A model generated the notes under the pieces. The model saw nothing but the letters and a program-made list of their open reading frames with translations. It made no database searches and was not told where the DNA came from. From the NCBI GenBank assembly GCA_028286605.1, contig JAQBRE010000002.1, positions 464,065 to 528,064 of the forward strand: a stretch of DNA of 64,000 nt, in the 5' to 3' direction. Made by a program: the position numbers and the translations under genes. Source of the DNA: Parcubacteria group bacterium. GTDB taxonomy: Bacteria; Patescibacteriota; Minisyncoccia; Phycocordibacterales; Phycocordibacteraceae. The stretch's first letter is position 1. Every line of letters begins with the position of its first letter. This document shows positions 1 to 64,000 of this stretch, one piece after another.

Positions 1-181
1 GCGGGCTTAACTTTTCGCTGCCGCGGACCGTTCGAATGCGGCATAAGACTATTCGGGAATTTCACCGAAGGCATGTCATTCCATTGTAGCCAGTAATGCG
101 CGATAACGGAACCGTAATTTTCCCCTATTTCATGAACAGCAAATGTGTGGACATGCACTCACTTAGTGCTACGGTCTAACT

Positions 182-733
182 ATGAAGAAGCCCATTACTC
201 CTCCGACGCTTACTGAGCGATTCACCACGTGGATAGGTTCACGCAGCTCGCTCATTGCACATACGATATTCTTCATTGCTTGCTTCTTGCTGGTGGCGCT
301 TTCGCTGGTTACGCTGACGACGATGCTGCTCGTGCTCACCACAGCCGTTTCCCTCGAAGCGATCTATCTCGCCATTTTCATTCAGATGACGGTGAACAAG
401 AACACGGCCAGCCTTCGTGAGGTGGAGGAAGACATCGATGAGATTCAAGAGGATGTGGAGGAGCTCGGCGAAGACCTGGATGAGATTCAGGAGGATATCG
501 GAGAAATTCAGGAAGACGTTGAAGAGATGTCCGAGGATATTGATGAGATTCAAGAGGACGTTGAAGAAATGTCTGAAGATATTGAGGAGATGAGCGAGGA
601 AGAAAAAGAGGAGGTAGAGAAAGAGGTGAAGCGAAAGAAGAAGATTGCCAGCGAGGCTGAACTCCTCGACAAGCTTTCACAGGATGTCAGCCAGCTTTTG
701 AAAGACCTTGAGGCATTGAAGAAAGGAAAATAG
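182..733 (+). CDS. Membrane protein (2 predicted TM helices) with long acidic heptad-repeat tail (EDxDEIQ x9) and lysine-rich coiled-coil C-terminus; sits where atpI usually is, function unknown
   Basis: ORF track; hydrophobic segments LIAHTIFFIACFLLVALSLVTL / LLVLTTAVSLEAIYLAIFI; nine 21-bp in-frame tandem repeats encoding EDIDEIQ/EDVEEMS units; directly upstream of atpB on same strand. Confidence 0.5.
   Translation: MKKPITPPTLTERFTTWIGSRSSLIAHTIFFIACFLLVALSLVTLTTMLLVLTTAVSLEAIYLAIFIQMTVNKNTASLREVEEDIDEIQEDVEELGEDLDEIQEDIGEIQEDVEEMSEDIDEIQEDVEEMSEDIEEMSEEEKEEVEKEVKRKKKIASEAELLDKLSQDVSQLLKDLEALKKGK
421..609 (+). repeat. 9 x 21-bp imperfect tandem repeat inside the 182-733 CDS (encodes acidic heptads)
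   Basis: gaagacatcgatgagattcaa / gaggatgtggaggagctcggc / gaagacctggatgagattcag ... read directly. Confidence 0.8.
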
Positions 734-770
734 TTGGCCATATAGGCCGTAAATGATAAAATAAGGATAA

Positions 771-1517
771 ATGAGTTCAGGCATACACGTAAGCCTCAAG
801 GCTGAGACCTTGGGCCATATTCTCGGTTTCCCTATCACGAACTCGCTACTTATGACGTGGCTGGTTATGGTGCTGCTTATCGCATTCGCGTATTTCTTCG
901 GCCGTTCGCTGAAGATGATTCCGGGAAAGTTGCAGGCAGCTATCGAGTGGGGATTCGAAGGTGCGTACGCATATATTGCAGAAGTTTTCGAAAGCGATGC
1001 ACTCGCGAAGCGATTCTTTCCTCTTATCGCGACGATCTTCCTATTCATATTGGTTGGCAACGAACTCGAGTTCTTTCCGGGAGTCGGATCGATAGGATTC
1101 TTTCACGGCACAGACTTCGCGCCATTGCTGCGCGCACCCGCTGCAGACCTTAACTTCACCCTCGCACTTACCTTCATCGCGTTCTTCACCATCGAGGTCA
1201 CCGGCATCGCGGTGCTGGGCGGTTTGAAGTACGCCGGCCGATTTGTTAATCTAAAGTCACCGGTCGGCTTTGCCGTTGGCATCATCGAGATCGTCTCGAA
1301 TCTGGGCCGCCTCGTTTCGTTCTCCTTCCGTCTCTTCGGCAATATCTTCGCGGGCGAAGTGATGATCCTGGTCGCAGGATACTTTCTTCCGTATCTGCTG
1401 CCGGTGCCGCTCATCGGCTTCGAGATGTTCATCGGGGCGATTCAGGCACTCGTGTTCGCGATGCTCACGATGTTCTTCATCAAGCTATCGATCACAGATC
1501 CGCACGAGGCGCACTAG
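771..1517 (+). CDS. atpB: F0F1 ATP synthase subunit a
   Basis: Multi-TM protein with typical subunit-a C-terminal region (NIFAGEVMILV...GAIQALVFAMLTMFFI); first gene of atp cluster. Confidence 0.9.
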   Translation: MSSGIHVSLKAETLGHILGFPITNSLLMTWLVMVLLIAFAYFFGRSLKMIPGKLQAAIEWGFEGAYAYIAEVFESDALAKRFFPLIATIFLFILVGNELEFFPGVGSIGFFHGTDFAPLLRAPAADLNFTLALTFIAFFTIEVTGIAVLGGLKYAGRFVNLKSPVGFAVGIIEIVSNLGRLVSFSFRLFGNIFAGEVMILVAGYFLPYLLPVPLIGFEMFIGAIQALVFAMLTMFFIKLSITDPHEAH

Positions 1518-1580
1518 CAGTTGCTAGCGGCTTCATGCGGCTCCGGGATGGAGTCTCAATTAAAAAATTAAGTAACAACT

Positions 1581-1808
1581 ATGGATATTAATTCAGCACG
1601 CATGATAGGTATGGCGCTCGCAGCCGGCCTTGGCGTTATTGGCCCTGGCATCGGCATCGGCATCATCGGTGGCGGCGCTATGCAAGCAATCGGCCGCAAC
1701 CCAGAAGCTTCAGGTAAGATCGTCTCGAACATGATCCTCGCGATCGTGTTCACCGAGGCGCTCGGCATCCTTGCGCTCGTGGTTTCGTTCATCATCAAGT
1801 TCGTCTAG
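1581..1808 (+). CDS. atpE: F0F1 ATP synthase subunit c
   Basis: 75 aa hairpin proteolipid, GxGxGxG motif (GPGIGIGIIGGGAMQAIGRNPEA), conserved carboxylate E in helix 2 (FTEALGILALVV). Confidence 0.9.
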   Translation: MDINSARMIGMALAAGLGVIGPGIGIGIIGGGAMQAIGRNPEASGKIVSNMILAIVFTEALGILALVVSFIIKFV

Positions 1809-1833
1809 TTCTTCACGCGTCTTTACTCTTCTT

Positions 1834-2274
1834 ATGGCAGCTCTCTTCGCAGCATTCGGCCTTCAACTCCCGCTTCTCATCGCGCAGCTGGTGAACTTCG
1901 CCATACTCATGATTGCGCTTACGTACCTGCTGTATAAGCCGGTTATGAAGACTATCGAGGCACGCAAGCAAAAAGTTGCACAGGGAGTCCTGGATGCGGA
2001 AGAGGCTACGAAGAAGCTTTCGACTGCAGACGCAGAAGCGACCGTAACGGTGCAGCAGGCAGAGAAGGAAGCAGAAGGTATCGTCGCTTCTGCACGCGAA
2101 GAAGCGGGGAGCGAGAAGATGCGTATCGTTAAGGAGGCGGATGCTCGCGCAGCGAGTATCGCGGCCGACGCAGATGCGCGTGCCAAGGAAACTGCAGCGA
2201 AGTCTCTTCGCGAAAGCGAAAAGGAAATCGCTCGTCTCGCTATTCTCGCTGCAGAAAAGGCGATGCGCACCTAA
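1834..2274 (+). CDS. atpF: F0F1 ATP synthase subunit b (start trimmed to ATG 1834)
   Basis: N-terminal TM helix then long Ala/Glu/Lys-rich coiled coil; position between atpE and atpH. Confidence 0.8.
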   Translation: MAALFAAFGLQLPLLIAQLVNFAILMIALTYLLYKPVMKTIEARKQKVAQGVLDAEEATKKLSTADAEATVTVQQAEKEAEGIVASAREEAGSEKMRIVKEADARAASIAADADARAKETAAKSLRESEKEIARLAILAAEKAMRT

Positions 2275-2276
2275 CT

Positions 2277-2648
2277 ATGGAGAAAGCATACGCTCAGGCG
2301 CTTCAGTCCTTGCTTTCGAAAGAAGGCGCAGATGAGAAGCGGATCATGGATCAGCTTTTCGCTCAGTTGAAAGCGACGGGCCGTATGAAACTCCTTCCAG
2401 GTATCGCGCGCGAACTGAAAAAGGCGCAGATGTACGCGCGTTCCGAAGAAGCGTTAGTAGAAGTGGCGCACAAAGACGAATCGCACGCCGCACTCGCCGC
2501 AGCTGCGAAGCTCGGCATTGAAGCCAAGCATGCAGAAGTGAATCCATCCCTCATTCGCGGCTGGCGTGCACGCCAGGGCAGCACGCTCATCGATCATTCC
2601 GGCAAGCGCGCACTGGTAGACCTGTACCGACGCATCACGACCGCATAG
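2277..2648 (+). CDS. atpH: F0F1 ATP synthase subunit delta (OSCP), unusually short (123 aa)
   Basis: Position between b and alpha; C-terminal ...[17 protein letters not shown] resembles delta C-terminal motif; N-terminal domain reduced. Confidence 0.7.
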
Positions 2649-2688
2649 CACCTTAGAATCGCTCAATTATTTAATTACTCACAACGTC

Positions 2689-4236
2689 ATGGAAAGCATC
2701 ATCAAGCGCATCGAACAAGAGATCGCCTCGTTCGCACCAGAAATGGGAGCGGAAGAAACAGGTACCGTACGCGCCACGGGCGACGGTATCGCCGAGATCG
2801 ACGGGCTCTCGAACGCCATCATGAGCGAGATGGTGCTTTTCGACCCGACCTTCGATCGCAGCCTCGAAGCAGCGCTGAAGGATGCTGATCCTATCTACGG
2901 CCTGGTGCTGAACCTCGAGGAAGACGGTGTTCGTACCGTTATTCTTGGCGATGGTTCACGCGTGTATGAAGGAATGCTCGTGCGCCGTCTCGGGCGACTT
3001 CTTTCTATTCCTGTCGGTGCAGAGCTCATCGGCCGTGTGGTTAATCCGCTTGGCGAACCGGTTGATGGCAAAGGCCCGACGAATGCGAAGGATATTCGTC
3101 CTATCGAGCGCGAAGCATACGGCGTTATGGATCGTTCAGCCGTGAACCAGCCGCTTCACACCGGCGTGAAGGCTATCGACGCGATGATCCCGGTCGGTCG
3201 CGGCCAGCGCGAGCTCATCATCGGAGACCGCGGCGTTGGAAAGACGGCGATCGCTATCGATACGATCCTTAACCAGAAGAGCGAAGACCCGAAGACGCGT
3301 CCTATCTGTATCTATGTCGCTATCGGCCAGAAAGAATCGAAGACGGCGAAGATCGTCGCGCAGCTCGCTGAAGCGGGAGCTATGGAGTACACGATCGTGG
3401 TAACGGCGCCGGCGTCTTCGCCGGCAGCATTCCAGTTCCTCGCACCATTCGCCGGCGCTACCATCGGCGAAGTATTCATGGAGCAGGGCAAGGACGCGCT
3501 CGTTATCTATGACGATCTTTCCAAGCACGCTGTTGCATACCGTCAGATGTCGCTCCTTCTTCGTCGCCCGCCAGGACGCGAGGCATATCCTGGAGACGTC
3601 TTCTATCTGCACTCTCGTTTGCTCGAGCGCGCGGCGAAGCTCTCGAAGGAAAAGGGCGGCGGTTCGCTTACGGCGCTTCCTATCATCGAAACGCAGGAAG
3701 GAGATATCTCTGCATACATTCCGACCAACGTGATCTCGATCACGGACGGACAGATCTTCCTTCTTGCAGACCTCTTCAACAAGGGTCAGCGCCCGGCTAT
3801 CGATGTGGGTAACTCAGTGTCGCGCGTGGGTTCATCCGCACAGACCAAGGCGATGAAGAAAGTCTCCGGCAAGATCAAGCTGCAGCTCGCGCAGTTCCGT
3901 GAGCTCGAAGCCTTCATGCAGTTCGCTTCGGATCTTGATGCAGACACGAAGCGCCAGATCGATGACGGTCGTCGTATGACAGAAGTGCTTAAGCAGAATG
4001 TGGGTGAGCCGCTTCCATTCGAGATGCAGGCAGCGGTCATTTTCGCCGCTACGAACGGATACTTCGATTCATTCACGCCGGACGAAACGAATGCGCAGGA
4101 GAAGCGCCTACAGGACTACCTTCAGCGCGATGCTGAAGATGTGCTCACGGCAATCCGTACCGAGAAGGCGATCAGCGACGAGACCGAAGCGAAGCTTCGC
4201 AGCGTACTCGAGAAGTTCGTCGCACGCTCCGCATAA
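2689..4236 (+). CDS. atpA: F0F1 ATP synthase subunit alpha
   Basis: Walker A GDRGVGKT, conserved alpha blocks ([70 protein letters not shown]). Confidence 0.95.
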
Positions 4237-4242
4237 TCATCA

Positions 4243-5151
4243 ATGGCACTCAAGGATATCAAAGCGAAGATAGGGGCGACCAAGCGCATGAACACGGTTA
4301 CCCGTGCCATGGAGGCGGTCTCGGCCGTAAAGATGCGCAAGACGCAGGCGTCTGCGCTTTCCGGCCGTTCCTATGCTCGTGCTGCTATCGCTATCCTTAC
4401 GCGCATTGCAGGAACTGAGGCCGTTAAGAAGCATCCGCTCGCGAAAGAACGCGAGGTGAAGAAGATCGCGCTCGTCGTTATGACCAGCGATAAAGGGCTT
4501 GCAGGAGGCCTCAACAGCGGCGTACTGAAGCAGGCAAGCCTCGCAGCGAAGGATTTCACGAAGGAGCAGGTGCTCGTGTACGCCTATGGCCGCAAGGGAG
4601 AAGACTTCTTCACGAATCGCGGCTACACGATCGTGAAATCAATGGAGAACAAGCAGGATGATGTTCCACTTTCAAGCATGGAGGAACTTTCGAACGAACT
4701 CTCTGCAGGATTCCTCGCCGGAGACTTCGATAAGGTGGTCGTCGCGTATACGAACTTCAAATCAACATTCGAACAGATTCCGACCGTTCGCCAGCTCCTT
4801 CCGCTTTCCCTTCCTGCGCTTGCAGAAGTGGTCTCTGGAATCGTGCCAGCGAAAGGAAAGTGGAGCAATGAGCAGTCGCTAGAAGCACCGGCTTCCTACG
4901 AAGTCGAGCCATCTGCAGACGAAGTATTGGGCGTGCTTATCCCGCGCCTCACCGCCATCGCGCTGTATCACATGCTTCTGGAGTCTAAGGCTTCCGAGCA
5001 TTCAGCGCGCATGGTGGCGATGAAGAACGCGTCCGATAAGTCGAAAGAAGTGACTCGTGACCTCACGCGTAAATACAACAAGATTCGTCAGGCTGCTATT
5101 ACGCGCGAGGTTTCGGAGATAGTCAGTGGCCGAGAGGCGCTTGCCGCATAA
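4243..5151 (+). CDS. atpG: F0F1 ATP synthase subunit gamma
   Basis: MALKDIKAKIGATKRMNTVTRAMEAVSAVKMRK N-terminus and C-terminal ITREVSEIVSG typical of gamma; operon position. Confidence 0.9.
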   Translation: MALKDIKAKIGATKRMNTVTRAMEAVSAVKMRKTQASALSGRSYARAAIAILTRIAGTEAVKKHPLAKEREVKKIALVVMTSDKGLAGGLNSGVLKQASLAAKDFTKEQVLVYAYGRKGEDFFTNRGYTIVKSMENKQDDVPLSSMEELSNELSAGFLAGDFDKVVVAYTNFKSTFEQIPTVRQLLPLSLPALAEVVSGIVPAKGKWSNEQSLEAPASYEVEPSADEVLGVLIPRLTAIALYHMLLESKASEHSARMVAMKNASDKSKEVTRDLTRKYNKIRQAAITREVSEIVSGREALAA

Positions 5152-5165
5152 ATTTGATAGATTAA

Positions 5166-6551
<1,386 letters not shown>

Positions 6552-6561
6552 TCACTTCCTG

Positions 6562-6810
6562 ATGGCAAAGACTTTTCACCTCACCATCGCACGCGTCGGC
6601 GAGAACCTGTTCGAAGGACAGGCGAAGAGCGTTACCGTGCCTGGTGGAGAAGGGGTGCTCACCATCCTCGCTGAACACGAAGCATTCGTAACGCCGCTCA
6701 AGCCAGGCACCATACGCATCGATCCTGCAGAAGGCGAGCCGATCACGCTTCAGATTGAAGACAAAGGCCTGGTGGAAGTCTCGAACAACCAAGCGACCGT
6801 GTTGCTGTAA
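6562..6810 (+). CDS. atpC: F0F1 ATP synthase subunit epsilon, short form (82 aa, beta-sandwich domain only)
   Basis: Last gene of cluster; length consistent with epsilon lacking the C-terminal helical inhibitory domain. Confidence 0.8.
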   Translation: MAKTFHLTIARVGENLFEGQAKSVTVPGGEGVLTILAEHEAFVTPLKPGTIRIDPAEGEPITLQIEDKGLVEVSNNQATVLL

Positions 6811-6892
6811 CCTTAAGAAGGTATATAATAGAAAGGTATCAAGACGAAGACGGACCCGAACGGTGTAAGTGCCTAATGGGAGCCCCTTCAAG

Positions 6893-6927
6893 AAAATAGC
6901 CTATTTTATATAGGCTATTTTCTTTTT
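6893..6927. terminator. Bidirectional rho-independent terminator between atpC (+) and the NYN gene (-)
   Basis: aaaatagcctat-ttta-tataggctatttt followed by ctttttac; overlaps last codons of the minus-strand gene. Confidence 0.6.
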
Positions 6928-7413
6928 ACTATCCTCGTCATTTAAGAAAGCAATAAATTTTTCATCAAGTTCCTTATACAAAGAAGATGTAAATGTAAGG
7001 TTTGGAAATAATATCTTTCCAAAGCGATTCTTTTTAATCAAATAATCAATCAGCTTTTTATAATCTCCATCACCAGAAACGACATAGATTTTATTGAATA
7101 CTTCTTTCTCAACCAGCATCTTCATAGCAACAAAGATAATATCGGAATCTACGTTTCCTTTCTTATTGCTTGAAAGACCAGAAGAGTGCTCTTTGAAGTT
7201 CAGAATAAATCCAGCTTGTTCAAGATCGTCATATAAATCTTGGTATTTTTCAGATCTATATCCAAGAAAGTAATACACACTGATAATTTGATGCTTATCT
7301 CTCAAATAGATTCTAAATTTCCTATGATCTATTGCCCAGCCATCAGCTTTTGTTCCAAGATGCAGGTTCTGTCCATCAATAAATGCTATATTTCCTTGTA
7401 ATTCTGTCTCCAT
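6901..7413 (-). CDS. NYN-domain (LabA/YacP-like) predicted RNase; start trimmed to METELQ ATG
   Basis: Motifs IDGQNL, VDSDI, VVSGDGDY; gene body ~33% GC versus ~55% surroundings. Confidence 0.7.
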   Translation of the reverse strand: METELQGNIAFIDGQNLHLGTKADGWAIDHRKFRIYLRDKHQIISVYYFLGYRSEKYQDLYDDLEQAGFILNFKEHSSGLSSNKKGNVDSDIIFVAMKMLVEKEVFNKIYVVSGDGDYKKLIDYLIKKNRFGKILFPNLTFTSSLYKELDEKFIAFLNDEDSKKKIAYIK

Positions 7414-8077
7414 GCCTATTAACCCTATCGGAAACCCTGCGAAGTTGAGCGTAATTACGTATGCGTTTATCGCAATCATCTTGATAGGGATTTTATCTCT
7501 AGGATATATATTCTTCATCCACAAAGCAGCGACCGATTCGACGGCGTGTTCAACCAAGAATTTAAAAGTTGCAGCGTTCGGTGACAGTCTCGTCGCCGGT
7601 TATGGCGCTATGCAGGGGAATGATTTCCCTTCGCTGCTTTCGAAAACGCTTGGCGTACCAGTATCGAATTTTGGCGTTAGCGGAGACACCACTGCAGACG
7701 CGCTCGCGCGAATCAACAATGTCATCAGTGCGAAACCAGACGTAGTAATCGTTCTCCTTGGTGGAAACGATGCGTTACAGAAAGTGCCACTCGCAACGAC
7801 GAAGCAGGATCTTTCAACAATTATTGATACGTTTCAGAAGGCGAATATACAGGTTGTGCTCGTAGGAGTGCTCGGTGGCATTCCAACCGATCCATACGCA
7901 CCGATGTTCTTGAGTCTCGCGCAGCAGTACAAAGTCGTATCCGTATCGAATATTCTTTCTGGTCTTATCGGCAACAGCAATCTTATGAGCGACGAAGTAC
8001 ATCCTAATGACGCTGGGTATGTAAAAGTAGCTGCACGCATCGCACCGGCGGTTGAAAAGGCTTGTTCTTTGAAGTAG
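7412..8077 (+). CDS. SGNH/GDSL-family hydrolase (arylesterase/lipase-like), N-terminal TM anchor; start uncertain (overlaps divergent NYN start by 2 nt)
   Basis: GDS(L) block FGDSLVAGYG, GGNDAL block, DEVHPND block (catalytic triad S/D/H). Confidence 0.75.
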   Translation: MPINPIGNPAKLSVITYAFIAIILIGILSLGYIFFIHKAATDSTACSTKNLKVAAFGDSLVAGYGAMQGNDFPSLLSKTLGVPVSNFGVSGDTTADALARINNVISAKPDVVIVLLGGNDALQKVPLATTKQDLSTIIDTFQKANIQVVLVGVLGGIPTDPYAPMFLSLAQQYKVVSVSNILSGLIGNSNLMSDEVHPNDAGYVKVAARIAPAVEKACSLK

Positions 8078-8088
8078 AAAAGCCCAAC

Positions 8089-8283
8089 TCACGAAGAGTC
8101 GGGCTTTCGCTCGCTGAGAAGGGCAAACGTACCTACCCAGAGACCAAGACCAAAAATGACGAAAACAGGCCATCCACGAAGAATCTCCTCCCACGTCTTG
8201 TCTATGTGAACGAGGAGCGCGAAAAGAAAATCTCCCACGATTGGCGGAATCAGTGCGATTCCCATATCACGAATTAGGCGCAT
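8089..8283 (-). CDS. Small membrane protein (64 aa, 2 TM)
   Basis: GGAGG 5 nt upstream of ATG on minus strand; two hydrophobic helices; 3' end inside terminator hairpin 8081-8113. Confidence 0.45.
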   Translation of the reverse strand: MRLIRDMGIALIPPIVGDFLFALLVHIDKTWEEILRGWPVFVIFGLGLWVGTFALLSERKPDSS

Positions 8284-8392
8284 GTGTTCCTCCAGAACTG
8301 TCCTAGTAGGATGATTCTACCAATCGCACCTTATGTCAATTCTGGTATAATCGGTGCATATGGGTATACAAAATTTTATATTGCAGCAGGCG

Positions 8393-8596
8393 ATGAAAAT
8401 GAAGATGAAGGACGTTCCTCCGGAACAGCGAGACCAGCTTATGGCACTCGTGCAGAAGGACCCTGAACTCTTCAAGAAGATCGGAGAGGAAGTAGATCGT
8501 CGCGTTAAGAAAGGCGGAGAAGACCAGATGAAAGCGACGATGGAAGTCATGAAGAAATATCGCACTGAGCTTTCGCAGCTCATGCAGCCTAAATAG
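8393..8596 (+). CDS. Small hypothetical protein (~67 aa, K/E-rich); start chosen at MKMKMKD
   Basis: Extended -10 (TGGTATAAT, 8343-8351) upstream; ORF track 8354-8596. Confidence 0.4.
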   Translation: MKMKMKDVPPEQRDQLMALVQKDPELFKKIGEEVDRRVKKGGEDQMKATMEVMKKYRTELSQLMQPK

Positions 8597-8601
8597 TAAT
8601 T

Positions 8602-9222
8602 ATGGCCGACACGCTGAATGTTCTGGTATTGAATGCGTCGCTTAAGCACGGCCCTGAGCTGTCTGCGACTGAAGAGGTAGTGAACATGGTTCTTGAGAAT
8701 ATGGGTGCGCACGTAGCGATTGAATCATCCATCGTACGTCTTTCAGACAAGAACATTCCCGTGGGACTCTCATACAAGATGAGTGAAGACGACGAATGGC
8801 CTGGTATTGTTGATCAGATAATCAAGGCAGACGTCATTATCTTTGCAACGCCGATATGGTGGGGCGGCCGTTCGAGCCTAATGCAGCGCGTTATTGAACG
8901 CATGGATGCCTTCGACGAAGGAACGATTCCTGGGGTGAACGGGCGCGAAGGTCTTCTGAATAAAGTCGCCGGTATCGTGATAACCGGAAGCGAAGATGGT
9001 GCGCAAGCCGTTATGGCCGGCATCATGGAGGTGCTTTCATTCATGAACTTCACGCTGCCACCGCAGTGCTGTACGTATTGGGTTGGCGAGGTTGGCATGG
9101 ATCCGAAGACAGACAGCGAGAGACGCCGTAAGAATCCTGCAGTCGCGCACATGGCAGAGGCAACGGCGAAAAGCTTGGTACACTGTGCACAAGCACTAAA
9201 AGCGAATCCATTCACCGCGTAA
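8602..9222 (+). CDS. Flavodoxin-like fold NAD(P)H-dependent FMN reductase family protein
   Basis: LNASLKHG...ATPIWWGG...VITGSEDG pattern typical of flavodoxin-like oxidoreductases. Confidence 0.65.
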   Translation: MADTLNVLVLNASLKHGPELSATEEVVNMVLENMGAHVAIESSIVRLSDKNIPVGLSYKMSEDDEWPGIVDQIIKADVIIFATPIWWGGRSSLMQRVIERMDAFDEGTIPGVNGREGLLNKVAGIVITGSEDGAQAVMAGIMEVLSFMNFTLPPQCCTYWVGEVGMDPKTDSERRRKNPAVAHMAEATAKSLVHCAQALKANPFTA

Positions 9223-9224
9223 TC

Positions 9225-9812
9225 ATGGCAACAAAGACAAAGAAGATATTCATATTAATGGGGAATCCTGACAAGGACGGAACGCTTTCAAGCAAGATCG
9301 CAGACACATACGAAAACGAAGCGAAAGCGGCGGGCCATGAGGTGCGTCGTACGAATCTTGGAGACCTTCAGTTCGATCCGATCCTGCATCTTGGATACAA
9401 GGTGATACAGCCGCTTGAGCCGGATCTTCTGAAAGTTCAAGAGGATATGAAATGGGCCGAGCACTTCGTGCTTATCTATCCCGTCTGGTGGTCTTCGATG
9501 CCAGCACTCCTGAAGGGCTTCATCGATCGCGCATGGATTCCAGGCTTCGCCTTTCATTTCCACAAGGACGGCCTTGGCTGGGACAAGCTCCTCGCTGGCC
9601 GCACGGCTCGCCTCATCATCCTTTCAAAGAGTTGGCCGGTTATGATCATGGCGCTCTTCGGCGACTACACGAACGAAATCTCTCGTGCCATCCTCGGGTT
9701 CTCTGGCTACAAGGTATCCCTGACCGAAGTGGGTATGAGCGAGAAACTCACCGAGCCGCAGAAAGTAAAGTGGATGAAGAAGATCGCTGTTCTTGCTAAG
9801 AAGGGTAAGTAA
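9225..9812 (+). CDS. NAD(P)H dehydrogenase (quinone) / Flavodoxin_2 family protein
   Basis: ILMGNPDKDGT ... LIYPVWWSSMPALLKGFIDR blocks characteristic of MdaB/NQO1-like flavodoxin_2 proteins. Confidence 0.7.
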   Translation: MATKTKKIFILMGNPDKDGTLSSKIADTYENEAKAAGHEVRRTNLGDLQFDPILHLGYKVIQPLEPDLLKVQEDMKWAEHFVLIYPVWWSSMPALLKGFIDRAWIPGFAFHFHKDGLGWDKLLAGRTARLIILSKSWPVMIMALFGDYTNEISRAILGFSGYKVSLTEVGMSEKLTEPQKVKWMKKIAVLAKKGK

Positions 9813-9828
9813 CTGATAGGGTGCGTAT

Positions 9829-10923
9829 ATGAAGATCGGTATCGTCGGACTCCCGAACGTCGGGAAATCAACACTATTCAATGCGCTTACGAAGGCGAGT
9901 GTGCCCGCGGAGAATTATCCGTTCTGCACCATAGACCCCTCCGTGGGCGTCGTTGGTGTGCCGGACGAACGTCTGGATAAGCTCGCTCTCCTTTCAGGTT
10001 CCGATAAGACCATTCCGGCAGCTATTGAGTTCGTCGATATCGCCGGCCTCGTGCAAGGCGCTTCTATGGGTGAAGGTCTGGGCAATCAATTCCTTTCACA
10101 TATCCGTGAAGTTGATGCCATTCTGGAAATGGTTCGTTTCTTCGATGATACCGATATTATCCATGTACATGGGGAAGTTGATCCGGTCCGTGATATCGAG
10201 GTTATCAATCTTGAGCTTATCCTTGCGGACCAGCAGAGCGTTACCGGCCGTCGTGAGCGTCTCACCGGCGATGTTCGTGCACAGAAGAAAGAAGCGGTCG
10301 CAGAAGATGCGGTGCTTTCCAAGATAGAGCAGGTTCTTCTTAAGGGCGGCCTTGCAATAACGGTTGATCTTTCGCCTGAGGAAGCGAAACTCATCAAGCC
10401 GATGAATCTTCTTACGCTGAAGCCGATCCTGTATGCGCTTAACGGAAAGTCTGGCGGCCACAACCTTGATGAAGTTAATGATGGACGTTCTCGTGCCGCG
10501 TTCGAGCTGATCGAATCATATGGCGCAGACTATGTTCGCGTAGACGCAGTAACAGAAGGCGAACTGAACGATGTTGCAGAAGAAGACAAACAGATGTTCC
10601 GCTCAGAGCTCGGCGTGTCTGAAGACGGCCTAGAAGCACTCATCCGTGGCGCATACCGAACACTCGGTCTCATCACCTTCTTCACCACAGGACCGAAGGA
10701 ATCACGCGCGTGGACGGTTGCGAAAGGCGCAACAGCGCCCGAGGCGGGCGCTGCCATTCATACTGATTTCAAAGACAAGTTCATCCGCGCTGAAGTGGTC
10801 GGCTGGGACACGCTCCTCGCAGACGGCTCATGGAGCGCTGCACGCGATAAGGGCGACATTCGTACGGAAGGAAAAACCTACGTCACTAAAGATGGCGACG
10901 TGATGGTTTTCCTGCATAGCTAA
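9829..10923 (+). CDS. ychF: Ribosome-binding ATPase YchF (Obg-family GTPase)
   Basis: MKIGIVGLPNVGKSTLFNALT G1 motif, TGS C-terminal domain (GDIRTEGKTYVTKDGDVMVF). Confidence 0.95.
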   Translation: MKIGIVGLPNVGKSTLFNALTKASVPAENYPFCTIDPSVGVVGVPDERLDKLALLSGSDKTIPAAIEFVDIAGLVQGASMGEGLGNQFLSHIREVDAILEMVRFFDDTDIIHVHGEVDPVRDIEVINLELILADQQSVTGRRERLTGDVRAQKKEAVAEDAVLSKIEQVLLKGGLAITVDLSPEEAKLIKPMNLLTLKPILYALNGKSGGHNLDEVNDGRSRAAFELIESYGADYVRVDAVTEGELNDVAEEDKQMFRSELGVSEDGLEALIRGAYRTLGLITFFTTGPKESRAWTVAKGATAPEAGAAIHTDFKDKFIRAEVVGWDTLLADGSWSAARDKGDIRTEGKTYVTKDGDVMVFLHS

Positions 10924-10930
10924 TCCTCCG

Positions 10931-10961
10931 GTTTGATCCCTAGTCTGCCAGCTCTCAATTT
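10931..10961. repeat. Repeat family A copy 1 (GTTYGATCCCTAGTCTGCCAGC) plus CCAGCTCTCAATTT segment
   Basis: Near-identical copy at 51462-51483; CCAGCTCTCAATTT recurs at 11577-11591. Confidence 0.7.
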
Positions 10962-10973
10962 ATATAAAAGAAA

Positions 10974-10991
10974 CCGCTCCAAATGGAGCGG
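10974..10991. terminator. Hairpin terminator shared by convergent ychF and HNH genes
   Basis: ccgctcc-aaat-ggagcgg preceded by A/T-rich ttatataaaagaaa. Confidence 0.5.
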
Positions 10992-11004
10992 CCAAGTGCC
11001 TGTG

Positions 11005-11349
11005 TTATGAGCGAGCTACATTGCAAACTTTGCAGGCCATTACCATGTTTTCAGGATGATCTAAACCACCCTTGCTTTTAGGGATTACATGCTCAATAGT
11101 TGCTGGTGATGTATCCAGTTCATTCGTTCGTACTCCACAATAACAGCAACGCCAATTTTGAGCTTCGCATAAACATACGAAAAACTCCCTACCTAATTTA
11201 AACGCTCTCCAGAAAATTGTTCCATCATGCCTAAAACTGACATCTTCCAAAGCCCATAACAATTCGATATCGAAGCCTTTTTTATCAAGATCAGGACTAG
11301 TTCGTTGCAAAGCTGCACGAATTGCAACTTCTTGGCACGTTGTCTGCAT
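11005..11349 (-). CDS. HNH endonuclease (115 aa; start trimmed to MQTTCQ with GGAGG RBS)
   Basis: CCYCG...IEHVIPKSKGG...NMVMACKVCN zinc-finger/HNH signature; ~42% GC, lower than flanks. Confidence 0.8.
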   Translation of the reverse strand: MQTTCQEVAIRAALQRTSPDLDKKGFDIELLWALEDVSFRHDGTIFWRAFKLGREFFVCLCEAQNWRCCYCGVRTNELDTSPATIEHVIPKSKGGLDHPENMVMACKVCNVARS

Positions 11350-11385
11350 AGTCAATCCTCCTCTGGACAGAACCCTAACACAGTT

Positions 11386-11420
11386 GCATAAAGGTTCCAA
11401 TATCGTCCCAGACAGCCAGC
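11386..11420. repeat. Repeat family B copy 1 (GCAKAAAGGTTCCAAYATCGTCCCAGACAGCCAGC)
   Basis: 33/35 identity with 52179-52213; shares GCCAGC/CCAGAC core with family A. Confidence 0.7.
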
Positions 11421-11576
11421 TAGTAAAACAGAAAACCGCCCAACGGGAAGCTTTCCGTTGGGCGGCAGTATTGCGCTAGATGAGGTTGAAGTAGCGGGCG
11501 ATAAGGGTTTCGCCAAGAGCGATTAAGCCCGTAACACAGAGAACGGTCGCTTGAAACCGTTCCTCTCGCCGCCTTT

Positions 11577-11591
11577 CCCAGCTCTCAATTT
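11577..11591. repeat. Second copy of CCAGCTCTCAATTT (candidate target-site duplication with 10947-10961)
   Basis: Direct 14-15 bp match read in sequence. Confidence 0.5.
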
Positions 11592-11610
11592 CCTGAGGGC
11601 TCAGAGGGGA

Positions 11611-11641
11611 CAGGGGCGGCCGCTTTGCGGCCGCCCCTGTC
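11611..11641. promoter_or_regulatory. Perfect 14-bp stem hairpin (acaggggcggccgc-ttt-gcggccgcccctgt) followed by TATAAT at 11651-11656, upstream of 11659 gene
   Basis: Seen directly; could be terminator/attenuator or protein-binding palindrome. Confidence 0.4.
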
Positions 11642-11658
11642 CTGTTTAGTGGTATAAT

Positions 11659-12615
11659 ATGGCCTATATGGAACCCATGGCCGCAGCTCCCGCACCCGCA
11701 ACTTCGTCAGCAAAAACCTCGCCAAAAGACTTCTTCCTGTGGGCCGGCGTCATCATCGCGCTCTATGGCAGCATCGGTTCGCTCCTTACGCTTCTGTTCG
11801 AGTACATAAACTACGCATTCCCGGATGCGCTCGCAGGATATGTTGATCCGTACAACGGACCGGTCCGCGTCGCTATGGCTGCGCTTATCGTTCTCGTTCC
11901 TACGCTCATCATCCTGCTCCGTATTATTCGCGACACTATCGAGCGCGAACCAGGGAAGGCGAATATCTGGGTTCGTCGCTGGGCACTCGGCCTTACGCTT
12001 TTCATCGCGACGGTAACGATCCTCATAGACCTCATCACGCTCATCAATACGTTCCTGGGCGGTGAAATAACTGAGCGCTTCGGATTGAAGGTGCTTATGG
12101 TTCTGCTCGTTGCCGCCGGCGTGTTCATGCACTTCCTTGCAGACATGTGGGGGTACTGGATCACGAACCCGCGCAAGGCCACTTCGGTGGGTATCGGCGT
12201 ATTCGTACTCGCTATCGCGGTAGTCGTCGCTGGATTCTTTATCATCGGTACGCCGGGCCAGGTGCGCATGCTTCGCCTCGATGCAGAGAAAGTACAGGAT
12301 CTGCAGAACATTCAGAGCCAGATCACAGACTACTGGCAGCAGAACGGAATGCTTCCTGCAGAACTCGGCGCGCTCACTGATTCGCTTTCCCAAATGAGTA
12401 TTCCTGTTGATCCGCAGTCCGGAGCACCATATACGTATAAGGTTGTGAACCAGACCGCATTCCAGCTTTGCGCGATGTTCAGTTCGGCAACTTCGCCGAA
12501 CGACACCATGGAACAGAATTGGCAACATGGCGCAGGCACGGTCTGTTTCGATCGTACGATTGACCCTAAGCGCTATTCAACCGTTTCTCCTGCACATCCG
12601 ATTAAGCCGCTTTAG
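11659..12615 (+). CDS. Polytopic membrane protein (4-5 TM) with C-terminal soluble domain; hypothetical
   Basis: Several 20-aa hydrophobic stretches; no recognisable catalytic motif. Confidence 0.65.
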   Translation: MAYMEPMAAAPAPATSSAKTSPKDFFLWAGVIIALYGSIGSLLTLLFEYINYAFPDALAGYVDPYNGPVRVAMAALIVLVPTLIILLRIIRDTIEREPGKANIWVRRWALGLTLFIATVTILIDLITLINTFLGGEITERFGLKVLMVLLVAAGVFMHFLADMWGYWITNPRKATSVGIGVFVLAIAVVVAGFFIIGTPGQVRMLRLDAEKVQDLQNIQSQITDYWQQNGMLPAELGALTDSLSQMSIPVDPQSGAPYTYKVVNQTAFQLCAMFSSATSPNDTMEQNWQHGAGTVCFDRTIDPKRYSTVSPAHPIKPL

Positions 12616-12636
12616 CGGCTTCGTGCTTTTCGTACC

Positions 12637-15537
12637 ATGGCAAAGAACAGTTTTGATCATCAGGAGATAGAGAAGAAAGCCCAGGCCAAGTGGGAAGCAT
12701 TGAATATATACGAGAGCGATCTTACGGACACGACGAAAGATCCGTTCTACCTTCTGTTTGAATTCCCGTATCCGTCAGGCGATCTGCATGTGGGGCATTG
12801 GTATGCCTTCGCACTAACCGACATATACGCGCGTTTCCTGCGTATGAAGGGAAAGAATGTGTTGTTTCCTATCGGCTTTGATGCCTTCGGCTTGCCTGCG
12901 GAGAACGCGGCGATAAAGAACGGCGTGAACCCGCGTGATTGGACGTATGCGAACATGGAACGCATGCGTGCGCAGATACGAACGATGGGAACCTCCGTGG
13001 ACTGGAACAAGGAAGTGGTGACCTGCAGCCCTGAATACTACAAGTGGACGCAATGGCTCTTCGCGAAGCTGTATGAGCACAAGCTTGCCGAGCGTCGTAA
13101 TGCATCGGTGAAGTGGTGCCCACATGACCTAACCGTACTCGCGAACGAGCAGGTTATCGATGGTCACTGCGAACGCTGCGGAAGCGTCGTTGAAGAGAAG
13201 TTCCTTACGCAGTGGTTCCTCAAGATCACTGAATACGCCGAACGCTTGCTTACAGATTTGGAACCGCTTCCATGGCGTGAAGATATAAAAGATGCCCAGC
13301 GCGCATGGATAGGAAAGTCTGAAGGCGCGAAGCTTCGCTTCCAGGTGGTGAATGCCGACACGGCGATGGCACCCATAAGCAGTGCAGAAGGCTCAACTGC
13401 AATCGAGGTGTTCACCACGCGCCCTGATACGATATTCGGCGCAACCTATGTAGTGCTCGCCCCGGAACACGCACTTATTGATACATTGATGCCGGTATTC
13501 ACGAATGCAGACGCCGTCAACGCATATCGCGAAACGACTGCACGAAAGACGGAGCGCGAGCGCTCCGAGAATAAGGAGAAGACCGGCGTGCGGCTTGAAG
13601 GCGTAATGGCGGTCAACCCTGCAACGCTGAAAGAGATTCCCATCTACGTCGCAGACTATGTGCTCGGTTCATACGGAACTGGCGCCGTTATGGCCGTACC
13701 TGCGCATGATGAACGTGATTTCGCATTCGCGCAGAAGTTCGATCTCCCTATCGTGCATGTTATTGATCCTGTCACGGGTGAGAAACAGGAGAATCCAACG
13801 GATAAAGCAAAGATTGTCGCACTCGTTGAGAACGCTAAGGGCGAAGTTCTTACCATTCACTGGAAGCCTGAACTTGGCGGGCGATTGCTTGTTGGCGGCA
13901 CTGCAGAAGAGGGCGAAGAGGCAAGCGTAACCGCAGCTCGTGAGATTACAGAAGAAACCGGCTATGCAGACCTTGAACTTGTTGAGCAGGCAGATGAGCA
14001 GGTCCATCATGAATACTTCGCATTCTCGAAGAACAAGGCATGGATAGCGCATTCGACGCTCCTTCACTTCAAGCTGAAGAGCGAGAAGCAGAACGAACAG
14101 GCGCTTGAGGAAGATGAGAAAGGAAAGTTTACGGTTGAGTGGGTTACGCCTGAAGTGGCGGCGCGCGAGATACATGACGAGCTTCACGAATACGTACTAC
14201 AGCGCTTCACGAACTATCAGCCGTATACCGGTAATGGATTACTCCGTAACTCGGGTTCATTCGATGGCCGCAGCAATCAGGAGGTCATGAATGAGATCGT
14301 CGCTGCAGTCGGCGGCGAGATAACGACGAACTATCGCATTCGCGACTGGCTCGTCTCGCGTCAGCGCTATTGGGGATGCCCGATTCCTGTCGTCTATGAT
14401 CCGGAAGGGAATGCGCACCTTGTTCCGACCGAGCACCTACCGTGGCTGCTTCCGGAAGATGTGGACTTTACGCCCGGCGCCGGAGGCGCCGGTAATTCCC
14501 CGCTCGCGACGAGTAAAGAACTTAAAGAGCGCGTCGAGCGCTTGTTCGGCGAAGGCTGGACGCCTGAATATGACACGCTCGATACATTCGTGGATTCTTC
14601 CTGGTATTTCCTTCGGTATCTAGATTCGAAGGACGATCACGATTTCTCGGACCCTGCCATGATGAAGCAATGGCTTCCGGTTAATCGCTATGCCGGCGGC
14701 GCAGAGCATACCACTATGCATCTTCTGTATGCGCGTTTCTTCCAGAAGGCACTGTTCGATCTTGCTCTCGTTCCCACCGCCGAGCCATTTTTCGAACGAT
14801 ACAACCGTGGACTCGTTATGGGTCCTGACGGCCAGAAGATGTCTAAATCGAAAGGGAACGTCATTAACCCTGATGAAGTGGTGGAGAAATACGGCGCAGA
14901 TACTGTGCGCATGTATCTCGCCTTCCTTGGTCCGTACAACGAACCGGGTAATTATCCCTGGAAGCCTGAAGGCGTATTCGCGATGCGAAAGTTCCTGGAC
15001 CGCATCGTCGCCCTTTCCCAGCGCCTCTCGGACGAAGAACCGAATGATGCGACACTGCGCGCCCTTGCTAAGGCAACCGAGAAAGTGGCCCTTGATACCG
15101 AACGCTTCAAGCTGAACACGGCAATCTCTACTCTTATGGTGCTTACGAACGAGCTTGAGGCTTTAGCTTCGGTTCCGAAGAGCGCATATCTTCAGTTGGT
15201 GACGATACTCGCACCCTATGCGCCGCACGTGGCTGAATACCTATTCGAGAGTACGCAGCTAACCAGCACGCATACGGAAATCGATTCCGCGGGTACAAGC
15301 ATCCATCAGCAGCTCTGGCCTGAGGTTGATGAAGCGATGCTGACCAGCGAAACTATCACTATGGGCGTGCAGATCGCTGGAAAACGCCGCGGGGAAGTGA
15401 CGTTGAGCCCTGAAGCGAGCGAAGAAGAAGCGCTTGCGGCAGCCCTTGGGGTGCCAGAAGTGCAGAAGTACCTGGAGGGCCGGCTGCCGGCCCGGGTGAT
15501 ATATGTTCCAGGTCGTATATTGAACCTGATACTCTAG
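12637..15537 (+). CDS. leuS: Leucine--tRNA ligase with an inserted Nudix-box domain
   Basis: HIGH-class motif HVGH (aa 51-54), editing-domain TTRPDT, KMSKS (QKMSKSKG); 966 aa; insertion aa ~385-525 contains exact Nudix box. Confidence 0.95.
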   Translation: MAKNSFDHQEIEKKAQAKWEALNIYESDLTDTTKDPFYLLFEFPYPSGDLHVGHWYAFALTDIYARFLRMKGKNVLFPIGFDAFGLPAENAAIKNGVNPRDWTYANMERMRAQIRTMGTSVDWNKEVVTCSPEYYKWTQWLFAKLYEHKLAERRNASVKWCPHDLTVLANEQVIDGHCERCGSVVEEKFLTQWFLKITEYAERLLTDLEPLPWREDIKDAQRAWIGKSEGAKLRFQVVNADTAMAPISSAEGSTAIEVFTTRPDTIFGATYVVLAPEHALIDTLMPVFTNADAVNAYRETTARKTERERSENKEKTGVRLEGVMAVNPATLKEIPIYVADYVLGSYGTGAVMAVPAHDERDFAFAQKFDLPIVHVIDPVTGEKQENPTDKAKIVALVENAKGEVLTIHWKPELGGRLLVGGTAEEGEEASVTAAREITEETGYADLELVEQADEQVHHEYFAFSKNKAWIAHSTLLHFKLKSEKQNEQALEEDEKGKFTVEWVTPEVAAREIHDELHEYVLQRFTNYQPYTGNGLLRNSGSFDGRSNQEVMNEIVAAVGGEITTNYRIRDWLVSRQRYWGCPIPVVYDPEGNAHLVPTEHLPWLLPEDVDFTPGAGGAGNSPLATSKELKERVERLFGEGWTPEYDTLDTFVDSSWYFLRYLDSKDDHDFSDPAMMKQWLPVNRYAGGAEHTTMHLLYARFFQKALFDLALVPTAEPFFERYNRGLVMGPDGQKMSKSKGNVINPDEVVEKYGADTVRMYLAFLGPYNEPGNYPWKPEGVFAMRKFLDRIVALSQRLSDEEPNDATLRALAKATEKVALDTERFKLNTAISTLMVLTNELEALASVPKSAYLQLVTILAPYAPHVAEYLFESTQLTSTHTEIDSAGTSIHQQLWPEVDEAMLTSETITMGVQIAGKRRGEVTLSPEASEEEALAAALGVPEVQKYLEGRLPARVIYVPGRILNLIL

Positions 15538-15572
15538 ACATTTGATATAAATGTGCTGTTTTGTATAGAAAA

Positions 15573-15600
15573 AATACCGCCTACCTAGGCGGTATTTTTG
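15573..15600 (+). terminator. leuS rho-independent terminator
   Basis: aaaaataccgcctacc-taggcggtatttttg. Confidence 0.7.
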
Positions 15601-15697
15601 TCCCCTTCACCCATAAAACAGGCCAAAAGGACTTGACGCGAAGGACTGGACATGCTACCTTATTGGAGTAAGAGCGCCGCAAGGCGTTTTTGCGTTT

Positions 15698-16309
15698 ATG
15701 CCTTTTCTGATATCAACCCTGGTGGGTTTAATGGTTCTACCGGCTAGCCTCACAGCGCCGATGCCCGCAGCAGTTGTCGCTTCTACAACCGTAGCAGTAA
15801 CGACCGCCCCGACGAGCTTCAAACCTGTGGTGCCTGGCACAAAGGAAGCTACCACTCCCTTTACGGTCAAACTCACCGCTTATAACGCCGTGCCTTCACA
15901 AACGGATGCAAACCCCTTTGTGACGGCAAGCGGCTCGTTCTCGAATCCCGAAGTCGTAGCAGCCCGTTCAGGCGACCTTGCGAGTGATCTTCCTTACGGA
16001 ACGATCATCGCGATCGAGCGATCCGGCAGCGACACCCCCAGCTGTAATTACAGCAAGGTGCAGCAGCAGATCGGTTATCGCGTTATCGCAGATGCCATGA
16101 ACACTCGTATCACGAATACGGTCGACGTGCTTCTCGACCAGAATGATACGGTGCCGCTCGATGGAAAGGAGGTTAATCCGGGCAAAGCGCTCGGCTTGTG
16201 CGGGAAGGTTACGATTCGCGTCGTAGGCCATATTGCGGTCAAGGATATTCCTAAGACCCAGGCTGAACTCGCGGCATTCGTCGCTCCTCCCGTGCTTGCA
16301 ACCCGCTAA
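15698..16309 (+). CDS. Secreted 3D-domain (MltA/YuiC-like) cell-wall protein
   Basis: Signal peptide; TAYNA...TASG, GTIIAIE, YRVIADAMNTRITNTVDVLLD blocks typical of 3D domain. Confidence 0.65.
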   Translation: MPFLISTLVGLMVLPASLTAPMPAAVVASTTVAVTTAPTSFKPVVPGTKEATTPFTVKLTAYNAVPSQTDANPFVTASGSFSNPEVVAARSGDLASDLPYGTIIAIERSGSDTPSCNYSKVQQQIGYRVIADAMNTRITNTVDVLLDQNDTVPLDGKEVNPGKALGLCGKVTIRVVGHIAVKDIPKTQAELAAFVAPPVLATR

Positions 16310-16325
16310 TCTTTTCAGCGCAATG

Positions 16326-16367
16326 AAAAACTACACACCCGATTAATCCTCGGGCGTGTAGTTTTTT
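16326..16367 (+). terminator. Terminator after 3D-domain gene; TATAAT at 16372-16377 follows
   Basis: aaaaactacacacccg-attaatcct-cgggcgtgtagtttttt. Confidence 0.6.
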
Positions 16368-16437
16368 GCATATAATCTTCATGAAGTATGTGTAAGAGTG
16401 TGTGGCCAAAGCCGTCTCAATAAAATATACTCTTTAT

Positions 16438-18093
16438 ATGATTACGAAACGCTCTTTCTTCCTCGTGCTGGCCATTGTTTTTTCTTTTTCTATAATGGCG
16501 CCTGCCACATACGCGGCAACCACTTCAAAAACCACTTTCGTCAGCGTGCTTAAGACTGGCTCATCAGGTGCCGAAGTGACAGCACTTCAGAAAGCACTTG
16601 CGGCGCAGGGCTATTTTAAAGCAACAGCGAACGGTAACTTTGGCCCTGCAACCATGGCTGCGCTCGAGAAGTTCCAGACGGCTCACAAGATCTCTCCCGT
16701 AGGCTACACGGGCCCTTCAACGCGTACCGCTCTTAATTCGCTCAAGGCAGGAACATCCGTATCTACGACAACATCAGTACCAACTACCACCACAACGGCA
16801 ACGACCCCAGCCACACAGCTTGCGGCCCTACAGGCAATGGTCGCAGCCCTTCAGGCACAGCTTGCTAGCACATCAGGCTCAACTTCAACAACGAACACTT
16901 CTACGCCTTCTGTAGCGATAAAGCCGACTCCATCTAACGGCGGACAGTTCGAAGTATCAGGCTGGATTCCGTATTGGGCTGAAGCAAAAGCTGTTGCTGA
17001 CGTTACGCCCCACCTTTCTGAGCTTACAGAGATTAATCCCTTCGGATTCAGCGTGAAGACAGACGGAACGCTTGCAGATACCCTCACTATTGAAGACCCG
17101 ACCTGGCAGGCGCTTATTGTCCAGGCACGCGCACAGAATGTACGTGTCGTCGCGACCATCATGTGGAGCGATACCGGTTCCATTCACAATGTGCTTTCCA
17201 ACCCGACGCTCCGCGCAACGCATATCCAGAGCATCGTGGATACGGTGAACAAATATAATCTTGATGGCGTCGATATCGACTATGAGGGCAAGCTCGCTTC
17301 CGATAAGGATAATTACTCCGCCTTCCTGCGCGAGCTGAACGCTGCACTCGCTGCACAGACCAAGAACAAGTGGCTCGAATGTACTATCGAGGCTCGCACG
17401 CCGCCCGATTCGCTCAATACGAGCGTCGCGCTCAGCGATATTCAGTATGCGAACGACTACAACGTCATAAACCAGTATTGCGACCGTGTTCGCCTCATGA
17501 CCTACGACCAGGACTCCGCAGACCTGAAGCTTGATGCAGCGAATAAAGGCCAGCTGTATGCGCCTATCGCAGACCCAGCATGGATCCAGAAAGTAGTAGC
17601 GCTTACAGAGCAGACTATCGATAAGAATAAGATAGAACTCGGTATCGCGACGTACGGCTACATCTATCAGGTCATGCCAACGACCGATGGCAGCGATTAC
17701 GACTACACGCTTCTTGAGGCCTTTAATCCGGGCTACGCAACGCAAATCGAGCAGCAGTATGGCATCACGCCGACCCGCATGCCAGACGGCGAGATGTCGC
17801 TAACCTACGTACCGAAGGAAACAGTCTCCGCGCTGCCTTCTAACTCGCTTCTTTCCGCGCTGGCGCCGAAGGGAACATCGAATGGCAGCCTTGCTGCAGC
17901 AGGAGCGCTCGCGCTCGCGCAGACGAGCGGCAAGCAGTCTCCAGTACAGGTTCTCTGGTGGAGCGATGCACAGGCGATACAGCAGAAAGTAGCGCTGGCA
18001 AAATCACTCGGCCTGCGCGGCGTATCTATCTTCAAATTCGATGGCGGCGAGGATCCTGCAATGTGGAGCGTCCTTCAGGGTGCGAAGCAGTAA
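16438..18093 (+). CDS. Secreted peptidoglycan-binding domain + glycoside hydrolase family 18 protein
   Basis: Signal peptide MITKRSFFLVLAIVFSFSIMAPATYA; PG_binding_1-like block (GSSGAEVTALQKALAAQGYF...FGPATMAALEKFQ); GH18 catalytic DGVDIDYE. Confidence 0.8.
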   Translation: MITKRSFFLVLAIVFSFSIMAPATYAATTSKTTFVSVLKTGSSGAEVTALQKALAAQGYFKATANGNFGPATMAALEKFQTAHKISPVGYTGPSTRTALNSLKAGTSVSTTTSVPTTTTTATTPATQLAALQAMVAALQAQLASTSGSTSTTNTSTPSVAIKPTPSNGGQFEVSGWIPYWAEAKAVADVTPHLSELTEINPFGFSVKTDGTLADTLTIEDPTWQALIVQARAQNVRVVATIMWSDTGSIHNVLSNPTLRATHIQSIVDTVNKYNLDGVDIDYEGKLASDKDNYSAFLRELNAALAAQTKNKWLECTIEARTPPDSLNTSVALSDIQYANDYNVINQYCDRVRLMTYDQDSADLKLDAANKGQLYAPIADPAWIQKVVALTEQTIDKNKIELGIATYGYIYQVMPTTDGSDYDYTLLEAFNPGYATQIEQQYGITPTRMPDGEMSLTYVPKETVSALPSNSLLSALAPKGTSNGSLAAAGALALAQTSGKQSPVQVLWWSDAQAIQQKVALAKSLGLRGVSIFKFDGGEDPAMWSVLQGAKQ

Positions 18094-18136
18094 GGAATAG
18101 GCTACACTGTTCGCACTACTAGTAGCGATATTCTTC

Positions 18137-18571
18137 ATGGCAAGCAAGTTCGTTCCGGGCGATTACATACTGACGCCGAAGCGCTCCAGCGCCGGTATTG
18201 GTTTATTCGCAGGGCAGGATATTCCGAAAGGCGTCTGCGTTATCGAATATGTTGGCAAAGAGGTCCCTGAAGCAGATCAGTACACCAACAAGAGTCGCTA
18301 CCTATTCGGTATCGGTGAAAAACGCATGGTGGATGGGAAGCCGAAGATAAATAAGGCGGGCTATATCAATCATTCCTGCGCAGCGAATTGCGAGCCTGAA
18401 ATATACAAGGGCCGCATCTTCATCATGTCTAAGAAAACGATCAAGAAAGGCGAGGAGCTTACCTACGACTACGGCGCAGAGTATTTCAATGACATCATCC
18501 TTGGCGATGGCGGCTGCAAGTGCGCGAAGTGCGCCGTTACCGGAAACGGTCAGAAGAAGCGACGAGCCTAA
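18137..18571 (+). CDS. SET-domain protein (putative protein lysine methyltransferase)
   Basis: NHSCAANC, ELTYDYG, post-SET Cys cluster CKCAKC. Confidence 0.75.
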   Translation: MASKFVPGDYILTPKRSSAGIGLFAGQDIPKGVCVIEYVGKEVPEADQYTNKSRYLFGIGEKRMVDGKPKINKAGYINHSCAANCEPEIYKGRIFIMSKKTIKKGEELTYDYGAEYFNDIILGDGGCKCAKCAVTGNGQKKRRA

Positions 18572-18586
18572 TAAGGCTCGTGTTAA

Positions 18587-18614
18587 CAAAACGCCGAGCT
18601 GTGCTCGGCGTTTT
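18587..18614 (+). terminator. Terminator after SET gene
   Basis: aaaacgccgagc-tgt-gctcggcgtttt. Confidence 0.7.
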
Positions 18615-18660
18615 GCGTGTATTAATTGAAGAAGGAGATCAGATAGCCGTTTATCTCGCG

Positions 18661-19503
18661 CTAATCCAGGTCATAAAAGTTCTGGCCTTCTACGTGGAGC
18701 TTGGTGGCAAGGTCTATGCCCACATAACGCCAATGCCATGGCTCGTATTCGTAATACGAATTCCCTTTCGGATACGAAAGGATGAAGCCGTATTGATACG
18801 CATTTGCCTCGAGCCACGTGTAGGTGCTTGTTTTCTCGAAGCCAGTGAAGGTTCCGCCGACTTTCGTTGTGGTGAGGTCGAAGGCAGTGCCCAGCTGGTG
18901 CTCTGAATAGCCCTGATCCGCAGAGAATGAGTTCGCCGTGCCTGCGCCATACGTAACCTTATATTCGCTCTTCAGAGCCGCCTGCGTGCCGAATGAGCGG
19001 TATCCAGAGGCCACGAGCATGTCTACACCGCTTGCTCGTGCTGCATCGAGCATCGCGTACAGATGACCCTGTATAGGTGCGAGCGTCTGCACGGTGCGTG
19101 TCGGCTCGTATAGATATTTCGAATCGATATCTGCAATGGAAGCTGGAGTGTAATTCTCATTCAAGAAATAGACTTTCGAATACTTTGCAAGGAGCTGCGG
19201 GTCTGTCTTTGAAAGCTGGTCCAATTGCCCCACCGTGCCGCTTATCTGTGAGATCTGCTTTTCGAACGTCTGATTCTTATTCTGCTCAGCCGTTAGCGCA
19301 TCCTGCAGTGAATTTCGATCCTGAGTGGTGCGTGCAAGAGTAGCCTGCAACGCATCCTCTGCCGCAGTCGTTGAAGCCAGATTGCTCTGTGCGATGCTCG
19401 CTACGGTGTATTCGTGATAAAGCGCATATCCGCCGCCCAAAAGAATCAGTACCGCCAGTACTGCAGGAACAAGAACACGTGCGGAGAAAGCCATTGCTCC
19501 CAT
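18661..19503 (-). CDS. D-alanyl-D-alanine carboxypeptidase, M15/VanY family, membrane-anchored with coiled-coil linker
   Basis: N-terminal TM; SGYRSF...SEHQLGTAFDL motif of VanY/M15B peptidases. Confidence 0.8.
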   Translation of the reverse strand: MGAMAFSARVLVPAVLAVLILLGGGYALYHEYTVASIAQSNLASTTAAEDALQATLARTTQDRNSLQDALTAEQNKNQTFEKQISQISGTVGQLDQLSKTDPQLLAKYSKVYFLNENYTPASIADIDSKYLYEPTRTVQTLAPIQGHLYAMLDAARASGVDMLVASGYRSFGTQAALKSEYKVTYGAGTANSFSADQGYSEHQLGTAFDLTTTKVGGTFTGFEKTSTYTWLEANAYQYGFILSYPKGNSYYEYEPWHWRYVGIDLATKLHVEGQNFYDLD

Positions 19504-19535
19504 CCTCGCACGCAGTCCCTGACCCGTCTATGCGG

Positions 19536-19778
19536 CTAGGAATGCAGCGTTTGGCGGCTTCGTAGGGTGTTCTTGTACAGAAGGACCGTTCGTTCGCCTA
19601 GCTCATGGTAGAGGGTATGAGCCATGGTGAGGACTAGGGAAAGACGGGCGCGAAGCGCCCGATCAAACTCTGGATACAAAGCAAAGATCACACCGAAAGC
19701 ACCCAGCACGATGGCAAGGAAGAAGAGTCCGAATGTCCCAGCTAACAGAATGAAGGTTATTCGCTCGTATAGATGCAT
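19536..19778 (-). CDS. Small membrane protein (80 aa), hypothetical
   Basis: ORF track; two hydrophobic helices; two TATGCATA palindromes just upstream (19781-19809). Confidence 0.35.
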   Translation of the reverse strand: MHLYERITFILLAGTFGLFFLAIVLGAFGVIFALYPEFDRALRARLSLVLTMAHTLYHELGERTVLLYKNTLRSRQTLHS

Positions 19779-19830
19779 ATGCGCGCAGTATGCATATTTG
19801 GGCCTAAAGGGTCAATGAAGACCTGAACGG

Positions 19831-20511
19831 CTACGGGTATCCGGGGTAATACTCGATCTTAATGTCATCCACCCACTCAGTGCCTGGAATAACACTTAAC
19901 ACCTTACCGAAAATCCTTGAATCCTCCTGATTCACCGGAATAGGCTGATACGTACCGTAATGATTCTGCGGATTCAAGTACACCATTTCATCTATCTTTC
20001 GATACTGCTTGATAACGGCCATGTTACCGAGTACCGCAACCACTTGGTCTCCGTCGCTCACTTCTTCGGTTACCTCAACTATTACGTAGTCGCCGCTGCG
20101 GATACCTGCATCGATCATACTGTCGCCAACTGCACGAACCGCTGCAAGATTCTTCTTGGTGCCAACCAAGCGGCTATCGATAGCGATGAATTCTCCGAAC
20201 TCATTCTGCGCGAACACCTCAACAGCATCACACCCTGCAGAAGCGATGACAGGAATCTGAATGATGCCTGAGTGCGCGAAAGGGAATTCAGTATCAAGGA
20301 TAGTGATGCTGCGATGCTGGTTGCGGTCGCGCTTCGTAAAGCCTTTTCGTTCTAATGATTCAAGACGCTGCGTAACGCTGCGAAGCGAGCGTAGATTCAG
20401 GCCGATACGCATTTCAGTAATGGTCGGAGCCTGCTGATTTTTCGCAAAATACTGCTTTATAAAATTGAGCGTTTCTTCCTGTGCACCGGTGAGAATATTG
20501 TGCGTTGCCAT
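19831..20511 (-). CDS. lexA: LexA repressor (start trimmed to MATHNIL)
   Basis: N-terminal wHTH, S24 peptidase core AVRAVGDSMIDAGIRSGDYVIV with Ser and downstream Lys (VLGNMAVIKQY). Confidence 0.85.
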   Translation of the reverse strand: MATHNILTGAQEETLNFIKQYFAKNQQAPTITEMRIGLNLRSLRSVTQRLESLERKGFTKRDRNQHRSITILDTEFPFAHSGIIQIPVIASAGCDAVEVFAQNEFGEFIAIDSRLVGTKKNLAAVRAVGDSMIDAGIRSGDYVIVEVTEEVSDGDQVVAVLGNMAVIKQYRKIDEMVYLNPQNHYGTYQPIPVNQEDSRIFGKVLSVIPGTEWVDDIKIEYYPGYP

Positions 20512-20685
20512 ATATCTACAAGATACACCCATCACGCATGCATGTTGTATGTTATCCACACAATTTGCACACAACATACACAACTTTACTGCACAGGTAA
20601 AAAGAAAAACCGCTCCTCCTCCTGTGTCTCGCAATAAATGCGATAGCAGGAAGAGGGCGATTTTCAGATTGGCTTGCGCCATAGA

Positions 20686-21396
20686 TCAGGTCGGAACGAC
20701 CACCGGACGCCGAAGCTTCCGGAACATCGCACCGACGCCGCCGAAGCCGACGAGCATCAAAGCCCACATCGACGGTTCGGGAACCGCATGAACTTCGGTG
20801 ATTTGCGCAAAGACGTTGTCGATGGCGATGGCGTTGTGTTCCAGGCCGGTGGTGCCGAGGGGGTCGGTCTCACTGGTGGGCTTCACAGCCAGCCAAAGAT
20901 CGGTGAACGTGCCGCTGGTCGCCTCGATGTTGAGGGTCTCGAAGCTGTGGAACGGAACGCCGCCGAAGGTCTGGGCCGTAACGAAGGTCGTGCCGTTCAT
21001 CACCCGCAGAAGCAGATTGTCGCCCGGCGCGCTGAAGAAGCTGCCGAAGTCGAGGCTCAGCGCTTTGAAGGCGGTGCCGGGAGCCGAGTGGATGTCGATG
21101 TAGCCGAGGTGCTGCGAAGGCGCGAAGCTCGGGTTGGAACCCGCCAGCGTGCTGATGATGTCCTGCGTCGAAGAAAGGCTCTTGACGTCGAAAATCATGC
21201 CGTCATTGGTGTAGGTACTCACACCCGGAGCCGTGCCGGTGAAGCCCGTGAAATCCACGGAGTTCGTGGCGATAAAGCCCGGAGGAACGCCCACCGAAAC
21301 GATGACCGTCGTGGCGTTCGCCGGAGTCGAGAGCGCGAGAAGCGCACCCGCCAAAGCGAGGGCCGAAGCGGCCCCAAGCAGAGAAACGTGTCGCAT
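20686..21396 (-). CDS. PEP-CTERM-anchored secreted protein
   Basis: Signal peptide; C-terminal VPEPSMWALMLVGFGGVGAMFRKLRR; gene ~65% GC. Confidence 0.8.
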   Translation of the reverse strand: MRHVSLLGAASALALAGALLALSTPANATTVIVSVGVPPGFIATNSVDFTGFTGTAPGVSTYTNDGMIFDVKSLSSTQDIISTLAGSNPSFAPSQHLGYIDIHSAPGTAFKALSLDFGSFFSAPGDNLLLRVMNGTTFVTAQTFGGVPFHSFETLNIEATSGTFTDLWLAVKPTSETDPLGTTGLEHNAIAIDNVFAQITEVHAVPEPSMWALMLVGFGGVGAMFRKLRRPVVVPT

Positions 21397-21531
21397 GTAG
21401 ACTCTCCTTCAAGAGACTGTTGAACTAGGTTAATCTATGGGAAGCAAGAAGAACTGTATTTCCTCTATATACTACAAACAACCACGATTCTGTCAAGGGC
21501 TATTCACAGGAAACCCAGTATTTCCAAGGTA

Positions 21532-21560
21532 TTGACAAAATGACCAATATAGATTTAAAT
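21532..21560 (+). promoter_or_regulatory. Candidate sigma70 promoter (TTGACA-17-TTAAAT) for 21642 gene
   Basis: Read in AT-rich divergent intergenic region; GGGAGA RBS before ATG 21642. Confidence 0.4.
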
Positions 21561-21641
21561 ACACGGGACTACAGCGGTTCGCCCTTGGGGGACTGACGGT
21601 ACGTCTTGTACAACACCAACCGGTTCAGGGAGATCTGACCA

Positions 21642-22184
21642 ATGAATATCAAGCTTCTCGCGGGCGCCGCTCTGGCGCTCGGTCTGACCACTGCGGCCTT
21701 CGGGGCGCAGGCCTCGATCTACGACTTCAGCTGGATCGACACCGTCGGCGGCAACGATTCGGCCACCGGGCAATTCACCTTGAACAGCTCGTCTGTGATC
21801 ACCAACTTCACCGGCACGCAAATCGTGGGCACCAGCACCAGCGCAATCGGCGGCACCTCGAGCTTCGGCTCGGCGGATCAGCTCTTCTCGCCGACGGCGG
21901 CGGAGCCCTTCGACTTCAATGGCGCGTCCTACCACACGGCGACCCTCGGCGACTTCAATCTGGCCTTCGACCCGGGGAGCGGCTTGGGCCTCGTGCGCAT
22001 CAGCAGCACCGAAACCCCCGGCGGCACCGCCGACGGCGAACACTCGATCACGTTCTCGGCGACCAAGGTCGCGGGCGGCGTTCCGGAACCGGCGAGCTGG
22101 GCTCTGATGATCCTGGGCTTCGGCGGCGTCGGCGCCACCCTGCGCAACACGAAGCGGAAGACGGCCCTGGCCGCCACCGCCTAG
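21642..22184 (+). CDS. PEP-CTERM-anchored secreted protein
   Basis: Signal peptide; C-terminal VPEPASWALMILGFGGVGATLRNTKRK; GC-rich. Confidence 0.8.
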   Translation: MNIKLLAGAALALGLTTAAFGAQASIYDFSWIDTVGGNDSATGQFTLNSSSVITNFTGTQIVGTSTSAIGGTSSFGSADQLFSPTAAEPFDFNGASYHTATLGDFNLAFDPGSGLGLVRISSTETPGGTADGEHSITFSATKVAGGVPEPASWALMILGFGGVGATLRNTKRKTALAATA

Positions 22185-22237
22185 AACGCAGAAGCGCGAC
22201 GACGACTAAACCACGTGCCGCCGAGGCGGCACGAAAA

Positions 22238-22272
22238 GGGCCTCTCCAGAAATGGAGAGGCCCACTTTTTAT
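22238..22272. terminator. Bidirectional terminator (gggcctctcc-agaaat-ggagaggccc + actttttatac)
   Basis: Between convergent 21642 and 22292 genes. Confidence 0.7.
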
Positions 22273-22291
22273 ACTTTGGTCAGGCGAAAAC

Positions 22292-22798
22292 CTAATCTAC
22301 GATGACGTTGATCGTGTACGGCTTCGCAATATTCGTTGCGGGCCAGTACGGCGTGAACGTCATGTTCGACGCGGCGGTGAAGCTTACCATCTTCGTGCTG
22401 CCAGGAGTAATAGTTCCTGTGGAAAGAGTCGCGCTGCGGTAGTCGAGGCCGCCATGATACGTGGTTCCCGCGTCAGCGCCGAAGGTGATGCTTACCGGCG
22501 TTCCTTTCTTAACCGTAATGGTCTTGAGGTCTGCCGTCGCATCATTTCCGTTTACAACGAAGTGCATCGCTGCGGGAGTGCCCGCTGAAGGTACAGGAGT
22601 CGCTCCGATTGTCACATTCGCTTGCACCATCGCAGGAGCCGCGGTGCCGCTTATATCCATACCAGTTGGCATGGTGGTTGATGACACCGCCTGAGTTGTT
22701 GCTGGTATGGAAGCTGCATTATTCTTCATCCATGCGTATACACCGCCTGCAATGAGGACGAGTACGATGATGAGGCCGATAACGTAAGGAGTTTTCAT
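22292..22798 (-). CDS. Membrane-anchored Ser/Thr/Ala-rich secreted protein, hypothetical
   Basis: N-terminal TM MKTPYVIGLIIVLVLIAGGVYAW; beta-rich C-terminal domain. Confidence 0.5.
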   Translation of the reverse strand: MKTPYVIGLIIVLVLIAGGVYAWMKNNAASIPATTQAVSSTTMPTGMDISGTAAPAMVQANVTIGATPVPSAGTPAAMHFVVNGNDATADLKTITVKKGTPVSITFGADAGTTYHGGLDYRSATLSTGTITPGSTKMVSFTAASNMTFTPYWPATNIAKPYTINVIVD

Positions 22799-22866
22799 AC
22801 GGAATTTCGGTTAGAGGGTATTGAATACTTAGTATACTACGATGAAATACCTTATAATGGTGAATT

Positions 22867-24624
22867 ATGGCTGATAAACAAGCTTCAACCCCTCCTGCGG
22901 AGGGAACTCTTTTTGACCTGCTACGCCCGTACAGCGGGTGGATAATTCTGCTGCTCGTATTCACGATAGGCGGGAACGCGCTTAACCTTGCAGTGCCGCA
23001 GATTCTTTCGCAGGCTATTGATGCGTACACCACGCACACGCTGGTTCTGGGCCGAACGCTTACGCTGTTCGGTTTCGTGGCCTTCGGAATCTTCCTTTTG
23101 AACAACCTGCAGAGCCTGGTGCAGACATATGCATCAGAGCGCGTTGCACGTGATCTGCGTACCCGTATCGCCACTGCTATCTCGCATCAGGACTACGCGA
23201 GCGCGGAAGAGATGACCCCATCGACCCTTCTGACGAACCTTACTTCTGACGTAGACGCAGTGAAGACATTCGTTTCGCAGGCCGTGGCGTCTATCATCTC
23301 TTCGATTTTCCTTATCATCGGCGCGAGCGCGTTGCTACTTTCGATTAACTGGAAGCTCGCGCTCGCCGTGCTTGCCGTTCTTCCATTCATTGGCGGAACC
23401 TTCTATGTAGTGCTCGGTCGCGTTCGTAAGCTATTCCGTAGATCGCAGGAAGCTATTGATCGCCTGAATAAGGTGATTAATGAAAGCGTGTTGGGTGCGG
23501 CGCTTATTCGTCTTCTAAATTCGCAAACACAAGAGTACGGCAAGTTCCTTGATGCGAACGGTAATGCACGAAGCATCAGCATGCAGATATTACGCCTGTT
23601 TGCCGCAATGATTCCGGTTATTACGTTCCTTACGAACGTCGCGACGCTCGTAATTCTTATACTGGGTGGCGAGTTCGTGATCGGAGGAACGATGACGCTT
23701 GGTCAGTTCACGGCGTTCAATAGTTACTTGGGTATCCTTATCTTCCCGATAATCATCATTGGTTTTATGAGCAACGCGATCGCACAGGCGAGTGCATCAT
23801 ATGCGCGTATTTCCGTGGTGCTTGGCAAGCCAGTACGCGATGCAGGAGGCGAGCGAAGTTCGCCTCTGACCGGAGCTATCGAAGTTCACGACCTCTCGCA
23901 ATCGTTCGGCGAACAGAAAGTGCTTCGCGACGTATCCTTCTCCATCAAGCCAGGAACGAAGAACGCTATTCTTGGTCCCACGGCAGCAGGAAAGTCGCAG
24001 CTCCTGTATCTTATGACCGGCCTGCTCGCACCGAACTCCGGTACGGTTTTGTATGACGGCGAACCTATCAATGCATATCAGAAGGCATCATTCTATTCGC
24101 AGATCGGTTTCGTATTCCAGGACAGCAGCATGTTCAACCTTACGCTTCGCGAGAACATCGCATTCAGCACGAGCGTTACGGATGAGCAGCTCGCGAAAGC
24201 TATCGACACCGCAGAGCTACATGATTTCATCGCATCGCTTCCAGATGGCCTCGACACTATCGTTTCCGAACGCGGCACATCGCTTTCCGGCGGCCAGAAG
24301 CAGCGCGTAATGCTTGCCCGTGCACTCGCGCAGGATCCGAAGATCCTGCTGCTTGATGATTTCACTGCGCGTGTAGATACGCGCACCGAGCAATCCATCC
24401 TTGCGAACGTGCGTAAGAATTATCCAGACCTCACGCTCATTTCCGTTACGCAGAAGATCGCGCCGATAGAAGACTACGATCAGATCATCGTACTTATGGA
24501 AGGAGAAATACTGGCGACCGGCGTACACAAGGATCTGATGCACACTTCACCGGAATACGTCCAGATATATGATTCGCAGCAGTCCACTGAACAATATGAT
24601 GCACCGAAGCACCCAACCGCATAA
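22867..24624 (+). CDS. ABC transporter permease/ATP-binding protein (type I exporter half-transporter)
   Basis: 6-TM domain + NBD with Walker A GPTAAGKS, signature LSGGQKQR, Walker B ILLLDD. Confidence 0.9.
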   Translation: MADKQASTPPAEGTLFDLLRPYSGWIILLLVFTIGGNALNLAVPQILSQAIDAYTTHTLVLGRTLTLFGFVAFGIFLLNNLQSLVQTYASERVARDLRTRIATAISHQDYASAEEMTPSTLLTNLTSDVDAVKTFVSQAVASIISSIFLIIGASALLLSINWKLALAVLAVLPFIGGTFYVVLGRVRKLFRRSQEAIDRLNKVINESVLGAALIRLLNSQTQEYGKFLDANGNARSISMQILRLFAAMIPVITFLTNVATLVILILGGEFVIGGTMTLGQFTAFNSYLGILIFPIIIIGFMSNAIAQASASYARISVVLGKPVRDAGGERSSPLTGAIEVHDLSQSFGEQKVLRDVSFSIKPGTKNAILGPTAAGKSQLLYLMTGLLAPNSGTVLYDGEPINAYQKASFYSQIGFVFQDSSMFNLTLRENIAFSTSVTDEQLAKAIDTAELHDFIASLPDGLDTIVSERGTSLSGGQKQRVMLARALAQDPKILLLDDFTARVDTRTEQSILANVRKNYPDLTLISVTQKIAPIEDYDQIIVLMEGEILATGVHKDLMHTSPEYVQIYDSQQSTEQYDAPKHPTA

Positions 24625-24627
24625 CCT

Positions 24628-26394
24628 ATGGATTACACCCTAACCACATCAGGAGGAGACGAAAAAAAGAAAGCGCTCGCAGGCGCGTGGGAAAGCCTTG
24701 CGCCGCTTCTTCGTGATGAGAAGACGAACCTGGCTATCGCGCTTATTGCAGTACTCGTGAACTCTGCAACGAACCTGCTTGCACCTATCGTCATCGCGCA
24801 CGTTATCGATACAGCAATCGCTACGCACAACTTCGTTGAGGTGCTGCGTGAAAGCGCGCTGCTTGGCGTAGTGTATGTTGCCGGCCTTATTGCAGGGTAT
24901 TTGCAGACCATTCGTATGGGAACGGTCGGTCGCGGCGTTCTTTTCAAGCTTCGTAATGCGCTTTTCACCAAGCTTTCTGAACTGCCTATCGCGTTCTTCA
25001 ATCAGAACAAGGCAGGCGATCTTATTTCGCGCATCAACAATGATACCGACAAGCTCAACCAATTCTTCGCGCAGGCGCTGATGCAGTTCATCGGCAGCTT
25101 CTTCGTTATTCTTGGCGCAGGCGTATTGCTACTTGTGCTGAATTGGCACTTAGGCCTCGGCGCACTCTTGCCAGCTGCAGGCGTGCTCATTATCACGCAA
25201 TTCCTTTCACCGTGGGTGAAGCGCAAGAGCCGCGACGGCCTGCAGAGCCTCGGTTCGCTTTCTGCCGAAGTGCAGGAAAGCATCGCGAACTTCAAAGTGA
25301 TCGTCGCCTTCGATCGTTTGGATTATTTCCGTCAGAAGTTCGATCAGGCGAATGTACGAAACTACAAAGCATCCGTCGGCGCTGGTATCGCCTCGAACCT
25401 ATTCACGCCACTGTATACGGTTGCGGCGAACATCGCGCAGATCGTGGTGCTTGGCTATGGCGTCCTGCTGATATCGAACGGTTCGCTCACGGTGGGTCTC
25501 TTGATTGGGTACCTTCTATACGTAACGAGCTTCTATAACCCGCTTCGCCAGCTCGCCAGCGTATGGTCCAGCTTGCAGCTTGCCCTTGCGTCGCTCGACC
25601 GCATTCAGGAAGTGCTCGGTCTTGAAAGCAATCTGCCGATACTGCCGGTTACCTCAACAGATTCGAAGCATGCACACACGCTGCTTTCTTTCGACGACGT
25701 CTCCTTCGCCTATCCTGAAGGGAAGAATGTGCTGCATGATGTTTCCTTCGAGCTTGCGCAGGGAAAGACGTACGCACTCGTTGGTCCCACGGGTGGAGGC
25801 AAAACCACGACCGCATCGCTCATGGCACGTCTCTTTGATCCTGTCTCAGGAACTATCGAACTGAATGGAAAAGATATTCGAACGTATACGCCTGAAGAAC
25901 GCGCGAAACATATCGGTTTTATCTTGCAGGAACCGTTCCTGTTCAGCGGCACTATTCGTGACAACATTTCGTATGGAAATCCTGAACTCGTCGCGATGAA
26001 TGATGATGAGTTGCGAGCGGTATTGAAAGAGAAAAATCTCGTGCAGCTCATTGAACGATTTAATGATGGATTGGATACGAATGTAGTTGCGGCAGGAGAA
26101 GGTATTTCATTGGGGCAGAAGCAGCTCATCGCGTTCATGCGCGCGGTACTCCGCGCGCCGGCACTGCTTATTCTTGATGAAGCAACGGCGAACATCGATA
26201 CCGTTACGGAACAGCTTCTTGAAGAAATCCTTGAACAGCTTCCGCGCACCACGACGAAAGTTATTATCGCGCATCGCCTTAATACTATTCAAAGCGCAGA
26301 TAGTATCTTCTTCGTGAATGGAGGAACCGTTACAGAGGCGGGTTCAATGGAACACGCTGTGGAGATGCTCCTTTCTGGAACGCACGCGAGCTAG
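24628..26394 (+). CDS. ABC transporter permease/ATP-binding protein, partner half-transporter
   Basis: Walker A GPTGGGKTT, signature ISLGQKQL, Walker B LILDEATA; adjacent to first half. Confidence 0.9.
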   Translation: MDYTLTTSGGDEKKKALAGAWESLAPLLRDEKTNLAIALIAVLVNSATNLLAPIVIAHVIDTAIATHNFVEVLRESALLGVVYVAGLIAGYLQTIRMGTVGRGVLFKLRNALFTKLSELPIAFFNQNKAGDLISRINNDTDKLNQFFAQALMQFIGSFFVILGAGVLLLVLNWHLGLGALLPAAGVLIITQFLSPWVKRKSRDGLQSLGSLSAEVQESIANFKVIVAFDRLDYFRQKFDQANVRNYKASVGAGIASNLFTPLYTVAANIAQIVVLGYGVLLISNGSLTVGLLIGYLLYVTSFYNPLRQLASVWSSLQLALASLDRIQEVLGLESNLPILPVTSTDSKHAHTLLSFDDVSFAYPEGKNVLHDVSFELAQGKTYALVGPTGGGKTTTASLMARLFDPVSGTIELNGKDIRTYTPEERAKHIGFILQEPFLFSGTIRDNISYGNPELVAMNDDELRAVLKEKNLVQLIERFNDGLDTNVVAAGEGISLGQKQLIAFMRAVLRAPALLILDEATANIDTVTEQLLEEILEQLPRTTTKVIIAHRLNTIQSADSIFFVNGGTVTEAGSMEHAVEMLLSGTHAS

Positions 26395-26753
26395 TTCTTG
26401 CTAACCAGTTCGCCCAAAATAAGGCGCAGCTCCGCTGCGCCTATCGGCTTCGTTAAATGCGCTGTAAATCCTGCAGCAATAGCCTTCTCCTTATCTTCCT
26501 GCTGGCCGTATCCTGTAAGGGCAACCGCAGGCAATGTGTGGCCGAATGCGCGCATCGCAACAACCGTTGCGTACCCATCCATATCCGGCATGCCGATATC
26601 TATGAACGCGATGCTCGCTTCGGTATCGTGAAGATACTCAATCAGTTCGGCACCGGAATAGAGCGCCTGCGCCTCCCATCCCATCGCTTTCAGCAGCTTC
26701 ACCAATCCATCGGCCGCAGCCTGATTATCATCAACGATGAGGATCTTCTTCAT
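26391..26753 (-). CDS. Single-domain response regulator (CheY-like receiver)
   Basis: ILIVDDN...FIDIGMPDMDG...TAHLTKP receiver motifs. Confidence 0.85.
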   Translation of the reverse strand: MKKILIVDDNQAAADGLVKLLKAMGWEAQALYSGAELIEYLHDTEASIAFIDIGMPDMDGYATVVAMRAFGHTLPAVALTGYGQQEDKEKAIAAGFTAHLTKPIGAAELRLILGELVSKN

Positions 26754-26771
26754 GCACTCACAGTACTGGTA

Positions 26772-27557
26772 TCAGACTGATGGCGCAATAAGCGCAAGCA
26801 GCTTTTTGTGGAATTCCGAAGTGGCTGCTGAAACGAATCCCTTCGTATCGCCATCGTACCGCTGCGGTTCGCCGTGAAGATCTGAGGTTACGCCACCAGC
26901 TTCTTCCACGATTACTTTCGCCGCTGCGCAGTCCCACGGATTCGAAAGAGGGAATACGACGCCATCGAGCTGTCCGGCCGCAACCATCATGTGCGCATAC
27001 ACCGTTGAGCTGTATGAAAGCAGGCGGACGCGTTCTTGCCGTGCCTGCTCAAAAAAATTCAAGTTCTTAAATCCTTTGTGACCATCTGTTTCGATATAGC
27101 TTCCGTCAAGCTCCGTTCGCGCTGCCGTATGGATAGGCAGGTCATTCATGAACGCGCCCTCGCCGTGAACAGCGTGATACAAACGCTTCATGTGAGGGTC
27201 GTACACCACACCCACGACAGGTGTGCCCTTCTTCACTAAGGCTAGTGAAAAAACATTCGTAGGAACGCCGCGCACGAATGCCGCAGTGCCGTCGATCGGG
27301 TCGAAGACCCACACGAACTCGCTCTCCTTCATTCTCTTTCCTTCTTCGCCATATAAGCTGTGTTCGGGATACGCCGCTTCCAAACGTGCCACCACTAACT
27401 GCTGGATGCGTTCATCGGCCACGGTAACAGGGGACTGATTCGAGGCACTCTGAGAATCCTCTTTAAGAGTATATTCAACGTCCATGCCGAAATACTCCGT
27501 CATAATGACGCCCGCTTCTAGCGCGATTTCCTTCGCGATGTCCAAATACTCTTGCAT
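26772..27557 (-). CDS. Inositol monophosphatase family protein (start trimmed to MQEYLD)
   Basis: EEG, DPIDGT, WDCAA motifs. Confidence 0.85.
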   Translation of the reverse strand: MQEYLDIAKEIALEAGVIMTEYFGMDVEYTLKEDSQSASNQSPVTVADERIQQLVVARLEAAYPEHSLYGEEGKRMKESEFVWVFDPIDGTAAFVRGVPTNVFSLALVKKGTPVVGVVYDPHMKRLYHAVHGEGAFMNDLPIHTAARTELDGSYIETDGHKGFKNLNFFEQARQERVRLLSYSSTVYAHMMVAAGQLDGVVFPLSNPWDCAAAKVIVEEAGGVTSDLHGEPQRYDGDTKGFVSAATSEFHKKLLALIAPSV

Positions 27558-27632
27558 TTGCTGGATTATATCAGACCGTACATGAAATCTCCCTAAAGTA
27601 TAAAAAGAGACAGACACCGGTAAGAGTGCCTG

Positions 27633-28307
27633 TCAGAGTTCATCAACCCATTCCCAATTCAAAAGCACGCTATTGTCACGCTTTCTCGGGAGCTTGAAGC
27701 TAGAGGAGAATTGATGGGTTTGTACCGTGTGCCAGAACGTCGTCTTTCTGGTCCAGACCCCCTTGTACACCGATGAGGGGTGGAAGTCATCGAACGCCGG
27801 TAGAGTTATTCCGACTCGTACCGTTTCGCGCGGCATTATGTTGTCGGGCTTGAAACCCATTTCGTCTTGCATGCCGCGCAAGAGCGTTTTGAGAGGATCT
27901 TCACCTTTCTGCATCGTTTCCGAAATTGACCACATTTCAAGAGGAATCACGTCAGGATAGCCGGGGTAGTTTGGAACGGTTTCGCCATCCTCATATGTCC
28001 GACTCATCTCGATGATAAATTTCTTCTGGGTCGGATTGCGGATGATGGCGCGGGATGTCATCGCGTCTCGGACCGCTACGCCCGTATCCGAATCTTGATA
28101 GATCTTGATTTCTTTGAAATGCTTTTCACGATAGAGCGTGATGATCTTCTTGCGGGAGTGTCGATCGAATTCTGCAGCGAATTCTTTCCAGTCTTTAGGG
28201 AATTCATGCTCGCACGACGCGAGGAATTGAATAGTGTCCCTGAGGCCCGCGTCGGGGTCCAGGGTGCGAATCGTACCCATGGGTTCACTCCGGGTTGAGG
28301 GGTTCAA
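27633..28307 (-). CDS. Hypothetical protein (224 aa)
   Basis: ORF track only; no confident motif. Confidence 0.45.
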   Translation of the reverse strand: MNPSTRSEPMGTIRTLDPDAGLRDTIQFLASCEHEFPKDWKEFAAEFDRHSRKKIITLYREKHFKEIKIYQDSDTGVAVRDAMTSRAIIRNPTQKKFIIEMSRTYEDGETVPNYPGYPDVIPLEMWSISETMQKGEDPLKTLLRGMQDEMGFKPDNIMPRETVRVGITLPAFDDFHPSSVYKGVWTRKTTFWHTVQTHQFSSSFKLPRKRDNSVLLNWEWVDEL

Positions 28308-28361
28308 GTCTATCTTGATAGTACCCTAGTATTTGCCTTTAGCAATATATATGTCGTTATC

Positions 28362-29969
28362 TTAAATAAGCGGCAGGAGCACCATGAACTCACTTCCTTT
28401 GCCAACACCCTTGCTGCTCACCGTAACCGAGCCGCCATGAGCTCCTACGAAACTCTGCACAAGCGCCAAGCCGATACCCAAACCGTTCTGCGTGCGCTTG
28501 CCGGTACCCACCTGATGAAACGGCGTGAAGATATGCTGGAGCGATTCAGCGGGAATACCTATACCTTCATCCGTAATTTTTATTTCTACAGTACCGTTGT
28601 TCTTCTTCAAGACTACGGTGATCGAATCGCCGGAATCGGAATATTTGGAAGCGTTCGTAATGAGGTTCGAGAAGATCTGTTCAAGGCGAACAGGATCGCC
28701 CGAGACGAATAGAGATTTAATTCCGTCTTTATAGATAAGCGTCTGGTGGCGCTCCTTGATATGGTGCGCGGTGGAAAGTATCGCGCGCTTGATGATCATC
28801 TCGATGTTCACCCTTTCACGCGTAATACTGAGCTTGCCTTCAGAAATACGCGAGACGTCGAGCAGGTCATCAAGAAGACGACGGACGATCTTCATACGGC
28901 TATCCATCATGTCGAGCGTATCCATTTCTTCTGCATCGCGCGGCGCAGAGATCTTCAGGTAGTCGATAGCGCTCACCACGGGCGCGAGCGGGTTACGGAG
29001 CTCATGAGCAAGCACTGCGATAAAATCATTCTTGGCCTGCGATTCCGCACCGATGCGCGCCACTGCGTTTTCAAGAGTAGAAAGCTGTGAGCGCATAAGG
29101 GTCGTGTTCAGGCGACGATCCTCCTCCAGAGAAACGATGATCAGTATGACAATAGAAATAGTGATAAGAAGCGTCTGTACGGTGAAAAGCTGCACGTTGA
29201 ACAATTCCGGAGGTACGGTGCTAACAACATTCCACACGCCGAAAATACCGGTCAGAAGCAACGCAAGCGTAACGAAACGCGGACGCATGCGCAGCGCGAT
29301 CCAGAATAACGGAAAGAGAAGCAGATATATCAGATAGATACCGAACACATCAGCAACCTTGAATACGAAAAGCGCACTGTTTATAACGATAAGCAGTGCG
29401 AATATTACGAGCGTCTCGATAGTCTCTGCGCGTGAGCGGCTAAAGCGTATCTTTCCGAACCAGCGGAGAATAAACGGCGTAACGATAAGAATGCTGAAAA
29501 TAGCACCGGCATAGTGATGGCCCCAGAAGATACTCGTATAGGGTGCTCCCAAACTCAACCGGGTGATAGCGTCGAGAGTGGGAAATACGAGCGATGTGAT
29601 TCCCGCCATCGCAATCAAAGCGAACATATCGCTGTATTTGCGGAAGAGGGGATCAACGTTTGACTTGCGCAATATCGACGCGCCAAGAAGAGCCTGAACG
29701 ACATCTGCTGCGGCGAGTGTTAAAAGATGAGCGGTGGGAATGTGAAAGGCAAGACCGGCTGTGAGCGAAGCGAGCAGCACGAAGGGCCACAAACGCAGAC
29801 CACCGAAGAACAGGGCAGCGATACCGATAGCGGTTGCGGGATATAGCGCCGCCGAAGGCGGCGCAAACGTGGCCGTCAATCCATACACCACGAAATACGA
29901 CACGAAGAATACTGCGGCCACGCGCAGTTGCTGCATCGTATAGATTTGCCGACCATGGAGTTTCATCAT
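28362..29969 (-). CDS. Sensor histidine kinase with polytopic N-terminal membrane domain
   Basis: HisKA H-box VLAHELRNPL; HATPase_c G-boxes DEGIGIP, GLGIGLALVQSFVGAHGGSV. Confidence 0.85.
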   Translation of the reverse strand: MMKLHGRQIYTMQQLRVAAVFFVSYFVVYGLTATFAPPSAALYPATAIGIAALFFGGLRLWPFVLLASLTAGLAFHIPTAHLLTLAAADVVQALLGASILRKSNVDPLFRKYSDMFALIAMAGITSLVFPTLDAITRLSLGAPYTSIFWGHHYAGAIFSILIVTPFILRWFGKIRFSRSRAETIETLVIFALLIVINSALFVFKVADVFGIYLIYLLLFPLFWIALRMRPRFVTLALLLTGIFGVWNVVSTVPPELFNVQLFTVQTLLITISIVILIIVSLEEDRRLNTTLMRSQLSTLENAVARIGAESQAKNDFIAVLAHELRNPLAPVVSAIDYLKISAPRDAEEMDTLDMMDSRMKIVRRLLDDLLDVSRISEGKLSITRERVNIEMIIKRAILSTAHHIKERHQTLIYKDGIKSLFVSGDPVRLEQIFSNLITNASKYSDSGDSITVVLKKNNGTVEIKITDEGIGIPAESLQHIFTPFHQVGTGKRTQNGLGIGLALVQSFVGAHGGSVTVSSKGVGKGSEFMVLLPLI

Positions 29970-29993
29970 GGTATTCGTAGGAGTCCGTATGAA

Positions 29994-30130
29994 CTACTTC
30001 GCTTTTGAACCTGGATGCTTCGAATCGGGGTGTTTGCGTGCGAGCTTGATAGCAAGACGCTTCGCTGTCTTCTGCGGGTGCTTGCGTGGACGCTTCGGGC
30101 TCACTCCCTGCTTTTTCATTTTTGCCATAG
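29994..30130 (-). CDS. Possible small basic protein (45 aa, MAKMKKQGVSPKRPRKHPQKTAKRLAIKLARKHPDSKHPGSKAK)
   Basis: Translated by eye from minus strand; not in ORF track (<60 aa); no clear RBS. Confidence 0.25.
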
Positions 30131-30145
30131 TATTTTCATCTTACC

Positions 30146-30628
30146 CTAAAAACGCTTACTGTCCATTTTCGCAAGGATACGGTGGATTGTTTTCCAGGTA
30201 CGCGTCGTTATCTCCTTGCTGTGCTTCTTTTCCATTGCACCCATGAATTTGGTAGTTTCCTGCGTATTTAGATCAATCACCGTCGGCACTTCCGGCTTGC
30301 CATCCTTAAAAAAGGTAACGACGAGGTAGTTCGGCTTCTCATCCTTGATTCCTTTGAATGGATTTTTACTAACAAGAGCTTCCAGATCCTCTCGGCTTCG
30401 TACGATTGTGGTGCTCGTAAAGCCGAGTTGCGCAGGCAATGCCTTTTCAATCTTCGCCTCTAGTGCCGTTTTACTTTTAGAAGGCGAGTCGAAGACCACA
30501 TTGCCGCTAGCGATAACCGTGGCGACATTCTTAAATCCTAGCGATTCGAATACGCCTTTCAGTTTCTCGCCCTTCATATTCGAATTCATCGGCATGATGC
30601 CGCGCAACAGGGCTACGTATGTCGTCAT
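30146..30628 (-). CDS. DUF1697-family protein
   Basis: N-terminal MTTYVALLRGI... characteristic of DUF1697. Confidence 0.6.
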   Translation of the reverse strand: MTTYVALLRGIMPMNSNMKGEKLKGVFESLGFKNVATVIASGNVVFDSPSKSKTALEAKIEKALPAQLGFTSTTIVRSREDLEALVSKNPFKGIKDEKPNYLVVTFFKDGKPEVPTVIDLNTQETTKFMGAMEKKHSKEITTRTWKTIHRILAKMDSKRF

Positions 30629-30645
30629 GAATACACTCTATCAAA

Positions 30646-30702
30646 GAACCTGTTTGTATAAAAAGAAGCCGCAGGCGAGGGATGTATCCTCGTACCTGCG
30701 GC
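30646..30702 (-). repeat. Terminator-tail repeat family copy 1 (hairpin + TTCTTTTTATACAAACAGGTTC on minus strand)
   Basis: Shares GAACCTGYTTTGTATAAAARGAAGCCGC with 35583-35660 and 36159-36233. Confidence 0.6.
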
Positions 30703-30709
30703 AGCTGTT

Positions 30710-31582
30710 TTAGTAGAACGAATAGGAGAGCTTGCCGAAAAGTTTCGGCCCCGGTCTCGTCCAGTCCTTCTCAAGCCTGGGAACCGGATTGAGTCGCGCA
30801 TCCCGTTGAGGAAGATACTCGAACCGCGTATCTTCCTTGCTGTACTCGCTGTACGTGGCGCCTAGCGTGCCGACAACGAGGCCGTATAGGAGCCTGCTCA
30901 CGCCTGCTTCGGCATACCACACGTTCTTGTGAGGAACGGCGGTCTCCGAATTGACGTTGTGAACTGAAGTTAAGTTTAGATAGAACTTCGCATCGCTGAG
31001 AATGGGCCCGTTGATGCGAACGCCAGCCATATCCCAGAAGAGCGGATTGTTATGTCCCACCGGAACATCCTTCACCGCCCGAACATAAGGCATGACCTTC
31101 AGCGATCCTACGATTTTCACAGGATAGCCGAGCTGGCCGGTAACCTCGATGTAGTCGTCGCTCATGCCGGCATTGTGGCCCGTGTCGATGAATCGATAGT
31201 TGACGGAGCCCAGATATTCGAAGGTGCCGAGCCGCGTCTGGTCTGCGTTGTGATACGCGAGTTCCAGCTGCTCCTCGTTACCCAAGCCCAAGCGCCCGTA
31301 GCTGCGCCCCGAAGAGAGCATGTTCAGCGTGCGCCAGGTGCCGGTGAAGTGATCGTAAGTGTAGGAGATCGAGGTCTGCGCCACAGTCTTTTCCGGAGCG
31401 AGATCGATCCCATAATTCGGATCGAGATGGCCTTGGGAGAGGCCGATCTCGATCGTGCCGCCGTTACCGTTCGGCGAATTCAATTCTTCCGCATAGGCGG
31501 GAGCTGCGTAGAGAACGACAGCGACCAACACGGAACGTAAGAGAGTTATTCCATTCGTACGCATCGTAGTAAGCCTTTCCAC
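30710..31582 (-). CDS. Secreted protein with signal peptide, possible beta-barrel; ends in aromatic SYSFY
   Basis: Signal peptide LLRSVLVAVVLYAAPAYA; alternating amphipathic strands; assignment as OMP is tentative. Confidence 0.45.
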   Translation of the reverse strand: MERLTTMRTNGITLLRSVLVAVVLYAAPAYAEELNSPNGNGGTIEIGLSQGHLDPNYGIDLAPEKTVAQTSISYTYDHFTGTWRTLNMLSSGRSYGRLGLGNEEQLELAYHNADQTRLGTFEYLGSVNYRFIDTGHNAGMSDDYIEVTGQLGYPVKIVGSLKVMPYVRAVKDVPVGHNNPLFWDMAGVRINGPILSDAKFYLNLTSVHNVNSETAVPHKNVWYAEAGVSRLLYGLVVGTLGATYSEYSKEDTRFEYLPQRDARLNPVPRLEKDWTRPGPKLFGKLSYSFY

Positions 31583-31716
31583 TAACTAAGGAACGGGAGG
31601 GAATACCCTACCCACTGAAGGCAGGTATATAGTAAAAAATACTTTTGTCAAATTATGGGATGAGTACTTCCTATCTTCATGCAATATCCACGAGGAGGAG
31701 GTATCATCAGGCGTAT

Positions 31717-32376
31717 ATGACTACACGACGCTATATTCTCGCTTCGGGCGCAACTCTCGTATTCGTAGCGGTGCTTATGTATGCAGGTACCAGCCTTGCG
31801 CAAGTAAATAATGCTCCGTCTTGCTCGAGCACTATGCAGAACGTAAACGTGAATCAGACCGCGGTCTTCACTGCTTCAGGCGGCAACGGATCCTATGTGT
31901 GGTCTGCTAATAGCTTCAGCTCGATGGGTGATTCTTCAGGCTCGCAGTTTTTAGTAAGCTTCCCGTCATCCGGTACGAATACCGTTCAGGTACGAAGTAA
32001 CGGCCAGACAAGCACGTGCTCGATTACGGTTCTTCCTGCGACGAGCAGCGATTCGAATTTCGTTTCGAACAGTTCCTCATCCGGCACGCTTGAATGTCTT
32101 CCTAGCTCGCAAAGCGTTGCAGCAGGACAGACGGCCTCTCTCACTGCCACCGGCGGCAACGGTTCCTACTTCTGGAACATACCGGAGCTCTCGCTCAATA
32201 ACCCTACTGGTACCGGCTCATACGTAACGTATGTTACTCCGGGCACCCGTACCGTTACGGTAACGAGCGGAGGCGCTTCTGCGACGTGCTCCATAGATGT
32301 GATTGGCACCGCAGTTACGCCCGTGGTTACCGTGCCTGGCCTACCCAATACTGGTGGTGGCTATGGCAAGTGGTAG
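31717..32376 (+). CDS. Secreted tandem-domain protein ending in LPNTG motif (putative sortase substrate); start at ATG 31717 after GGAGGAGG
   Basis: Signal peptide; two ~90-aa internal repeats (ASGGNGSYVWSA...TCSITV / ATGGNGSYFWNI...TCSIDV); C-terminal VPGLPNTGGGYGKW. Confidence 0.6.
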   Translation: MTTRRYILASGATLVFVAVLMYAGTSLAQVNNAPSCSSTMQNVNVNQTAVFTASGGNGSYVWSANSFSSMGDSSGSQFLVSFPSSGTNTVQVRSNGQTSTCSITVLPATSSDSNFVSNSSSSGTLECLPSSQSVAAGQTASLTATGGNGSYFWNIPELSLNNPTGTGSYVTYVTPGTRTVTVTSGGASATCSIDVIGTAVTPVVTVPGLPNTGGGYGKW

Positions 32377-32379
32377 CGC

Positions 32380-33051
32380 ATGAATAAGGGACGCTCGCTT
32401 TCCTGGCAGGCAGCGCTCGTGCTTCCTCTTGCTGCAGGCTTTTTCGGTACCGCGATATCAATCGTGATAAGCGATAGCGTGCATGCCGTGATGAACGATG
32501 GCGCGAGCGCGCTGCAGAAGATAGCTACCACGACCGCAGCCTCCGTGCCTACGACGGTTTCTGTGCAGACTGATGACACTACCGCTGCTGGGAATCCTGT
32601 ACGTCTTATCATTCCCTCAATCGGCATTGATGCTGCGGTGCAATCGGTAGGTATTGCCGAAACGGGTACCGGAGATATCGGTACTCCAAATAATGCGACA
32701 GATGTCGCATGGTATAACCGCGGGCCGGTGCCCGGATCTCCTGGTATCGCTATTATCGACGGCCATCTTGATACCCATACCGTTCCTGAAGCGGTGTTCT
32801 ATCATCTTGGAGATCTCACCGAAGGGGAGAGCATCTATGTAACGGACCGAGCCGGCGTGCAGCAACGGTTCGTGGTTACGGGGCGACAGCAACTTGCCTA
32901 CGATGCAGACACCAGCATGCTTTTCGTACATTCTAATACGCCACAGATTGCCCTTATAACATGCGCGGGCGATTGGGTGCCGGATAAGCACGAGTATACC
33001 GATCGCGTCGTGGTATTCGCCACGCTCGCAAACGAGAGCGTGCATATCTAA
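32380..33051 (+). CDS. Sortase family transpeptidase
   Basis: N-terminal signal anchor; conserved His (IIDGHLD), TLxTC-type catalytic Cys (IALITCAGD), conserved Arg (RVVVFA). Confidence 0.8.
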   Translation: MNKGRSLSWQAALVLPLAAGFFGTAISIVISDSVHAVMNDGASALQKIATTTAASVPTTVSVQTDDTTAAGNPVRLIIPSIGIDAAVQSVGIAETGTGDIGTPNNATDVAWYNRGPVPGSPGIAIIDGHLDTHTVPEAVFYHLGDLTEGESIYVTDRAGVQQRFVVTGRQQLAYDADTSMLFVHSNTPQIALITCAGDWVPDKHEYTDRVVVFATLANESVHI

Positions 33052-33066
33052 AAACCTGAACGGCGT

Positions 33067-34533
33067 TTAACCCTTTGATGGTTGGTATCGTAGAAGAGTG
33101 AGCGTCATGCCAGCATACTGTGGTTTCAGCTCCGCCATGACAACGTTTGAGAATGGGTCGCTCTTGTAGAGCGCCGTCGTCATTAGTACGTACATCGGAC
33201 TCGTGGTGCTATAGCCATTCTGAATGAGAATAAAAGGATCCTTGTCTTTACTATAATATCTAATAGTGTCCCAGTCTGGATCATAGAAGGTAGCGATCGG
33301 AAGTGAGGGCTGCGTGCTGAGTATCGTACCAATGGTATGTTCTTCATATATCACTGCCTGCGGGCTACTGAAGTCAGATTGATAGTGAAACCCGACGTAT
33401 ATGCTGTTAGCAAACCCAAGTAGGACAATGACAATGAGTGAGGTCCAAAAGAATCGCTTATGAAGGATGGTCCTGCACTGCACGTACCAGCGTTCAAAGA
33501 GTAGAGCACTGATGATCGAGAAAAAGATAATACCTGGAAGTGCGTAATACGCGATCTTCGTTTGAGCTACCGCGAAGACTAGGAAGATGAAACAGACGCT
33601 CGCTACCAAAGCAGCCACCGTGCGATAGCGATTACCGAGGAATTTCTTGAAAAATAACGAGAGGATACTTGCAAGAAATAAGACACTCCACGGGAACGCA
33701 AAAAGAAATGTGTCCCGAACATAAACCCAATTGGATTGATAGCCGCCACCATTTACGTTTGAAACGAATCTCTGGAACACCTGATGAAAGAGGTAATCCT
33801 GCCAGAATATAAAACCGAACAAATACGTCTCATATACATGCCACGGCGCCAAAATAAGCAGCCCTATTGCTGCTCCGATCCAAAGGAATTTGCTTTTTAG
33901 CCAAGAAAAATCCTTATCGAATAAGGAAAAAATGATAATGGTTGAAATACCTAATGTGCCGATGATGCTTTTGAACATAATACCGACGGCCACTCCAGCC
34001 AGCACCCCCATGAGCCATCGCTTGTCCTTCTTTGCTCGCAGATAACAATAGAATGTGAAAAGAATTGCCATCATTACGCCAGATTCAATACGAAGCTGTC
34101 GTGCTGATTCGATGAAATCTCCGGTTCCTGCAAGGATAAAACCAGCAAGTATAGCTACGTAGGGACTTGCGGTCAGTTCAAACGCAATTGCCGTAACGAG
34201 CAGAATACTGATAAGACCCAGTACCGCAGCAGGGAGGCGGTAGGAGAGCTCTGGATCATGAAATACTTTGTCAGTCCCGAGCGCAAGCCAGAAATAGAGG
34301 GGAGGCTTGTTGAACCATGGCTGACCTTGGTCATAAAGCACGAAAAATGATGAGTGCTGGACGGTGCTTGCCAGCACCTCCGCATAGATAGCTTCGTCGT
34401 AGTCGGCAAATGGTGATTTCTGAAGATTCCAGAAGAGGAGGCAGGAGCTTGTTAGTAGTAGGGCACCAAGCAATACGAAAACAAGCTTGAAATTCGCTTG
34501 AGCAGCATTAATTAACGGCCCTTTAGGCGGCAT
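33067..34533 (-). CDS. GT-C family glycosyltransferase (ArnT/PMT-like, dolichyl/undecaprenyl-phosphate-sugar dependent)
   Basis: ~11 TM; first-loop DE motif FADYDEAIYAEV typical of GT39/GT83. Confidence 0.75.
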   Translation of the reverse strand: MPPKGPLINAAQANFKLVFVLLGALLLTSSCLLFWNLQKSPFADYDEAIYAEVLASTVQHSSFFVLYDQGQPWFNKPPLYFWLALGTDKVFHDPELSYRLPAAVLGLISILLVTAIAFELTASPYVAILAGFILAGTGDFIESARQLRIESGVMMAILFTFYCYLRAKKDKRWLMGVLAGVAVGIMFKSIIGTLGISTIIIFSLFDKDFSWLKSKFLWIGAAIGLLILAPWHVYETYLFGFIFWQDYLFHQVFQRFVSNVNGGGYQSNWVYVRDTFLFAFPWSVLFLASILSLFFKKFLGNRYRTVAALVASVCFIFLVFAVAQTKIAYYALPGIIFFSIISALLFERWYVQCRTILHKRFFWTSLIVIVLLGFANSIYVGFHYQSDFSSPQAVIYEEHTIGTILSTQPSLPIATFYDPDWDTIRYYSKDKDPFILIQNGYSTTSPMYVLMTTALYKSDPFSNVVMAELKPQYAGMTLTLLRYQPSKG

Positions 34534-34610
34534 ACATTCTATACGTAGCCAGATTGCAAAACGTTGCATCGTACACAGGAAGAGCCCAGAACATATTCGC
34601 GACAGAGTAT

Positions 34611-35036
34611 TTATGTAGCTGCAAATTCAACCATCCATTCGATGCCATATTTGTCTCTGAGCATGCCAAAATACGTACCCCATGCACCCTCACTCATTGG
34701 AACCTCAACTTCACCTCCTGCTGAAAGACCATCAAATATCGCGTCTGCTTCTTCCTTACTATCTGCGCTGACCGAAATCTTGCTTCGGTTTTCATTTTCA
34801 CTCACGGTACCCATAGACGAAGGCACATCATTAGCCATCAGTATGCTGTTCATACCAATCGGTAGCGAGATGAGTATGATTTTCTCTGCATCTGCGTCTG
34901 ATACGTGGGATCCTTGGCTCGCGAGATCCTTGAAACGAGTGATCTTCGTAAACTCACCACCGAATACTGATTTATAAAATGTAAACGCTTCTTCCGCATT
35001 GCCGTTGAAGTTGATCCAGGGATTTATTCTTGCCAT
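34611..35036 (-). CDS. VOC (glyoxalase/bleomycin-resistance fold) family protein
   Basis: PhnB-like pattern FYKSVFGGE...GAWGTYFGMLRDKYGIEWM. Confidence 0.65.
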   Translation of the reverse strand: MARINPWINFNGNAEEAFTFYKSVFGGEFTKITRFKDLASQGSHVSDADAEKIILISLPIGMNSILMANDVPSSMGTVSENENRSKISVSADSKEEADAIFDGLSAGGEVEVPMSEGAWGTYFGMLRDKYGIEWMVEFAAT

Positions 35037-35140
35037 ATTTGGTAATTATATCAGGAAGGCGAGTTGTCGTGCTCTATACTATTTAGCTCACCAAACTAAT
35101 AGTTATCAAAATCCCCGCACGTTTCCATGCGGGGTTTCTG

Positions 35141-35485
35141 TTATTTGAAGTTGAACAGACGTAACTTGAAACGCCTCGGCTTCCAGTCGTAATGAGCGTC
35201 TGCCCATCTTCTAGCCAGAGTGAGCAGCAAGATTCCTCCCAAACCCATAAAACCGGGAATCCGTTGGCTCGTGGGTTCTATAAGCATCATGCCTAAGCAC
35301 AACACTAATGCAGCCGCCATGCTGCCTAAGAATAGCAACAAGAATTTGTAAGGCCTTCGTGCGAATGGCGGAGGCTTCGAAGCTGGCAATGATCCAGACT
35401 TCGTGGTCGCATCATCAAGATGAACGACCTTGTCGCCATGGGAGCGAAAAAACCTCCCACGCTTTCTTACTTCAAGATAGGACAT
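35141..35485 (-). CDS. Hypothetical membrane protein
   Basis: ORF track; 2 hydrophobic helices. Confidence 0.35.
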   Translation of the reverse strand: MSYLEVRKRGRFFRSHGDKVVHLDDATTKSGSLPASKPPPFARRPYKFLLLFLGSMAAALVLCLGMMLIEPTSQRIPGFMGLGGILLLTLARRWADAHYDWKPRRFKLRLFNFK

Positions 35486-35582
35486 CGTGAATCGCTCCAA
35501 GTGACAATGGTTCCTCTTGTATCTCAACAAAACCTTCGATTAAAGTCAACACGACCCAGCTCGTCTAAGCATACTGGAAGAG

Positions 35583-35660
35583 GTTAGAACCTGTTTTGTA
35601 TAAAAGAAAGCCGCCCGGAGGAACGCGGCAAGGATATTCCTCCGGGTTCGCTTCGGGCGG
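35583..35660 (-). repeat. Terminator-tail repeat family copy 2
   Basis: hairpin ccgcccgaagcgaacccggagg/cctccgggcggc then TTTCTTTTATACAAAACAGGTTCTAAC (minus strand). Confidence 0.6.
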
Positions 35661-36068
35661 TCATGATGCCGTTTCGGGTTCCTGCTTGGGCACAGCGTAC
35701 ATATTCCAGTCATCGTCGAAACGGATCGACAGGTCAGTCTTCTGTTCGGGATATGCCCTGTGTACTGACCACTTAAGCATCTCGAACAGTATCGGTCTCA
35801 TTACATGCAGTTCGAAATGGTCGAAATCCACATATGGATTGATGCCGAACGGCTCGCCGCTAATCACATGCATTCGGTCGTGGCTCAGCACGACCTGACT
35901 ATAGAGCAACGCGATAGCCCGCTGCTCTTTGGTCGCTTTGCCGATCAGGATCTCGTCCGGCCTTCTCTTGAGCAGGAGTTGCGGCGGTGCAGCGGAGTTT
36001 TTGTGCGACAGTAGCTCCGAGAGGCTTTCATAAAGTCTCGCAGTGATTGCCAGAATATCCTCTTCCAA
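35661..36068 (-). CDS. Hypothetical protein (135 aa)
   Basis: ORF track; own terminator. Confidence 0.45.
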   Translation of the reverse strand: MEEDILAITARLYESLSELLSHKNSAAPPQLLLKRRPDEILIGKATKEQRAIALLYSQVVLSHDRMHVISGEPFGINPYVDFDHFELHVMRPILFEMLKWSVHRAYPEQKTDLSIRFDDDWNMYAVPKQEPETAS

Positions 36069-36158
36069 AGATCTCTCCTTTGTCTAGCCGATAGGCTTAG
36101 TTACTTTATTGAATATTTAATATGAATTGTCAAGTATTTGCTCCACTGGCTGGAGGAT

Positions 36159-36233
36159 GTTCGAACCTGCTTTGTATAAAAAGAAGCCGCCCGAAGAGCG
36201 GGGAGATTGCTCTCCGGTCGGCTCTTCGAGCGG
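36159..36233 (-). repeat. Terminator-tail repeat family copy 3
   Basis: hairpin ccgctcgaagagccgaccggagagc...gctcttcgggcggc then TTCTTTTTATACAAAGCAGGTTCGAAC (minus strand). Confidence 0.6.
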
Positions 36234-36461
36234 TTAGTTGAAATCGTTGATGAACTTCTCCATCTCTTCTGGCTTGCTTAGATGTCCGCCCATCATGAGC
36301 TGCATACCAAGCATAATTGCCGGATGGTTTTCAGTCGAAGAGTCGCTCCTGAGATCAGTCACCATCGAAGCATAGGCTCCAGGTATGTCGCCCGACTTCA
36401 GGACATCGAGTGCACGTACCTTGCACCATTCAAGATGATTTTGTTCTGCCATTTCAAACAC
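36234..36461 (-). CDS. Small hypothetical protein (75 aa)
   Basis: ORF track; own terminator copy. Confidence 0.4.
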   Translation of the reverse strand: MFEMAEQNHLEWCKVRALDVLKSGDIPGAYASMVTDLRSDSSTENHPAIMLGMQLMMGGHLSKPEEMEKFINDFN

Positions 36462-36561
36462 TCCATTTTGCTAAGAACAATTCTCAATGAGACCACGACC
36501 GAAATTATGGGCTCAATAGAGGGGAAGATATAAACCGTCTTCCCAAGTCGGTAGGCATAAT

Positions 36562-36930
36562 CTAGTGAAGGGTATCCTCATAGCTACGTTCACGGCGGAT
36601 ACGACGTAGCGTTGCCAGTTGCGCCACACTTTCGGGTGGAAGCCACTTGCCTTCGCGCCGTTGCCGCCGGAGGTAGTGCAGCTGTTCGTCATGGCAGAAA
36701 CTGCCGACAACGTTCACATGCTCGTCTTTAGTCTCGATTGCCCAATAGCAGGACGGACACCGGTGGTATCCGTCGTCGATGAGCATCTGAGTGGCTGCAT
36801 ACGCCGCGTTGAGCTTAGCGAGTCTTATCTTTGGGCTTGCGCTGCCCCAGCAATTGCTGACGCGCAGCACGTGCTTGTGGAAGCCTAGCAGAAGCGCGAC
36901 GGCGAAGTAGGCACGATAAAGCTTGTGCAT
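36562..36930 (-). CDS. Hypothetical Cys/His-containing basic protein (possible zinc-binding)
   Basis: HRCPSC...FCHDEQLH cluster; arginine-rich C-terminus. Confidence 0.4.
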   Translation of the reverse strand: MHKLYRAYFAVALLLGFHKHVLRVSNCWGSASPKIRLAKLNAAYAATQMLIDDGYHRCPSCYWAIETKDEHVNVVGSFCHDEQLHYLRRQRREGKWLPPESVAQLATLRRIRRERSYEDTLH

Positions 36931-37011
36931 GACGCACCTTTCTAAAACGGCAAAGAGCCTGTTGATTCAGGCTCTATAATAAACATATTTATACTACATT
37001 GTCAACTCGAG

Positions 37012-37083
37012 CTCCGCGGGTAGGATTCGAACCTACGACCAAGTCGTTAACAGCGACCTGCTCTACCACTGAGCTACCGCGGA
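37012..37083 (-). tRNA. tRNA-Asn (anticodon GTT), CCA not encoded
   Basis: Minus strand TCCGCGGTAGCTCAGTGGTAGAGCAGGTCGCTGTTAACGACTTGGTCGTAGGTTCGAATCCTACCCGCGGAG folds into cloverleaf: 7-bp acceptor, D-arm GCTC/GAGC, anticodon loop CTGTTAA, T-loop TTCGAAT. Confidence 0.9.
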
Positions 37084-37190
37084 ATAGTCGTATTCTAGCC
37101 GAAAAATCTGATTCGGCAATGGGGAATCTGGTGTTGACGCTTCGCCTGTTGGTGGGCTACGCTTCTGCTGGAGTTTGGAGAGTACAGGGG

Positions 37191-37586
37191 ATGAGTGATG
37201 CGCACCGGCTTGAAGGATATGAACGAACGAGAATTGAGGAACTGCATGCGTGGGTGGTCAGGCTCTATATGGTTGCCGTCGCGCCAGGTGGTGAATACAG
37301 CGTCGAGCATCAGAAGATTCTCGAACTGATATCACCTGAAATTTATCAGGATACGGAGGGGAAACGATTCCGTGTCCTTGGAATTGAGCGGGGTCGCACT
37401 GCAACGGGCCACACGGCATACTTCGTCCTGACCGCGTCAGCGGATACGAAGACGAAGAGGCCGAATGGCCGGCGACTGCTCGTTGGTACGGAGCACGGAG
37501 AGAAGTCCGGATGGTTCCAGTATCTGAGCATGCCGGACGGTTCGCAGCGCGAGCGATTTACCTTATGTGCAAAAGAAGCGCTCTAG
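37191..37586 (+). CDS. Hypothetical protein (131 aa); track ORF trimmed to ATG 37191 so it no longer overlaps the tRNA
   Basis: ACAGGGG RBS-like 5 nt upstream. Confidence 0.45.
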   Translation: MSDAHRLEGYERTRIEELHAWVVRLYMVAVAPGGEYSVEHQKILELISPEIYQDTEGKRFRVLGIERGRTATGHTAYFVLTASADTKTKRPNGRRLLVGTEHGEKSGWFQYLSMPDGSQRERFTLCAKEAL

Positions 37587-37667
37587 CGAGCCAGCCCCAC
37601 GGTCTTCATCGATCGTGGGGCTTTCGTTTGATACACTGAACCCATTACACGCTTACCTCATTCACCT

Positions 37668-37910
37668 ATGCTCACACTGTATGTTAAGACCGGCTGTCCG
37701 TATTGCGCGAAAGTACTCGCCGCAGGCGAGGAGCTCGGGATTGAATTTGATCTGAAGAATAGCAGTGACCCAGCAATGGTTGAAGAACTCATTGCACGCG
37801 GGGGTAAGCGGCAATTTCCGTATCTGGTTGATAGTGACAACAATACGGAGATGTATGAGTCGGACGATATCGTAGAATATCTGCACAAGCATTTTGGAAA
37901 AGAAGCGTAA
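37668..37910 (+). CDS. Glutaredoxin
   Basis: CPYC active site in MLTLYVKTGCPYCAKV; 80 aa thioredoxin fold. Confidence 0.85.
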   Translation: MLTLYVKTGCPYCAKVLAAGEELGIEFDLKNSSDPAMVEELIARGGKRQFPYLVDSDNNTEMYESDDIVEYLHKHFGKEA

Positions 37911-37920
37911 CAAAAAACAT

Positions 37921-38292
37921 ATGGAAATATACTTCAAGCTCATACATCAGGATGTGCCGAAGGACCTTCTGGCACGAACGGAGAAAAAGATCGCACGGCT
38001 TGATAAGCTCACCGGCGAAGGGAAGTTCGAGGCACAGGCCTATGTTGAAATAACGAAAGTCACCGGTTCGCAGCATTCTGAAGCGGCGTGGCGTGCAAGC
38101 ATCAATGTGGACGCCGCAGGCGATCGCTTCCATGCAGAGGCGTCGGAAGCGACGCCCGAGAGAGCAGCAGATCGTGCGGTACGGGAACTAGAAAGCGAGC
38201 TGCGAACGCATCATGCACGTGGGCGTAGCATTCATCGAAAGGAGAACGGGTTCTGGAAATCGCTTATGCAGAACGATTTCAGATCACCGTAG
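37921..38292 (+). CDS. hpf: Ribosome hibernation promoting factor / RaiA family (short form)
   Basis: MEIYFKLIHQDVPKDLLARTEKKIARLDKL...AYVEITKV...FHAEASEATPERAADRAVRELESEL. Confidence 0.8.
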   Translation: MEIYFKLIHQDVPKDLLARTEKKIARLDKLTGEGKFEAQAYVEITKVTGSQHSEAAWRASINVDAAGDRFHAEASEATPERAADRAVRELESELRTHHARGRSIHRKENGFWKSLMQNDFRSP

Positions 38293-39136
38293 CGCTGAAC
38301 TGGGCGTAGGGCATCGCACGCTTGCCTTCGGGAACGACTTCTTCGATAACGAAGGAGTCGTTTTCGTATGAGGCTTTCGTTATTTTCACGCGCATCTGCT
38401 TGTCGTTCCTCTGTACGAAAAAATAAAGGCCGGGCCAGCCTTCGTAAGCACAGTATTTAAGATAGTTCGCGCGGGCCGGGCCATTCGGGTCGATGAGTCC
38501 GTCTTCCTTCTCTGTCTTGCGCGTGTAGGTGGCAAGGTCGTGCTGCTGCGGGGTTGGCGTGATGGTGCCCGCGACCCATACGGGCATCGTGGCGGCCGCC
38601 ATGCGGCCGCCGGCGCGTGCCAGCACTTCTGAAAGTGCGCTTCGCATAATCGGCCATCCTGCAATCTCGATACGTTCCTGCGCGATGATCGGTCCGTGAT
38701 CCATTTCTGCATCCATCTGCATCAAGCTCACGCCAACGCCCTGTTCATCAGCAAGCAGCTGCGCTTCGATAGGTGCGGCACCGCGATACTTCGGCAGAAG
38801 CGAAGGGTGCACGTTCAGGCATCCGCCTGGCGTAAGCGTCAGGATGTTGTCGCGAAGGATCTTTCCATATGCCGCAACGAGCAACACGTCGCAGCCATAT
38901 TCTGCAAGTGATGCCACAAAGACGTCATCAAGCTTCTCGGGCTGCAATACCGGAATGCCGTGCGCTTCGCCCCATACCTTCACTTCGGGCTTCGTGAGCT
39001 GCATGCCGCGCCCTGCGGGCTTATCTGGTGCTGTAACGATGACGGCAGGCAGCATGCCTGCCGTCTCTAGTTCTTCCAATACCCACACCGCAACCATCGG
39101 CGTACCGAAGAACCCATAGCAAAGATCAGTCTTCAT
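38279..39136 (-). CDS. fmt: Methionyl-tRNA formyltransferase
   Basis: Formyl-transferase motif NVHPSLLPKYRGAAPI; overlapped 11 nt by upstream def. Confidence 0.9.
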   Translation of the reverse strand: MKTDLCYGFFGTPMVAVWVLEELETAGMLPAVIVTAPDKPAGRGMQLTKPEVKVWGEAHGIPVLQPEKLDDVFVASLAEYGCDVLLVAAYGKILRDNILTLTPGGCLNVHPSLLPKYRGAAPIEAQLLADEQGVGVSLMQMDAEMDHGPIIAQERIEIAGWPIMRSALSEVLARAGGRMAAATMPVWVAGTITPTPQQHDLATYTRKTEKEDGLIDPNGPARANYLKYCAYEGWPGLYFFVQRNDKQMRVKITKASYENDSFVIEEVVPEGKRAMPYAQFSATVI

Positions 39137-39656
39137 GGTGGATGTATTCGCCTGCACGTGCCGATTCGAACTGTATGTGCGCATGGTCCGTGAAGAGAAT
39201 ACCATCCAAATGATTCGTCTCGTGCTGGAACACCTGCGCAAGGATACCGCCTCCGCCACGCTCGAACTTCTTTCCATTCGCATCATACGCACGCAGCGTC
39301 GCGCGATCATGACGAATGGTCTTTCCATAGATACCGCGCACAGAAAGACAGCCTTCATCCATTTCCACTTGGCGGCGCGAAGACTTTATGAATTCAGGAT
39401 TGATATATACGCCGAGCTGCGTACCCATGGCAGCTGCTTCTTCGCTGGATACGAGCCGATCATAGCGAACGATGAACAGGCGCTTTGAAACGCCAACCTG
39501 GGGTGCTGCAAGGGCAACGCCGTCCGGCTCTGCATCGAGCGTCCGCGCCATATCATCAATGAGATCCTGCAGGGCAGGCGTGCCGAATTCCTCCGCAGGC
39601 ATTTGCGGAGCTATTTCACGAAGTACGGGGTCGCCGTCCTGAACTATTACAGACAT
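39126..39656 (-). CDS. def: Peptide deformylase
   Basis: GVALAAPQVG, EGCLS, QHETNHLDG metal-binding motifs. Confidence 0.9.
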   Translation of the reverse strand: MSVIVQDGDPVLREIAPQMPAEEFGTPALQDLIDDMARTLDAEPDGVALAAPQVGVSKRLFIVRYDRLVSSEEAAAMGTQLGVYINPEFIKSSRRQVEMDEGCLSVRGIYGKTIRHDRATLRAYDANGKKFERGGGGILAQVFQHETNHLDGILFTDHAHIQFESARAGEYIHHED

Positions 39657-39960
39657 GCGGACACCATAGCATATACACGGGTACGAAAAAGCCGACTTCA
39701 TTTGAAGTCGGCGATAAAGACATAAAGCACGGCAACAGAAAATCTGGTGCCGCCAGCGCATACAGCAAGGCCAAAGGGAGGGACGACCCCGCGCAAGAAC
39801 GTCCTCCAGGGGAGAGCAGGCCTCAAACCGTAGCGCTAGCGGCACCTCCGTCGCAAGATACTTTCGTTTGTTGTCTTTCAGCGTTATATATCGCCTATGA
39901 CACGATTTCTCCTACGACAGAACTTGATTCCAAAATGAACTGGTCCCACGCATCCTATGA

Positions 39961-41835
39961 TTAAAAAGCTTCAGGGTCAATAAGGACACGAACTGAGGGC
40001 GGAAGGGCATGCAGGCGGCTCGAAAGCTCCTGTTCAGGCCATACGCCTTCTGGAAGACGCAGCACATATGAACGACGCGCCTGAGTGCGCGTAAGCGAGC
40101 GATCAGGAAGAATGGTGAATGCGTATGCGGCGATAGCTTCACGGATAGGCGTGTCGAGTGCGTCAAGCTGCGTACGTGTCGCTTCAGCCTGTAGCGCAAT
40201 GAGCGTGCCGAACGGCGGATAGCCGAGCGCTTTGCGTAGACCGGATTCTTCTTTGAAGAATCCGGTTGTCTCAGGATGTTCAATTGCATTCGCTGCGGCG
40301 TCCTCAGGCAAACGCGTACCAAGCAGGACGCGATTCGCCATTGAGGTGAGAAGAAGACCGAGTCGCACGAAGCGTTCGCGCGCGCGCCAGAACGGCAGAG
40401 CAAGCAAACTATCTGCAGAGGCTACGACCGCAAGATTGAACTGGTGCGCATGTACGGCGAGCAGCCACGGAAGCGCACCTTCCGTACCGATGACGATTGT
40501 GTTCGGCTCACCCGCACCCTCGAGCGCTTTCTTCGCCATAGCGATAGTGCGAACCGTGTCGCCATCGAAACGGATGATGCGAGCATCAGGAAACGCTGAA
40601 CGCATTTCCTCTTCAACTCGCTCAACGCCCACGCCAAGCGGCATAAGGTTCCAGCTGCCGCATATGGCACAAAGTACGTTCGTACTCTCGATGACGCGGC
40701 CGTCAACGCTCCTGAATGCGCGACCGTGCGGACCTTCTTTCGTGAAGGTGAGGACGTTACCGAATTCATCAGTACGCGCCGTGCCGCAATCCCTGCAGAT
40801 AACGCTCGGTGCGTACCCCTTACGCACCGCAAGCACCAATGCACGACCTCCATCGTTCAGAACATTCGCGATCTCTTCGCGCATTAGCTTCGGCACTGCC
40901 GCCCACGCTTCTTGCTCAGTTTCTAGCACCACTGCTTCACCAGGCTTCGGCTTAACTTCTTCTATCTTTTCACGACGCAAATCCAGTATGGAAACGCTGC
41001 TTGGCGCAGCAACGAGAGGAGCTTCAGTATACGTACGATATTCAAGCGGAAGCGGATAGTCTCCGTATGCAAGCTGCAGGGAACGGGAGCGAGCGAGTTC
41101 GGTGAGGGCGATGCGGAAATCAAGATACGGACGCTTCGGCGAGCGATAGCTGCCGGCGCCCGTACGCTCGATGATGATACTGCCAAGCGTGAGTATCGGC
41201 GTCCACGAGAATAAAGGAGTAGCGATAACGAGGCCGGTGGAAGACACCGCGGCCTGTAGCGCCGCTTCGCGGCGCCTTCCCGTTATCGCACCTGAAAGCA
41301 CCAATGGTTTCTTATCAGCGAACTCCTGCTTCCAATACTCAGTCTCGGCTATCGTCGGCACCACGATAAGCGTTGCAACAGCATGAACGGCATTCGCCTC
41401 AACGATAGCGCGATAGCGCGCTGCGCGCGCCTCAAGCGGCATCTCAACCGTATCAATAGAAAACCCTGTACCATGCTTCATCTCTATCGTGTCCGCCAAC
41501 GATAAGTCACTTCTAATATGCTCGCCGAACAAGCTCGCGAGCGCGCTACCAAGCGTCGCCGCGTGCAATTGCGCAATGCCTTCCGCAGCGCTTCGTAAGC
41601 TTTCCGGCAGCACGCTCGAGGCATGTGGCACCGTCTTCGTCAGCATGAAGGTCGCATTCTTCAGCACTGCTTTCGCTTCTGCAACGCTCTGGCAACTCAC
41701 CACCAACCCCTGCACTATCCTTCTACGTAGCGAGACTTCAACAATGGTCCCTTCGGCAAGCGCATCACGGCTCCTATACGAAAGCGTTCCGGGAGGAGCC
41801 GTGCGCGAGAAGGGAATAACTTCGACCACATACAT
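39961..41835 (-). CDS. priA: Primosomal protein N' (PriA)-like, lacking Walker A and DEAH motifs
   Basis: N-terminal 3'-DNA-binding-domain pattern (MYVVEVIPFS...GTIVEVSLRRRIVQGLVV), Cys-rich zinc region (CRDCG...CAICG); no GxGKT or DExH. Confidence 0.7.
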   Translation of the reverse strand: MYVVEVIPFSRTAPPGTLSYRSRDALAEGTIVEVSLRRRIVQGLVVSCQSVAEAKAVLKNATFMLTKTVPHASSVLPESLRSAAEGIAQLHAATLGSALASLFGEHIRSDLSLADTIEMKHGTGFSIDTVEMPLEARAARYRAIVEANAVHAVATLIVVPTIAETEYWKQEFADKKPLVLSGAITGRRREAALQAAVSSTGLVIATPLFSWTPILTLGSIIIERTGAGSYRSPKRPYLDFRIALTELARSRSLQLAYGDYPLPLEYRTYTEAPLVAAPSSVSILDLRREKIEEVKPKPGEAVVLETEQEAWAAVPKLMREEIANVLNDGGRALVLAVRKGYAPSVICRDCGTARTDEFGNVLTFTKEGPHGRAFRSVDGRVIESTNVLCAICGSWNLMPLGVGVERVEEEMRSAFPDARIIRFDGDTVRTIAMAKKALEGAGEPNTIVIGTEGALPWLLAVHAHQFNLAVVASADSLLALPFWRARERFVRLGLLLTSMANRVLLGTRLPEDAAANAIEHPETTGFFKEESGLRKALGYPPFGTLIALQAEATRTQLDALDTPIREAIAAYAFTILPDRSLTRTQARRSYVLRLPEGVWPEQELSSRLHALPPSVRVLIDPEAF

Positions 41836-41916
41836 CCCTCTATCGTATCAAATTAGATTTGAATCTTTATGAAGTCGTGATAGGTTCTGTCCAGAGTTCA
41901 TCAGGGAGAGTTTACG

Positions 41917-42111
41917 ATGCACCGTATAACATTCATGCCGCTCGCAAGGAATCGCTATCGAGTACAGGTTGATCACTATCTGACCAAGCAGGTAGTGAAG
42001 CGGCACCAAATCGCAGCAACGCGCAGCATGCTTCAGAGCAGGGCGCGAATGCCCGAGCGGCTTCCCGAATTGGTTTCCTACAGAGAAAACATACATAGGG
42101 AGCGGTGGTAA
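41917..42111 (+). CDS. Possible small basic protein (64 aa) or sRNA
   Basis: GGGAGAG 6 nt before ATG; followed by strong terminator 42115-42164. Confidence 0.3.
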   Translation: MHRITFMPLARNRYRVQVDHYLTKQVVKRHQIAATRSMLQSRARMPERLPELVSYRENIHRERW

Positions 42112-42114
42112 TTA

Positions 42115-42164
42115 AAAAGCCGCCACATACAAAAGCCGTTGCGCTTTTGTATGTGGCGGCTTTT
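42115..42164. terminator. Bidirectional hairpin terminator
   Basis: aaaagccgccacatacaaaagc-cgttgcg-cttttgtatgtggcggctttt. Confidence 0.7.
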
Positions 42165-42174
42165 GTGTTGATGA

Positions 42175-42972
42175 CTAGAACGCGATCGTGAACGTCTTGC
42201 CTGCATCGCGAACAACTATGTGCTTCGCGTCGAAGGTTGCCGCTGCGGGCTGAAGGCCCGTGTAGAGCGGTGCGAAGAATTGCGGCTTGAGCGGATCGAT
42301 TTCAATCACAGCAAGTACGCTTCCGTAGGAAACGATGAGTGCATCCTGGCGGCCAGGATACGGAAGGACGGCGCGAAGCGGTGCTGTTGGTGCGAAGACA
42401 ACTGTCGTTGCGCAGGTGCCGCCGATGCAAAGGTATGAAGGAGGTACCGCGCCGGTAGTTGTTGCGGGAGATGCGACGATGCGATTATTCAGAACGTATA
42501 CGTTCGCGTTTCCATTTTCCATAACGAGCGGCTTCGTTTCGCTTGGCGGTACATACGAAGTGATGTCTGTGTTCGCTGCATCTGCCTGCGCTGCCGTTAC
42601 GAAGACCGCTTCACCCTTTAGCGGCACGAGGATCGGAGACGCCTTCGTGTCCATTCGTGGAGAAATGCTTATCACATCATTCCATGGGTTATCGCCAGGA
42701 ACATCTACGATGATGTTGTGGCTGCCTGGCTCAAGATCGATACGTACATCCTTGCCTACGGAAGTGGCGCGCTTGGTCTGGTCTGCATATACGACGCCGC
42801 CTGCAGGAATGCCTGAAAGAGTCAGGTTACCGGCGCGAACCACGGTGAAACTAGGACCAGGGCGGTAGCCGAGCGCATAGCCGATAACAAGCAGCACGAA
42901 GAGCAGTACTATGAGCAATAGCAATACGTGGCGGCGGATATAAGCCCAGATACGGAGAAGAATCGTATTCAT
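42175..42972 (-). CDS. Membrane-anchored hypothetical protein (start trimmed to MNTILL)
   Basis: N-terminal TM; beta-rich exported domain. Confidence 0.5.
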   Translation of the reverse strand: MNTILLRIWAYIRRHVLLLLIVLLFVLLVIGYALGYRPGPSFTVVRAGNLTLSGIPAGGVVYADQTKRATSVGKDVRIDLEPGSHNIIVDVPGDNPWNDVISISPRMDTKASPILVPLKGEAVFVTAAQADAANTDITSYVPPSETKPLVMENGNANVYVLNNRIVASPATTTGAVPPSYLCIGGTCATTVVFAPTAPLRAVLPYPGRQDALIVSYGSVLAVIEIDPLKPQFFAPLYTGLQPAAATFDAKHIVVRDAGKTFTIAF

Positions 42973-42988
42973 AATAATGCTAACGATA

Positions 42989-44299
42989 TCACAGAGCTGA
43001 AATCTGTGCCCCAATAGAGGTGAGGCGGGAAATCAGTGCTTCATAGCCACGATTCACTATATATATGTTGCGAAGTATGGAGGTGCCTTCAGCGGCAAGC
43101 ATTGCGATGATAAGAATGGACGCAGGGCGAAGCGCCGGAGGCGCGACGATGTCTGCAGCGCGCAACTTCTTAGGCCCCGTTATCTGTATGCGATGCGGAT
43201 CGAGCAGCAGGGTGGTTGCACCCAAGTTATCGAGCTCCGTGTAATAAATAGCGCGCTTCTCGAAGACCCAATCGTTGATGAGCGTATCGCCATCGGCCTG
43301 TGTTGCAATCACGGCGAAGAACGGGAGGTTGTCTATGTTGAGACCAGGATACGGACGCGGATGAATGCGCTCTGGGTATGCAACAAGTTCCGACGGCTTG
43401 ATATGAATATCTACGAGTTTCGTAACGCCGTTCTCGGAAACGCCCGCATCGCTCAGCGTGAAAATGAGCCCCATCTTTTCAAGGATAGAAAGTTCGATCT
43501 CAAGAAACTCGATAGGTGCGTTCTTAACGGTAAGTTCTGATTTCGTAGTTGCAGCAGCCGCGATGAAGAACATCGCATCTATCGGATCTTCGCCGATAGT
43601 GCACTCGACATCCATATCGATATTTGAAACGCCCGTAACAGTTAGCGTCGAGGTGCCGAAGCCTTCTATCGTTACGCCAAGCTGCTGCAGGAACGCGCAC
43701 ACTTCCTGCACCTGATAGTTCGCCGATGCGTATTTTATGACTGACGTGCCAGGAATAAGCGCCGCTGCGAAAAGAGCGTTCTCGGTTGCGGTGTCGCTCG
43801 ACTCCTGAAGAACGATGGTCGCCGGCAGAAGCTTCGTATGCGAAACGATGAAGCGATCAGAACGAACTTCGATAGAAACGCCGAAGCGTTCGAGCGCCCA
43901 TAGGTGCGGACGAATCGTACGATTCCCGAAATCGCAGCCGCCGGACTGCGGAAGGTCAAAGGTCTTGAACTGATGAATCAGCGGACCGATGAACATCAGG
44001 ATGCTTCGCGTGCGAATAGCGGCTTCTGTATCAAGCCCATCAAGGGAAACCTTTTCTGGCGGGGTGATCTTCAGTGCATGATCGCTTCGCTCCACTTTCA
44101 CACCGATCGACTCAAGCACCTCAACGAGGCGATTGACTTCTTCGATGTTTGGCACTTTCTTCAACGTCGTCGTGCCTTTATTTAAAAGGGAAGCGGCAAG
44201 CAGTGCGACCGCGCCGTTCTTCGAGCGATTCGTGACGACAGATCCATGCAGCTTCTTTCCGCCTTCGATCACGAATCCCATTTCCGCAGCAGGTGCCAT
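42989..44299 (-). CDS. murA: UDP-N-acetylglucosamine 1-carboxyvinyltransferase (start may be ATG 44281)
   Basis: EPT fold, active-site Cys region QSGGCDFGNRTIRPH, N-terminus aligns with MurA. Confidence 0.9.
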   Translation of the reverse strand: MAPAAEMGFVIEGGKKLHGSVVTNRSKNGAVALLAASLLNKGTTTLKKVPNIEEVNRLVEVLESIGVKVERSDHALKITPPEKVSLDGLDTEAAIRTRSILMFIGPLIHQFKTFDLPQSGGCDFGNRTIRPHLWALERFGVSIEVRSDRFIVSHTKLLPATIVLQESSDTATENALFAAALIPGTSVIKYASANYQVQEVCAFLQQLGVTIEGFGTSTLTVTGVSNIDMDVECTIGEDPIDAMFFIAAAATTKSELTVKNAPIEFLEIELSILEKMGLIFTLSDAGVSENGVTKLVDIHIKPSELVAYPERIHPRPYPGLNIDNLPFFAVIATQADGDTLINDWVFEKRAIYYTELDNLGATTLLLDPHRIQITGPKKLRAADIVAPPALRPASILIIAMLAAEGTSILRNIYIVNRGYEALISRLTSIGAQISAL

Positions 44300-44389
44300 T
44301 GGTGGGTATTGTACACCGAAGAGATATGTATAAGAAAAGGCCCATCGCGTGGTGCGACGGGCCTTTGGCGAACGGCGTAACGAATTACG

Positions 44390-44614
44390 TCAGTGCCATC
44401 CGTTCTGAATTTTTTGCGAAAGCGTCGGCTCCGTCGTAACGCAGCCTTCGATTTCAACAGGACCCATGAAGCCGCTGAAGTGCTCGGTTTCGGTCGGGAA
44501 AAGCTTATCGCCACTAAAACCCTGGATCGTTTTCTCTTCCAGATATTTTTCAATAGTGACTTGCTTGAAATCCGAGCCGGCCGACTTGATCCAGAAATAG
44601 AATTGTTGAGACAT
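44390..44614 (-). CDS. Small hypothetical protein (74 aa)
   Basis: Strong RBS AGGAGG 7 nt upstream. Confidence 0.5.
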   Translation of the reverse strand: MSQQFYFWIKSAGSDFKQVTIEKYLEEKTIQGFSGDKLFPTETEHFSGFMGPVEIEGCVTTEPTLSQKIQNGWH

Positions 44615-44708
44615 TTGACACCTCCTCTACTATTATGTCCTATTTATATAGAATAGTCAATGGGAGTTCGGGTGCATATTTGTTGCCTATTCTTAAAAGA
44701 AGTATGAT

Positions 44709-45731
44709 GTGCAGGTAATGGCATCCTTTTCTCCGAAACTGGGTATCGATCTTGGCACGACCAATGTGCTTGTCTTCGTCCCTGGCCGCGGCGTCGTGCT
44801 GAATGAGCCCTCCGTCGTTGCGGTTTCCACGGAAACGAACAAAGTGCTCGCGATAGGCGCTGAAGCGAAAGCGATGATCGGCCGCACGCCCGACACCATC
44901 ACCGCATACCGCCCGATGAAAGACGGCGTGATCGCGGACTATCGCGTAACCGAAGCGATGCTTCGATACTTCATGCGCAAAGCGCTCGGCAAATGGAATC
45001 TCTTCAAGCCGATTGTTCTCATTTCCGTTCCTGCCGGCGTCACTTCAACCGAGAAGCGCGCGGTTATCGAAGCGGCAGCGAAAGCAGGAGCATCTAATGC
45101 GTTCGTCGTGAAGGAGCCTATCCTTGCAGCTATCGGTGCCGGCATTCCTATTCAGGAAGCGCTCGGCCGCATGGTTGCAGACATCGGTGGCGGCACTATC
45201 GACGTCGCCGTGATCTCGCTTGGCGGCATCGTCGCTTCAACGAGCGTGAAGTGCGCAGGCACGAAACTTGATCGCGCGATCATAGACTACGTGAAAAGGA
45301 AGTACAACCTCGCTATCGGCGACAAGACTGCAGAAGAAATAAAGATAACGATTGGTTCAGCTGTGCCGGTGAATGAAGAACTCGCGATGGCGGTGAAGGG
45401 TCGCGATTTGGTTTCCGGATTGCCGCGCACCATCGAGCTGAAGACTAATGAAGTGGTGCAGGCGATGAGCCGCGAGCTACGCGAGATGATGGGCGCTATC
45501 CGCAAAGTGCTTCAGGAAACGCCGCCGGAACTCGCCAGCGACATCATCGACAACGGCATCATCCTTACGGGCGGCACCTCGCAGCTCCGCCATCTTCCTG
45601 AACTCGTGTTCCGCCGCACCGGCGTGCAGAGCAAGCTCGCGCAGGATGCATACTTCTGCGTCGCGCGCGGTACGGGTATCGCGCTCAAGCATCTGGATAC
45701 CTACCAGAAGAGCATCATCTCGAAGCGCTAA
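44709..45731 (+). CDS. mreB: Rod shape-determining protein MreB
   Basis: GIDLGTTNVLVFV...VLNEPSVVAV; actin-fold phosphate motifs DIGGGT. Confidence 0.9.
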   Translation: MQVMASFSPKLGIDLGTTNVLVFVPGRGVVLNEPSVVAVSTETNKVLAIGAEAKAMIGRTPDTITAYRPMKDGVIADYRVTEAMLRYFMRKALGKWNLFKPIVLISVPAGVTSTEKRAVIEAAAKAGASNAFVVKEPILAAIGAGIPIQEALGRMVADIGGGTIDVAVISLGGIVASTSVKCAGTKLDRAIIDYVKRKYNLAIGDKTAEEIKITIGSAVPVNEELAMAVKGRDLVSGLPRTIELKTNEVVQAMSRELREMMGAIRKVLQETPPELASDIIDNGIILTGGTSQLRHLPELVFRRTGVQSKLAQDAYFCVARGTGIALKHLDTYQKSIISKR

Positions 45732-45841
45732 AGAATTTATAAAATCTTTATGAAGAGAATTGAGGTTATCCCTCTACACAAGTAGGCGCTAAAGCCTTTG
45801 AGTTGAATATCATTTAAGTACGCCCTTCGGGGCGTTTTTAT

Positions 45842-46315
45842 ATGAAAGAAAACTCATCTGCAGAAAATAGAATTACAAAAATTATTTCGTTAGTGGACGA
45901 GTACTTTCTACTTGATAAAGGAGACCTGATAGATAATCATGTGGAACTTTTACGTATTGCTGACATTCCAAATAATGCATCTCTCAAACATCCGCATGCT
46001 CTATGTAGAGTTTATATCTCCAGAAGAGCACGAAAACATTTTGTTGAGGAACGAAAGGAGGCTTTTTTTATTAAGCATTCAGAAGTTGAAACTTTAGATG
46101 CAATACATTTTGCAATACGCATGATTAGCGACGTGCTGTCAGATTTTGATTATCTCGAATACGAACCTAAAACTATACCTTCAAAATATTTTTACTCGAA
46201 AGACTATCGAGACATCGGGCGTCCAGCAGTACGTATTCTTGTTGAGGAGAAAGAAAAAACGCTTCAAATACGTTCAATACATTTCCAAACCCGTGACGAT
46301 GATAGGCAGAAATGA
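45842..46315 (+). CDS. Hypothetical protein in AT-rich islet
   Basis: ORF track; ~36% GC; terminator 46315-46342. Confidence 0.45.
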   Translation: MKENSSAENRITKIISLVDEYFLLDKGDLIDNHVELLRIADIPNNASLKHPHALCRVYISRRARKHFVEERKEAFFIKHSEVETLDAIHFAIRMISDVLSDFDYLEYEPKTIPSKYFYSKDYRDIGRPAVRILVEEKEKTLQIRSIHFQTRDDDRQK

Positions 46316-46534
46316 AAAAACACCTCCTTGGAGGTGTTTTTTCTGCTCGGGATGACGGCAGGGATTTCTCCCATTTCATCCATGAGTACACCGTTTGATT
46401 GGTGTCCGCAGCAGGCCGATATAATTTTCTGTCGTCGAGCGTGAACAGGGTAAGTATACAAAATTTACATACTGTTTGCAAGATAAAAATAGGGCCCGCA
46501 CGTAGGTGCGGGCCCTTCTTCGTTTGTCTTGCCG

Positions 46535-47014
46535 TTAGTCTTTATGCGCGAACAGCCACGCAAGATTGAACATGAACTTTTTTTCGTTTGGCTCATGTCC
46601 GACTCGTTGCGCCATCGACGAAGGATCGTGAGTGTCGAACGAGTCAGCATGATGACCGCTGCGCATGAACAGCGTGGCGCCGAACTTCACGATCGGGTGA
46701 TCGGCAGCATAGGCCCTGAAGGCAAGCTGGCTGGTGGTCATGTCCTGGCCGCTTTCAGGAACGCGCCACTCTTCAGCGGTGCGTTTGAGCGAATAGCTCG
46801 GCTCAACCGTGAAGCGCCCAAACGTAACCGTACTGTACGGCGCAGCCTGAATGTTCCAGGTGTAGTTGGAGGGTCGTTCAGCGAATGCCGCATCATGGAG
46901 ACGCTGCGCGTCGCCAGCTTCCTGCGCATGAGCGGGGAAGGCAAAGCTATAAAATAGAGCGAAAAGAGCGAAGAATGCTAAGCGCATCGTAGTCCCCCTT
47001 CTGGTTACTGACAT
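46535..47014 (-). CDS. Secreted hypothetical protein with signal peptide
   Basis: MRLAFFALFALFYSFAFPAHA signal peptide. Confidence 0.45.
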   Translation of the reverse strand: MSVTRRGTTMRLAFFALFALFYSFAFPAHAQEAGDAQRLHDAAFAERPSNYTWNIQAAPYSTVTFGRFTVEPSYSLKRTAEEWRVPESGQDMTTSQLAFRAYAADHPIVKFGATLFMRSGHHADSFDTHDPSSMAQRVGHEPNEKKFMFNLAWLFAHKD

Positions 47015-47111
47015 CCGAGCGCGAATGCACCCTGACCTGCACGTAGTATGCGCCCCGCACCCTTGGAATCAAGAGATTCTGGTGCGCGAGAAAATAGACT
47101 AGAATAGGGCC

Positions 47112-47819
47112 ATGGCGCACCACGCATATTTTGTAACAGGCGAAAGCGAGCAGGGAATCGAGCGTGCGCTTGCGCACGCTAAAAACGAGCTCGGCCTCAC
47201 GCGTGAAAATAATCCGGATCTAGTAGTGCTTCGGCATGGGCTGTTTTCTGTGGACGATGCCCGCAAGCTGGCGGACATGACGAATCGTGCTGCGATGAAC
47301 GGTTCACAGAAAGCGATCGTCGTCTCAGCGCTTCGCTTATTCCACGAAGCGCAGAACGCGATGCTAAAGATATTCGAAGAGCCGTCACCCGGCACGACAC
47401 TTATATTAGTTATTCCAGCCGAAGGCATGCTGCTGCCGACACTACGTTCACGATTACTTCCGCTTCCTTCTGCAACGATTGCCGAAGATGGGATAGAACA
47501 AACATCACCAGAAGTTCAAGCATTTCTTAAGGCAAGTTCACCGGAACGTGAAAAACTAGTCGCAAAGCTCCTGGATAGGGCAAAATCAGACACGGACACC
47601 GTTAAGCAGGGGGCTCGGAACGAAGCGGTGCTTCTTGTAGAAGGCTTGATCGAGGCTTCGTACGCTAAAAGGGAGGTAGCGAAGGATGCCGTTGAGCAGG
47701 AAGAGCTCATGGCGTTCCTCTCGGACCTCGACGCATTCCTTCCTATTCTTCATGAACGCTCGGCACCGTTAAAGCTCATATTTGAACACATATTACTGGT
47801 TATCCCCAAGGACCTTTGA
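47112..47819 (+). CDS. holB: DNA polymerase III subunit delta' (short form)
   Basis: HAYFVTG ... ALRLFHEAQNAMLKIFEEP...TLILV...LLPTLRSR matches delta' core; Walker A degenerate as expected. Confidence 0.65.
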   Translation: MAHHAYFVTGESEQGIERALAHAKNELGLTRENNPDLVVLRHGLFSVDDARKLADMTNRAAMNGSQKAIVVSALRLFHEAQNAMLKIFEEPSPGTTLILVIPAEGMLLPTLRSRLLPLPSATIAEDGIEQTSPEVQAFLKASSPEREKLVAKLLDRAKSDTDTVKQGARNEAVLLVEGLIEASYAKREVAKDAVEQEELMAFLSDLDAFLPILHERSAPLKLIFEHILLVIPKDL

Positions 47820-47876
47820 ATATGGCCTAGTTGACGGATTAAAAGGTATCTGGTAAAGTTATAACACATTAATTCA

Positions 47877-48995
47877 TTGCATTATCCAACTCTTATGGCC
47901 GCAAAAAGCACCAAGAAGGTTCCTGCTAAGAAAAAGACCGCCACCAAGGCGGCAAGCAAGACTGCGGCCGTAAAGATGCCATTCGATAGTGCGGTGCTGG
48001 TCAAAAAGCTCCTTTCTGAGGTGCCGGAACGCGCTCGCGAAGTGCTCGTCTATCGTTTCGGCCTCGGCACTTCTGCAGACCGCGAGACCCTCGAGGCTAT
48101 CGGCGAGCGCTGGAGCATTACGCGTGAACGCGTACGACAGATCGAAGCAGCCGGCCTCGAAGCGATTCGCTCGAGCAAGGCATTCAAGGATGCGACCGGT
48201 TCATTCGATGAGCTCGCCGCATACGTGCGTACGCTCGGCGCCGTCGTTGAAGAAGAGACGCTCCTTAACGGACTCGCTTCAGACGAAAAGGCACGCAACC
48301 GTTTCCGTTTCCTTCTCGTCGTGGGGTCTGCATTCTTCCGCGAACGCGAGACAGACGAATTCTACGCACGCTGGCATGTTGACCACGCGACGGCTGAACT
48401 CGTGCACAAGGCTCTCACCAGCCTCTACGCGCAGCTTTCCGATACGCAGGACCTTGCCGAAGGCGAGATGATGGACAAGTTCCTCGACGAACTGAAGGAT
48501 ATCAACGAGGCATACCGCAACGAGGAAGTCCTCAAGCGTTGGCTCTCTCTTTCCAAGACGATCTCTTCGAACCCGCTCGCTGAATGGGGACGCGCTGAAG
48601 CTCCGGCTATCCGTACGAAGGGTATCCGCGACTACGCATACCTCGTTATAAAGCGTGCCGGCGCTCCTATGCACTTCTCTGACGTAGCGAAGTCCATCAG
48701 CACGATGTTCGCGAAGGAGGCTCATGTCGCAACCACGCACAACGAGCTCATCAAGGATGCTCGCTTCGTGCTGGTCGGTCGCGGCCTCTACGCGCTTTCT
48801 GAATGGGGCTACCAGCCAGGCGTCGTACGCGACGTCATCAAGGTCGTCCTTAAGAAGGAAGGTCCCCTTACGCGCGAACGCGTCATGGAAGAAGTGAAGA
48901 AGGTCCGCTACGTGAAGGACAACACGATTCTCGTGAACCTGAACGACCCGCGCTACTTCAAGCGCAACAAGAACGGCACGTACACCGTCGCGTAA
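47877..48995 (+). CDS. Lys/Ala-rich histone-like tail + sigma-70 region-4-like HTH protein with C-terminal domain of unknown function
   Basis: KKVPAKKKTATKAASKTAAVK; EVLVYRFGLGTSADRETLEAIGERWSITRERVRQIEAAGL resembles sigma70 r4. Confidence 0.55.
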   Translation: MHYPTLMAAKSTKKVPAKKKTATKAASKTAAVKMPFDSAVLVKKLLSEVPERAREVLVYRFGLGTSADRETLEAIGERWSITRERVRQIEAAGLEAIRSSKAFKDATGSFDELAAYVRTLGAVVEEETLLNGLASDEKARNRFRFLLVVGSAFFRERETDEFYARWHVDHATAELVHKALTSLYAQLSDTQDLAEGEMMDKFLDELKDINEAYRNEEVLKRWLSLSKTISSNPLAEWGRAEAPAIRTKGIRDYAYLVIKRAGAPMHFSDVAKSISTMFAKEAHVATTHNELIKDARFVLVGRGLYALSEWGYQPGVVRDVIKVVLKKEGPLTRERVMEEVKKVRYVKDNTILVNLNDPRYFKRNKNGTYTVA

Positions 48996-49010
48996 TACAT
49001 TCCGTACACA

Positions 49011-49047
49011 GAAGAAGGGCCGGCTCCGCAGGAGCCGGCCCTTCTTC
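49011..49047 (+). terminator. Terminator (gaagaagggccggctcc-gca-ggagccggcccttcttc)
   Basis: Seen directly. Confidence 0.7.
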
Positions 49048-49064
49048 TTGCTATACTGCAGGCA

Positions 49065-50435
49065 ATGGATTGGTCTTCGCTTCCGGGAATTAAAACGATC
49101 GAGAACATTCACGGCTATGCTGCGAGTCACGGACGCTTCGTCGACTGGAAACCGATCGCGTATACGTTCGCAGGCCTTAATATCATATTCCTTATCATCG
49201 CTCCGGTGCAGACGTTCCGTAACTACGAATTCTTGCTCTTCTTCGCACCGCTCTGGCTGCCGATAGTACTGGTACAAGCTGCAACGCTTCGCAAACTCCA
49301 GGCGAACCGCGAAGATTTCCTGCTTAAGCAGAAATACGTACTCCTTGAAATGCGTCTGCCGCGCGACACCATGAAGACGCCGCTCGCTATGGAAACGTTC
49401 TTCTCCAATATGCACTTCGGGCCGGGTGAATCGACCACGTACAAGATAAAGGCAGGTGCTATGCGCCCGTGGTGGTCCTTCGAGATAGCTTCAATTGAAG
49501 GACGTGTTCATTTCTTTATTTGGACACGTGAAATGCAGCGACGTGGTATCGAAAGCTATCTGTATTCGCAGTATCCGGACATGGAAATAATCGAAGCAGA
49601 AGACTACAGCCGTATCTTCGACCCATCGGATTTCAGCAAGAACAGCATGTTCGGCGAAGAATTCAAGAAAGTGCATGCGAACAAGGATGCAAAAGCAGAT
49701 CCGTATCCGATAAAGACATACGTAGACTACGGTCTCGATAAAGCGGGAACGAAACCGGAAGAGCAGATCGATCCGCTCGCGCAGGTTATCGAGCTCTTAG
49801 GATCAATCGGTCCGAAGGAACAGTTCTGGATACAATTCATTATTCGCCAGAGCAAGGCCGAAAAGCATGGCGAAGACTGGAAGAAGGTCGGCGCAGCCGA
49901 AGTGGAGAAAATTCGTGCAGCAACCGTGAAGAAAACCACGCGCGTAGACCCCGTAACCGGTAACACGATAGAGACGAGCGGCTTCCCGAACCCAACCAAG
50001 GGTCAGCAGGAAACGATCAACGCTATCGAGCGCAACACGAACAAAGCGGGCTTCGATGTCGGCATACGCATGATCTATTCCGCGCCGAAGGATGCGTACC
50101 AGGGTGGCATGATCGCGTTTTTCATGTCGCTCTTCAAGCCGTTCACGAATGAGAACGGCGCAGGTTTCGCGCCCGTTCAGCAATACTCCGCTGCGTTCAA
50201 CGACTATCCATGGGAAGACCCGAAAGGATACGCGCATCGCGCGGTCGAGAAGAAGGTCGTGGACCTCTATCGTCAGCGGGCGTATTTCAATCAGCCGTAC
50301 AACGGCCCGTGGTCAATCATGAGTACCGAAGAACTCGCGACGCTTTTCCATGTGCCTTCAAGTACCGTGCAGACGCCGGCACTTCCGCGCATGCAATCTT
50401 CAACAAGCGGCGCGCCGTCGAATCTCCCTATCTAG
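49065..50435 (+). CDS. Membrane protein (2 N-terminal TM) with large cytoplasmic domain, hypothetical
   Basis: ORF track; hydrophobic segments; stop immediately precedes mltG ATG. Confidence 0.5.
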   Translation: MDWSSLPGIKTIENIHGYAASHGRFVDWKPIAYTFAGLNIIFLIIAPVQTFRNYEFLLFFAPLWLPIVLVQAATLRKLQANREDFLLKQKYVLLEMRLPRDTMKTPLAMETFFSNMHFGPGESTTYKIKAGAMRPWWSFEIASIEGRVHFFIWTREMQRRGIESYLYSQYPDMEIIEAEDYSRIFDPSDFSKNSMFGEEFKKVHANKDAKADPYPIKTYVDYGLDKAGTKPEEQIDPLAQVIELLGSIGPKEQFWIQFIIRQSKAEKHGEDWKKVGAAEVEKIRAATVKKTTRVDPVTGNTIETSGFPNPTKGQQETINAIERNTNKAGFDVGIRMIYSAPKDAYQGGMIAFFMSLFKPFTNENGAGFAPVQQYSAAFNDYPWEDPKGYAHRAVEKKVVDLYRQRAYFNQPYNGPWSIMSTEELATLFHVPSSTVQTPALPRMQSSTSGAPSNLPI

Positions 50436-50436
50436 C

Positions 50437-51462
50437 ATGACTGTTCGCGAGCGAGCTCACTCGATGTTCGTGTCCGTGCGATTCTGGCTGACCGAACAGA
50501 AACTCCGCACAAGAGCACTGAAAGGAAAATGGCGTTATGTGGTCGCAGCAATCGTGCTCGTATTGCTCATTCCTATATACATCCTCTTCACGCCAGCGGT
50601 TGGTTTCCCGAAAGGACAGATCATTTCGATTCCTGCAGACAGCGCGAGCGATCAGATCGCGAGCCAGCTTGCTGCACAGCATGTGATACGAAGCGCGTTT
50701 CAGTTCAAAGTACTCGCACGCCTCACCGGACAGGATCGTCAGCTTGAATCCGGCATGTACGTATTCAAACAGTCACTCGGACTCGTGAGTGTTATGAATC
50801 GACTCGCCACCGGTAATCACGGCATCGCCGAAGCACGCGTTACGTTAACGGAAGGCATGACGGCGAAAGACATGGCACAGGTAATCGCAGCACAGCTTCC
50901 TGGCTTCGATACCACAGGATTCCTGAACGCCGCATCAACGAGCGAAGGGTATCTGTTCCCCGATACCTATTTCATTCTCCCTGGCACGACACCGGAAGAT
51001 ATCGTACAGCGTTTACACACTCAATTCGATGCGAAGGTTGCGACCATACAGCCACAGATCACTAAGTTCGGAAAACCGCTTCGCGATGATGTGATTATCG
51101 CCTCAATACTCGAGCGCGAAGTGAAAGGTACGAAAGATGAGCGTATTGTTGCAGGAATTCTTTATAATCGCCTCAATAAAGGCATGCCGTTGCAAGTTGA
51201 TGCTGCGTTCGGCTATGCGCATGACATAGATGGCTACACGCCGACTTCTGCAGATCTCACCGGAAACTCTCCGTACAACACGTATCGTTTCTCTGGCCTC
51301 CCGCCGACACCAATATCTAACCCCGGCTTGGATTCGCTTCTTGCTGCCGTTACTCCTACGAAAACTTCCTACATCTATTACATAACCGGCACCGATGGCA
51401 CGATGCATTACGCGACGACGTTCGCACAGCACGAAGCCAACATCGCAAAGTATTTAAAATAG
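50437..51462 (+). CDS. mltG: Endolytic murein transglycosylase MltG (YceG-like); start trimmed
   Basis: N-terminal TM; SILEREV...GILYNRL...GMPLQVDAAFGY YceG signature. Confidence 0.8.
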   Translation: MTVRERAHSMFVSVRFWLTEQKLRTRALKGKWRYVVAAIVLVLLIPIYILFTPAVGFPKGQIISIPADSASDQIASQLAAQHVIRSAFQFKVLARLTGQDRQLESGMYVFKQSLGLVSVMNRLATGNHGIAEARVTLTEGMTAKDMAQVIAAQLPGFDTTGFLNAASTSEGYLFPDTYFILPGTTPEDIVQRLHTQFDAKVATIQPQITKFGKPLRDDVIIASILEREVKGTKDERIVAGILYNRLNKGMPLQVDAAFGYAHDIDGYTPTSADLTGNSPYNTYRFSGLPPTPISNPGLDSLLAAVTPTKTSYIYYITGTDGTMHYATTFAQHEANIAKYLK

Positions 51463-51483
51463 TTCGATCCCTAGTCTGCCAGC
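51462..51483. repeat. Repeat family A copy 2
   Basis: GTTCGATCCCTAGTCTGCCAGC immediately after mltG stop; then TTTTTATAAAAGAAAA + hairpin gcgctgagttc-gagta-gaactcagcgc. Confidence 0.7.
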
Positions 51484-51537
51484 AATATTTTTATAAAAGA
51501 AAAGCGCTGAGTTCGAGTAGAACTCAGCGCCGTTTTC

Positions 51538-52071
51538 TTAGGTCAAGAACAACGCACGAACCTCAAAAGGAGAGACAAGACGGAGATAGGCATGCGCCGC
51601 CACCTTCACGCTCTCGCTTGAGGTATTGTCTCCAGCGCTGACGATAAAGCGCTTCAGCTTTTTCCCGTGCCGATGCTCCTCAACAGTGAAAGGTATAGTC
51701 GATCTGAATCGCATCGTTGCTTCGCGTTCTTTGAGGAACTCGGAAAAACGATTCGCGATTTCTTTACGGGCGGACTCTGCCCATTTCGTTGAATGGATGG
51801 CTTTCGCCAACTTTTCTTCGAGGACTTCATCAAAGGTTTCTGCCCACCCGCGCAATACGAGCCCGTACAATATTGCGTGCTGCTCGAAATAAAACGCACC
51901 GGTAGGTAATGACGTGATGATGCGTTCTCCTACTCTGGCGCCCAGAGCAGTATCTGCAGCAGTCAGTTCCCAGATACCGCCGAGGACGGCGGCAACCGCG
52001 GAGCCGTCTCTTCGCTGGTCAGCCGCAAGGACAAAATCAATTAGTCTCTTGTACTCAGTAATACCGGCCAT
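51538..52071 (-). CDS. Hypothetical protein (177 aa) inside A/B-flanked cassette 2
   Basis: ORF track. Confidence 0.45.
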   Translation of the reverse strand: MAGITEYKRLIDFVLAADQRRDGSAVAAVLGGIWELTAADTALGARVGERIITSLPTGAFYFEQHAILYGLVLRGWAETFDEVLEEKLAKAIHSTKWAESARKEIANRFSEFLKEREATMRFRSTIPFTVEEHRHGKKLKRFIVSAGDNTSSESVKVAAHAYLRLVSPFEVRALFLT

Positions 52072-52178
52072 GGCCGATTCCTTCCTGCACCGTGGTGCAA
52101 CTGGGTTGTGGTCCGTGGACCAAGAGGACCGTAGTCCAGAGAGACTATGTCATACGAATAGAGTGTTGTCATTACGCT

Positions 52179-52213
52179 GCAGAAAGGTTCCAACATCGTC
52201 CCAGACAGCCAGC
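52179..52213. repeat. Repeat family B copy 2
   Basis: GCAGAAAGGTTCCAACATCGTCCCAGACAGCCAGC; followed by hairpin gcccccacacgccggattgcggtgggggc. Confidence 0.7.
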
Positions 52214-52261
52214 AACGAAAAGCCCCCACACGCCGGATTGCGGTGGGGGCATAAAAATAAT

Positions 52262-52675
52262 CTAAAACTCGACAGCTGCCGCGAGACGATATGGCTCGAG
52301 ACGTTCCTTGAGGGCAGGGAACTGTTCAAGAATCCCGTTTAGAAAGATAGGAAGCATTTGGTGCATGGCCAAGACATTCTTGAGATTTGGTTGCACACTA
52401 TATCCCAATGAAGCTCCACACTGACCTGCATAGATTAGGTTTCCGTGTGGAGTCCAGCAGTGCAGAACATATAGATACTCCTGTGAGTAGACGCCAGTTA
52501 TACGCCATCTGCCAGTGGAATCAGTACCAATATCCAACGCGTCTTTAGTGCTACCGTGAAGAAATTCTTCTGCCGTAAGGCTGCTCATACACAGCCGAAT
52601 GGTCGTATCTATATCCTTCTTCATACGGTCGATATTTTCTTGTCCTCGAACAAGGTCTGAAACTGAAAGGTTCAT
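52262..52675 (-). CDS. Hypothetical protein (137 aa)
   Basis: ORF track. Confidence 0.4.
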   Translation of the reverse strand: MNLSVSDLVRGQENIDRMKKDIDTTIRLCMSSLTAEEFLHGSTKDALDIGTDSTGRWRITGVYSQEYLYVLHCWTPHGNLIYAGQCGASLGYSVQPNLKNVLAMHQMLPIFLNGILEQFPALKERLEPYRLAAAVEF

Positions 52676-52818
52676 AGAACGTTCCTATTCACTAGGACCC
52701 TCACGGGTGTTAATAGGCATCACTGCCTTGGGTTCTACCCGAAACCACTTTGATACTATTTACATAATGTGTCAAATACAACGGTTCAAACAGCCAGCAA
52801 AAGAGCGCAACATGCGGT

Positions 52819-53871
52819 ATGGTAGCGATAATGGAATCGGTAAAAGGAAAGAAAGTATTCGTGGGGCTTTCTGGCGGCGTAGATTCGGCGGTTTCGGCTG
52901 CGTTATTGCAACACGCAGGCGCTGAGCTGACCGGCGTATTCATAAAAGGATGGTATCCGCCCGGCATGCCGTGTACCTGGGCGCAGGATCGCCGTGATGC
53001 GATGCGCGTTGCTGCGCATCTAGGTATTCCATTTCATACACTCGATGCATCTAGCGAATACAAGAAAGGAGTAATTGATTACCTGCTCAGCGAATATGCT
53101 GCAGGACGGACGCCGAATCCGGACATCATGTGCAACCGGGAAGTGAAGTTCGGCGCGTTCTATCAGTTCGCGAAAGCGCACGGCGCAGATTTCATTGCGA
53201 CGGGGCATTATGCACGCACTGAGAGTGGACGACTGCTGCGAGGTATTGATGAGGGAAAGGACCAGAGTTATTTCCTGTGGGCGATTCCGGAGGAATCGCT
53301 TACACATACGCTGTTCCCGGTTGGCGACATGCCGAAGAGCGAAGTACGTACGCTTGCAGAGAAGTTCAAGCTTCCCGTTGCAGACAAGCGCGATAGCCAG
53401 GGAATCTGTTTCCTTGGTTCGATTTCTGTTGGTGAGTTCCTGCGACAAGAACTCGGTACCACGCCTGGCAAAGCAATAGATGAAAGCGGGAAGGATATCG
53501 GCATGCACGACGGCGCCGTACTGCACACGCTTGGCGCGCGCATCAGCTTGCAGGATGCAGATGCTGGCCCTTGGTATGTGATTAGGAAAGATTTAGATAC
53601 GAACGTGCTTACGGTACGCAAGGGAAACGTCGAGCTCGCTGCACCGGCTGGCTCGCTCACGCTTCGTGAAGTGAATTGGTTCGAGCCTGCACTATTAGAA
53701 GGTGCGGTTGAAGCGCAATACCGTTATCACGGGCCGCGCATCGCGGGCCGCTATAACACGCACGCAAAATCCTTCACTCCGGACGATGCATTCCGTGAAC
53801 CTGTCGCGGCAGGGCAGTCGCTCGTGCTGTATTTCGGCGATACCTGTATCGGAGGTGGTATCATCGAGTAA
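52819..53871 (+). CDS. mnmA: tRNA-specific 2-thiouridylase
   Basis: PP-loop VFVGLSGGVDSAV; conserved Cys residues; C-terminal beta-barrel. Confidence 0.9.
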   Translation: MVAIMESVKGKKVFVGLSGGVDSAVSAALLQHAGAELTGVFIKGWYPPGMPCTWAQDRRDAMRVAAHLGIPFHTLDASSEYKKGVIDYLLSEYAAGRTPNPDIMCNREVKFGAFYQFAKAHGADFIATGHYARTESGRLLRGIDEGKDQSYFLWAIPEESLTHTLFPVGDMPKSEVRTLAEKFKLPVADKRDSQGICFLGSISVGEFLRQELGTTPGKAIDESGKDIGMHDGAVLHTLGARISLQDADAGPWYVIRKDLDTNVLTVRKGNVELAAPAGSLTLREVNWFEPALLEGAVEAQYRYHGPRIAGRYNTHAKSFTPDDAFREPVAAGQSLVLYFGDTCIGGGIIE

Positions 53872-54702
53872 ATGGCTGAAATAGTTAAAGCAGACGGAAC
53901 GATAGAGACATTCCTTCCGGAGAAACTCGAGGATTCGCTGCGTCGTGCAGGCGCAGGTGCCGGTGCTGCAGAAAAGATCCGTCGTACCATCGAAGCGAGC
54001 ATCGCGCCGGGTTCAGAGAGCAATGACATCTATAGGCGCGCGTTCCAGATGCTTCGCACGGAAGGGCGGGCCGCAGCGGCACGCTACAGCCTGCGTCGCG
54101 CACTTTTCGAATTCGGTCCATCTGGCCACCCGTTCGAAGACTTCGTTGGCGAGCTTTTCAAGAAAGAGGGCTGGAATATCGAGACGCGACGACTCATCCC
54201 TGGAAAGTGCGTCACGCATGAGGTGGATGTGTATGCGACGCGTGGAAAAGAAACGCTTGCTGCGGAACTCAAATATCATAATGATCCAGGATACAAGACC
54301 GACGTGAAGATCGCACTCTATGTAAAAGCGCGCTTCGACGACATCTGGCAGTGCGATCCGAACGTGCAGGGAACCTGCCCGATAGATCGCGGATACCTTA
54401 TCACCAACACGAAGTTCACGTCGCAGGCTATCGAATACGCTACCTGTTCCGGCATGAATCTTCTTGGCTGGAGCTATCCGCATCACGGAAACCTGTATGA
54501 CCGCATCATCGCGAGCGCACTGTATCCGATAACCGCACTCACTACGCTGCGCAAAGCAGAGAAGCGCCTCCTTATCGATCGCAACATCTCCACCACGGAC
54601 CTCCTTCGCCAGCATCGTGAATTGCTCCGCGAGATCGGCGTATCGCCTGAACGCGTCGGCGCTATCGTCGCAGAAATTGAGACCTTGAACGATACGCGAT
54701 AG
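53872..54702 (+). CDS. ATP-cone domain fused to Mrr-like (PD-(D/E)XK) restriction-endonuclease domain
   Basis: N-terminal ATP-cone-like MAEIVKADGTIETFLPEKLEDSLRRAG...AEKIRRTIEASI; nuclease core FEDFVGELF...HEVDVYA...AELKY (D...E-x-K); ATG abuts mnmA TAA. Confidence 0.7.
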   Translation: MAEIVKADGTIETFLPEKLEDSLRRAGAGAGAAEKIRRTIEASIAPGSESNDIYRRAFQMLRTEGRAAAARYSLRRALFEFGPSGHPFEDFVGELFKKEGWNIETRRLIPGKCVTHEVDVYATRGKETLAAELKYHNDPGYKTDVKIALYVKARFDDIWQCDPNVQGTCPIDRGYLITNTKFTSQAIEYATCSGMNLLGWSYPHHGNLYDRIIASALYPITALTTLRKAEKRLLIDRNISTTDLLRQHRELLREIGVSPERVGAIVAEIETLNDTR

Positions 54703-54711
54703 AATAGGTGC

Positions 54712-55512
54712 ATGGCTGAATACGTTAAGAGATATAACCCGAACCGTAGTCCTGATTGGAACTATGGCGGCCCGAAGTGGCGTCTCTCACGTTCGAAGAT
54801 AGAGCTTTTCACTGAATGCCCGCGTTGTTTCTATTTAGATAATAAGCTCGGCACCGCACGTCCGCGCGGCCCTTCCTTCACGCTCAACATCGCCGTTGAT
54901 GCGCTCCTGAAGAAAGAATTCGATGAGCATCGCATAGAAGGTTCGGCGCACCCACTCATGGAGCAGTACGGCATCGACGCGATTCCGTTCAAGCATAAGA
55001 ATATGAATACATGGCGCGAGAACTTCGAGGGCGTGGAGTTTAAGCATAAAGAAACGGGCTTCACTATTTCTGGTGCCGTTGACGATATCTGGGTTAATCC
55101 AGAAGGCGAGCTTATCGTCGTGGACTACAAGGCGACATCAAAGGAAGGAAAGATCGTAACGCTCGACGACTCCTCGTGGAAAGACCAGTACAGCCGGCAG
55201 ATGGGCGTGTATCAGTGGCTGCTCCGTAACAACGGCTTCACCGTTTCACCGAAGGGATATTTCGTATATGCGAATGCAAGCAGCGACAAAGCAGCGTTCG
55301 ATGGCCAGCTTGAGTTCGATGTGACTGTCGTGCCGATGGAGGGCGACACTTCATGGATAGATGAGATCCTTCCGAAGATAAAGACAGCACTCGATAGCGA
55401 TGAGATTCCCGCAACCGGAAGCGCCTGCGAGTTCTGCCCGTACCGTGAAGCAGCAGGGAAGAAGCTGCTCGATCTCCACAAGAAAAGCCTGCACATCAAG
55501 AAGACAGACTAG
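54712..55512 (+). CDS. PD-(D/E)XK nuclease with four-Cys cluster (Cas4/RecB-nuclease-like, DUF83-type)
   Basis: N-terminal CPRC, VVDYKATS (D-x-K), C-terminal CEFCPY. Confidence 0.65.
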   Translation: MAEYVKRYNPNRSPDWNYGGPKWRLSRSKIELFTECPRCFYLDNKLGTARPRGPSFTLNIAVDALLKKEFDEHRIEGSAHPLMEQYGIDAIPFKHKNMNTWRENFEGVEFKHKETGFTISGAVDDIWVNPEGELIVVDYKATSKEGKIVTLDDSSWKDQYSRQMGVYQWLLRNNGFTVSPKGYFVYANASSDKAAFDGQLEFDVTVVPMEGDTSWIDEILPKIKTALDSDEIPATGSACEFCPYREAAGKKLLDLHKKSLHIKKTD

Positions 55513-55575
55513 CCTTAACGAGCCATACAGGTTCGTGCGTTCATACTGATTCCGAACGCCCTTTAGGAGGAACCG

Positions 55576-55764
55576 ATGGCTGAAGAGACTGACGTACCGA
55601 TTACGAAAGATGACCTGGTCCGCAAAGGACCGAATCTCCATCCGTATTACGAGGTTGTCTGGATAGACGGCGAAGAAGTATGGCTGCGCAACGCCAACAC
55701 TCGCGAAAGCCACGTGTGCCTGCTGAGCGAATGCACGAAGATAGAGCTTCAGCCGATCCTGTAG
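55576..55764 (+). CDS. Small hypothetical protein (62 aa)
   Basis: AGGAGG RBS 6 nt upstream; terminator 55773-55800. Confidence 0.45.
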   Translation: MAEETDVPITKDDLVRKGPNLHPYYEVVWIDGEEVWLRNANTRESHVCLLSECTKIELQPIL

Positions 55765-55810
55765 CTAAGACGAAAGGGCCGCGCGTTGCGCGGCCCTTGG
55801 CTTGTCCATC

Positions 55811-56047
55811 TTATTTCGGGCGATGGATTATTCGTGCGAGATTATCCAGGCCTTCCTGACGATTGAATTTAAGATGGCCCATGATAACCCATCTGATTTC
55901 CGCATTTTCGACAAGTTGCATCCGTGCGTCTTCGACCGAGATCGTATAGACAGACACAGAGTCCGCTTGTTCTCCGAAAATCCGCTCTGCACGGAGTTTC
56001 TGTTCCTCCATAGACCCTTCAACGAACATCGTTTTCGGAATCATCAT
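55811..56047 (-). CDS. Small hypothetical protein (78 aa)
   Basis: AGGAGGGAGAGG RBS upstream on minus strand. Confidence 0.45.
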   Translation of the reverse strand: MMIPKTMFVEGSMEEQKLRAERIFGEQADSVSVYTISVEDARMQLVENAEIRWVIMGHLKFNRQEGLDNLARIIHRPK

Positions 56048-56243
56048 CTGCCTCTCCCTCCTGTTCAGCTAAAACTATTATACTAATAAATTTAATTCAT
56101 GTAAAGAATACCAATAATTGACTCCTGCTGCCGAAGGCGTATATTCATTGTAGTACTCGTGGCCGTAAGGCCTTCCCCCGCTACACTTTTGTGTTGAGCG
56201 AGCAACGAGTATCATGAAAAACCCGAGGTTCGCCTCGGGTTTT

Positions 56244-56630
56244 TCACATTTTACATTTACGTTCACACATCACGCTTAAGAAATGAAGCTTTCCTGAAGG
56301 CTTATTGCGTATAACAACAACTTTTACCTCACATTCAACACCATTGGTGAATACAGGAAATGATAGACCCCACGTTACTACGAGCGGGTCTTCAGATTTA
56401 ATCATTTCAAATGCTTGAATAGCATTTGAAAGAACAATATGAATATAGGGAAGAAGGCTCAATCGATAGCGCCTCTGGGATTTTATTCTTGGGCGCTGCG
56501 TACGTCTGTCATATAACAAGTGGTGTAACCCTTCCGAGTTAAAGTAAATCATTTCCTGCAAGGCTGCACAGAAGATAGGTTGGAAAGATCTATAAAGTGA
56601 CTTCTGTTTCTCCTCAAAGGACTTTTGCAT
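56244..56630 (-). CDS. Hypothetical protein in AT-rich islet
   Basis: ORF track; ~38% GC region 56080-56700. Confidence 0.35.
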   Translation of the reverse strand: MQKSFEEKQKSLYRSFQPIFCAALQEMIYFNSEGLHHLLYDRRTQRPRIKSQRRYRLSLLPYIHIVLSNAIQAFEMIKSEDPLVVTWGLSFPVFTNGVECEVKVVVIRNKPSGKLHFLSVMCERKCKM

Positions 56631-56713
56631 TTGAGAAGTATTCCACCATCAGAATAGGCGGCAAATTTCACGTCATATATTCTTTATATCTTCTTTAACT
56701 TATACTCATTGAC

Positions 56714-57382
56714 ATGGAAGTAAAGATCGAATCATCGTGGAAAAAGCATCTGAAAGATGAATTCGAGAAACCTTATTTCAAGGAACTCACTGAATTCGTA
56801 AAGAAAGAGTATGAGAAAGGCAGTGTCTATCCTGCGCCGAAGAATATATTCCGTGCTTTCGAGCTGACGCCGTTCGATGAGGTGAAAGTGGTAATACTTG
56901 GTCAGGATCCGTACCACGGACCGAAGCAGGCTATCGGCCTTTCGTTCGCGGTGAATGAAGGCGTGCGCAACCCTCCTTCGCTGCAGAATATTTTCAAGGA
57001 AATCGAGAGCGACTTCAGCACGCCGATGGTGCATACGGGTGGTGATCTTTCCCGCTGGGCAGAACAAGGAGTGCTGCTTCTGAATGCAACGCTCACGGTA
57101 CGTGCCGCTACGGCAGGTTCGCATCAGGGAAAGGGGTGGGAAGAATTCACCGATGCCGTGATACAGAAACTTTCGGATGAGCGTGAGCATTTGGTGTTTA
57201 TCCTGTGGGGGAACTATGCGCGCGCCAAAGGCGCGCGCATAGACCGCACGAAGCATCTCGTTATCGAATCCGCGCACCCCTCACCATTCTCTGCATACAA
57301 TGGCTTTTTCGGTTCAAAACCCTTTAGCAAAGCCAACGCATACCTCAAAGCGCACGGTGAAAAACCGATCGATTGGCTATAG
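56714..57382 (+). CDS. ung: Uracil-DNA glycosylase family 1
   Basis: VVILGQDPYHGPKQAIGLSFAV and HPSPFSA motifs. Confidence 0.9.
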   Translation: MEVKIESSWKKHLKDEFEKPYFKELTEFVKKEYEKGSVYPAPKNIFRAFELTPFDEVKVVILGQDPYHGPKQAIGLSFAVNEGVRNPPSLQNIFKEIESDFSTPMVHTGGDLSRWAEQGVLLLNATLTVRAATAGSHQGKGWEEFTDAVIQKLSDEREHLVFILWGNYARAKGARIDRTKHLVIESAHPSPFSAYNGFFGSKPFSKANAYLKAHGEKPIDWL

Positions 57383-57409
57383 AAACAAGAGCTGGTATCT
57401 TGAATAGAT

Positions 57410-58744
57410 ATGGCGGCAAAAGCAGCAACAAAATCAGCCAGGAAAGCTGCTCCAACAGCATCAACTATTCCCGGCATCACCTTCGTACAAGAACTCGAAG
57501 GTATCAAGGAATACACGCTCACCAGCAACGGCCTGCGTATCCTTCTCGTTCCCGATGATTCTGTACCGGTCGCAGGCGTGATGATCACCTATCATGTCGG
57601 TTCTCGAAACGAAGCCATCGGATATACCGGCGCAACGCACCTTCTTGAACACCTTATGTTCAAGGGCTCGGAAAAGTTCAATCGTGAGAATGGAAACTTA
57701 ATGGAAATAACTATCGAGTCGCTCGGCGGCATGCTGAACGCGACTACTTGGTTCGATCGTACGAATTACTATTCCATCGTTCCCGCAAGCAGCGTTCATC
57801 TGCCTATCGAGATCGAAGCTGATCGCATGCGTACCGCACGTATAACGGAGAAAGATCGTGCAAGCGAGATGCCGATCGTCCGTAATGAATATGAGCGTGG
57901 CGAGAATAATCCAATGGAAGCGCTCGATAAAGAGATGTGGTCCGCAGCATTCCTTGCGCATCCGTATCACCATTCGACCATTGGATGGAAGAGTGACATC
58001 GAGGGAGTTTCCATAGAACGACTCAATCAGTTTTACAATGATTTCTACTGGCCGAATAACGCAACGCTGACCGTAACTGGAAAGTTCGATGAACTCGCCA
58101 TCCTGAAGCTCGTAAAGAAAGAATTCGGCCAGCATACGAAATCTCCGAAACCGTTTCCGGCGATGTATACCGAAGAGCCGCCGCAGCAAGGCCAGCGCCG
58201 CGTGATAGTGAAGCGATCAGGTACGAACATGATTGCTATCGCGCACAAGATACCGAACGCGCATCATGCCGATATTCCTGCGTTGCTCGTCCTCACGAAT
58301 GTGCTCGCCGGAGGCGATACGAGCCGTCTGTATCGTGCGTTCGTTGATTCCGCTAAGGCCACGGATGCAAGCACGTACTGCTATGAGCTGCATGATCCTT
58401 CTCTTTTCCTTTCCTATATAACGCTAACGCCGAAAACAACGCATGCGGAAGGCGAGAAGATTCTTCTTCGTGAGTATGCAGCAATAAAAGAAAAGGGGAT
58501 TACCGCCGCAGAGCTGGCGCGTGCGAAGCGCGCCGTTCGCAGGTTCATTGCCAGCCGTCGTGACGGCGCATACGCATTCCTCTCGAGCCTGAATGAAGAC
58601 CTTGCGACAGGCGACTGGACGCGATTCGCGAAACAGCCGGAACAGATAATGAATGTAACCGCAGCAGATGTGAAGCGCGTCGCGAATACGTATTTCAATG
58701 AAGATCAGTCCGTATTCGGCCAGTTCATCGCAACCAACTCATAA
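57410..58744 (+). CDS. M16-family zinc peptidase, catalytic subunit
   Basis: Inverted zinc motif HLLEHLMFKGSEKF (HxxEH). Confidence 0.85.
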   Translation: MAAKAATKSARKAAPTASTIPGITFVQELEGIKEYTLTSNGLRILLVPDDSVPVAGVMITYHVGSRNEAIGYTGATHLLEHLMFKGSEKFNRENGNLMEITIESLGGMLNATTWFDRTNYYSIVPASSVHLPIEIEADRMRTARITEKDRASEMPIVRNEYERGENNPMEALDKEMWSAAFLAHPYHHSTIGWKSDIEGVSIERLNQFYNDFYWPNNATLTVTGKFDELAILKLVKKEFGQHTKSPKPFPAMYTEEPPQQGQRRVIVKRSGTNMIAIAHKIPNAHHADIPALLVLTNVLAGGDTSRLYRAFVDSAKATDASTYCYELHDPSLFLSYITLTPKTTHAEGEKILLREYAAIKEKGITAAELARAKRAVRRFIASRRDGAYAFLSSLNEDLATGDWTRFAKQPEQIMNVTAADVKRVANTYFNEDQSVFGQFIATNS

Positions 58745-58748
58745 CACT

Positions 58749-60029
58749 ATGGAACCTATCGCTTCAAACGTAACTGAACTGGAACTCGCCGATGGTGTTC
58801 GCATCTTCATCGCACCAACAAAAGCGAAAGATGTCGTAACCCTGCAGGGAAGCGTCTTAGGTGGCATGCTCATGCTGCCGCGCGGAAAAGAAATAACTCA
58901 GGCACTTGCCGTTGAACTCCTGGACGCTGGAACGGTAGAAAAAACCAAAGATCAAATTCGCGAGGCTCTTGCTGCGCGCGGCATAGGCCTTTCATTCTCG
59001 TCAGGCACCGATCGTACTTTTTTCTCTGGTTCCTGCCTTCCGGAAGACTTTTCATTCTTACTAAAGACGATAGTTGAGTGCCTCACCGGCGCGACATTTC
59101 CTACGAAAGAAATCGCACTCGCTAAGGAGCGTATGCGCGGCGAACTAGAAGAAGGAAAAACTGACACGAACTTCCGCGCCACCATCGCGCTGAGCAGGAT
59201 GATGTATGACCCGTCACATATCAATTACGCAGACACCATCGAGGAGCGAATAAAATTTCTTAATTCAATTACACGCGCAGAACTTCTTGCATTCCGAAAG
59301 ATGCTCGGTCGCGAAGGACTCGTGATTTCCGTTGCGGGAGACATCACGCCAGCATCTGCCGAACGCTCTATTCGTTCAGCAATCGAGAAGCTACCTAAGG
59401 GTACGACTGAAACGCCAGTGCGAAAACTTAATCAGAAGAGGCCAGAGGCAAAAGAGCTGCTCGTGCCTATTACTGACAAAGCGAATATCGATACGTATCT
59501 CGGAGTCGCGCTTCCAATTAATTACGACCATCCGTTATATCTCGCCTTCACTATATTCAACAGCATGCTCGGTGCGCGTGGCCTCTCAAGCGGCCACCTA
59601 ATGAGCACAATCCGTGAACGTGATGGCTTAACCTATGGCATTTATGTGCGTGCGGGCGGATTTGGCGCTCTAAGTGAAGGGTTCTTTCGTATCTGGGCAA
59701 CTTTCTCTCCTGCGACATTCAAGGTGGCTGTAGAGAAAACTCGTAAGGAAATTTCTATATTCCTAAAAACGAAGCTCACAGAACAAGGGCTTCTTGCGCG
59801 ACAGGATCAATTCGCAGGTTCCTACGTTGTCGGGCTTTCAACGACCAATGGCCTTGCGTCGACCCTGCATAGCATCGGTATCGAAGGAAAGCCGCTCTCT
59901 TATATCGACGCGTATCCGGATTTAATCCGTGCCGTTACGCTAGACGACTTGAAAGCAGTCGCGAAACTCATTCCATTCGACAAGCTTTCACTCGCTGCGT
60001 CAGGAAGTTTTGACACAAAGGCGAAGTAG
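58749..60029 (+). CDS. M16-family peptidase, non-catalytic partner subunit (start trimmed to MEPIAS)
   Basis: M16 fold similarity to upstream gene, no HxxEH; 4-nt intergenic gap. Confidence 0.75.
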   Translation: MEPIASNVTELELADGVRIFIAPTKAKDVVTLQGSVLGGMLMLPRGKEITQALAVELLDAGTVEKTKDQIREALAARGIGLSFSSGTDRTFFSGSCLPEDFSFLLKTIVECLTGATFPTKEIALAKERMRGELEEGKTDTNFRATIALSRMMYDPSHINYADTIEERIKFLNSITRAELLAFRKMLGREGLVISVAGDITPASAERSIRSAIEKLPKGTTETPVRKLNQKRPEAKELLVPITDKANIDTYLGVALPINYDHPLYLAFTIFNSMLGARGLSSGHLMSTIRERDGLTYGIYVRAGGFGALSEGFFRIWATFSPATFKVAVEKTRKEISIFLKTKLTEQGLLARQDQFAGSYVVGLSTTNGLASTLHSIGIEGKPLSYIDAYPDLIRAVTLDDLKAVAKLIPFDKLSLAASGSFDTKAK

Positions 60030-60339
60030 GGTTATAAAGAAAACTGGTGCAATACAAGGGATACGAGTAGTGTCAGGAAAACTTCTTTCACCAAATGTGG
60101 TGACTAAGCTGAAACGCCAGAAGAATCGACTGAGCAATCCGGCGGGCCTTGCTCCTGATGTGTTGAAAAACCGCGAAAGCATTATGGAAAATATTGAGTT
60201 CCGTCTTCGGCAACACATGAGGGCTGAAAAACGCAGTACGCGAGCAGAGCGGCATCAGTCCGCCTGACAAGTCCCGAAGGAGTCCCGACTCCGCTCGGGG
60301 CTTCTTCATTTATATACGTCTCGTGGTATCTTCATCTCT

Positions 60340-62406
60340 ATGACTGTTTCAGAAGTACGCAAGCGATTCCTCGATTTCTACGCGGCTCGGGGCCACGTGA
60401 TCATCCCGTCCGCGCCTATCGTGCCTGGCAATGACCCCACCACGCTCTTCACCTCTTCGGGGATGCAGCCGCTGGTGCCGTACCTGCTTGGGAAGGATCA
60501 TCCAGCAGGGGTTCGCCTCGCGAACTCCCAGATGAGCTTCCGTGCAGGAGACATCGAAGAGGTCGGCGACAACCGCCACACTACATTCTTCGAGATGCTC
60601 GGTAACTGGTCACTTGGTGACTATTTCAAGGAAAAACAACTTCCTTGGTTGTTTGATTTTTTAACAGATGAAGAACTTGGATTGGGATTAGATATTGATA
60701 AGCTTTTTGTCACAGTATTTGCTGGCGATACTGAAAGTGGAATGAAAGCAGATAACGAATCTGTCGAGATATGGAAAGAGCTTTTCAAAGCAAAAAATAT
60801 TGATGCGCATTTTTCTGATGTTGGTTCCGAAACGAATGGTTATAAGAAGGGTATGTGGAGCGATGAAAATGCTCCAGACGCACAAATGACCAAGGCACGA
60901 ATTTTTGCATATGACGCGAAGAAAAACTGGTGGAGTCGCGCAGGCATTCCAAGCAATATGCCCGCGGGGGAGCCAGGTGGTCCAGATTCTGAAGTTTTCT
61001 ATGACTTTATGCCGAACTCTGGTTTTGATGGTGGTCATGCAACTCTTGATTCAGCAAAAATATGGGGAGTAAATTGCCATCCGAATTGCGATTGCGGTCG
61101 TTTCATAGAAATAGGTAACTCGGTGTTTATGCAGTTCGTAAAAAATCAAGACGGATCATTCTCAAATCTTCCGAAGCAGAATGTCGACTTTGGCGGAGGT
61201 CTTGAGCGACTCGCTGCTGCAACAAATAACGATGCTGATGTCTTTAATATTGATGTCTTCGCCTCTGCAAAGGCTCAAATTGCTTCTTTAACTGGTGTCT
61301 CCTATTCGGACAATGGTGGTCCATCAGAAAATCCGAGTGGGATTATAGTAATTGGCAAAGAAAATCCTGTGGGCATGCCAGCAGGTACTATGCGATTCTT
61401 CTATCGTGTAATTCTTGATCACTTACGCGCATCAACATTCCTTATCGCAGGAAGTGTACAGCCAAGCAAAAGCGATCAGGGCTACGTGGTACGACGTCTC
61501 CTTCGTAGAGCAATACGCTTTTCCGATAATCTTGCTATTCCCGCAGGAAATCTTTCAAAGATAGCAAGTATTTATGTTCATGAATATGAGCAGGCCTATC
61601 CTATATTGCTGGAGCACCATAAAACTATTGTTGAAACGATAGAGAAGGAAGAGGAGGATTTCAGAATCATTTTAAAGCGTGAAGGTGCCAGGCTAGACAA
61701 TGCCTTACAGGAAGCCATTTTCAATGGAGGTGTTTTGGATGCCCAAATTGCTTTTCAGTTCGCAACTACACACGGATATCCATTCGAGATGATTGTTGAG
61801 CAGGCTCAAGAAAGAGGTGTCAGAATTGACCGAGACGCTTTTGAAAGTTTAATGGAGCAGCATCAGGAAACATCGCGCGCCGGAGGCGCGCAGCGTTTCG
61901 CAGGCGGCCTTGCAGACCATGCAGAGCAGACGGTCCGCTACCACACCACGCATCACATCCTTCTTGCCGCGCTTCAGCAAGTGCTCGGCCCCGAAGTGAA
62001 GCAGCGCGGCTCCAATATTACGAGCGAACGTCTTCGTATCGACTTCTCTTCACCCGGCAAGATGACGGACGAGCAGAAAGCAGAAGTTGAGCGCATCGTG
62101 AACGAAGTTATCTATCAGGATCTTCCTGTATCGCGCACGGTGATGCCAAAAGAGGAAGCAGAGAAACTTGGTGCACAGATGGAGTTCGGCGTTAAGTATC
62201 CCGACATGGTCTCGGTCTATTCGGTGGGCCCTATCCACGCAACGGAAGAGAACCCTGATATTCCGAACGCATTCTCACTTGAGTTCTGCGGCGGTCCGCA
62301 CGTTTCAAATACGAAAGAGATTCACGAAGGCGGCACGCATTTCAAGATTCAGAAAGAGGAAGCAGTGGCAGCCGGTATTCGTCGCATCAAGGCGGTAATT
62401 GCCTAA
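60340..62406 (+). CDS. alaS: Alanine--tRNA ligase, short form lacking C-Ala domain
   Basis: Class II core (FTSSGM, GNWSLGDYF, RFIEIGNSVFMQF), editing HTTHHILLAALQ + FCGGPHV; ends right after editing domain (688 aa). Confidence 0.9.
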   Translation: MTVSEVRKRFLDFYAARGHVIIPSAPIVPGNDPTTLFTSSGMQPLVPYLLGKDHPAGVRLANSQMSFRAGDIEEVGDNRHTTFFEMLGNWSLGDYFKEKQLPWLFDFLTDEELGLGLDIDKLFVTVFAGDTESGMKADNESVEIWKELFKAKNIDAHFSDVGSETNGYKKGMWSDENAPDAQMTKARIFAYDAKKNWWSRAGIPSNMPAGEPGGPDSEVFYDFMPNSGFDGGHATLDSAKIWGVNCHPNCDCGRFIEIGNSVFMQFVKNQDGSFSNLPKQNVDFGGGLERLAAATNNDADVFNIDVFASAKAQIASLTGVSYSDNGGPSENPSGIIVIGKENPVGMPAGTMRFFYRVILDHLRASTFLIAGSVQPSKSDQGYVVRRLLRRAIRFSDNLAIPAGNLSKIASIYVHEYEQAYPILLEHHKTIVETIEKEEEDFRIILKREGARLDNALQEAIFNGGVLDAQIAFQFATTHGYPFEMIVEQAQERGVRIDRDAFESLMEQHQETSRAGGAQRFAGGLADHAEQTVRYHTTHHILLAALQQVLGPEVKQRGSNITSERLRIDFSSPGKMTDEQKAEVERIVNEVIYQDLPVSRTVMPKEEAEKLGAQMEFGVKYPDMVSVYSVGPIHATEENPDIPNAFSLEFCGGPHVSNTKEIHEGGTHFKIQKEEAVAAGIRRIKAVIA

Positions 62407-62435
62407 GAAATATTTAGCGTTCGATTCCCAGCAGC

Positions 62436-62897
62436 ATGCATAAAATACTCTTGCTCATACTAGTGGCTTTAGTGCTGTGCGGTATGGGCTACGAATACGT
62501 TGTCTCGCACCAAGCGTTTCCTCCTAAATCGAACGTGTGCTTCGAGATGCTCACGAGCTCTCTTGAAGTAGCGAAATCGAATCCTGCTATTAGGGTTCCT
62601 AATTTTTCTCTAGATTCCATACGATATATTCGTTGTGCTGCAATACCTGGCATAACCAATTTCACTATTGCCGGGATCGATTCATTTGGAAAAGAGTTCC
62701 GCATCTACGAAACGGTCGGGGGCAGGGCAGCGTCAGGAGGTGATAGCATTCTTGATTACTGCTATACGCAGGATGGAAAAATCATATCCCAAATTCGCAT
62801 CACGGGACACGAAGGAAAGCACTCAAATTCCGCATGTATCTATGATGAGTCTCTTCTTGCTCACCCTGTAACATATGAATACGGATTGACCAAATAA
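62436..62897 (+). CDS. Secreted/lipoprotein-like hypothetical protein, AT-rich
   Basis: Signal peptide MHKILLLILVALVLCG. Confidence 0.4.
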   Translation: MHKILLLILVALVLCGMGYEYVVSHQAFPPKSNVCFEMLTSSLEVAKSNPAIRVPNFSLDSIRYIRCAAIPGITNFTIAGIDSFGKEFRIYETVGGRAASGGDSILDYCYTQDGKIISQIRITGHEGKHSNSACIYDESLLAHPVTYEYGLTK

Positions 62898-62971
62898 GCA
62901 GCAACAATTCATACAAAAATTGATAACTAGGTATAGAATGGAAAATATCATTCATAATTAACTGATTACCT

Positions 62972-63322
62972 ATGAACAAGTATTTCGTGTTGTTTGGCAT
63001 TCCTGCTGCATCGATTCAGGAGTGGATGACGAACGTTGATGAAGCGACGCGCAAAGAACAGATGGATAAGATGATGATCGATTGGGAGACGTGGATGACG
63101 GCGCATGCGGATGCGATTCTTGATAAGGGTCTTCCGCTCGGAAAGACGAAGCGCGTTGATGCGAATGGTGTGAGCGACATTAAGAATGATTTGAACTGGT
63201 ACCTACTCGTACAGGCAGAATCACATGAAGCAGCGGCAGCGATGTTCGTAGGTCATCCGCATCTAGTGGAGATTCCAAGCGCATACGCCGAAATAATGGA
63301 TGCGAACCGAATGGGAATGTAG
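62972..63322 (+). CDS. Hypothetical protein (116 aa)
   Basis: ORF track. Confidence 0.4.
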   Translation: MNKYFVLFGIPAASIQEWMTNVDEATRKEQMDKMMIDWETWMTAHADAILDKGLPLGKTKRVDANGVSDIKNDLNWYLLVQAESHEAAAAMFVGHPHLVEIPSAYAEIMDANRMGM

Positions 63323-63397
63323 GTTCTTGTCCTCACGGATTCTTAATCGAGGTAGTGCTTTTATGGTGGACGTACCCGCTTAACTAAACACACTTGT

Positions 63398-63643
63398 ATG
63401 GGAATTATTCTTTGGATTGTATTCGGTGCTATCGCTGGTTGGATCGCTTCGATGATCGTTAAGAGCAATCAGGGCCTTCTGATCGATATCATTGTGGGTA
63501 TCGTCGGTGCGCTTATCGGTGGCTGGATCATGAGCCTTCTGGGTTACGGCGGCGTGAGCGGCTTCAATATCTACAGCCTCCTCGTTGCAATCCTCGGTGC
63601 AGTCGTCCTTCTGGTTATCGTGAAGGCGATTCGACGCGCGTAA
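63398..63643 (+). CDS. GlsB/YeaQ/YmgE-family (transglycosylase-associated) small membrane protein
   Basis: MGIILWIVFGAIAGWIASMIV...IVGIVGALIGGWIMSLLG repeat pattern. Confidence 0.8.
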   Translation: MGIILWIVFGAIAGWIASMIVKSNQGLLIDIIVGIVGALIGGWIMSLLGYGGVSGFNIYSLLVAILGAVVLLVIVKAIRRA

Positions 63644-63719
63644 TCGCGGTTCCTTGTGTGCGGAATGGCGCAGGCATAGCCTGCGCCATTCCTTTATCCA
63701 AATACGATAGAATACTCCT

Positions 63720-64000
63720 ATGCAAATAAAAGAACTCGGACACGTCGTGCTCTATGTTACAGATGCCACGACGATGGCAGATTTCTATCGCGACACGCTC
63801 GGCTTCAGACAGATCGCACGTGAGCCGGGCATCGCTATCTTCTCTGGCGGACGTACGCATCACGAGATGCTGATGATTGAAGTGGGAGGGAAGCCAAAGC
63901 CTGCGCATGCGCCAGAACCGGGGTTGTATCACATTGGCTTCAAGATAGGAGATAGCACCGAAGATGTAAAGAAAGCATTCAACGAGTTACGGGCACAGAA
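63720..64000 (+). CDS. VOC/glyoxalase-family protein, 3'-truncated by window end
   Basis: IKELGHVVLYVTDATTMADFYRDTLGF...HHEMLMIEV pattern. Confidence 0.55.
   Translation, partial: MQIKELGHVVLYVTDATTMADFYRDTLGFRQIAREPGIAIFSGGRTHHEMLMIEVGGKPKPAHAPEPGLYHIGFKIGDSTEDVKKAFNELRAQ

What the first reader, a model, noticed from the sequence alone, without database searches (positions are those of the whole stretch)
51462..52213. Second A/B-flanked cassette 40 kb away carries a different cargo gene
Near-identical copies of repeat A (51462-51483, GTTCGATCCCTAGTCTGCCAGC) and repeat B (52179-52213, 33/35 identity with copy 1) flank a single minus-strand hypothetical gene (51538-52071). The orientation and order match the HNH cassette: in both, rc-B sits upstream of the cargo and rc-A downstream beyond a hairpin terminator. 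Repeat A immediately abuts the stop codon of the upstream housekeeping gene in both cases (ychF; mltG). Two independent loci with the same bounded architecture but different cargo suggest a cassette-type mobile system or an integron-like gene-capture system. No integrase is visible in this window.
Basis: seen in the sequence. Interest (0 to 1): 0.65.

Follow-up and report, generated by a model that had tools for sequence, protein, structure and literature searches.

The report
Serine-recombinase gene-cassette arrays at tRNA-mimic sites
The two repeats are the docking site (a copy of the 3' end of tRNA-Gln) and the cassette-borne site of a widespread, apparently undescribed gene-cassette array system in ultra-small (CPR) bacteria. 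It looks like an integron but appears to be run by a large serine recombinase.

Summary
A (10930-10952, 51461-51483) and B (11390-11420, 52183-52213) are the only strong copies in the 64 kb.

The finding's locus continues past B with a second cassette (ORF 52262-52675) and a decayed site B' (52783-52800).

In 127 related CPR loci I counted 41 A and 295 B:
- all copies in a locus share one orientation, and A is always first;
- median spacing is 547 nt, usually with one small ORF per interval;
- 233 cargo ORFs fall into 215 clusters.

A is tRNA-Gln positions 52-74. In some genomes it is the real tRNA end; elsewhere, as here, it is a bare fragment at a housekeeping gene's stop codon.

B shares A's outer GGTTC and inner CWGCCAGC but is exactly 5 nt longer. 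That is the published attP-versus-attB half-site offset of large serine recombinases (LSRs). The same 23/28-nt rule holds for tRNA-Lys, tRNA-Ser and tRNA-Asn targets.

A 486-aa LSR plus Rep element lies between A (or tRNA-Gln) and the first B in five loci. One of them is in the same mltG-mnmA gap as in this window.

Two related strains differ by one cassette, with the junction inside B.

Best reading: SCC-like, integron-like cassette arrays mobilised in trans. No recombinase lies in this window, and mobility is inferred, not shown.

The parts
50350..51462 (+). Host gene mltG/yceG. Its TAG stop codon overlaps the first base of site A2.
   Evidence: Pfam YceG, E 3.5e-73. Syntenic with L007 and L100.
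51461..51483 (+). Site A2, AGTTCGATCCCTAGTCTGCCAGC. It is the docking site, a copy of tRNA-Gln positions 52-74. Interpreted as an attB-type arm.
   Evidence: 45 bits. The same 23-mer is the 3' end of real tRNA-Gln genes in L043, L056, L131, L151, L163 and L170.
51503..51531 (.). Bidirectional hairpin terminator shared by mltG and the first cargo gene.
   Evidence: 11-12 bp stem with a T-run on both strands.
51538..52071 (-). Cargo ORF of cassette 1, 177 aa, function unknown.
   Evidence: Searches give no significant family. No homologue in 127 related loci.
52144..52172 (-). Promoter-like match (ATGACA, 17-nt spacer, TG-CATAGT) for the 177-aa ORF. It lies outside B.
   Evidence: This is a consensus match only.
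52183..52213 (+). Site B2, AAAGGTTCCAACATCGTCCCAGACAGCCAGC. It is the cassette-borne site, interpreted as an attP-type arm.
   Evidence: 58 bits. It fits the consensus of 295 copies.
52262..52675 (-). Cargo ORF of cassette 2, 137 aa, function unknown. It is preceded on the plus strand by a hairpin and T-run at about 52222-52250.
   Evidence: The hairpin was read by eye.
52783..52800 (+). Site B', GGTTCAAACAGCCAGCAA. It is the terminal site, internally deleted, and keeps the outer GGTTC and inner ACAGCCAGC.
   Evidence: family D9; 15.6 bits for the 3' part, third best in the window.
52819..53871 (+). Host gene mnmA, the right border of the array. It is followed by an ATP-cone/Mrr-like gene.
   Evidence: Arrays lie upstream of mnmA also in L047, L153 and L100.
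9829..10923 (+). Host gene ychF, the left border of the sister array.
   Evidence: The ychF-then-A arrangement is also in L161, L072 and L104.
10930..10952 (+). Site A1, GGTTTGATCCCTAGTCTGCCAGC.
   Evidence: 29 bits.
11005..11352 (-). Cargo ORF of 115 aa with an HNH nuclease domain. Its terminator is at 10972-10993.
   Evidence: Pfam HNH, E 2e-9. Terminator.
11390..11420 (+). Site B1, AAAGGTTCCAATATCGTCCCAGACAGCCAGC.
   Evidence: 54 bits.
11435..11591 (+). Remnant cassette. It holds a minus-strand terminator (11435-11466) but no credible ORF, then a decayed terminal site ending ...TTTCCCAGC. Its junction CCAGCTCTCAATTT (11578-11591) exactly repeats the A1 junction at 10948-10961.
   Evidence: 14-nt exact repeat; 0 of 100 shuffles gave two copies.
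37011..37083 (-). Real tRNA-Asn. Its last 23 nt, GGTTCGAATCCTACCCGCGGAGC, head a probable third array on the minus strand.
36140..36167 (-). 28-nt site resembling an attP-type arm, GGTTCGAACATCCTCCAGCCAGTGGAGC. It follows ORFs 36562-36930 and 36234-36461.
   Evidence: (D6).
35564..35591 (-). Degenerate second site of the tRNA-Asn array, GGTTCTAACCTCTTCCAG.... It lies between ORF 35661-36068 and ORF 35141-35530.
   Evidence: (D6). The ORFs have no family hits.

Best explanation
A and B are the two kinds of attachment-site arm of a family of large serine recombinases (LSRs) in CPR bacteria that target tRNA 3' ends.

The sites:
- A is the chromosomal, attB-type arm. It equals tRNA-Gln positions 52-74: T-loop GGTTCGA, T-stem, acceptor strand, discriminator and C74.
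- B is the mobile, attP-type arm. It has the same outer GGTTC motif and the same inner acceptor-strand block CWGCCAGC, but 5 bp more between them.

How the array works (inferred):
- Strand exchange takes place in the last few bases of the motif, at or just before C74.
- Each cassette is a short leader (often with its own -10 box), one ORF, and B.
- A circle carrying B recombines with A, so the newest cassette lands next to A and older ones are pushed distally.
- Some cassettes are autonomous: 4-8 kb, with the LSR, a RepSA/G2P-like Rep protein and an HTH protein. Most are single-gene passengers that depend on an LSR supplied in trans. This is how staphylococcal SCC tandem cassettes behave.

In this window there are two such arrays, at bare A fragments after ychF and after mltG. 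There is probably a third, at the real tRNA-Asn.

Shown here: the architecture, the tRNA identity of A, the 5-nt offset, LSR adjacency in other genomes, the conserved platform with variable cargo, and a cassette indel at B.

Inferred, not shown: that the LSR acts on these sites, that passenger cassettes move in trans, and the exact crossover position.
For: Architecture:
- 41 A and 295 B in 127 loci. All copies in a locus share one orientation, and A is never downstream of a B. Median spacing is 547 nt.
- 130 of 211 intervals hold exactly one ORF. Plus-strand ORFs start about 26 nt after the preceding site and stop a median 7 nt before B.
- 233 cargo ORFs fall into 215 clusters and 82 Pfam families.

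Identity of A:
- A is the 3' end of real tRNA-Gln genes in L043, L056, L131, L151, L163 and L170.

Recombinase association:
- An LSR of 486-503 aa (Resolvase + Recombinase + Zn_ribbon_recom) lies directly next to A or the tRNA end, with a B at the far end of a 4-8 kb element. This holds in L081, L100, L163, L169 and L170. In L081, L163 and L169 further B cassettes lie behind it.
- In L100 the element fills the same mltG-mnmA gap as array 2 of the window.
- Homologous LSRs sit at tRNA-Lys (L164) and tRNA-Ser (L172). Their far-end sites keep B's outer part, and the inner part switches to that tRNA's acceptor strand.

The 5-nt offset:
- The chromosomal arm is 23 nt and the mobile arm 28 nt in all four tRNA classes: Gln, Lys, Ser and Asn.
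- This matches the 5-bp shift of the zinc-ribbon-domain motif between attB and attP half-sites (PMC3783163).

Cassette boundaries:
- The same Nudix cassette follows A in L006 and follows a B in L080. Homology ends exactly at the end of the next B.
- Strains L126 and L132 share the host gene, A and the distal cassettes. They differ in the A-proximal cassettes and by one internal cassette whose junction lies inside B.

Tolerance of the right arm:
- LSR elements have integrated at A sites whose right arm was an ordinary cassette leader. So a variable right arm is tolerated.

Precedent:
- Ccr recombinases mobilise recombinase-less tandem cassettes (PMC11470126).
Against: - No serine recombinase is encoded in the 64-kb window (tblastn; profile HMM at E<=10).
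- Only 4 of the 127 motif-selected loci show the LSR.
- The right arms of A and B sites in the arrays are not conserved, whereas canonical LSRs read both arms.
- Passenger cassettes lack the conserved arm (ATAATTTCTAAAnnGGCATyTTT) that LSR-bearing elements carry next to A.
- The internal cassette loss in L126/L132 would need a B x B exchange, which canonical LSRs do not perform.
- An LSR reaction cannot deliver the A arm, so bare A fragments at protein-gene stop codons are unexplained.
- The 14-nt junction repeat around array 1 is not expected from a 2-bp crossover.
- No circular cassette contigs were found.
- Nothing was tested biochemically.
Confidence: 0.68

Rival explanations
1. Graveyard model. 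The arrays are fossils of many successive integrations of full-length LSR elements at A. Each element was later deleted down to the gene next to its attR. Single-gene units have never moved on their own.
For: - LSR elements integrate at the head of existing arrays.
- L043 has an A followed by only the first 10 nt of the LSR-side arm, with a B 98 nt later. That looks like a nearly complete deletion of an element.
- The terminal sites in both window arrays are decayed.
- Passenger cassettes lack the LSR-side arm.
Against: - No LSR or Rep fragments were found inside the arrays (tblastn at E<1e-3 hits only 4 heads).
- The units are very uniform: a leader of about 26 nt, one ORF, and a stop codon a median 7 nt before B.
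- The same cassette occurs at different ranks in different arrays.
- The one-cassette indel has its junction inside B.
- Repeated deletions ending exactly at the crossover are improbable.
Confidence: 0.2
2. A different, unlinked recombinase (for example a Xer-like tyrosine recombinase or an unknown enzyme) moves the cassettes. The LSR elements merely share the tRNA-Gln end as a target.
For: - Most arrays have no LSR nearby.
- The right arms are unconserved.
- The 14-nt junction identity in array 1 is more typical of tyrosine integrases at tRNA genes.
Against: - B's outer part is also the far-end arm of LSR elements at tRNA-Lys and tRNA-Ser.
- The 5-nt offset is specific to LSR half-sites.
- The sites have no dyad symmetry and no fold.
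- No other recombinase recurs among 868 flanking genes.
Confidence: 0.08
3. A and B are RNA-level or regulatory modules of vertically inherited genes, such as terminator, processing or leader elements.
For: - The sites lie right after stop codons.
- A resembles a tRNA minihelix.
- Terminator hairpins are nearby.
Against: - Site orientation is fixed by the array, not by the gene. 81 of 233 cargo ORFs are antisense to the sites, as are all three at the A/B arrays in this window.
- There is no Rfam match and no fold.
- The cargo is hyperdiverse and not syntenic.
- The 28-mer is nearly identical in MAGs whose record titles name different CPR groups.
Confidence: 0.02
4. It is a classical integron or a CALIN (a cluster of attC sites lacking an integrase).
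For: One-ORF cassettes, each followed by a site in one orientation, with a distinct head site.
Against: - B does not fold and has no R''/L''-L'/R' symmetry. Its folding energy is no better than that of shuffled sequence.
- No tyrosine recombinase is adjacent.
- Many cassettes carry their own promoter.
Confidence: 0.01

Closest known systems
Staphylococcal cassette chromosome (SCC/SCCmec) composite islands with Ccr large serine recombinases
   Same: - The docking site is at the 3' end of a conserved housekeeping gene.
- Cassettes sit in tandem, delimited by directly repeated att sites.
- Only some cassettes encode the serine recombinase, and the others are moved in trans (PMC11470126).
- A variable sequence is tolerated on the distal side of the site.
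   Different: - The target here is a tRNA 3' end or a bare copy of it, not rlmH.
- Cassettes are mostly single genes of about 0.5 kb rather than 5-60 kb.
- One genome holds several arrays (three in 64 kb here).
- The host is CPR bacteria.
- There is one LSR gene plus a Rep gene rather than ccrAB/ccrC.
- Relatedness of this LSR to Ccr was not tested.
Integrons (IntI, attI, attC cassette arrays)
   Same: - A head site followed by an array of one-ORF cassettes, each with a 3' recombination site in one orientation.
- Hyperdiverse accessory cargo such as GNAT, Nudix, cupin and toxin-like proteins.
- The newest cassettes appear nearest the head, and distal ones are shared between strains.
   Different: - There is no tyrosine integrase at the head.
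- The sites are 23 and 28 nt, unstructured and conserved in sequence, rather than folded attC hairpins.
- Many cassettes carry their own -10 box placed for leaderless transcripts.
- About one third of cargo genes are inverted.
Serine-integrase attB/attP architecture (A118/LI integrase model, Rutherford et al. 2013)
   Same: The distal 9-bp motif (here WAGGTTCSA) lies 5 bp further from the crossover in the mobile (P) arm than in the chromosomal (B) arm. The inner block is common to both.
   Different: - Only the left arm is conserved in the arrays.
- The B-arm motif is the universal tRNA T-loop.
- The central dinucleotide has not been determined.
tRNA-targeting integrative elements and islands (for example tycheposons, pSAM2-type elements with RepSA)
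   Same: - Integration is at a tRNA 3' end.
- Successive insertions build tandem islands.
- A RepSA-like replication protein lies next to the integrase.
   Different: - The far-end repeat is not a simple partial tRNA copy but a distinct P-type arm.
- The units are single genes.
- Docking sites also exist as tRNA fragments detached from any tRNA gene.

Membership tests
Integron | A tyrosine integrase (IntI) is encoded next to the head site (attI). | tested here: not met
   The genes next to A are ychF, mltG and other housekeeping genes. No recurrent recombinase other than the LSR appears among 868 flanking genes.
Integron | attC sites are imperfect palindromes that fold as single strands. | tested here: not met
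   B and A, with 15-nt flanks and on both strands, give a minimum free energy of 0 to -2.8 kcal/mol. This is no better than shuffles, with z-scores of +0.7 to +1.4.
Integron | An array of mostly one-ORF cassettes, each ending in a recombination site, all in one orientation. | tested here: met
Integron | Promoterless cassettes expressed from a common promoter, Pc. | tested here: not met
   23 of 82 leaders contain TATA[AC]T, against 4.4 +/- 2.1 in shuffles. In 18 of them the box ends 6-7 nt before the start codon. One third of ORFs are inverted. This is sequence evidence only.
Large serine recombinase att sites | A recombinase with Resolvase, Recombinase and zinc-ribbon domains is encoded next to the att site. 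| tested here: met
   Met in related loci L081, L100, L163, L169 and L170 (Gln/A), L164 (Lys) and L172 (Ser). Not met inside the window itself.
Large serine recombinase att sites | The attP-type arm carries the distal motif 5 bp further out than the attB-type arm. | tested here: met
   23 nt against 28 nt from GGTTC to the end of the identity block, for Gln, Lys, Ser and Asn. The rule comes from PMC3783163.
Large serine recombinase att sites | Both arms of each site are recognisable (imperfect dyad). | tested here: inconclusive
   LSR elements keep a conserved arm next to A. The right arms in cassette arrays show only a weak AA or AT-rich signal.
Large serine recombinase att sites | An identical, non-palindromic central dinucleotide and demonstrated strand exchange. 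| not testable with these tools
   The attL/attR identity ends right after C74. Candidate dinucleotides lie in the last 5 nt. Biochemistry is needed.
SCC-type cassette chromosome | Tandem cassettes bounded by direct att repeats at the 3' end of a conserved gene, with the recombinase in only some cassettes. | tested here: met
SCC-type cassette chromosome | A Ccr-family recombinase acting at rlmH. | tested here: not met
   The targets are tRNA-Gln/Lys/Ser/Asn ends or A fragments after ychF, mltG and other genes. Orthology to Ccr was not examined.
SCC-type cassette chromosome | Excision and circularisation of recombinase-less cassettes in trans. | not testable with these tools
   The evidence is only indirect: the cassette indel at B and the same cassette at different ranks. 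No circular contigs were found.

The most novel reading that the evidence does not exclude
CPR bacteria possess a serine-recombinase counterpart of the integron.
- Short tRNA-mimic docking sites are planted at the stop codons of housekeeping genes, several per genome.
- They capture self-expressed, single-gene cassettes.
- Recognition is of one half-site only (attB-type A against attP-type B).
- The same reaction therefore both inserts and excises cassettes without a directionality factor.
- The enzyme is supplied by a small Rep-plus-LSR 'master' cassette.
Probability: 0.35. Interest if true: 0.9.

Novelty: new variant of a known kind. Interest (0 to 1): 0.8.

Why it matters
CPR (Patescibacteria) genomes are tiny, and little is described about how they gain genes. 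Here is a compact, widespread platform for gene capture:
- The platform occurs in MAGs whose record titles name Parcubacteria, Paceibacterota and Saccharibacteria.
- There are probably three arrays in this one 64-kb window.
- It turns over hundreds of unrelated small genes.

If the mechanism holds, it would be a second, independently evolved integron-like system, built on a serine rather than a tyrosine recombinase.

It would also give a natural, four-fold replicated illustration of the attB/attP 5-bp rule. In it the universal tRNA T-loop serves as the distal recognition motif and the acceptor stem sets target specificity. That is directly relevant to retargeting serine integrases for genome engineering.

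Finally, it gives a simple sequence handle, the 28-mer, for mining the accessory gene pool of uncultured CPR bacteria.

Tried and rejected
- Exact-protein look-ups of the window's cargo found nothing on record.
- Rfam gave nothing for the region.
- A has no hit in viral contigs.
- The B core hits 33 viral contigs, but all lie inside one C5 DNA-methyltransferase gene of high-GC prophages with no LSR nearby. I treat this as probably coincidental.
- The LSR has no relatives in viral contigs.
- The idea that A or B is a promoter was rejected. The spacing to -10 boxes is variable, and the only promoter-like match lies outside B.
- The attC-like folding idea was rejected.
- A first fuzzy-regex census timed out and was replaced by Hamming and PWM scans.
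- The group L043/L131/L145/L151 shares an identical tRNA-Gln. Its flanks are only 66-72% identical, so it is not a strain-level comparison.
- No terminally redundant (circular) contigs exist among the loci.
- Six literature searches found no description of such arrays in CPR bacteria and one useful precedent, SCC tandem cassettes.
- The genome contigs and metagenome-contig scans were each used once, so a whole-genome test of array and LSR co-occurrence could not be run.
Full report
**1. The observation**

The 22-mer of repeat A occurs twice in the window, at 51462-51483 (exact) and 10931-10952 (one mismatch). None of 100 shuffles gave a match. Repeat B at 52179-52213 and 11386-11420 is 33/35 identical, and the similarity runs for 44 nt.

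- YceG/MltG ends at 51462 and YchF at 10923.
- A 177-aa ORF (51538-52071) and a 115-aa HNH ORF (11005-11352) lie on the minus strand.
- Each is followed by a hairpin terminator next to A.

I later built a weight matrix from hundreds of copies in other genomes. It finds only these two B sites (58 and 54 bits; next best -4) and these two A sites (45 and 29 bits). The next best A-like hit is the T-arm of the window's own tRNA-Asn. So the repeats are real, rare and specific.

**2. The locus is longer than described**

After B2 comes a second minus-strand ORF (52262-52675, 137 aa). Then comes a third site, B' (GGTTCAAACAGCCAGC, 52783-52800), that keeps both ends of B but lacks the middle. Then comes mnmA.

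At the sister locus, B1 is followed by a terminator without a credible ORF. After that is a decayed site whose junction, CCAGCTCTCAATTT (11578-11591), exactly repeats the junction at A1 (10948-10961).

A and B are themselves related. They share GGTTC at the 5' end and CWGCCAGC at the 3' end.

**3. Census outside the window**

An exact 18-mer of A hits seven loci in five CPR MAGs. By record title these are Parcubacteria C7867-007 (three contigs), two Paceibacterota and two Saccharibacteria. An eighth hit, in an Eggerthellaceae genome, is a chance match. In every CPR locus A is followed on the same strand by one to three B copies.

Over 127 loci I counted 41 A and 295 B:
- all copies within a locus have the same orientation;
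- A is never downstream of a B;
- median spacing is 547 nt;
- arrays reach ten B sites in 10 kb.

The intervals look like cassettes:
- 130 of 211 hold exactly one ORF (median 137 aa);
- two thirds of the ORFs read in the same direction as the sites;
- those start about 26 nt after the previous site and stop a median 7 nt (mode 1) before B.

The 233 cargo ORFs fall into 215 clusters. Pfam finds 82 families among 150 of them, including Nudix, AAA_33/zeta-toxin-like kinases, HAD, GNAT, SET, serine hydrolase, cupin and M14 peptidase. The window's own cargo has no homologue in any of these loci and no family assignment beyond the HNH domain.

**4. What A is**

A is the 3' end of tRNA-Gln. In L043, L056, L131, L151, L163 and L170 the 23-mer is the last 23 nt (positions 52-74) of a tRNA-Gln gene called by ARAGORN. 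In L046, L050, L081 and L091 it is a second partial copy just after a tRNA-Gln.

In most loci, and in this window, only the fragment is present. It sits at the end of a protein gene, and in 11 of 41 cases the TAG of the T-stem serves as that gene's stop codon.

The same host positions recur in genomes that are only 45-81% identical at the protein level:
- ychF, A, cassette, B, then DUF5671 in L161, L072 and L104;
- arrays between mltG and mnmA in L007, L047, L153 and L100.

The platform is therefore old and conserved while the cargo is not.

**5. Cassette boundaries**

A Nudix cassette lies directly after A in L006 and after the sixth B in L080. Homology (74% nt) runs from the shared inner part of the upstream site, through the leader and ORF, to exactly the last base of the downstream B. 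Then it stops.

L126 and L132 are related strains (92-95% nt identity). They share the host gene, A and the distal cassettes. Their A-proximal cassettes differ, and L126 has one extra internal cassette of 877 nt.

At that point the single B of L132 carries the left flank and the GGTTCC of L126's B4398. It carries the right flank of L126's B5275, which itself reads GGCTCC.

So:
- exchange happens inside B;
- B travels with the ORF upstream of it;
- turnover is concentrated at the A end.

**6. The associated recombinase**

In L081, A is followed immediately by a 486-aa protein with Resolvase, Recombinase and Zn_ribbon_recom domains, then by a RepSA/G2P-like Rep. A degenerate B and five more B cassettes follow 6.3 kb later. 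Homologues head the arrays in L100, L097 and L136.

The family is large, with more than 2,600 database proteins at E<1e-20. The few that carry a source name are CPR.

Seven contexts fetched through the protein gave these results:
- the LSR's 3' end abuts tRNA-Gln in L163 and L170;
- it abuts a bare A fragment in L169;
- it abuts tRNA-Lys in L164;
- it abuts tRNA-Ser in L172;
- L167 and L171 are unclear.

L163 and L169 have six further B cassettes behind the element. In L100 the element fills the very mltG-mnmA gap that holds array 2 in the window.

The far-end sites of the Lys and Ser elements keep B's outer part (GGTTCCAAC.TC.TCCCA). Their inner 10-12 nt are replaced by that tRNA's acceptor strand. 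This separates a recombinase-recognition part from a target-identity part.

No serine recombinase is encoded in the window (tblastn; profile HMM).

**7. The 5-nt rule**

From GGTTC to the end of the identity block, the chromosomal arm is 23 nt and the mobile arm 28 nt. This holds in all four classes:
- Gln;
- Lys;
- Ser;
- Asn, the last of these inside this window.

Rutherford et al. showed that the 9-bp zinc-ribbon-domain motif of a serine integrase lies at positions 16-24 of an attP half-site and 11-19 of an attB half-site, a shift of 5 bp (PMC3783163).

The A/B pair fits this. The common distal motif is WAGGTTCSA, which in A is the universal tRNA T-loop. The inner block is shared, and the offset is 5 bp.

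The attL/attR identity ends right after C74. This places the crossover in the last few bases of the motif. I could not fix the dinucleotide.

**8. Model**

A is the docking (attB-type) arm and B the cassette (attP-type) arm of this LSR family.
- Circles carrying a B recombine with A, so new cassettes enter next to A.
- The LSR-plus-Rep unit is itself one such cassette, an autonomous one.
- LSR elements have integrated at A sites whose right arm was an ordinary cassette leader. The enzyme therefore tolerates variable right arms, which makes B-plus-leader circles plausible substrates.

The closest precedent is the staphylococcal SCC system. There, Ccr serine recombinases excise and circularise neighbouring recombinase-less cassettes bounded by att sites (PMC11470126).

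Many cassettes look self-expressed. 23 of 82 leaders hold TATA[AC]T, against 4.4 +/- 2.1 in shuffles. In 18 of them the box ends 6-7 nt before the start codon, the geometry of leaderless transcripts.

**9. Rivals**

- *Graveyard of decayed LSR elements.* This cannot be excluded. L043 shows what looks like a deletion scar. But the model does not explain the uniform one-gene units, the absence of LSR or Rep debris in the arrays, or the cassette-precise indel.
- *A different recombinase.* This is unlikely, given the Lys and Ser sites and the 5-nt rule.
- *An RNA or regulatory module.* This is contradicted by orientation. One third of cargo ORFs, and all three cargo ORFs of the two A/B arrays in this window, are antisense to the sites. 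There is also no fold and no Rfam match.
- *A true integron.* This fails on attC structure, integrase type and promoter logic.

**10. What remains unexplained**

- How bare A fragments reached the stop codons of ychF, mltG and other genes. An LSR reaction does not deliver the B-type arm.
- The 14-nt junction repeat that brackets array 1.
- The lack of a conserved right arm in passenger cassettes.
- The B x B exchange implied by the L126/L132 difference. It could instead be homologous recombination across 28-31 bp.
- A 24-26-nt match of B inside a prophage C5-methyltransferase gene.

**11. Novelty**

Six full-text searches found no description of such arrays in CPR bacteria. The parts are known kinds: a large serine recombinase, tRNA-end targeting and tandem cassettes. 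The combination appears to be new:
- single-gene, self-promoted cassettes;
- tRNA-mimic docking sites detached from tRNA genes;
- several arrays per small genome;
- wide spread in CPR.

I therefore rate it a new variant of a known kind, of high interest. The caveat is that enzyme-site pairing and cassette mobility are inferred from comparative sequence evidence only.

Noticed in passing
window 35141-37083 (minus strand): This is a probable third cassette array, headed by the real tRNA-Asn (37083..37011).
- Two 28-nt sites resembling attP-type arms lie at 36167..36140 and 35591..35564, the second degenerate.
- They separate ORFs of 122+75, 135 and 129 aa that have no family hits.
- The tRNA's last 23 nt and the 28-nt site show the same 5-nt offset as A and B.
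   Followed up: partly
window 10948-10961 and 11578-11591: An exact 14-nt direct repeat, CCAGCTCTCAATTT, brackets the whole insert of the ychF array. The identity extends 9 nt to the right of the motif. A 2-bp serine-recombinase crossover would not produce this.
   Followed up: partly
L009-L041 (33 IMG/VR contigs): The B core plus flanks (AAGGTTCCAACATCGTCCCAGACAGC, 24-26 nt) occurs inside a conserved C5 DNA-methyltransferase gene of high-GC prophages. On the opposite strand it codes for ..VWDDVGTF.., about 20 aa before the GYPCQPFS motif. The match is often near a contig end. No LSR lies nearby, so it is probably a coincidence multiplied by a gene family.
   Followed up: partly
82 cassette leaders in L001-L162: A -10-like box, TATA[AC]T, is enriched five-fold over shuffles. 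In 18 of 23 cases it ends 6-7 nt before the start codon. This suggests cassette-borne promoters that give leaderless mRNAs.
   Followed up: partly
L043 7822-8046: There are two A copies 99 nt apart, with identical 30-nt left flanks. The second is followed by ATAATTTCTA, the start of the arm that normally adjoins the LSR gene, but there is no LSR. A B follows only 98 nt later. It looks like the scar of a lost LSR element.
   Followed up: no
L164-L166, L167-L169, L171, L172, L081: In most contexts the LSR is preceded by a RepSA/G2P-like replication protein, and in several also by a small HTH protein. They lie in 4-8 kb elements, an integrative-plasmid-like module. L167/L168 and L171 carry a second, different LSR a few kb away.
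   Followed up: partly
window 20729-20784 and 22080-22135: A 56-nt inverted repeat (84% complementary, 1295 nt apart). By eye one arm reads as VPEPASWALMILGFGGVG, a PEP-CTERM-like tail, so it may be the ends of two convergent genes.
   Followed up: no
window 419-619: A run of 21-nt periodic repeats rich in GAG/GAT codons, probably an acidic repeat protein.
   Followed up: no
window 53872-54702: The gene after mnmA combines an ATP-cone with an Mrr-like restriction-endonuclease fold. The mnmA-plus-this-gene pair is conserved next to arrays in L004, L047, L153 and L100.
   Followed up: no

Follow-up and report, generated by a model that had tools for sequence, protein, structure and literature searches.

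The analysed stretch of DNA, a 64 kb window from a Parcubacteria group bacterium, carries two nuclease-like genes, here called P2 and P3, immediately downstream of mnmA. Both lie on the forward strand, as do the genes on either side.

52819-53871, + strand: mnmA, tRNA 2-thiouridine(34) synthase, first gene of the unit (NF001138; Pfam tRNA_Me_trans)
53872-54702, + strand: P2, 276 aa, ATP-cone, Mrr/AF1548-type PD-(D/E)XK nuclease and helical C-terminal domain
53878-54108, + strand: predicted ATP-cone of P2, residues ~3-79 (PF03477, Foldseek, family profile)
54121-54471, + strand: PD-(D/E)XK nuclease core of P2, residues ~84-200 (Mrr_cat; 1Y88 homology)
54484-54690, + strand: C-terminal helical domain of P2 (Pfam AF1548-like_C), residues ~205-273 (PF22357, 1Y88 alignment, model)
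54703-54711, + strand: P2-P3 spacer of 9 nt, aatAGGTGc (read from sequence)
54712-55512, + strand: P3, 266 aa, RecB/Cas4-superfamily PD-(D/E)XK exonuclease-like protein
54817-54828, + strand: N-terminal cysteine pair of P3, C36-P-R-C39 (read from sequence)
55426-55437, + strand: C-terminal cysteine pair of P3, C239-E-F-C242 (read from sequence)
55576-55764, + strand: ORF of 62 aa, with a perfect AGGAGG upstream at 55565-55570
56215-56246, no strand assigned: strong hairpin with a 14-bp stem, 7 G-C pairs, and A and T runs on its flanks (terminator scan)
56714-57382, + strand: ung, family-1 uracil-DNA glycosylase with a GQDPYH motif (Pfam UDG, 2.4e-16)

The ORFs and the abutment described in the sequence-only reading are confirmed: the mnmA stop codon (TAA, 53869-53871) directly adjoins the P2 start codon (ATG, 53872). 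The mnmA product scores 351 bits on the NF001138 MnmA model (cut-off 284). P2 ends in TAG (54700-54702), and the spacer before P3 contains a Shine-Dalgarno-like AGGTG (54706-54710). On the + strand, the scan detects nothing resembling a terminator from the P2 start up to 56215, where the hairpin begins. This hairpin is likely a bidirectional terminator that ends the mnmA-P2-P3-(orf62) unit and sets ung apart, and ung is accordingly annotated here as a predicted separate transcription unit from P2 and P3. The 62-aa ORF, possibly the last gene of the unit, is lineage-specific, with no Pfam, NCBIfam, PADLOC or PHROG match and no tblastn match in 80 related loci.

A weaker terminator-like match is present at 53395-53419, within mnmA. 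Minus-strand ORFs that overlap P2 and P3 (e.g., 54013-54615) were set aside for lack of support. The wider window also carries PriA and a DNA polymerase III delta'-like gene.

Domain architecture of P2 and P3

ATP-cones in NrdR and RNRs bind ATP or dATP, which leads to a switch of oligomeric state. The N-terminus of P2 is predicted to share their fold, a beta-hairpin with a helical bundle. It scores 23.1 bits against the Pfam ATP-cone model PF03477 (E = 1.1e-4, residues 4-76), just under the gathering score of 25.8, and precomputed PF03477 matches exist in many P2 homologues of 40-94% identity. In the AlphaFold model of P2 (pLDDT 93), the cone superposes by Foldseek on NrdR 9fxk, 9gex and 9fvr (81 columns, 1.9-2.7 Å, probability 1.00) and on class III RNR 9d3x (86 columns, 2.8 Å), while the P2 family profile aligns to NrdR residues 50-127. 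K6, G9, S22, Y54 and Y72 are invariant in the cone; K18 does not vary in alignment A4, and its conservation is 90% or higher in alignments A1 and A2. Like the NrdR and RNR cones, P2 keeps the lysine of the N-terminal hairpin (K6) and the second lysine (K18) within the pattern v-x-K-x-x-G...F...K-L, whereas the classic K-R dipeptide is K-A in P2, its arginine being replaced by A, S or T across the family. The output domain also differs, being a nuclease in P2 and a catalytic subunit or a zinc-ribbon DNA-binding repressor in RNR and NrdR, respectively. The nucleotide ligand of P2, its binding and the gating that it would exert are predictions.

The nuclease core passes the Mrr_cat model PF04471 (26.2 bits, gathering score 21), and its catalytic set of E89, D119 and E132-x-K134 is invariant in alignments of 142 and 85 diverse sequences. 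H116, E117, H136, R154 and D157 are further invariant core residues. The two P2 motifs quoted earlier are both present, HEVDVYA holding E117 and D119 and AELKY holding E132 and K134. Together with the superposition of the cone (81-86 columns, 1.9-2.8 Å across NrdR and RNR), the Mrr_cat score upholds the earlier description of P2 as an ATP-cone joined to an Mrr-like nuclease. This architecture is already annotated in databases. The family comprises 399 clusters at 50% identity (E < 1e-30), and nearly all members are ~275-290 aa long.

P2 residues ~91-270 are homologous to AF1548 of Archaeoglobus fulgidus (PDB 1Y88), with which P2 shares a D...ExK triad and a C-terminal helical domain (8e-25 for the single P2 sequence by phmmer, 4e-48 for the family profile; Foldseek 6e-13, TM 0.76 on the target). 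The P2 catalytic residues coincide in the alignment with the D/E/K predicted to be catalytic in AF1548, but AF1548 has no ATP-cone and its chain begins at the nuclease core. The match of the P2 tail to PF22357 is weak (E = 0.014), and such matches are precomputed in many homologues; the model places helices at residues 208-273, and the alignment with 1Y88 pairs this region with the C-terminal portion of that chain. A nucleic-acid-binding role for the tail may be proposed. AF1548 comes from structural genomics and has no known function, its catalytic residues being themselves predicted (PMC1821046), and it is therefore uninformative on the substrate or role of P2.

Two other groups of nucleases resemble P2 in part. 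The CARF-nucleases Can2/Card1 and Cdn1 also fuse an adenine-nucleotide-type sensor to a PD-(D/E)XK nuclease, and the P2 core matches the Can2 and Cdn1 cores in Foldseek (E between 5e-4 and 2e-2). Their sensor is a CARF domain, whereas the putative sensor of P2 is an ATP-cone; they are accessory defence genes, whereas P2 is a conserved chromosomal gene outside any CRISPR or CBASS context. The resemblance is one of shared functional logic, not of membership. Mrr/MspJI-type modification-dependent enzymes are likened to P2 by its Mrr_cat score and by the MspJI and AspBHI nuclease domains among its Foldseek matches. P2 differs from them in having no DNA-modification reader (no winged-helix or SRA-like N-terminus) and in its housekeeping synteny and conservation, where restriction genes are patchy.

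P3 scores 61.8 bits against PDDEXK_1 PF12705 (threshold 22; 1.3e-16), in agreement with its earlier recognition as a PD-(D/E)XK nuclease with four cysteines. Its motifs are GAVDD (D124/D125), VVDYK (D138 and K140, within the quoted VVDYKATS) and QMGVY (Q163...Y167), and D124/D125, D138, K140, Q163 and Y167 are invariant in homologues. Foldseek matches include RecE, AdnAB, type I-C Cas4, MGME1, lambda exonuclease, Exo5 and AddB, with best TM values of ~0.3-0.5. The fold of P3 and its motif set, D / D-x-K / Q-x-x-x-Y, are those of Cas4, AddB, AdnAB, Exo5 and RecE; unlike them, P3 has no fused or adjacent helicase. P3 homologues fall into two subtypes, ~75-85% and ~50-57% identical to the window protein, and P2 has no matching divergence.

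The canonical Fe-S pattern of Cas4 consists of one N-terminal cysteine and a C-terminal C-x2-C-x5-C. P3 resembles the Fe-S "staple" of Cas4 and AddB in carrying cysteines at both domain termini, but they are arranged as CxxC...CxxC (CPRC with C36 and C39; CEFCPY with C239 and C242) rather than C...CxxCxxxxxC, with no third C-terminal cysteine. The earlier statement that this arrangement is typical of Cas4/AddB is not supported, and the Cas4 models TIGR00372 (36.9, cut-off 65) and PF01930 (19.3, cut-off 22.7) stay under their thresholds. Matches are also found to PADLOC Cas4 models (about 1e-10) and to phrog_31195 (3.6e-14). All four cysteines are invariant in 51 homologues, occur in both P3 subtypes and are kept in a gammaproteobacterial plasmid homologue of 42% identity. 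They form a putative metal or Fe-S site that would link the N- and C-terminal segments. P3 differs from Cas4 further in that no cas1, cas2 or array lies nearby (cas1 judged without a per-ORF profile); a search by TRF and for direct repeats found no CRISPR-like array in the 64 kb window, as the sequence-only reading had said. P3 is a CRISPR-independent member of the RecB/Cas4 superfamily and not a Cas4.

The profile searches proposed with the sequence-only reading give a divided result, with Mrr_cat above its threshold, Cas4 below its cut-offs and PF03477 at 23.1 against 25.8 bits. Its description of the pair as uncharacterised stands: no functional study of the P2 or P3 families, of an ATP-cone/nuclease fusion or of AF1548 function was found in the searched literature.

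Conservation and gene neighbourhoods

Comparison with 80 species-level loci from relatives places P2 and P3 in a stable chromosomal setting. Of the 80 loci, 79 have mnmA upstream of P2; on the downstream side, P3 occurs in 74, ung in 72 and AlaRS, farther along, in at least 50. At least three loci (L003, L050 and L055) have no P3 after P2. The backbone, present in 74-79 of these 80 related species, runs through a sigma factor, DUF8128, YceG, mnmA, P2, P3, Ung and AlaRS, and it is vertically inherited and housekeeping. Median identities to the window proteins are 70% for P2, 74% for P3 and 76% for Ung, compared with 64% for mnmA, 47% for YceG and 49% for DUF8128. The GC content of P2 and P3 (0.53-0.555) equals that of the flanks, and only 55.5-57 kb, between P3 and ung, is lower. 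A horizontal-transfer island was rejected on this ground.

Spacing is less constant than order. The mnmA-P2 gap is at most 50 nt in 50 of 79 loci and exceeds 300 nt in 25; the P2-P3 gap is at most 50 nt in 52 of 74 loci and exceeds 300 nt, with other genes inserted, in 17. The distance from P3 to ung varies around a median of about 310 nt. The order LeuRS - sigma - DUF8128 - YceG - mnmA - P2 - ... - AlaRS is kept at ~40% P2 identity. More distant Patescibacteria keep only the mnmA-P2 link and have no P3 beside P2. No nuclease gene lies beside P2 in these other Patescibacteria, where MgtC, VTT or other genes come after it. P2 was found directly upstream of two independently picked P3 homologues. 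The combination of P2 with P3, presented earlier as a unit, holds only in the clade of the window. Elsewhere (other Patescibacteria, Bacteroidota, Chlamydiota and Acidobacteriota), P2 occurs by itself or beside different genes.

P2 loci outside the CPR were collected by a metagenome scan with alignment A4, which is narrower than the 142-sequence alignment A1. The A4 set is biased to relatives of one Bacteroidota-type sequence, and the following neighbour counts are not phylogenetically independent. Among the 67 non-CPR loci whose downstream sequence extends for 1 kb or more, 36 have a beta-CASP RNase-like hydrolase gene after P2, about half of non-CPR loci being without one; Usp genes precede P2 in 32 of 62. 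An archaeal-type thymidine/AMP-phosphorylase-like gene, mostly followed by a PRPP synthetase (Prs) gene, lies within 7 kb of P2 in 11 of 39. P3 is absent beside P2 in all 80 non-CPR loci, and mnmA is absent from all non-CPR loci.

Several of these neighbourhoods are more elaborate. A P2 - MBL - phosphorylase - Prs operon occurs on plasmids in Pontibacter (Bacteroidota) and in Criblamydia (Chlamydiota), where it sits between phosphoketolase/GlgP and acetate kinase. An Acidobacteriota MAG has the order P2 - LGT - phosphorylase - Prs, and in another lineage a purine/uridine phosphorylase gene overlaps P2 beside deoA-deoC-nupC-cdd-like genes. A Bradyrhizobium trio of MBL, Prs and thymidine-phosphorylase-family genes, compared with these operons by those three genes, is induced by microoxia (PMC6515984, Table 2). 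The searched literature yielded no functional study of the Usp - beta-CASP - phosphorylase cluster. Non-CPR neighbourhoods are heterogeneous and also include Cu/P-type ATPase genes, Mla and TauE.

A functional link between mnmA and P2 was rejected. The proximity of the two genes is read as gene order because their abutment is not conserved and mnmA is absent from P2 loci outside the CPR. Of the translational coupling proposed earlier, the tight co-directional packing stands and the exact abutment does not carry over to relatives; conserved gene order is the best description.

Competing explanations for the P2-P3 pair

The sequence-only reading offered a defence module and a nucleic-acid processing module as alternatives, and the evidence favours the latter. 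As an anti-phage or anti-plasmid module, P2 would be triggered by an infection-induced change in the ATP/dATP pool and helped by the Cas4-like P3. Defence systems commonly contain Mrr-type and Cas4-type nucleases, the core of P2 is similar to the MspJI and AspBHI type IV enzymes as well as to the cyclic-oligoadenylate-activated Can2 and Cdn1, and the PADLOC Cas4 matches of P3 point the same way. AbiE genes are found a few genes away from one homologue and an Eco57I-type methylase gene close to another, and two homologues are plasmid-borne, although these plasmid copies have metabolic genes as neighbours. P2 has no match in PHROGs or in PADLOC-DB 2.0 (systems described up to 2023), where P3 matches Cas4 models only. 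Neither protein has a tblastn match in 50,697 phage genomes, and three pattern scans of 2.9 million viral contigs returned a single remote relative of P3 and none of P2. The survey of neighbourhoods for defence-island association returned housekeeping neighbours in the 80 related loci, with no compositional anomaly, island signal or CRISPR array at the locus. Near-universal housekeeping synteny in 80 species, on a vertically inherited backbone where P2 and P3 are more conserved than mnmA, is the opposite of what patchy, fast-evolving defence genes display. The defence module was rejected on PADLOC, PHROGs, the phage-genome and viral-contig searches, synteny and conservation, and is considered very improbable.

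A DNA repair or recombination set is also unlikely, though less so. P2 would be a structure-specific endonuclease, either Hjc/Holliday-junction-resolvase-like or acting at damaged sites, tied to dNTPs through its cone, with P3 for end resection and Ung for base excision. The Mrr/Hjc-type core with a helical tail as in AF1548 fits such a role, as do the nearest solved folds of P3, which are the end-processing nucleases RecE, AdnAB, AddB, Exo5 and MGME1. The conserved proximity of ung (72/80 loci) and the presence of PriA and the polymerase III delta'-like gene in the wider window also speak for it, and some source annotations label P2 homologues "Holliday junction resolvase", but these labels are automatic. 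Outside the clade, however, P2 homologues are never beside repair genes and instead neighbour Usp, beta-CASP RNase, nucleoside/nucleotide phosphorylase and Prs genes. No helicase or recombinase adjoins the pair, and ung, at a variable distance from P3, is apparently transcribed separately here. It is possible, if doubtful, that P2 and P3 are functionally unrelated enzymes, each with its own role, and that their adjacency, like that of mnmA, reflects slow rearrangement in a reduced genome. Synteny extends over the entire block between the sigma factor and AlaRS and takes in such plainly unrelated genes as YceG, M16 peptidases and aminoacyl-tRNA synthetases; P3 is not beside P2 in distant Patescibacteria or in any of the 80 non-CPR loci; the two P3 subtypes are not mirrored in P2; and 17 of 74 loci have other genes separating P2 from P3. 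Against this, the 9-nt spacing, the Shine-Dalgarno-like motif and the missing terminator indicate co-expression, the gap is at most 50 nt in 52 of 74 loci, and an exonuclease-type beta-CASP gene directly after P2 in other phyla suggests a recurring endonuclease-plus-exonuclease pairing.

A proposed nucleotide-gated nuclease in housekeeping turnover

The favoured reading, given an even chance of being correct, is that P2 and P3 belong to a conserved chromosomal housekeeping unit of Parcubacteria/Paceibacteria in which P2 is a nuclease gated by ATP/dATP that serves nucleic-acid turnover and nucleotide economy. The computational results under this reading are the identities of the domains, the intactness of their catalytic residues, the conservation of sequence and gene order, and the absence of the genes from phage collections; that P2 binds nucleotides and is gated by them, what it cuts, its cooperation with P3 and its part in salvage are inferred. 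That the P2-P3 adjacency could be frozen gene order in a streamlined genome is counted against it.

The P2 cone would sense the state of the adenine nucleotides, ATP versus dATP or ADP, and would switch the oligomeric or conformational state of the protein, as in NrdR and RNR, gating the Mrr/AF1548-type endonuclease. The helical tail would grip nucleic acid, DNA or RNA, during cleavage. P2 would cut the polymer in a poor nucleotide or energy state and spare it in a good one. P3, presumably co-transcribed with P2 in this clade, probably trims the ends made by P2 or otherwise processes DNA ends, and the pair may follow the same endonuclease-plus-exonuclease logic as P2 with beta-CASP in other phyla. 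Since other Patescibacteria have no nuclease beside P2, a partner exonuclease would not be required. The Usp/P2/beta-CASP/AMP-phosphorylase-like/PRPP synthetase clusters outside the CPR, headed by P2 homologues, would point to nucleotide salvage under energy stress.

A broader proposal is offered tentatively. The ATP-cone might have a third job beyond RNR and NrdR, in an ATP/dATP-gated endonuclease with an exonuclease partner (beta-CASP in free-living phyla, or the CxxC...CxxC RecB/Cas4-like protein in this Paceibacteria clade) that feeds an AMP-phosphorylase-like enzyme and Prs in hypoxia or starvation and has become a fixed core function in the CPR. The P2 family, about 400 clusters at 50% identity, spans Patescibacteria, Bacteroidota, Chlamydiota and Acidobacteriota, and the Usp/P2/beta-CASP/AMP-phosphorylase-like/Prs clusters occur in culturable groups, e.g., Pontibacter and other Bacteroidota.

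If P2 is an ordinary repair enzyme, the outcome is a routine refinement of annotation. The CxxC...CxxC variant of the Cas4/RecB staple is of smaller interest, for nuclease metal chemistry. If the broader proposal is true, nucleotide-pool sensing would extend from dNTP synthesis to nucleic-acid breakdown. CPR/Patescibacteria do not make nucleotides de novo and are believed to subsist by scavenging nucleic acids, and a core-genome nuclease gated by nucleotides would be a concrete part of this salvage lifestyle.

Gene order and the likely transcription unit

Two nuclease genes, termed P2 and P3, follow mnmA in the window; all three ORFs run in one direction and are tightly packed. The features of the region are listed here.

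47877-48995, plus strand: sigma-70 region 4/HARE-HTH gene, adjoining the DUF8128 gene
49065-50435, plus strand: DUF8128 gene, 456 aa
52819-53871, plus strand: mnmA, 351 bits on NF001138 MnmA
53872-54702, plus strand: P2 gene, 276 aa, its ATG directly after the mnmA TAA
54712-55512, plus strand: P3 gene, 266 aa, preceded by a 9-nt spacer with AGGTG
55576-55764, plus strand: 62-aa ORF (orf62) between P3 and the hairpin, with a perfect AGGAGG Shine-Dalgarno at 55565-55570
56215-56246: bidirectional hairpin with a 14-bp stem downstream of orf62, from a terminator scan
56714-57382: ung, with the GQDPYH motif, transcribed apart from mnmA-P2-P3-(orf62)

Since the scan finds no plus-strand terminator-like site between the P2 start and the hairpin at 56215-56246, mnmA-P2-P3-(orf62) is likely the transcription unit. 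A scan of one genome per species yields 80 related loci for comparison, all from Paceibacteria-type MAGs. Searches with orf62 against Pfam, NCBIfam, PADLOC, and PHROG gave nothing, nor did tblastn against the 80 related loci, and orf62 may encode a small protein that is specific to the lineage and transcribed together with both nucleases. All motifs quoted in the sequence-only reading are found in the sequence, and the absence of a CRISPR array that it reported extends to the entire 64 kb window, in which no CRISPR-like array occurs.

The backbone of the window runs from MreB to a DNA polymerase III delta'-like gene, sigma70/HARE-HTH, DUF8128, YceG, mnmA, P2, P3, Ung, two M16 peptidases, and AlaRS, and the order sigma-DUF8128-YceG-mnmA is kept across Patescibacteria. 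The DUF8128 protein of the window has no match in the copy of Pfam searched; its homologues carry PF26449. With its listed start at 50350, the yceG ORF shares 86 nt with the DUF8128 gene, so translation of yceG probably begins downstream of that position. Between yceG and mnmA, which are usually adjacent in the 80 related loci, two minus-strand ORFs (51538-52071, 177 aa; 52262-52675, 137 aa) constitute a lineage-specific insertion, with no credible Pfam match and no homologue in the related loci.

The GC content of P2 and P3 is that of their flanks. The stretch 55500-57000 is a variable slot between P3 and ung, with a GC content of 0.42-0.47 against 0.50-0.55 in its flanks; in related genomes the length of the slot ranges from about 40 nt to over 2.5 kb. 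In the window this slot holds a minus-strand 128-aa ORF (56244-56630) that ends at the bidirectional hairpin, matches no family, and lacks relatives at the 80 related loci. Near the start of the window, ORF 182-733 contains a coding tandem repeat (419-619; 21/42-nt periods, about eight copies) that encodes an acidic E/D-rich repeat (…EDIEEIQED…).

Domains, folds, and active sites

P2 had been described as an ATP-cone-like segment joined to an Mrr-like nuclease, and both halves of that description hold. Mrr_cat scores 26.2 bits (Pfam gathering score 21), ATP-cone falls slightly under its gathering score (23.1 vs 25.8 bits), and AF1548-like_C gives a weak Pfam match. Residues 91-270 are homologous to AF1548 (PDB 1Y88), with an E-value of 8e-25 from the single sequence and 4e-48 from the family profile. 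AF1548 comes from structural genomics; the prediction for it is an enzyme of the restriction-endonuclease fold whose catalytic set is D/E/K (PMC1821046), and it was placed with Mrr_cat in a survey of PD-(D/E)XK proteins (PMC3424549). Two alignments of diverse homologues, with 142 and 85 sequences, show no variation at E89, D119, E132, and K134 or at H116, E117, H136, R154, and D157, so the nuclease site is intact throughout the family.

The AlphaFold model of P2 is confident (pLDDT 93, pTM 0.88) and was compared with the PDB by Foldseek. The C-terminal two thirds match 1Y88, residues from about 3 to 80 match the ATP-cones of NrdR and RNR (81-86 columns, 1.9-2.8 A), and further matches are to the nuclease cores of MspJI/AspBHI, Can2, and Cdn1. 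Can2 and Cdn1 are ligand-activated nucleases, and their likeness to P2 lies in the nuclease core. The cone has five invariant residues, K6, G9, S22, Y54, and Y72, plus K18 at 90% conservation or more, and V-V-K-S-N-D-V-R-E-P-F-N-E-E-K-L of NrdR lines up with the family pattern [IV]-x-K-[AST]-x-G-x-x-E-x-F-x-x-x-K-L. Given the structural matches, the conserved residues, and the aligned pattern, the ATP-cone assignment is sound at the level of family and modeled structure, and nucleotide binding is predicted.

For P3, the earlier label of a Cas4-like Fe-S PD-(D/E)XK nuclease holds as far as the PD-(D/E)XK superfamily goes. PDDEXK_1 matches at 1.3e-16 (Pfam), and the RecB-family motifs D124/D125, D138-Y-K140, and Q163...Y167 are invariant. 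Both Cas4 profiles stay under their cut-offs (PF01930, 19.3 vs 22.7; TIGR00372, 36.9 vs 65); matches to the PADLOC Cas4 models are at about 1e-10, and those among PHROGs are to phrog_31195 (unknown function, 3.6e-14) and several 'exonuclease' or 'Cas4-domain' families. The nearest solved folds to the P3 model (pLDDT 84) are RecE, the AdnA/AdnB nuclease domains, type I-C Cas4, MGME1, lambda exonuclease, Exo5, SSO0001 Cas4, and AddB, all with modest TM-scores (0.3-0.46), and BFVD returns generic phage RecB/Cas4-like exonucleases and nothing more specific.

The cysteines also set P3 apart. The canonical Cas4/AddB pattern is one N-terminal Cys plus CxxCxxxxxC, whereas P3 carries two CxxC pairs (36, 39 and 239, 242), although the topology, with N- and C-terminal segments pinned together, is the same. 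The four cysteines are invariant in 51 homologues, are found in both P3 subtypes, and form a putative Fe-S cluster or zinc site. P3 is a member of the RecB/Cas4 superfamily and not a Cas4. Its only plasmid homologue (334 aa, 42% identity, CxxC...CxxC retained) is encoded by the gammaproteobacterium Flagellatimonas centrodinii (NZ_CP092105, 136246-137250; locus L176), and the 2+2-cysteine subfamily therefore occurs on mobile DNA too. Around it are hypothetical genes, one gene with a nucleotide-kinase domain, and a large gene related to helicases, a neighborhood that looks phage- or plasmid-like.

Conservation in Patescibacteria and neighborhoods elsewhere

Gene order around P2 is strongly conserved. 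Among the 80 related loci, mnmA lies upstream of P2 in 79 and the DUF8128 gene in 70, while P3 lies downstream in 74, ung in 72, and AlaRS, further on, in at least 50. Spacing is often tight: at most 50 nt separate mnmA from P2 in 50 of 79 loci (25 have a gap above 300 nt) and P2 from P3 in 52 of 74. P2 also immediately precedes P3, as part of this block, for two P3 homologues chosen independently. Compared with the window proteins, median identity is 70% for P2, 74% for P3, 76% for Ung, 64% for MnmA, 47% for YceG, and 49% for DUF8128, so P2 and P3 are under stronger constraint than MnmA, a universal tRNA-modification enzyme.

More distant relatives show how far these links reach. Two Patescibacteria at about 40% P2 identity retain LeuRS-sigma-DUF8128-YceG-mnmA-P2, followed by MgtC and AlaRS with no P3 and no Ung; two further Patescibacteria hold P2 in other gene contexts. 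The backbone kept without P3 or Ung indicates that P2 is an old resident of it and that the clade of the window has P3 and Ung in a variable slot between P2 and AlaRS. P3 itself falls into two subtypes, one at 65% identity or more (39 loci, about 75-85%) and one at about 49-57% (35 loci), without matching divergence of the adjacent P2, which suggests that the P3 gene was replaced or exchanged within the clade.

When every one of 1.84 billion sequences, each representing a cluster at 50% identity, is scored, the P2 family comprises 399 clusters at E < 1e-30, nearly all full length at 275-290 aa. Most listed members carry all three Pfam domains, and the profile search names members from Patescibacteria, Saprospiraceae, Fluviicola, Lutibacter, and other Bacteroidota. 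Outside the CPR, an Acidobacteriota MAG has the order P2-LGT-thymidine-phosphorylase family-PRPP synthetase (Prs), and in one lineage a PNP/UDP phosphorylase gene overlaps P2, with deoA-, deoC-, nupC-, and cdd-like genes alongside. P2 is followed by a beta-CASP hydrolase gene at two Bacteroidota loci, with Usp genes nearby, and P2-MBL hydrolase-thymidine-phosphorylase family-Prs recurs on plasmids in both Pontibacter actiniarum and Criblamydia sequanensis, the Criblamydia cluster sitting between phosphoketolase/glycogen phosphorylase (GlgP) and acetate kinase.

A non-CPR alignment recovers 80 metagenome loci; these are relatives of one query clade, so counts over them do not represent independent events. 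On the same strand, a beta-CASP gene begins no more than 700 nt downstream of P2 in 36 of the 67 with enough sequence, a Usp gene, often in a tandem array, ends within 700 nt upstream in 32/62, the 7 kb downstream contain the phosphorylase-family gene in 11/39, Prs is detected in 10/80, P-type ATPases occur in 15/80, and mnmA, P3, and ung are found in none. The Usp/beta-CASP/phosphorylase/Prs pattern recurs in at least three phyla. By NCBIfam, the phosphorylase belongs to an archaeal-type subfamily (NF003338, TIGR02645) slightly under the AMP-phosphorylase cut-off (480-506 vs 535), the hydrolase is an aCPSF1/Cas14-like beta-CASP enzyme, and Prs is of the PRK07199 subfamily.

The recurrent cluster (Pontibacter plasmid NZ_CP021236, L094; Criblamydia plasmid NZ_LK031773, L095; loci L097-L170) combines tandem Usp, the ATP-cone nuclease, the beta-CASP hydrolase, the archaeal-type thymidine/AMP-phosphorylase-like gene, and PRPP synthetase, often with a 2-hydroxyacid dehydrogenase and a P-type ATPase as well. 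The cluster has the look of a module for hypoxia or energy stress, is also found on plasmids, and appears to be undescribed in the literature searched. In Bradyrhizobium, an MBL-Prs-thymidine-phosphorylase-family trio (bll3115-3117) is induced under microoxia at the protein and transcript level, together with Usp, CBS, and MlaE/MCE genes (PMC6515984, Table 2); its bearing on the P2-associated clusters is indirect. In three unrelated lineages (L081, L088, and L092; Acidobacteriota, Bacteroidota, and Wildermuthbacteria), a P2 homologue lies among copper/metal-resistance genes encoding a multicopper oxidase, a P-type ATPase, and metal-responsive repressors, and an AAA_28 kinase-like gene adjoins it in two of them. 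This setting is unexplained by the nucleotide-salvage idea.

Probable function of P2 and its possible partner

P2 joins a sensor domain to a nuclease domain with an intact active site and is best read as a nucleotide-gated endonuclease, an ATP-cone allosteric module on a PD-(D/E)XK nuclease, in a logic analogous to that of CARF nucleases. Gating by nucleotide would follow the precedent of NrdR and RNR, and the neighborhoods point to a role in nucleic-acid turnover tied to nucleotide or energy state. In free-living phyla, P2 heads stress-type clusters that could break polymer down to NMPs, ribose phosphates, and PRPP, whereas salvage-dependent Paceibacteria have it as a fixed backbone gene. There P3 holds the position taken elsewhere by the beta-CASP exonuclease-type enzyme, which suggests, but does not prove, an endonuclease-plus-exonuclease pair.

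Less likely alternatives are a role in DNA repair, with P2 as a junction or lesion endonuclease and P3 as an end-resection nuclease alongside Ung, and a null reading in which P2 and P3 are simply neighbors. The defense module entertained in the sequence-only reading is unlikely: P2 has no PADLOC or PHROG match, phage genomes match neither protein, viral-contig scans return no P2 relative and one remote P3 relative, and the genes are vertically inherited, strongly conserved, and of normal composition.

The three-domain architecture of P2 is already in databases under names such as 'ATP cone domain-containing protein', 'restriction endonuclease', and 'ATPase', and full-text literature searches returned neither a functional nor a comparative study. 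The nucleotide-gated reading gives this large, strongly constrained, and uncharacterized family a testable hypothesis, for which culturable hosts are now available.
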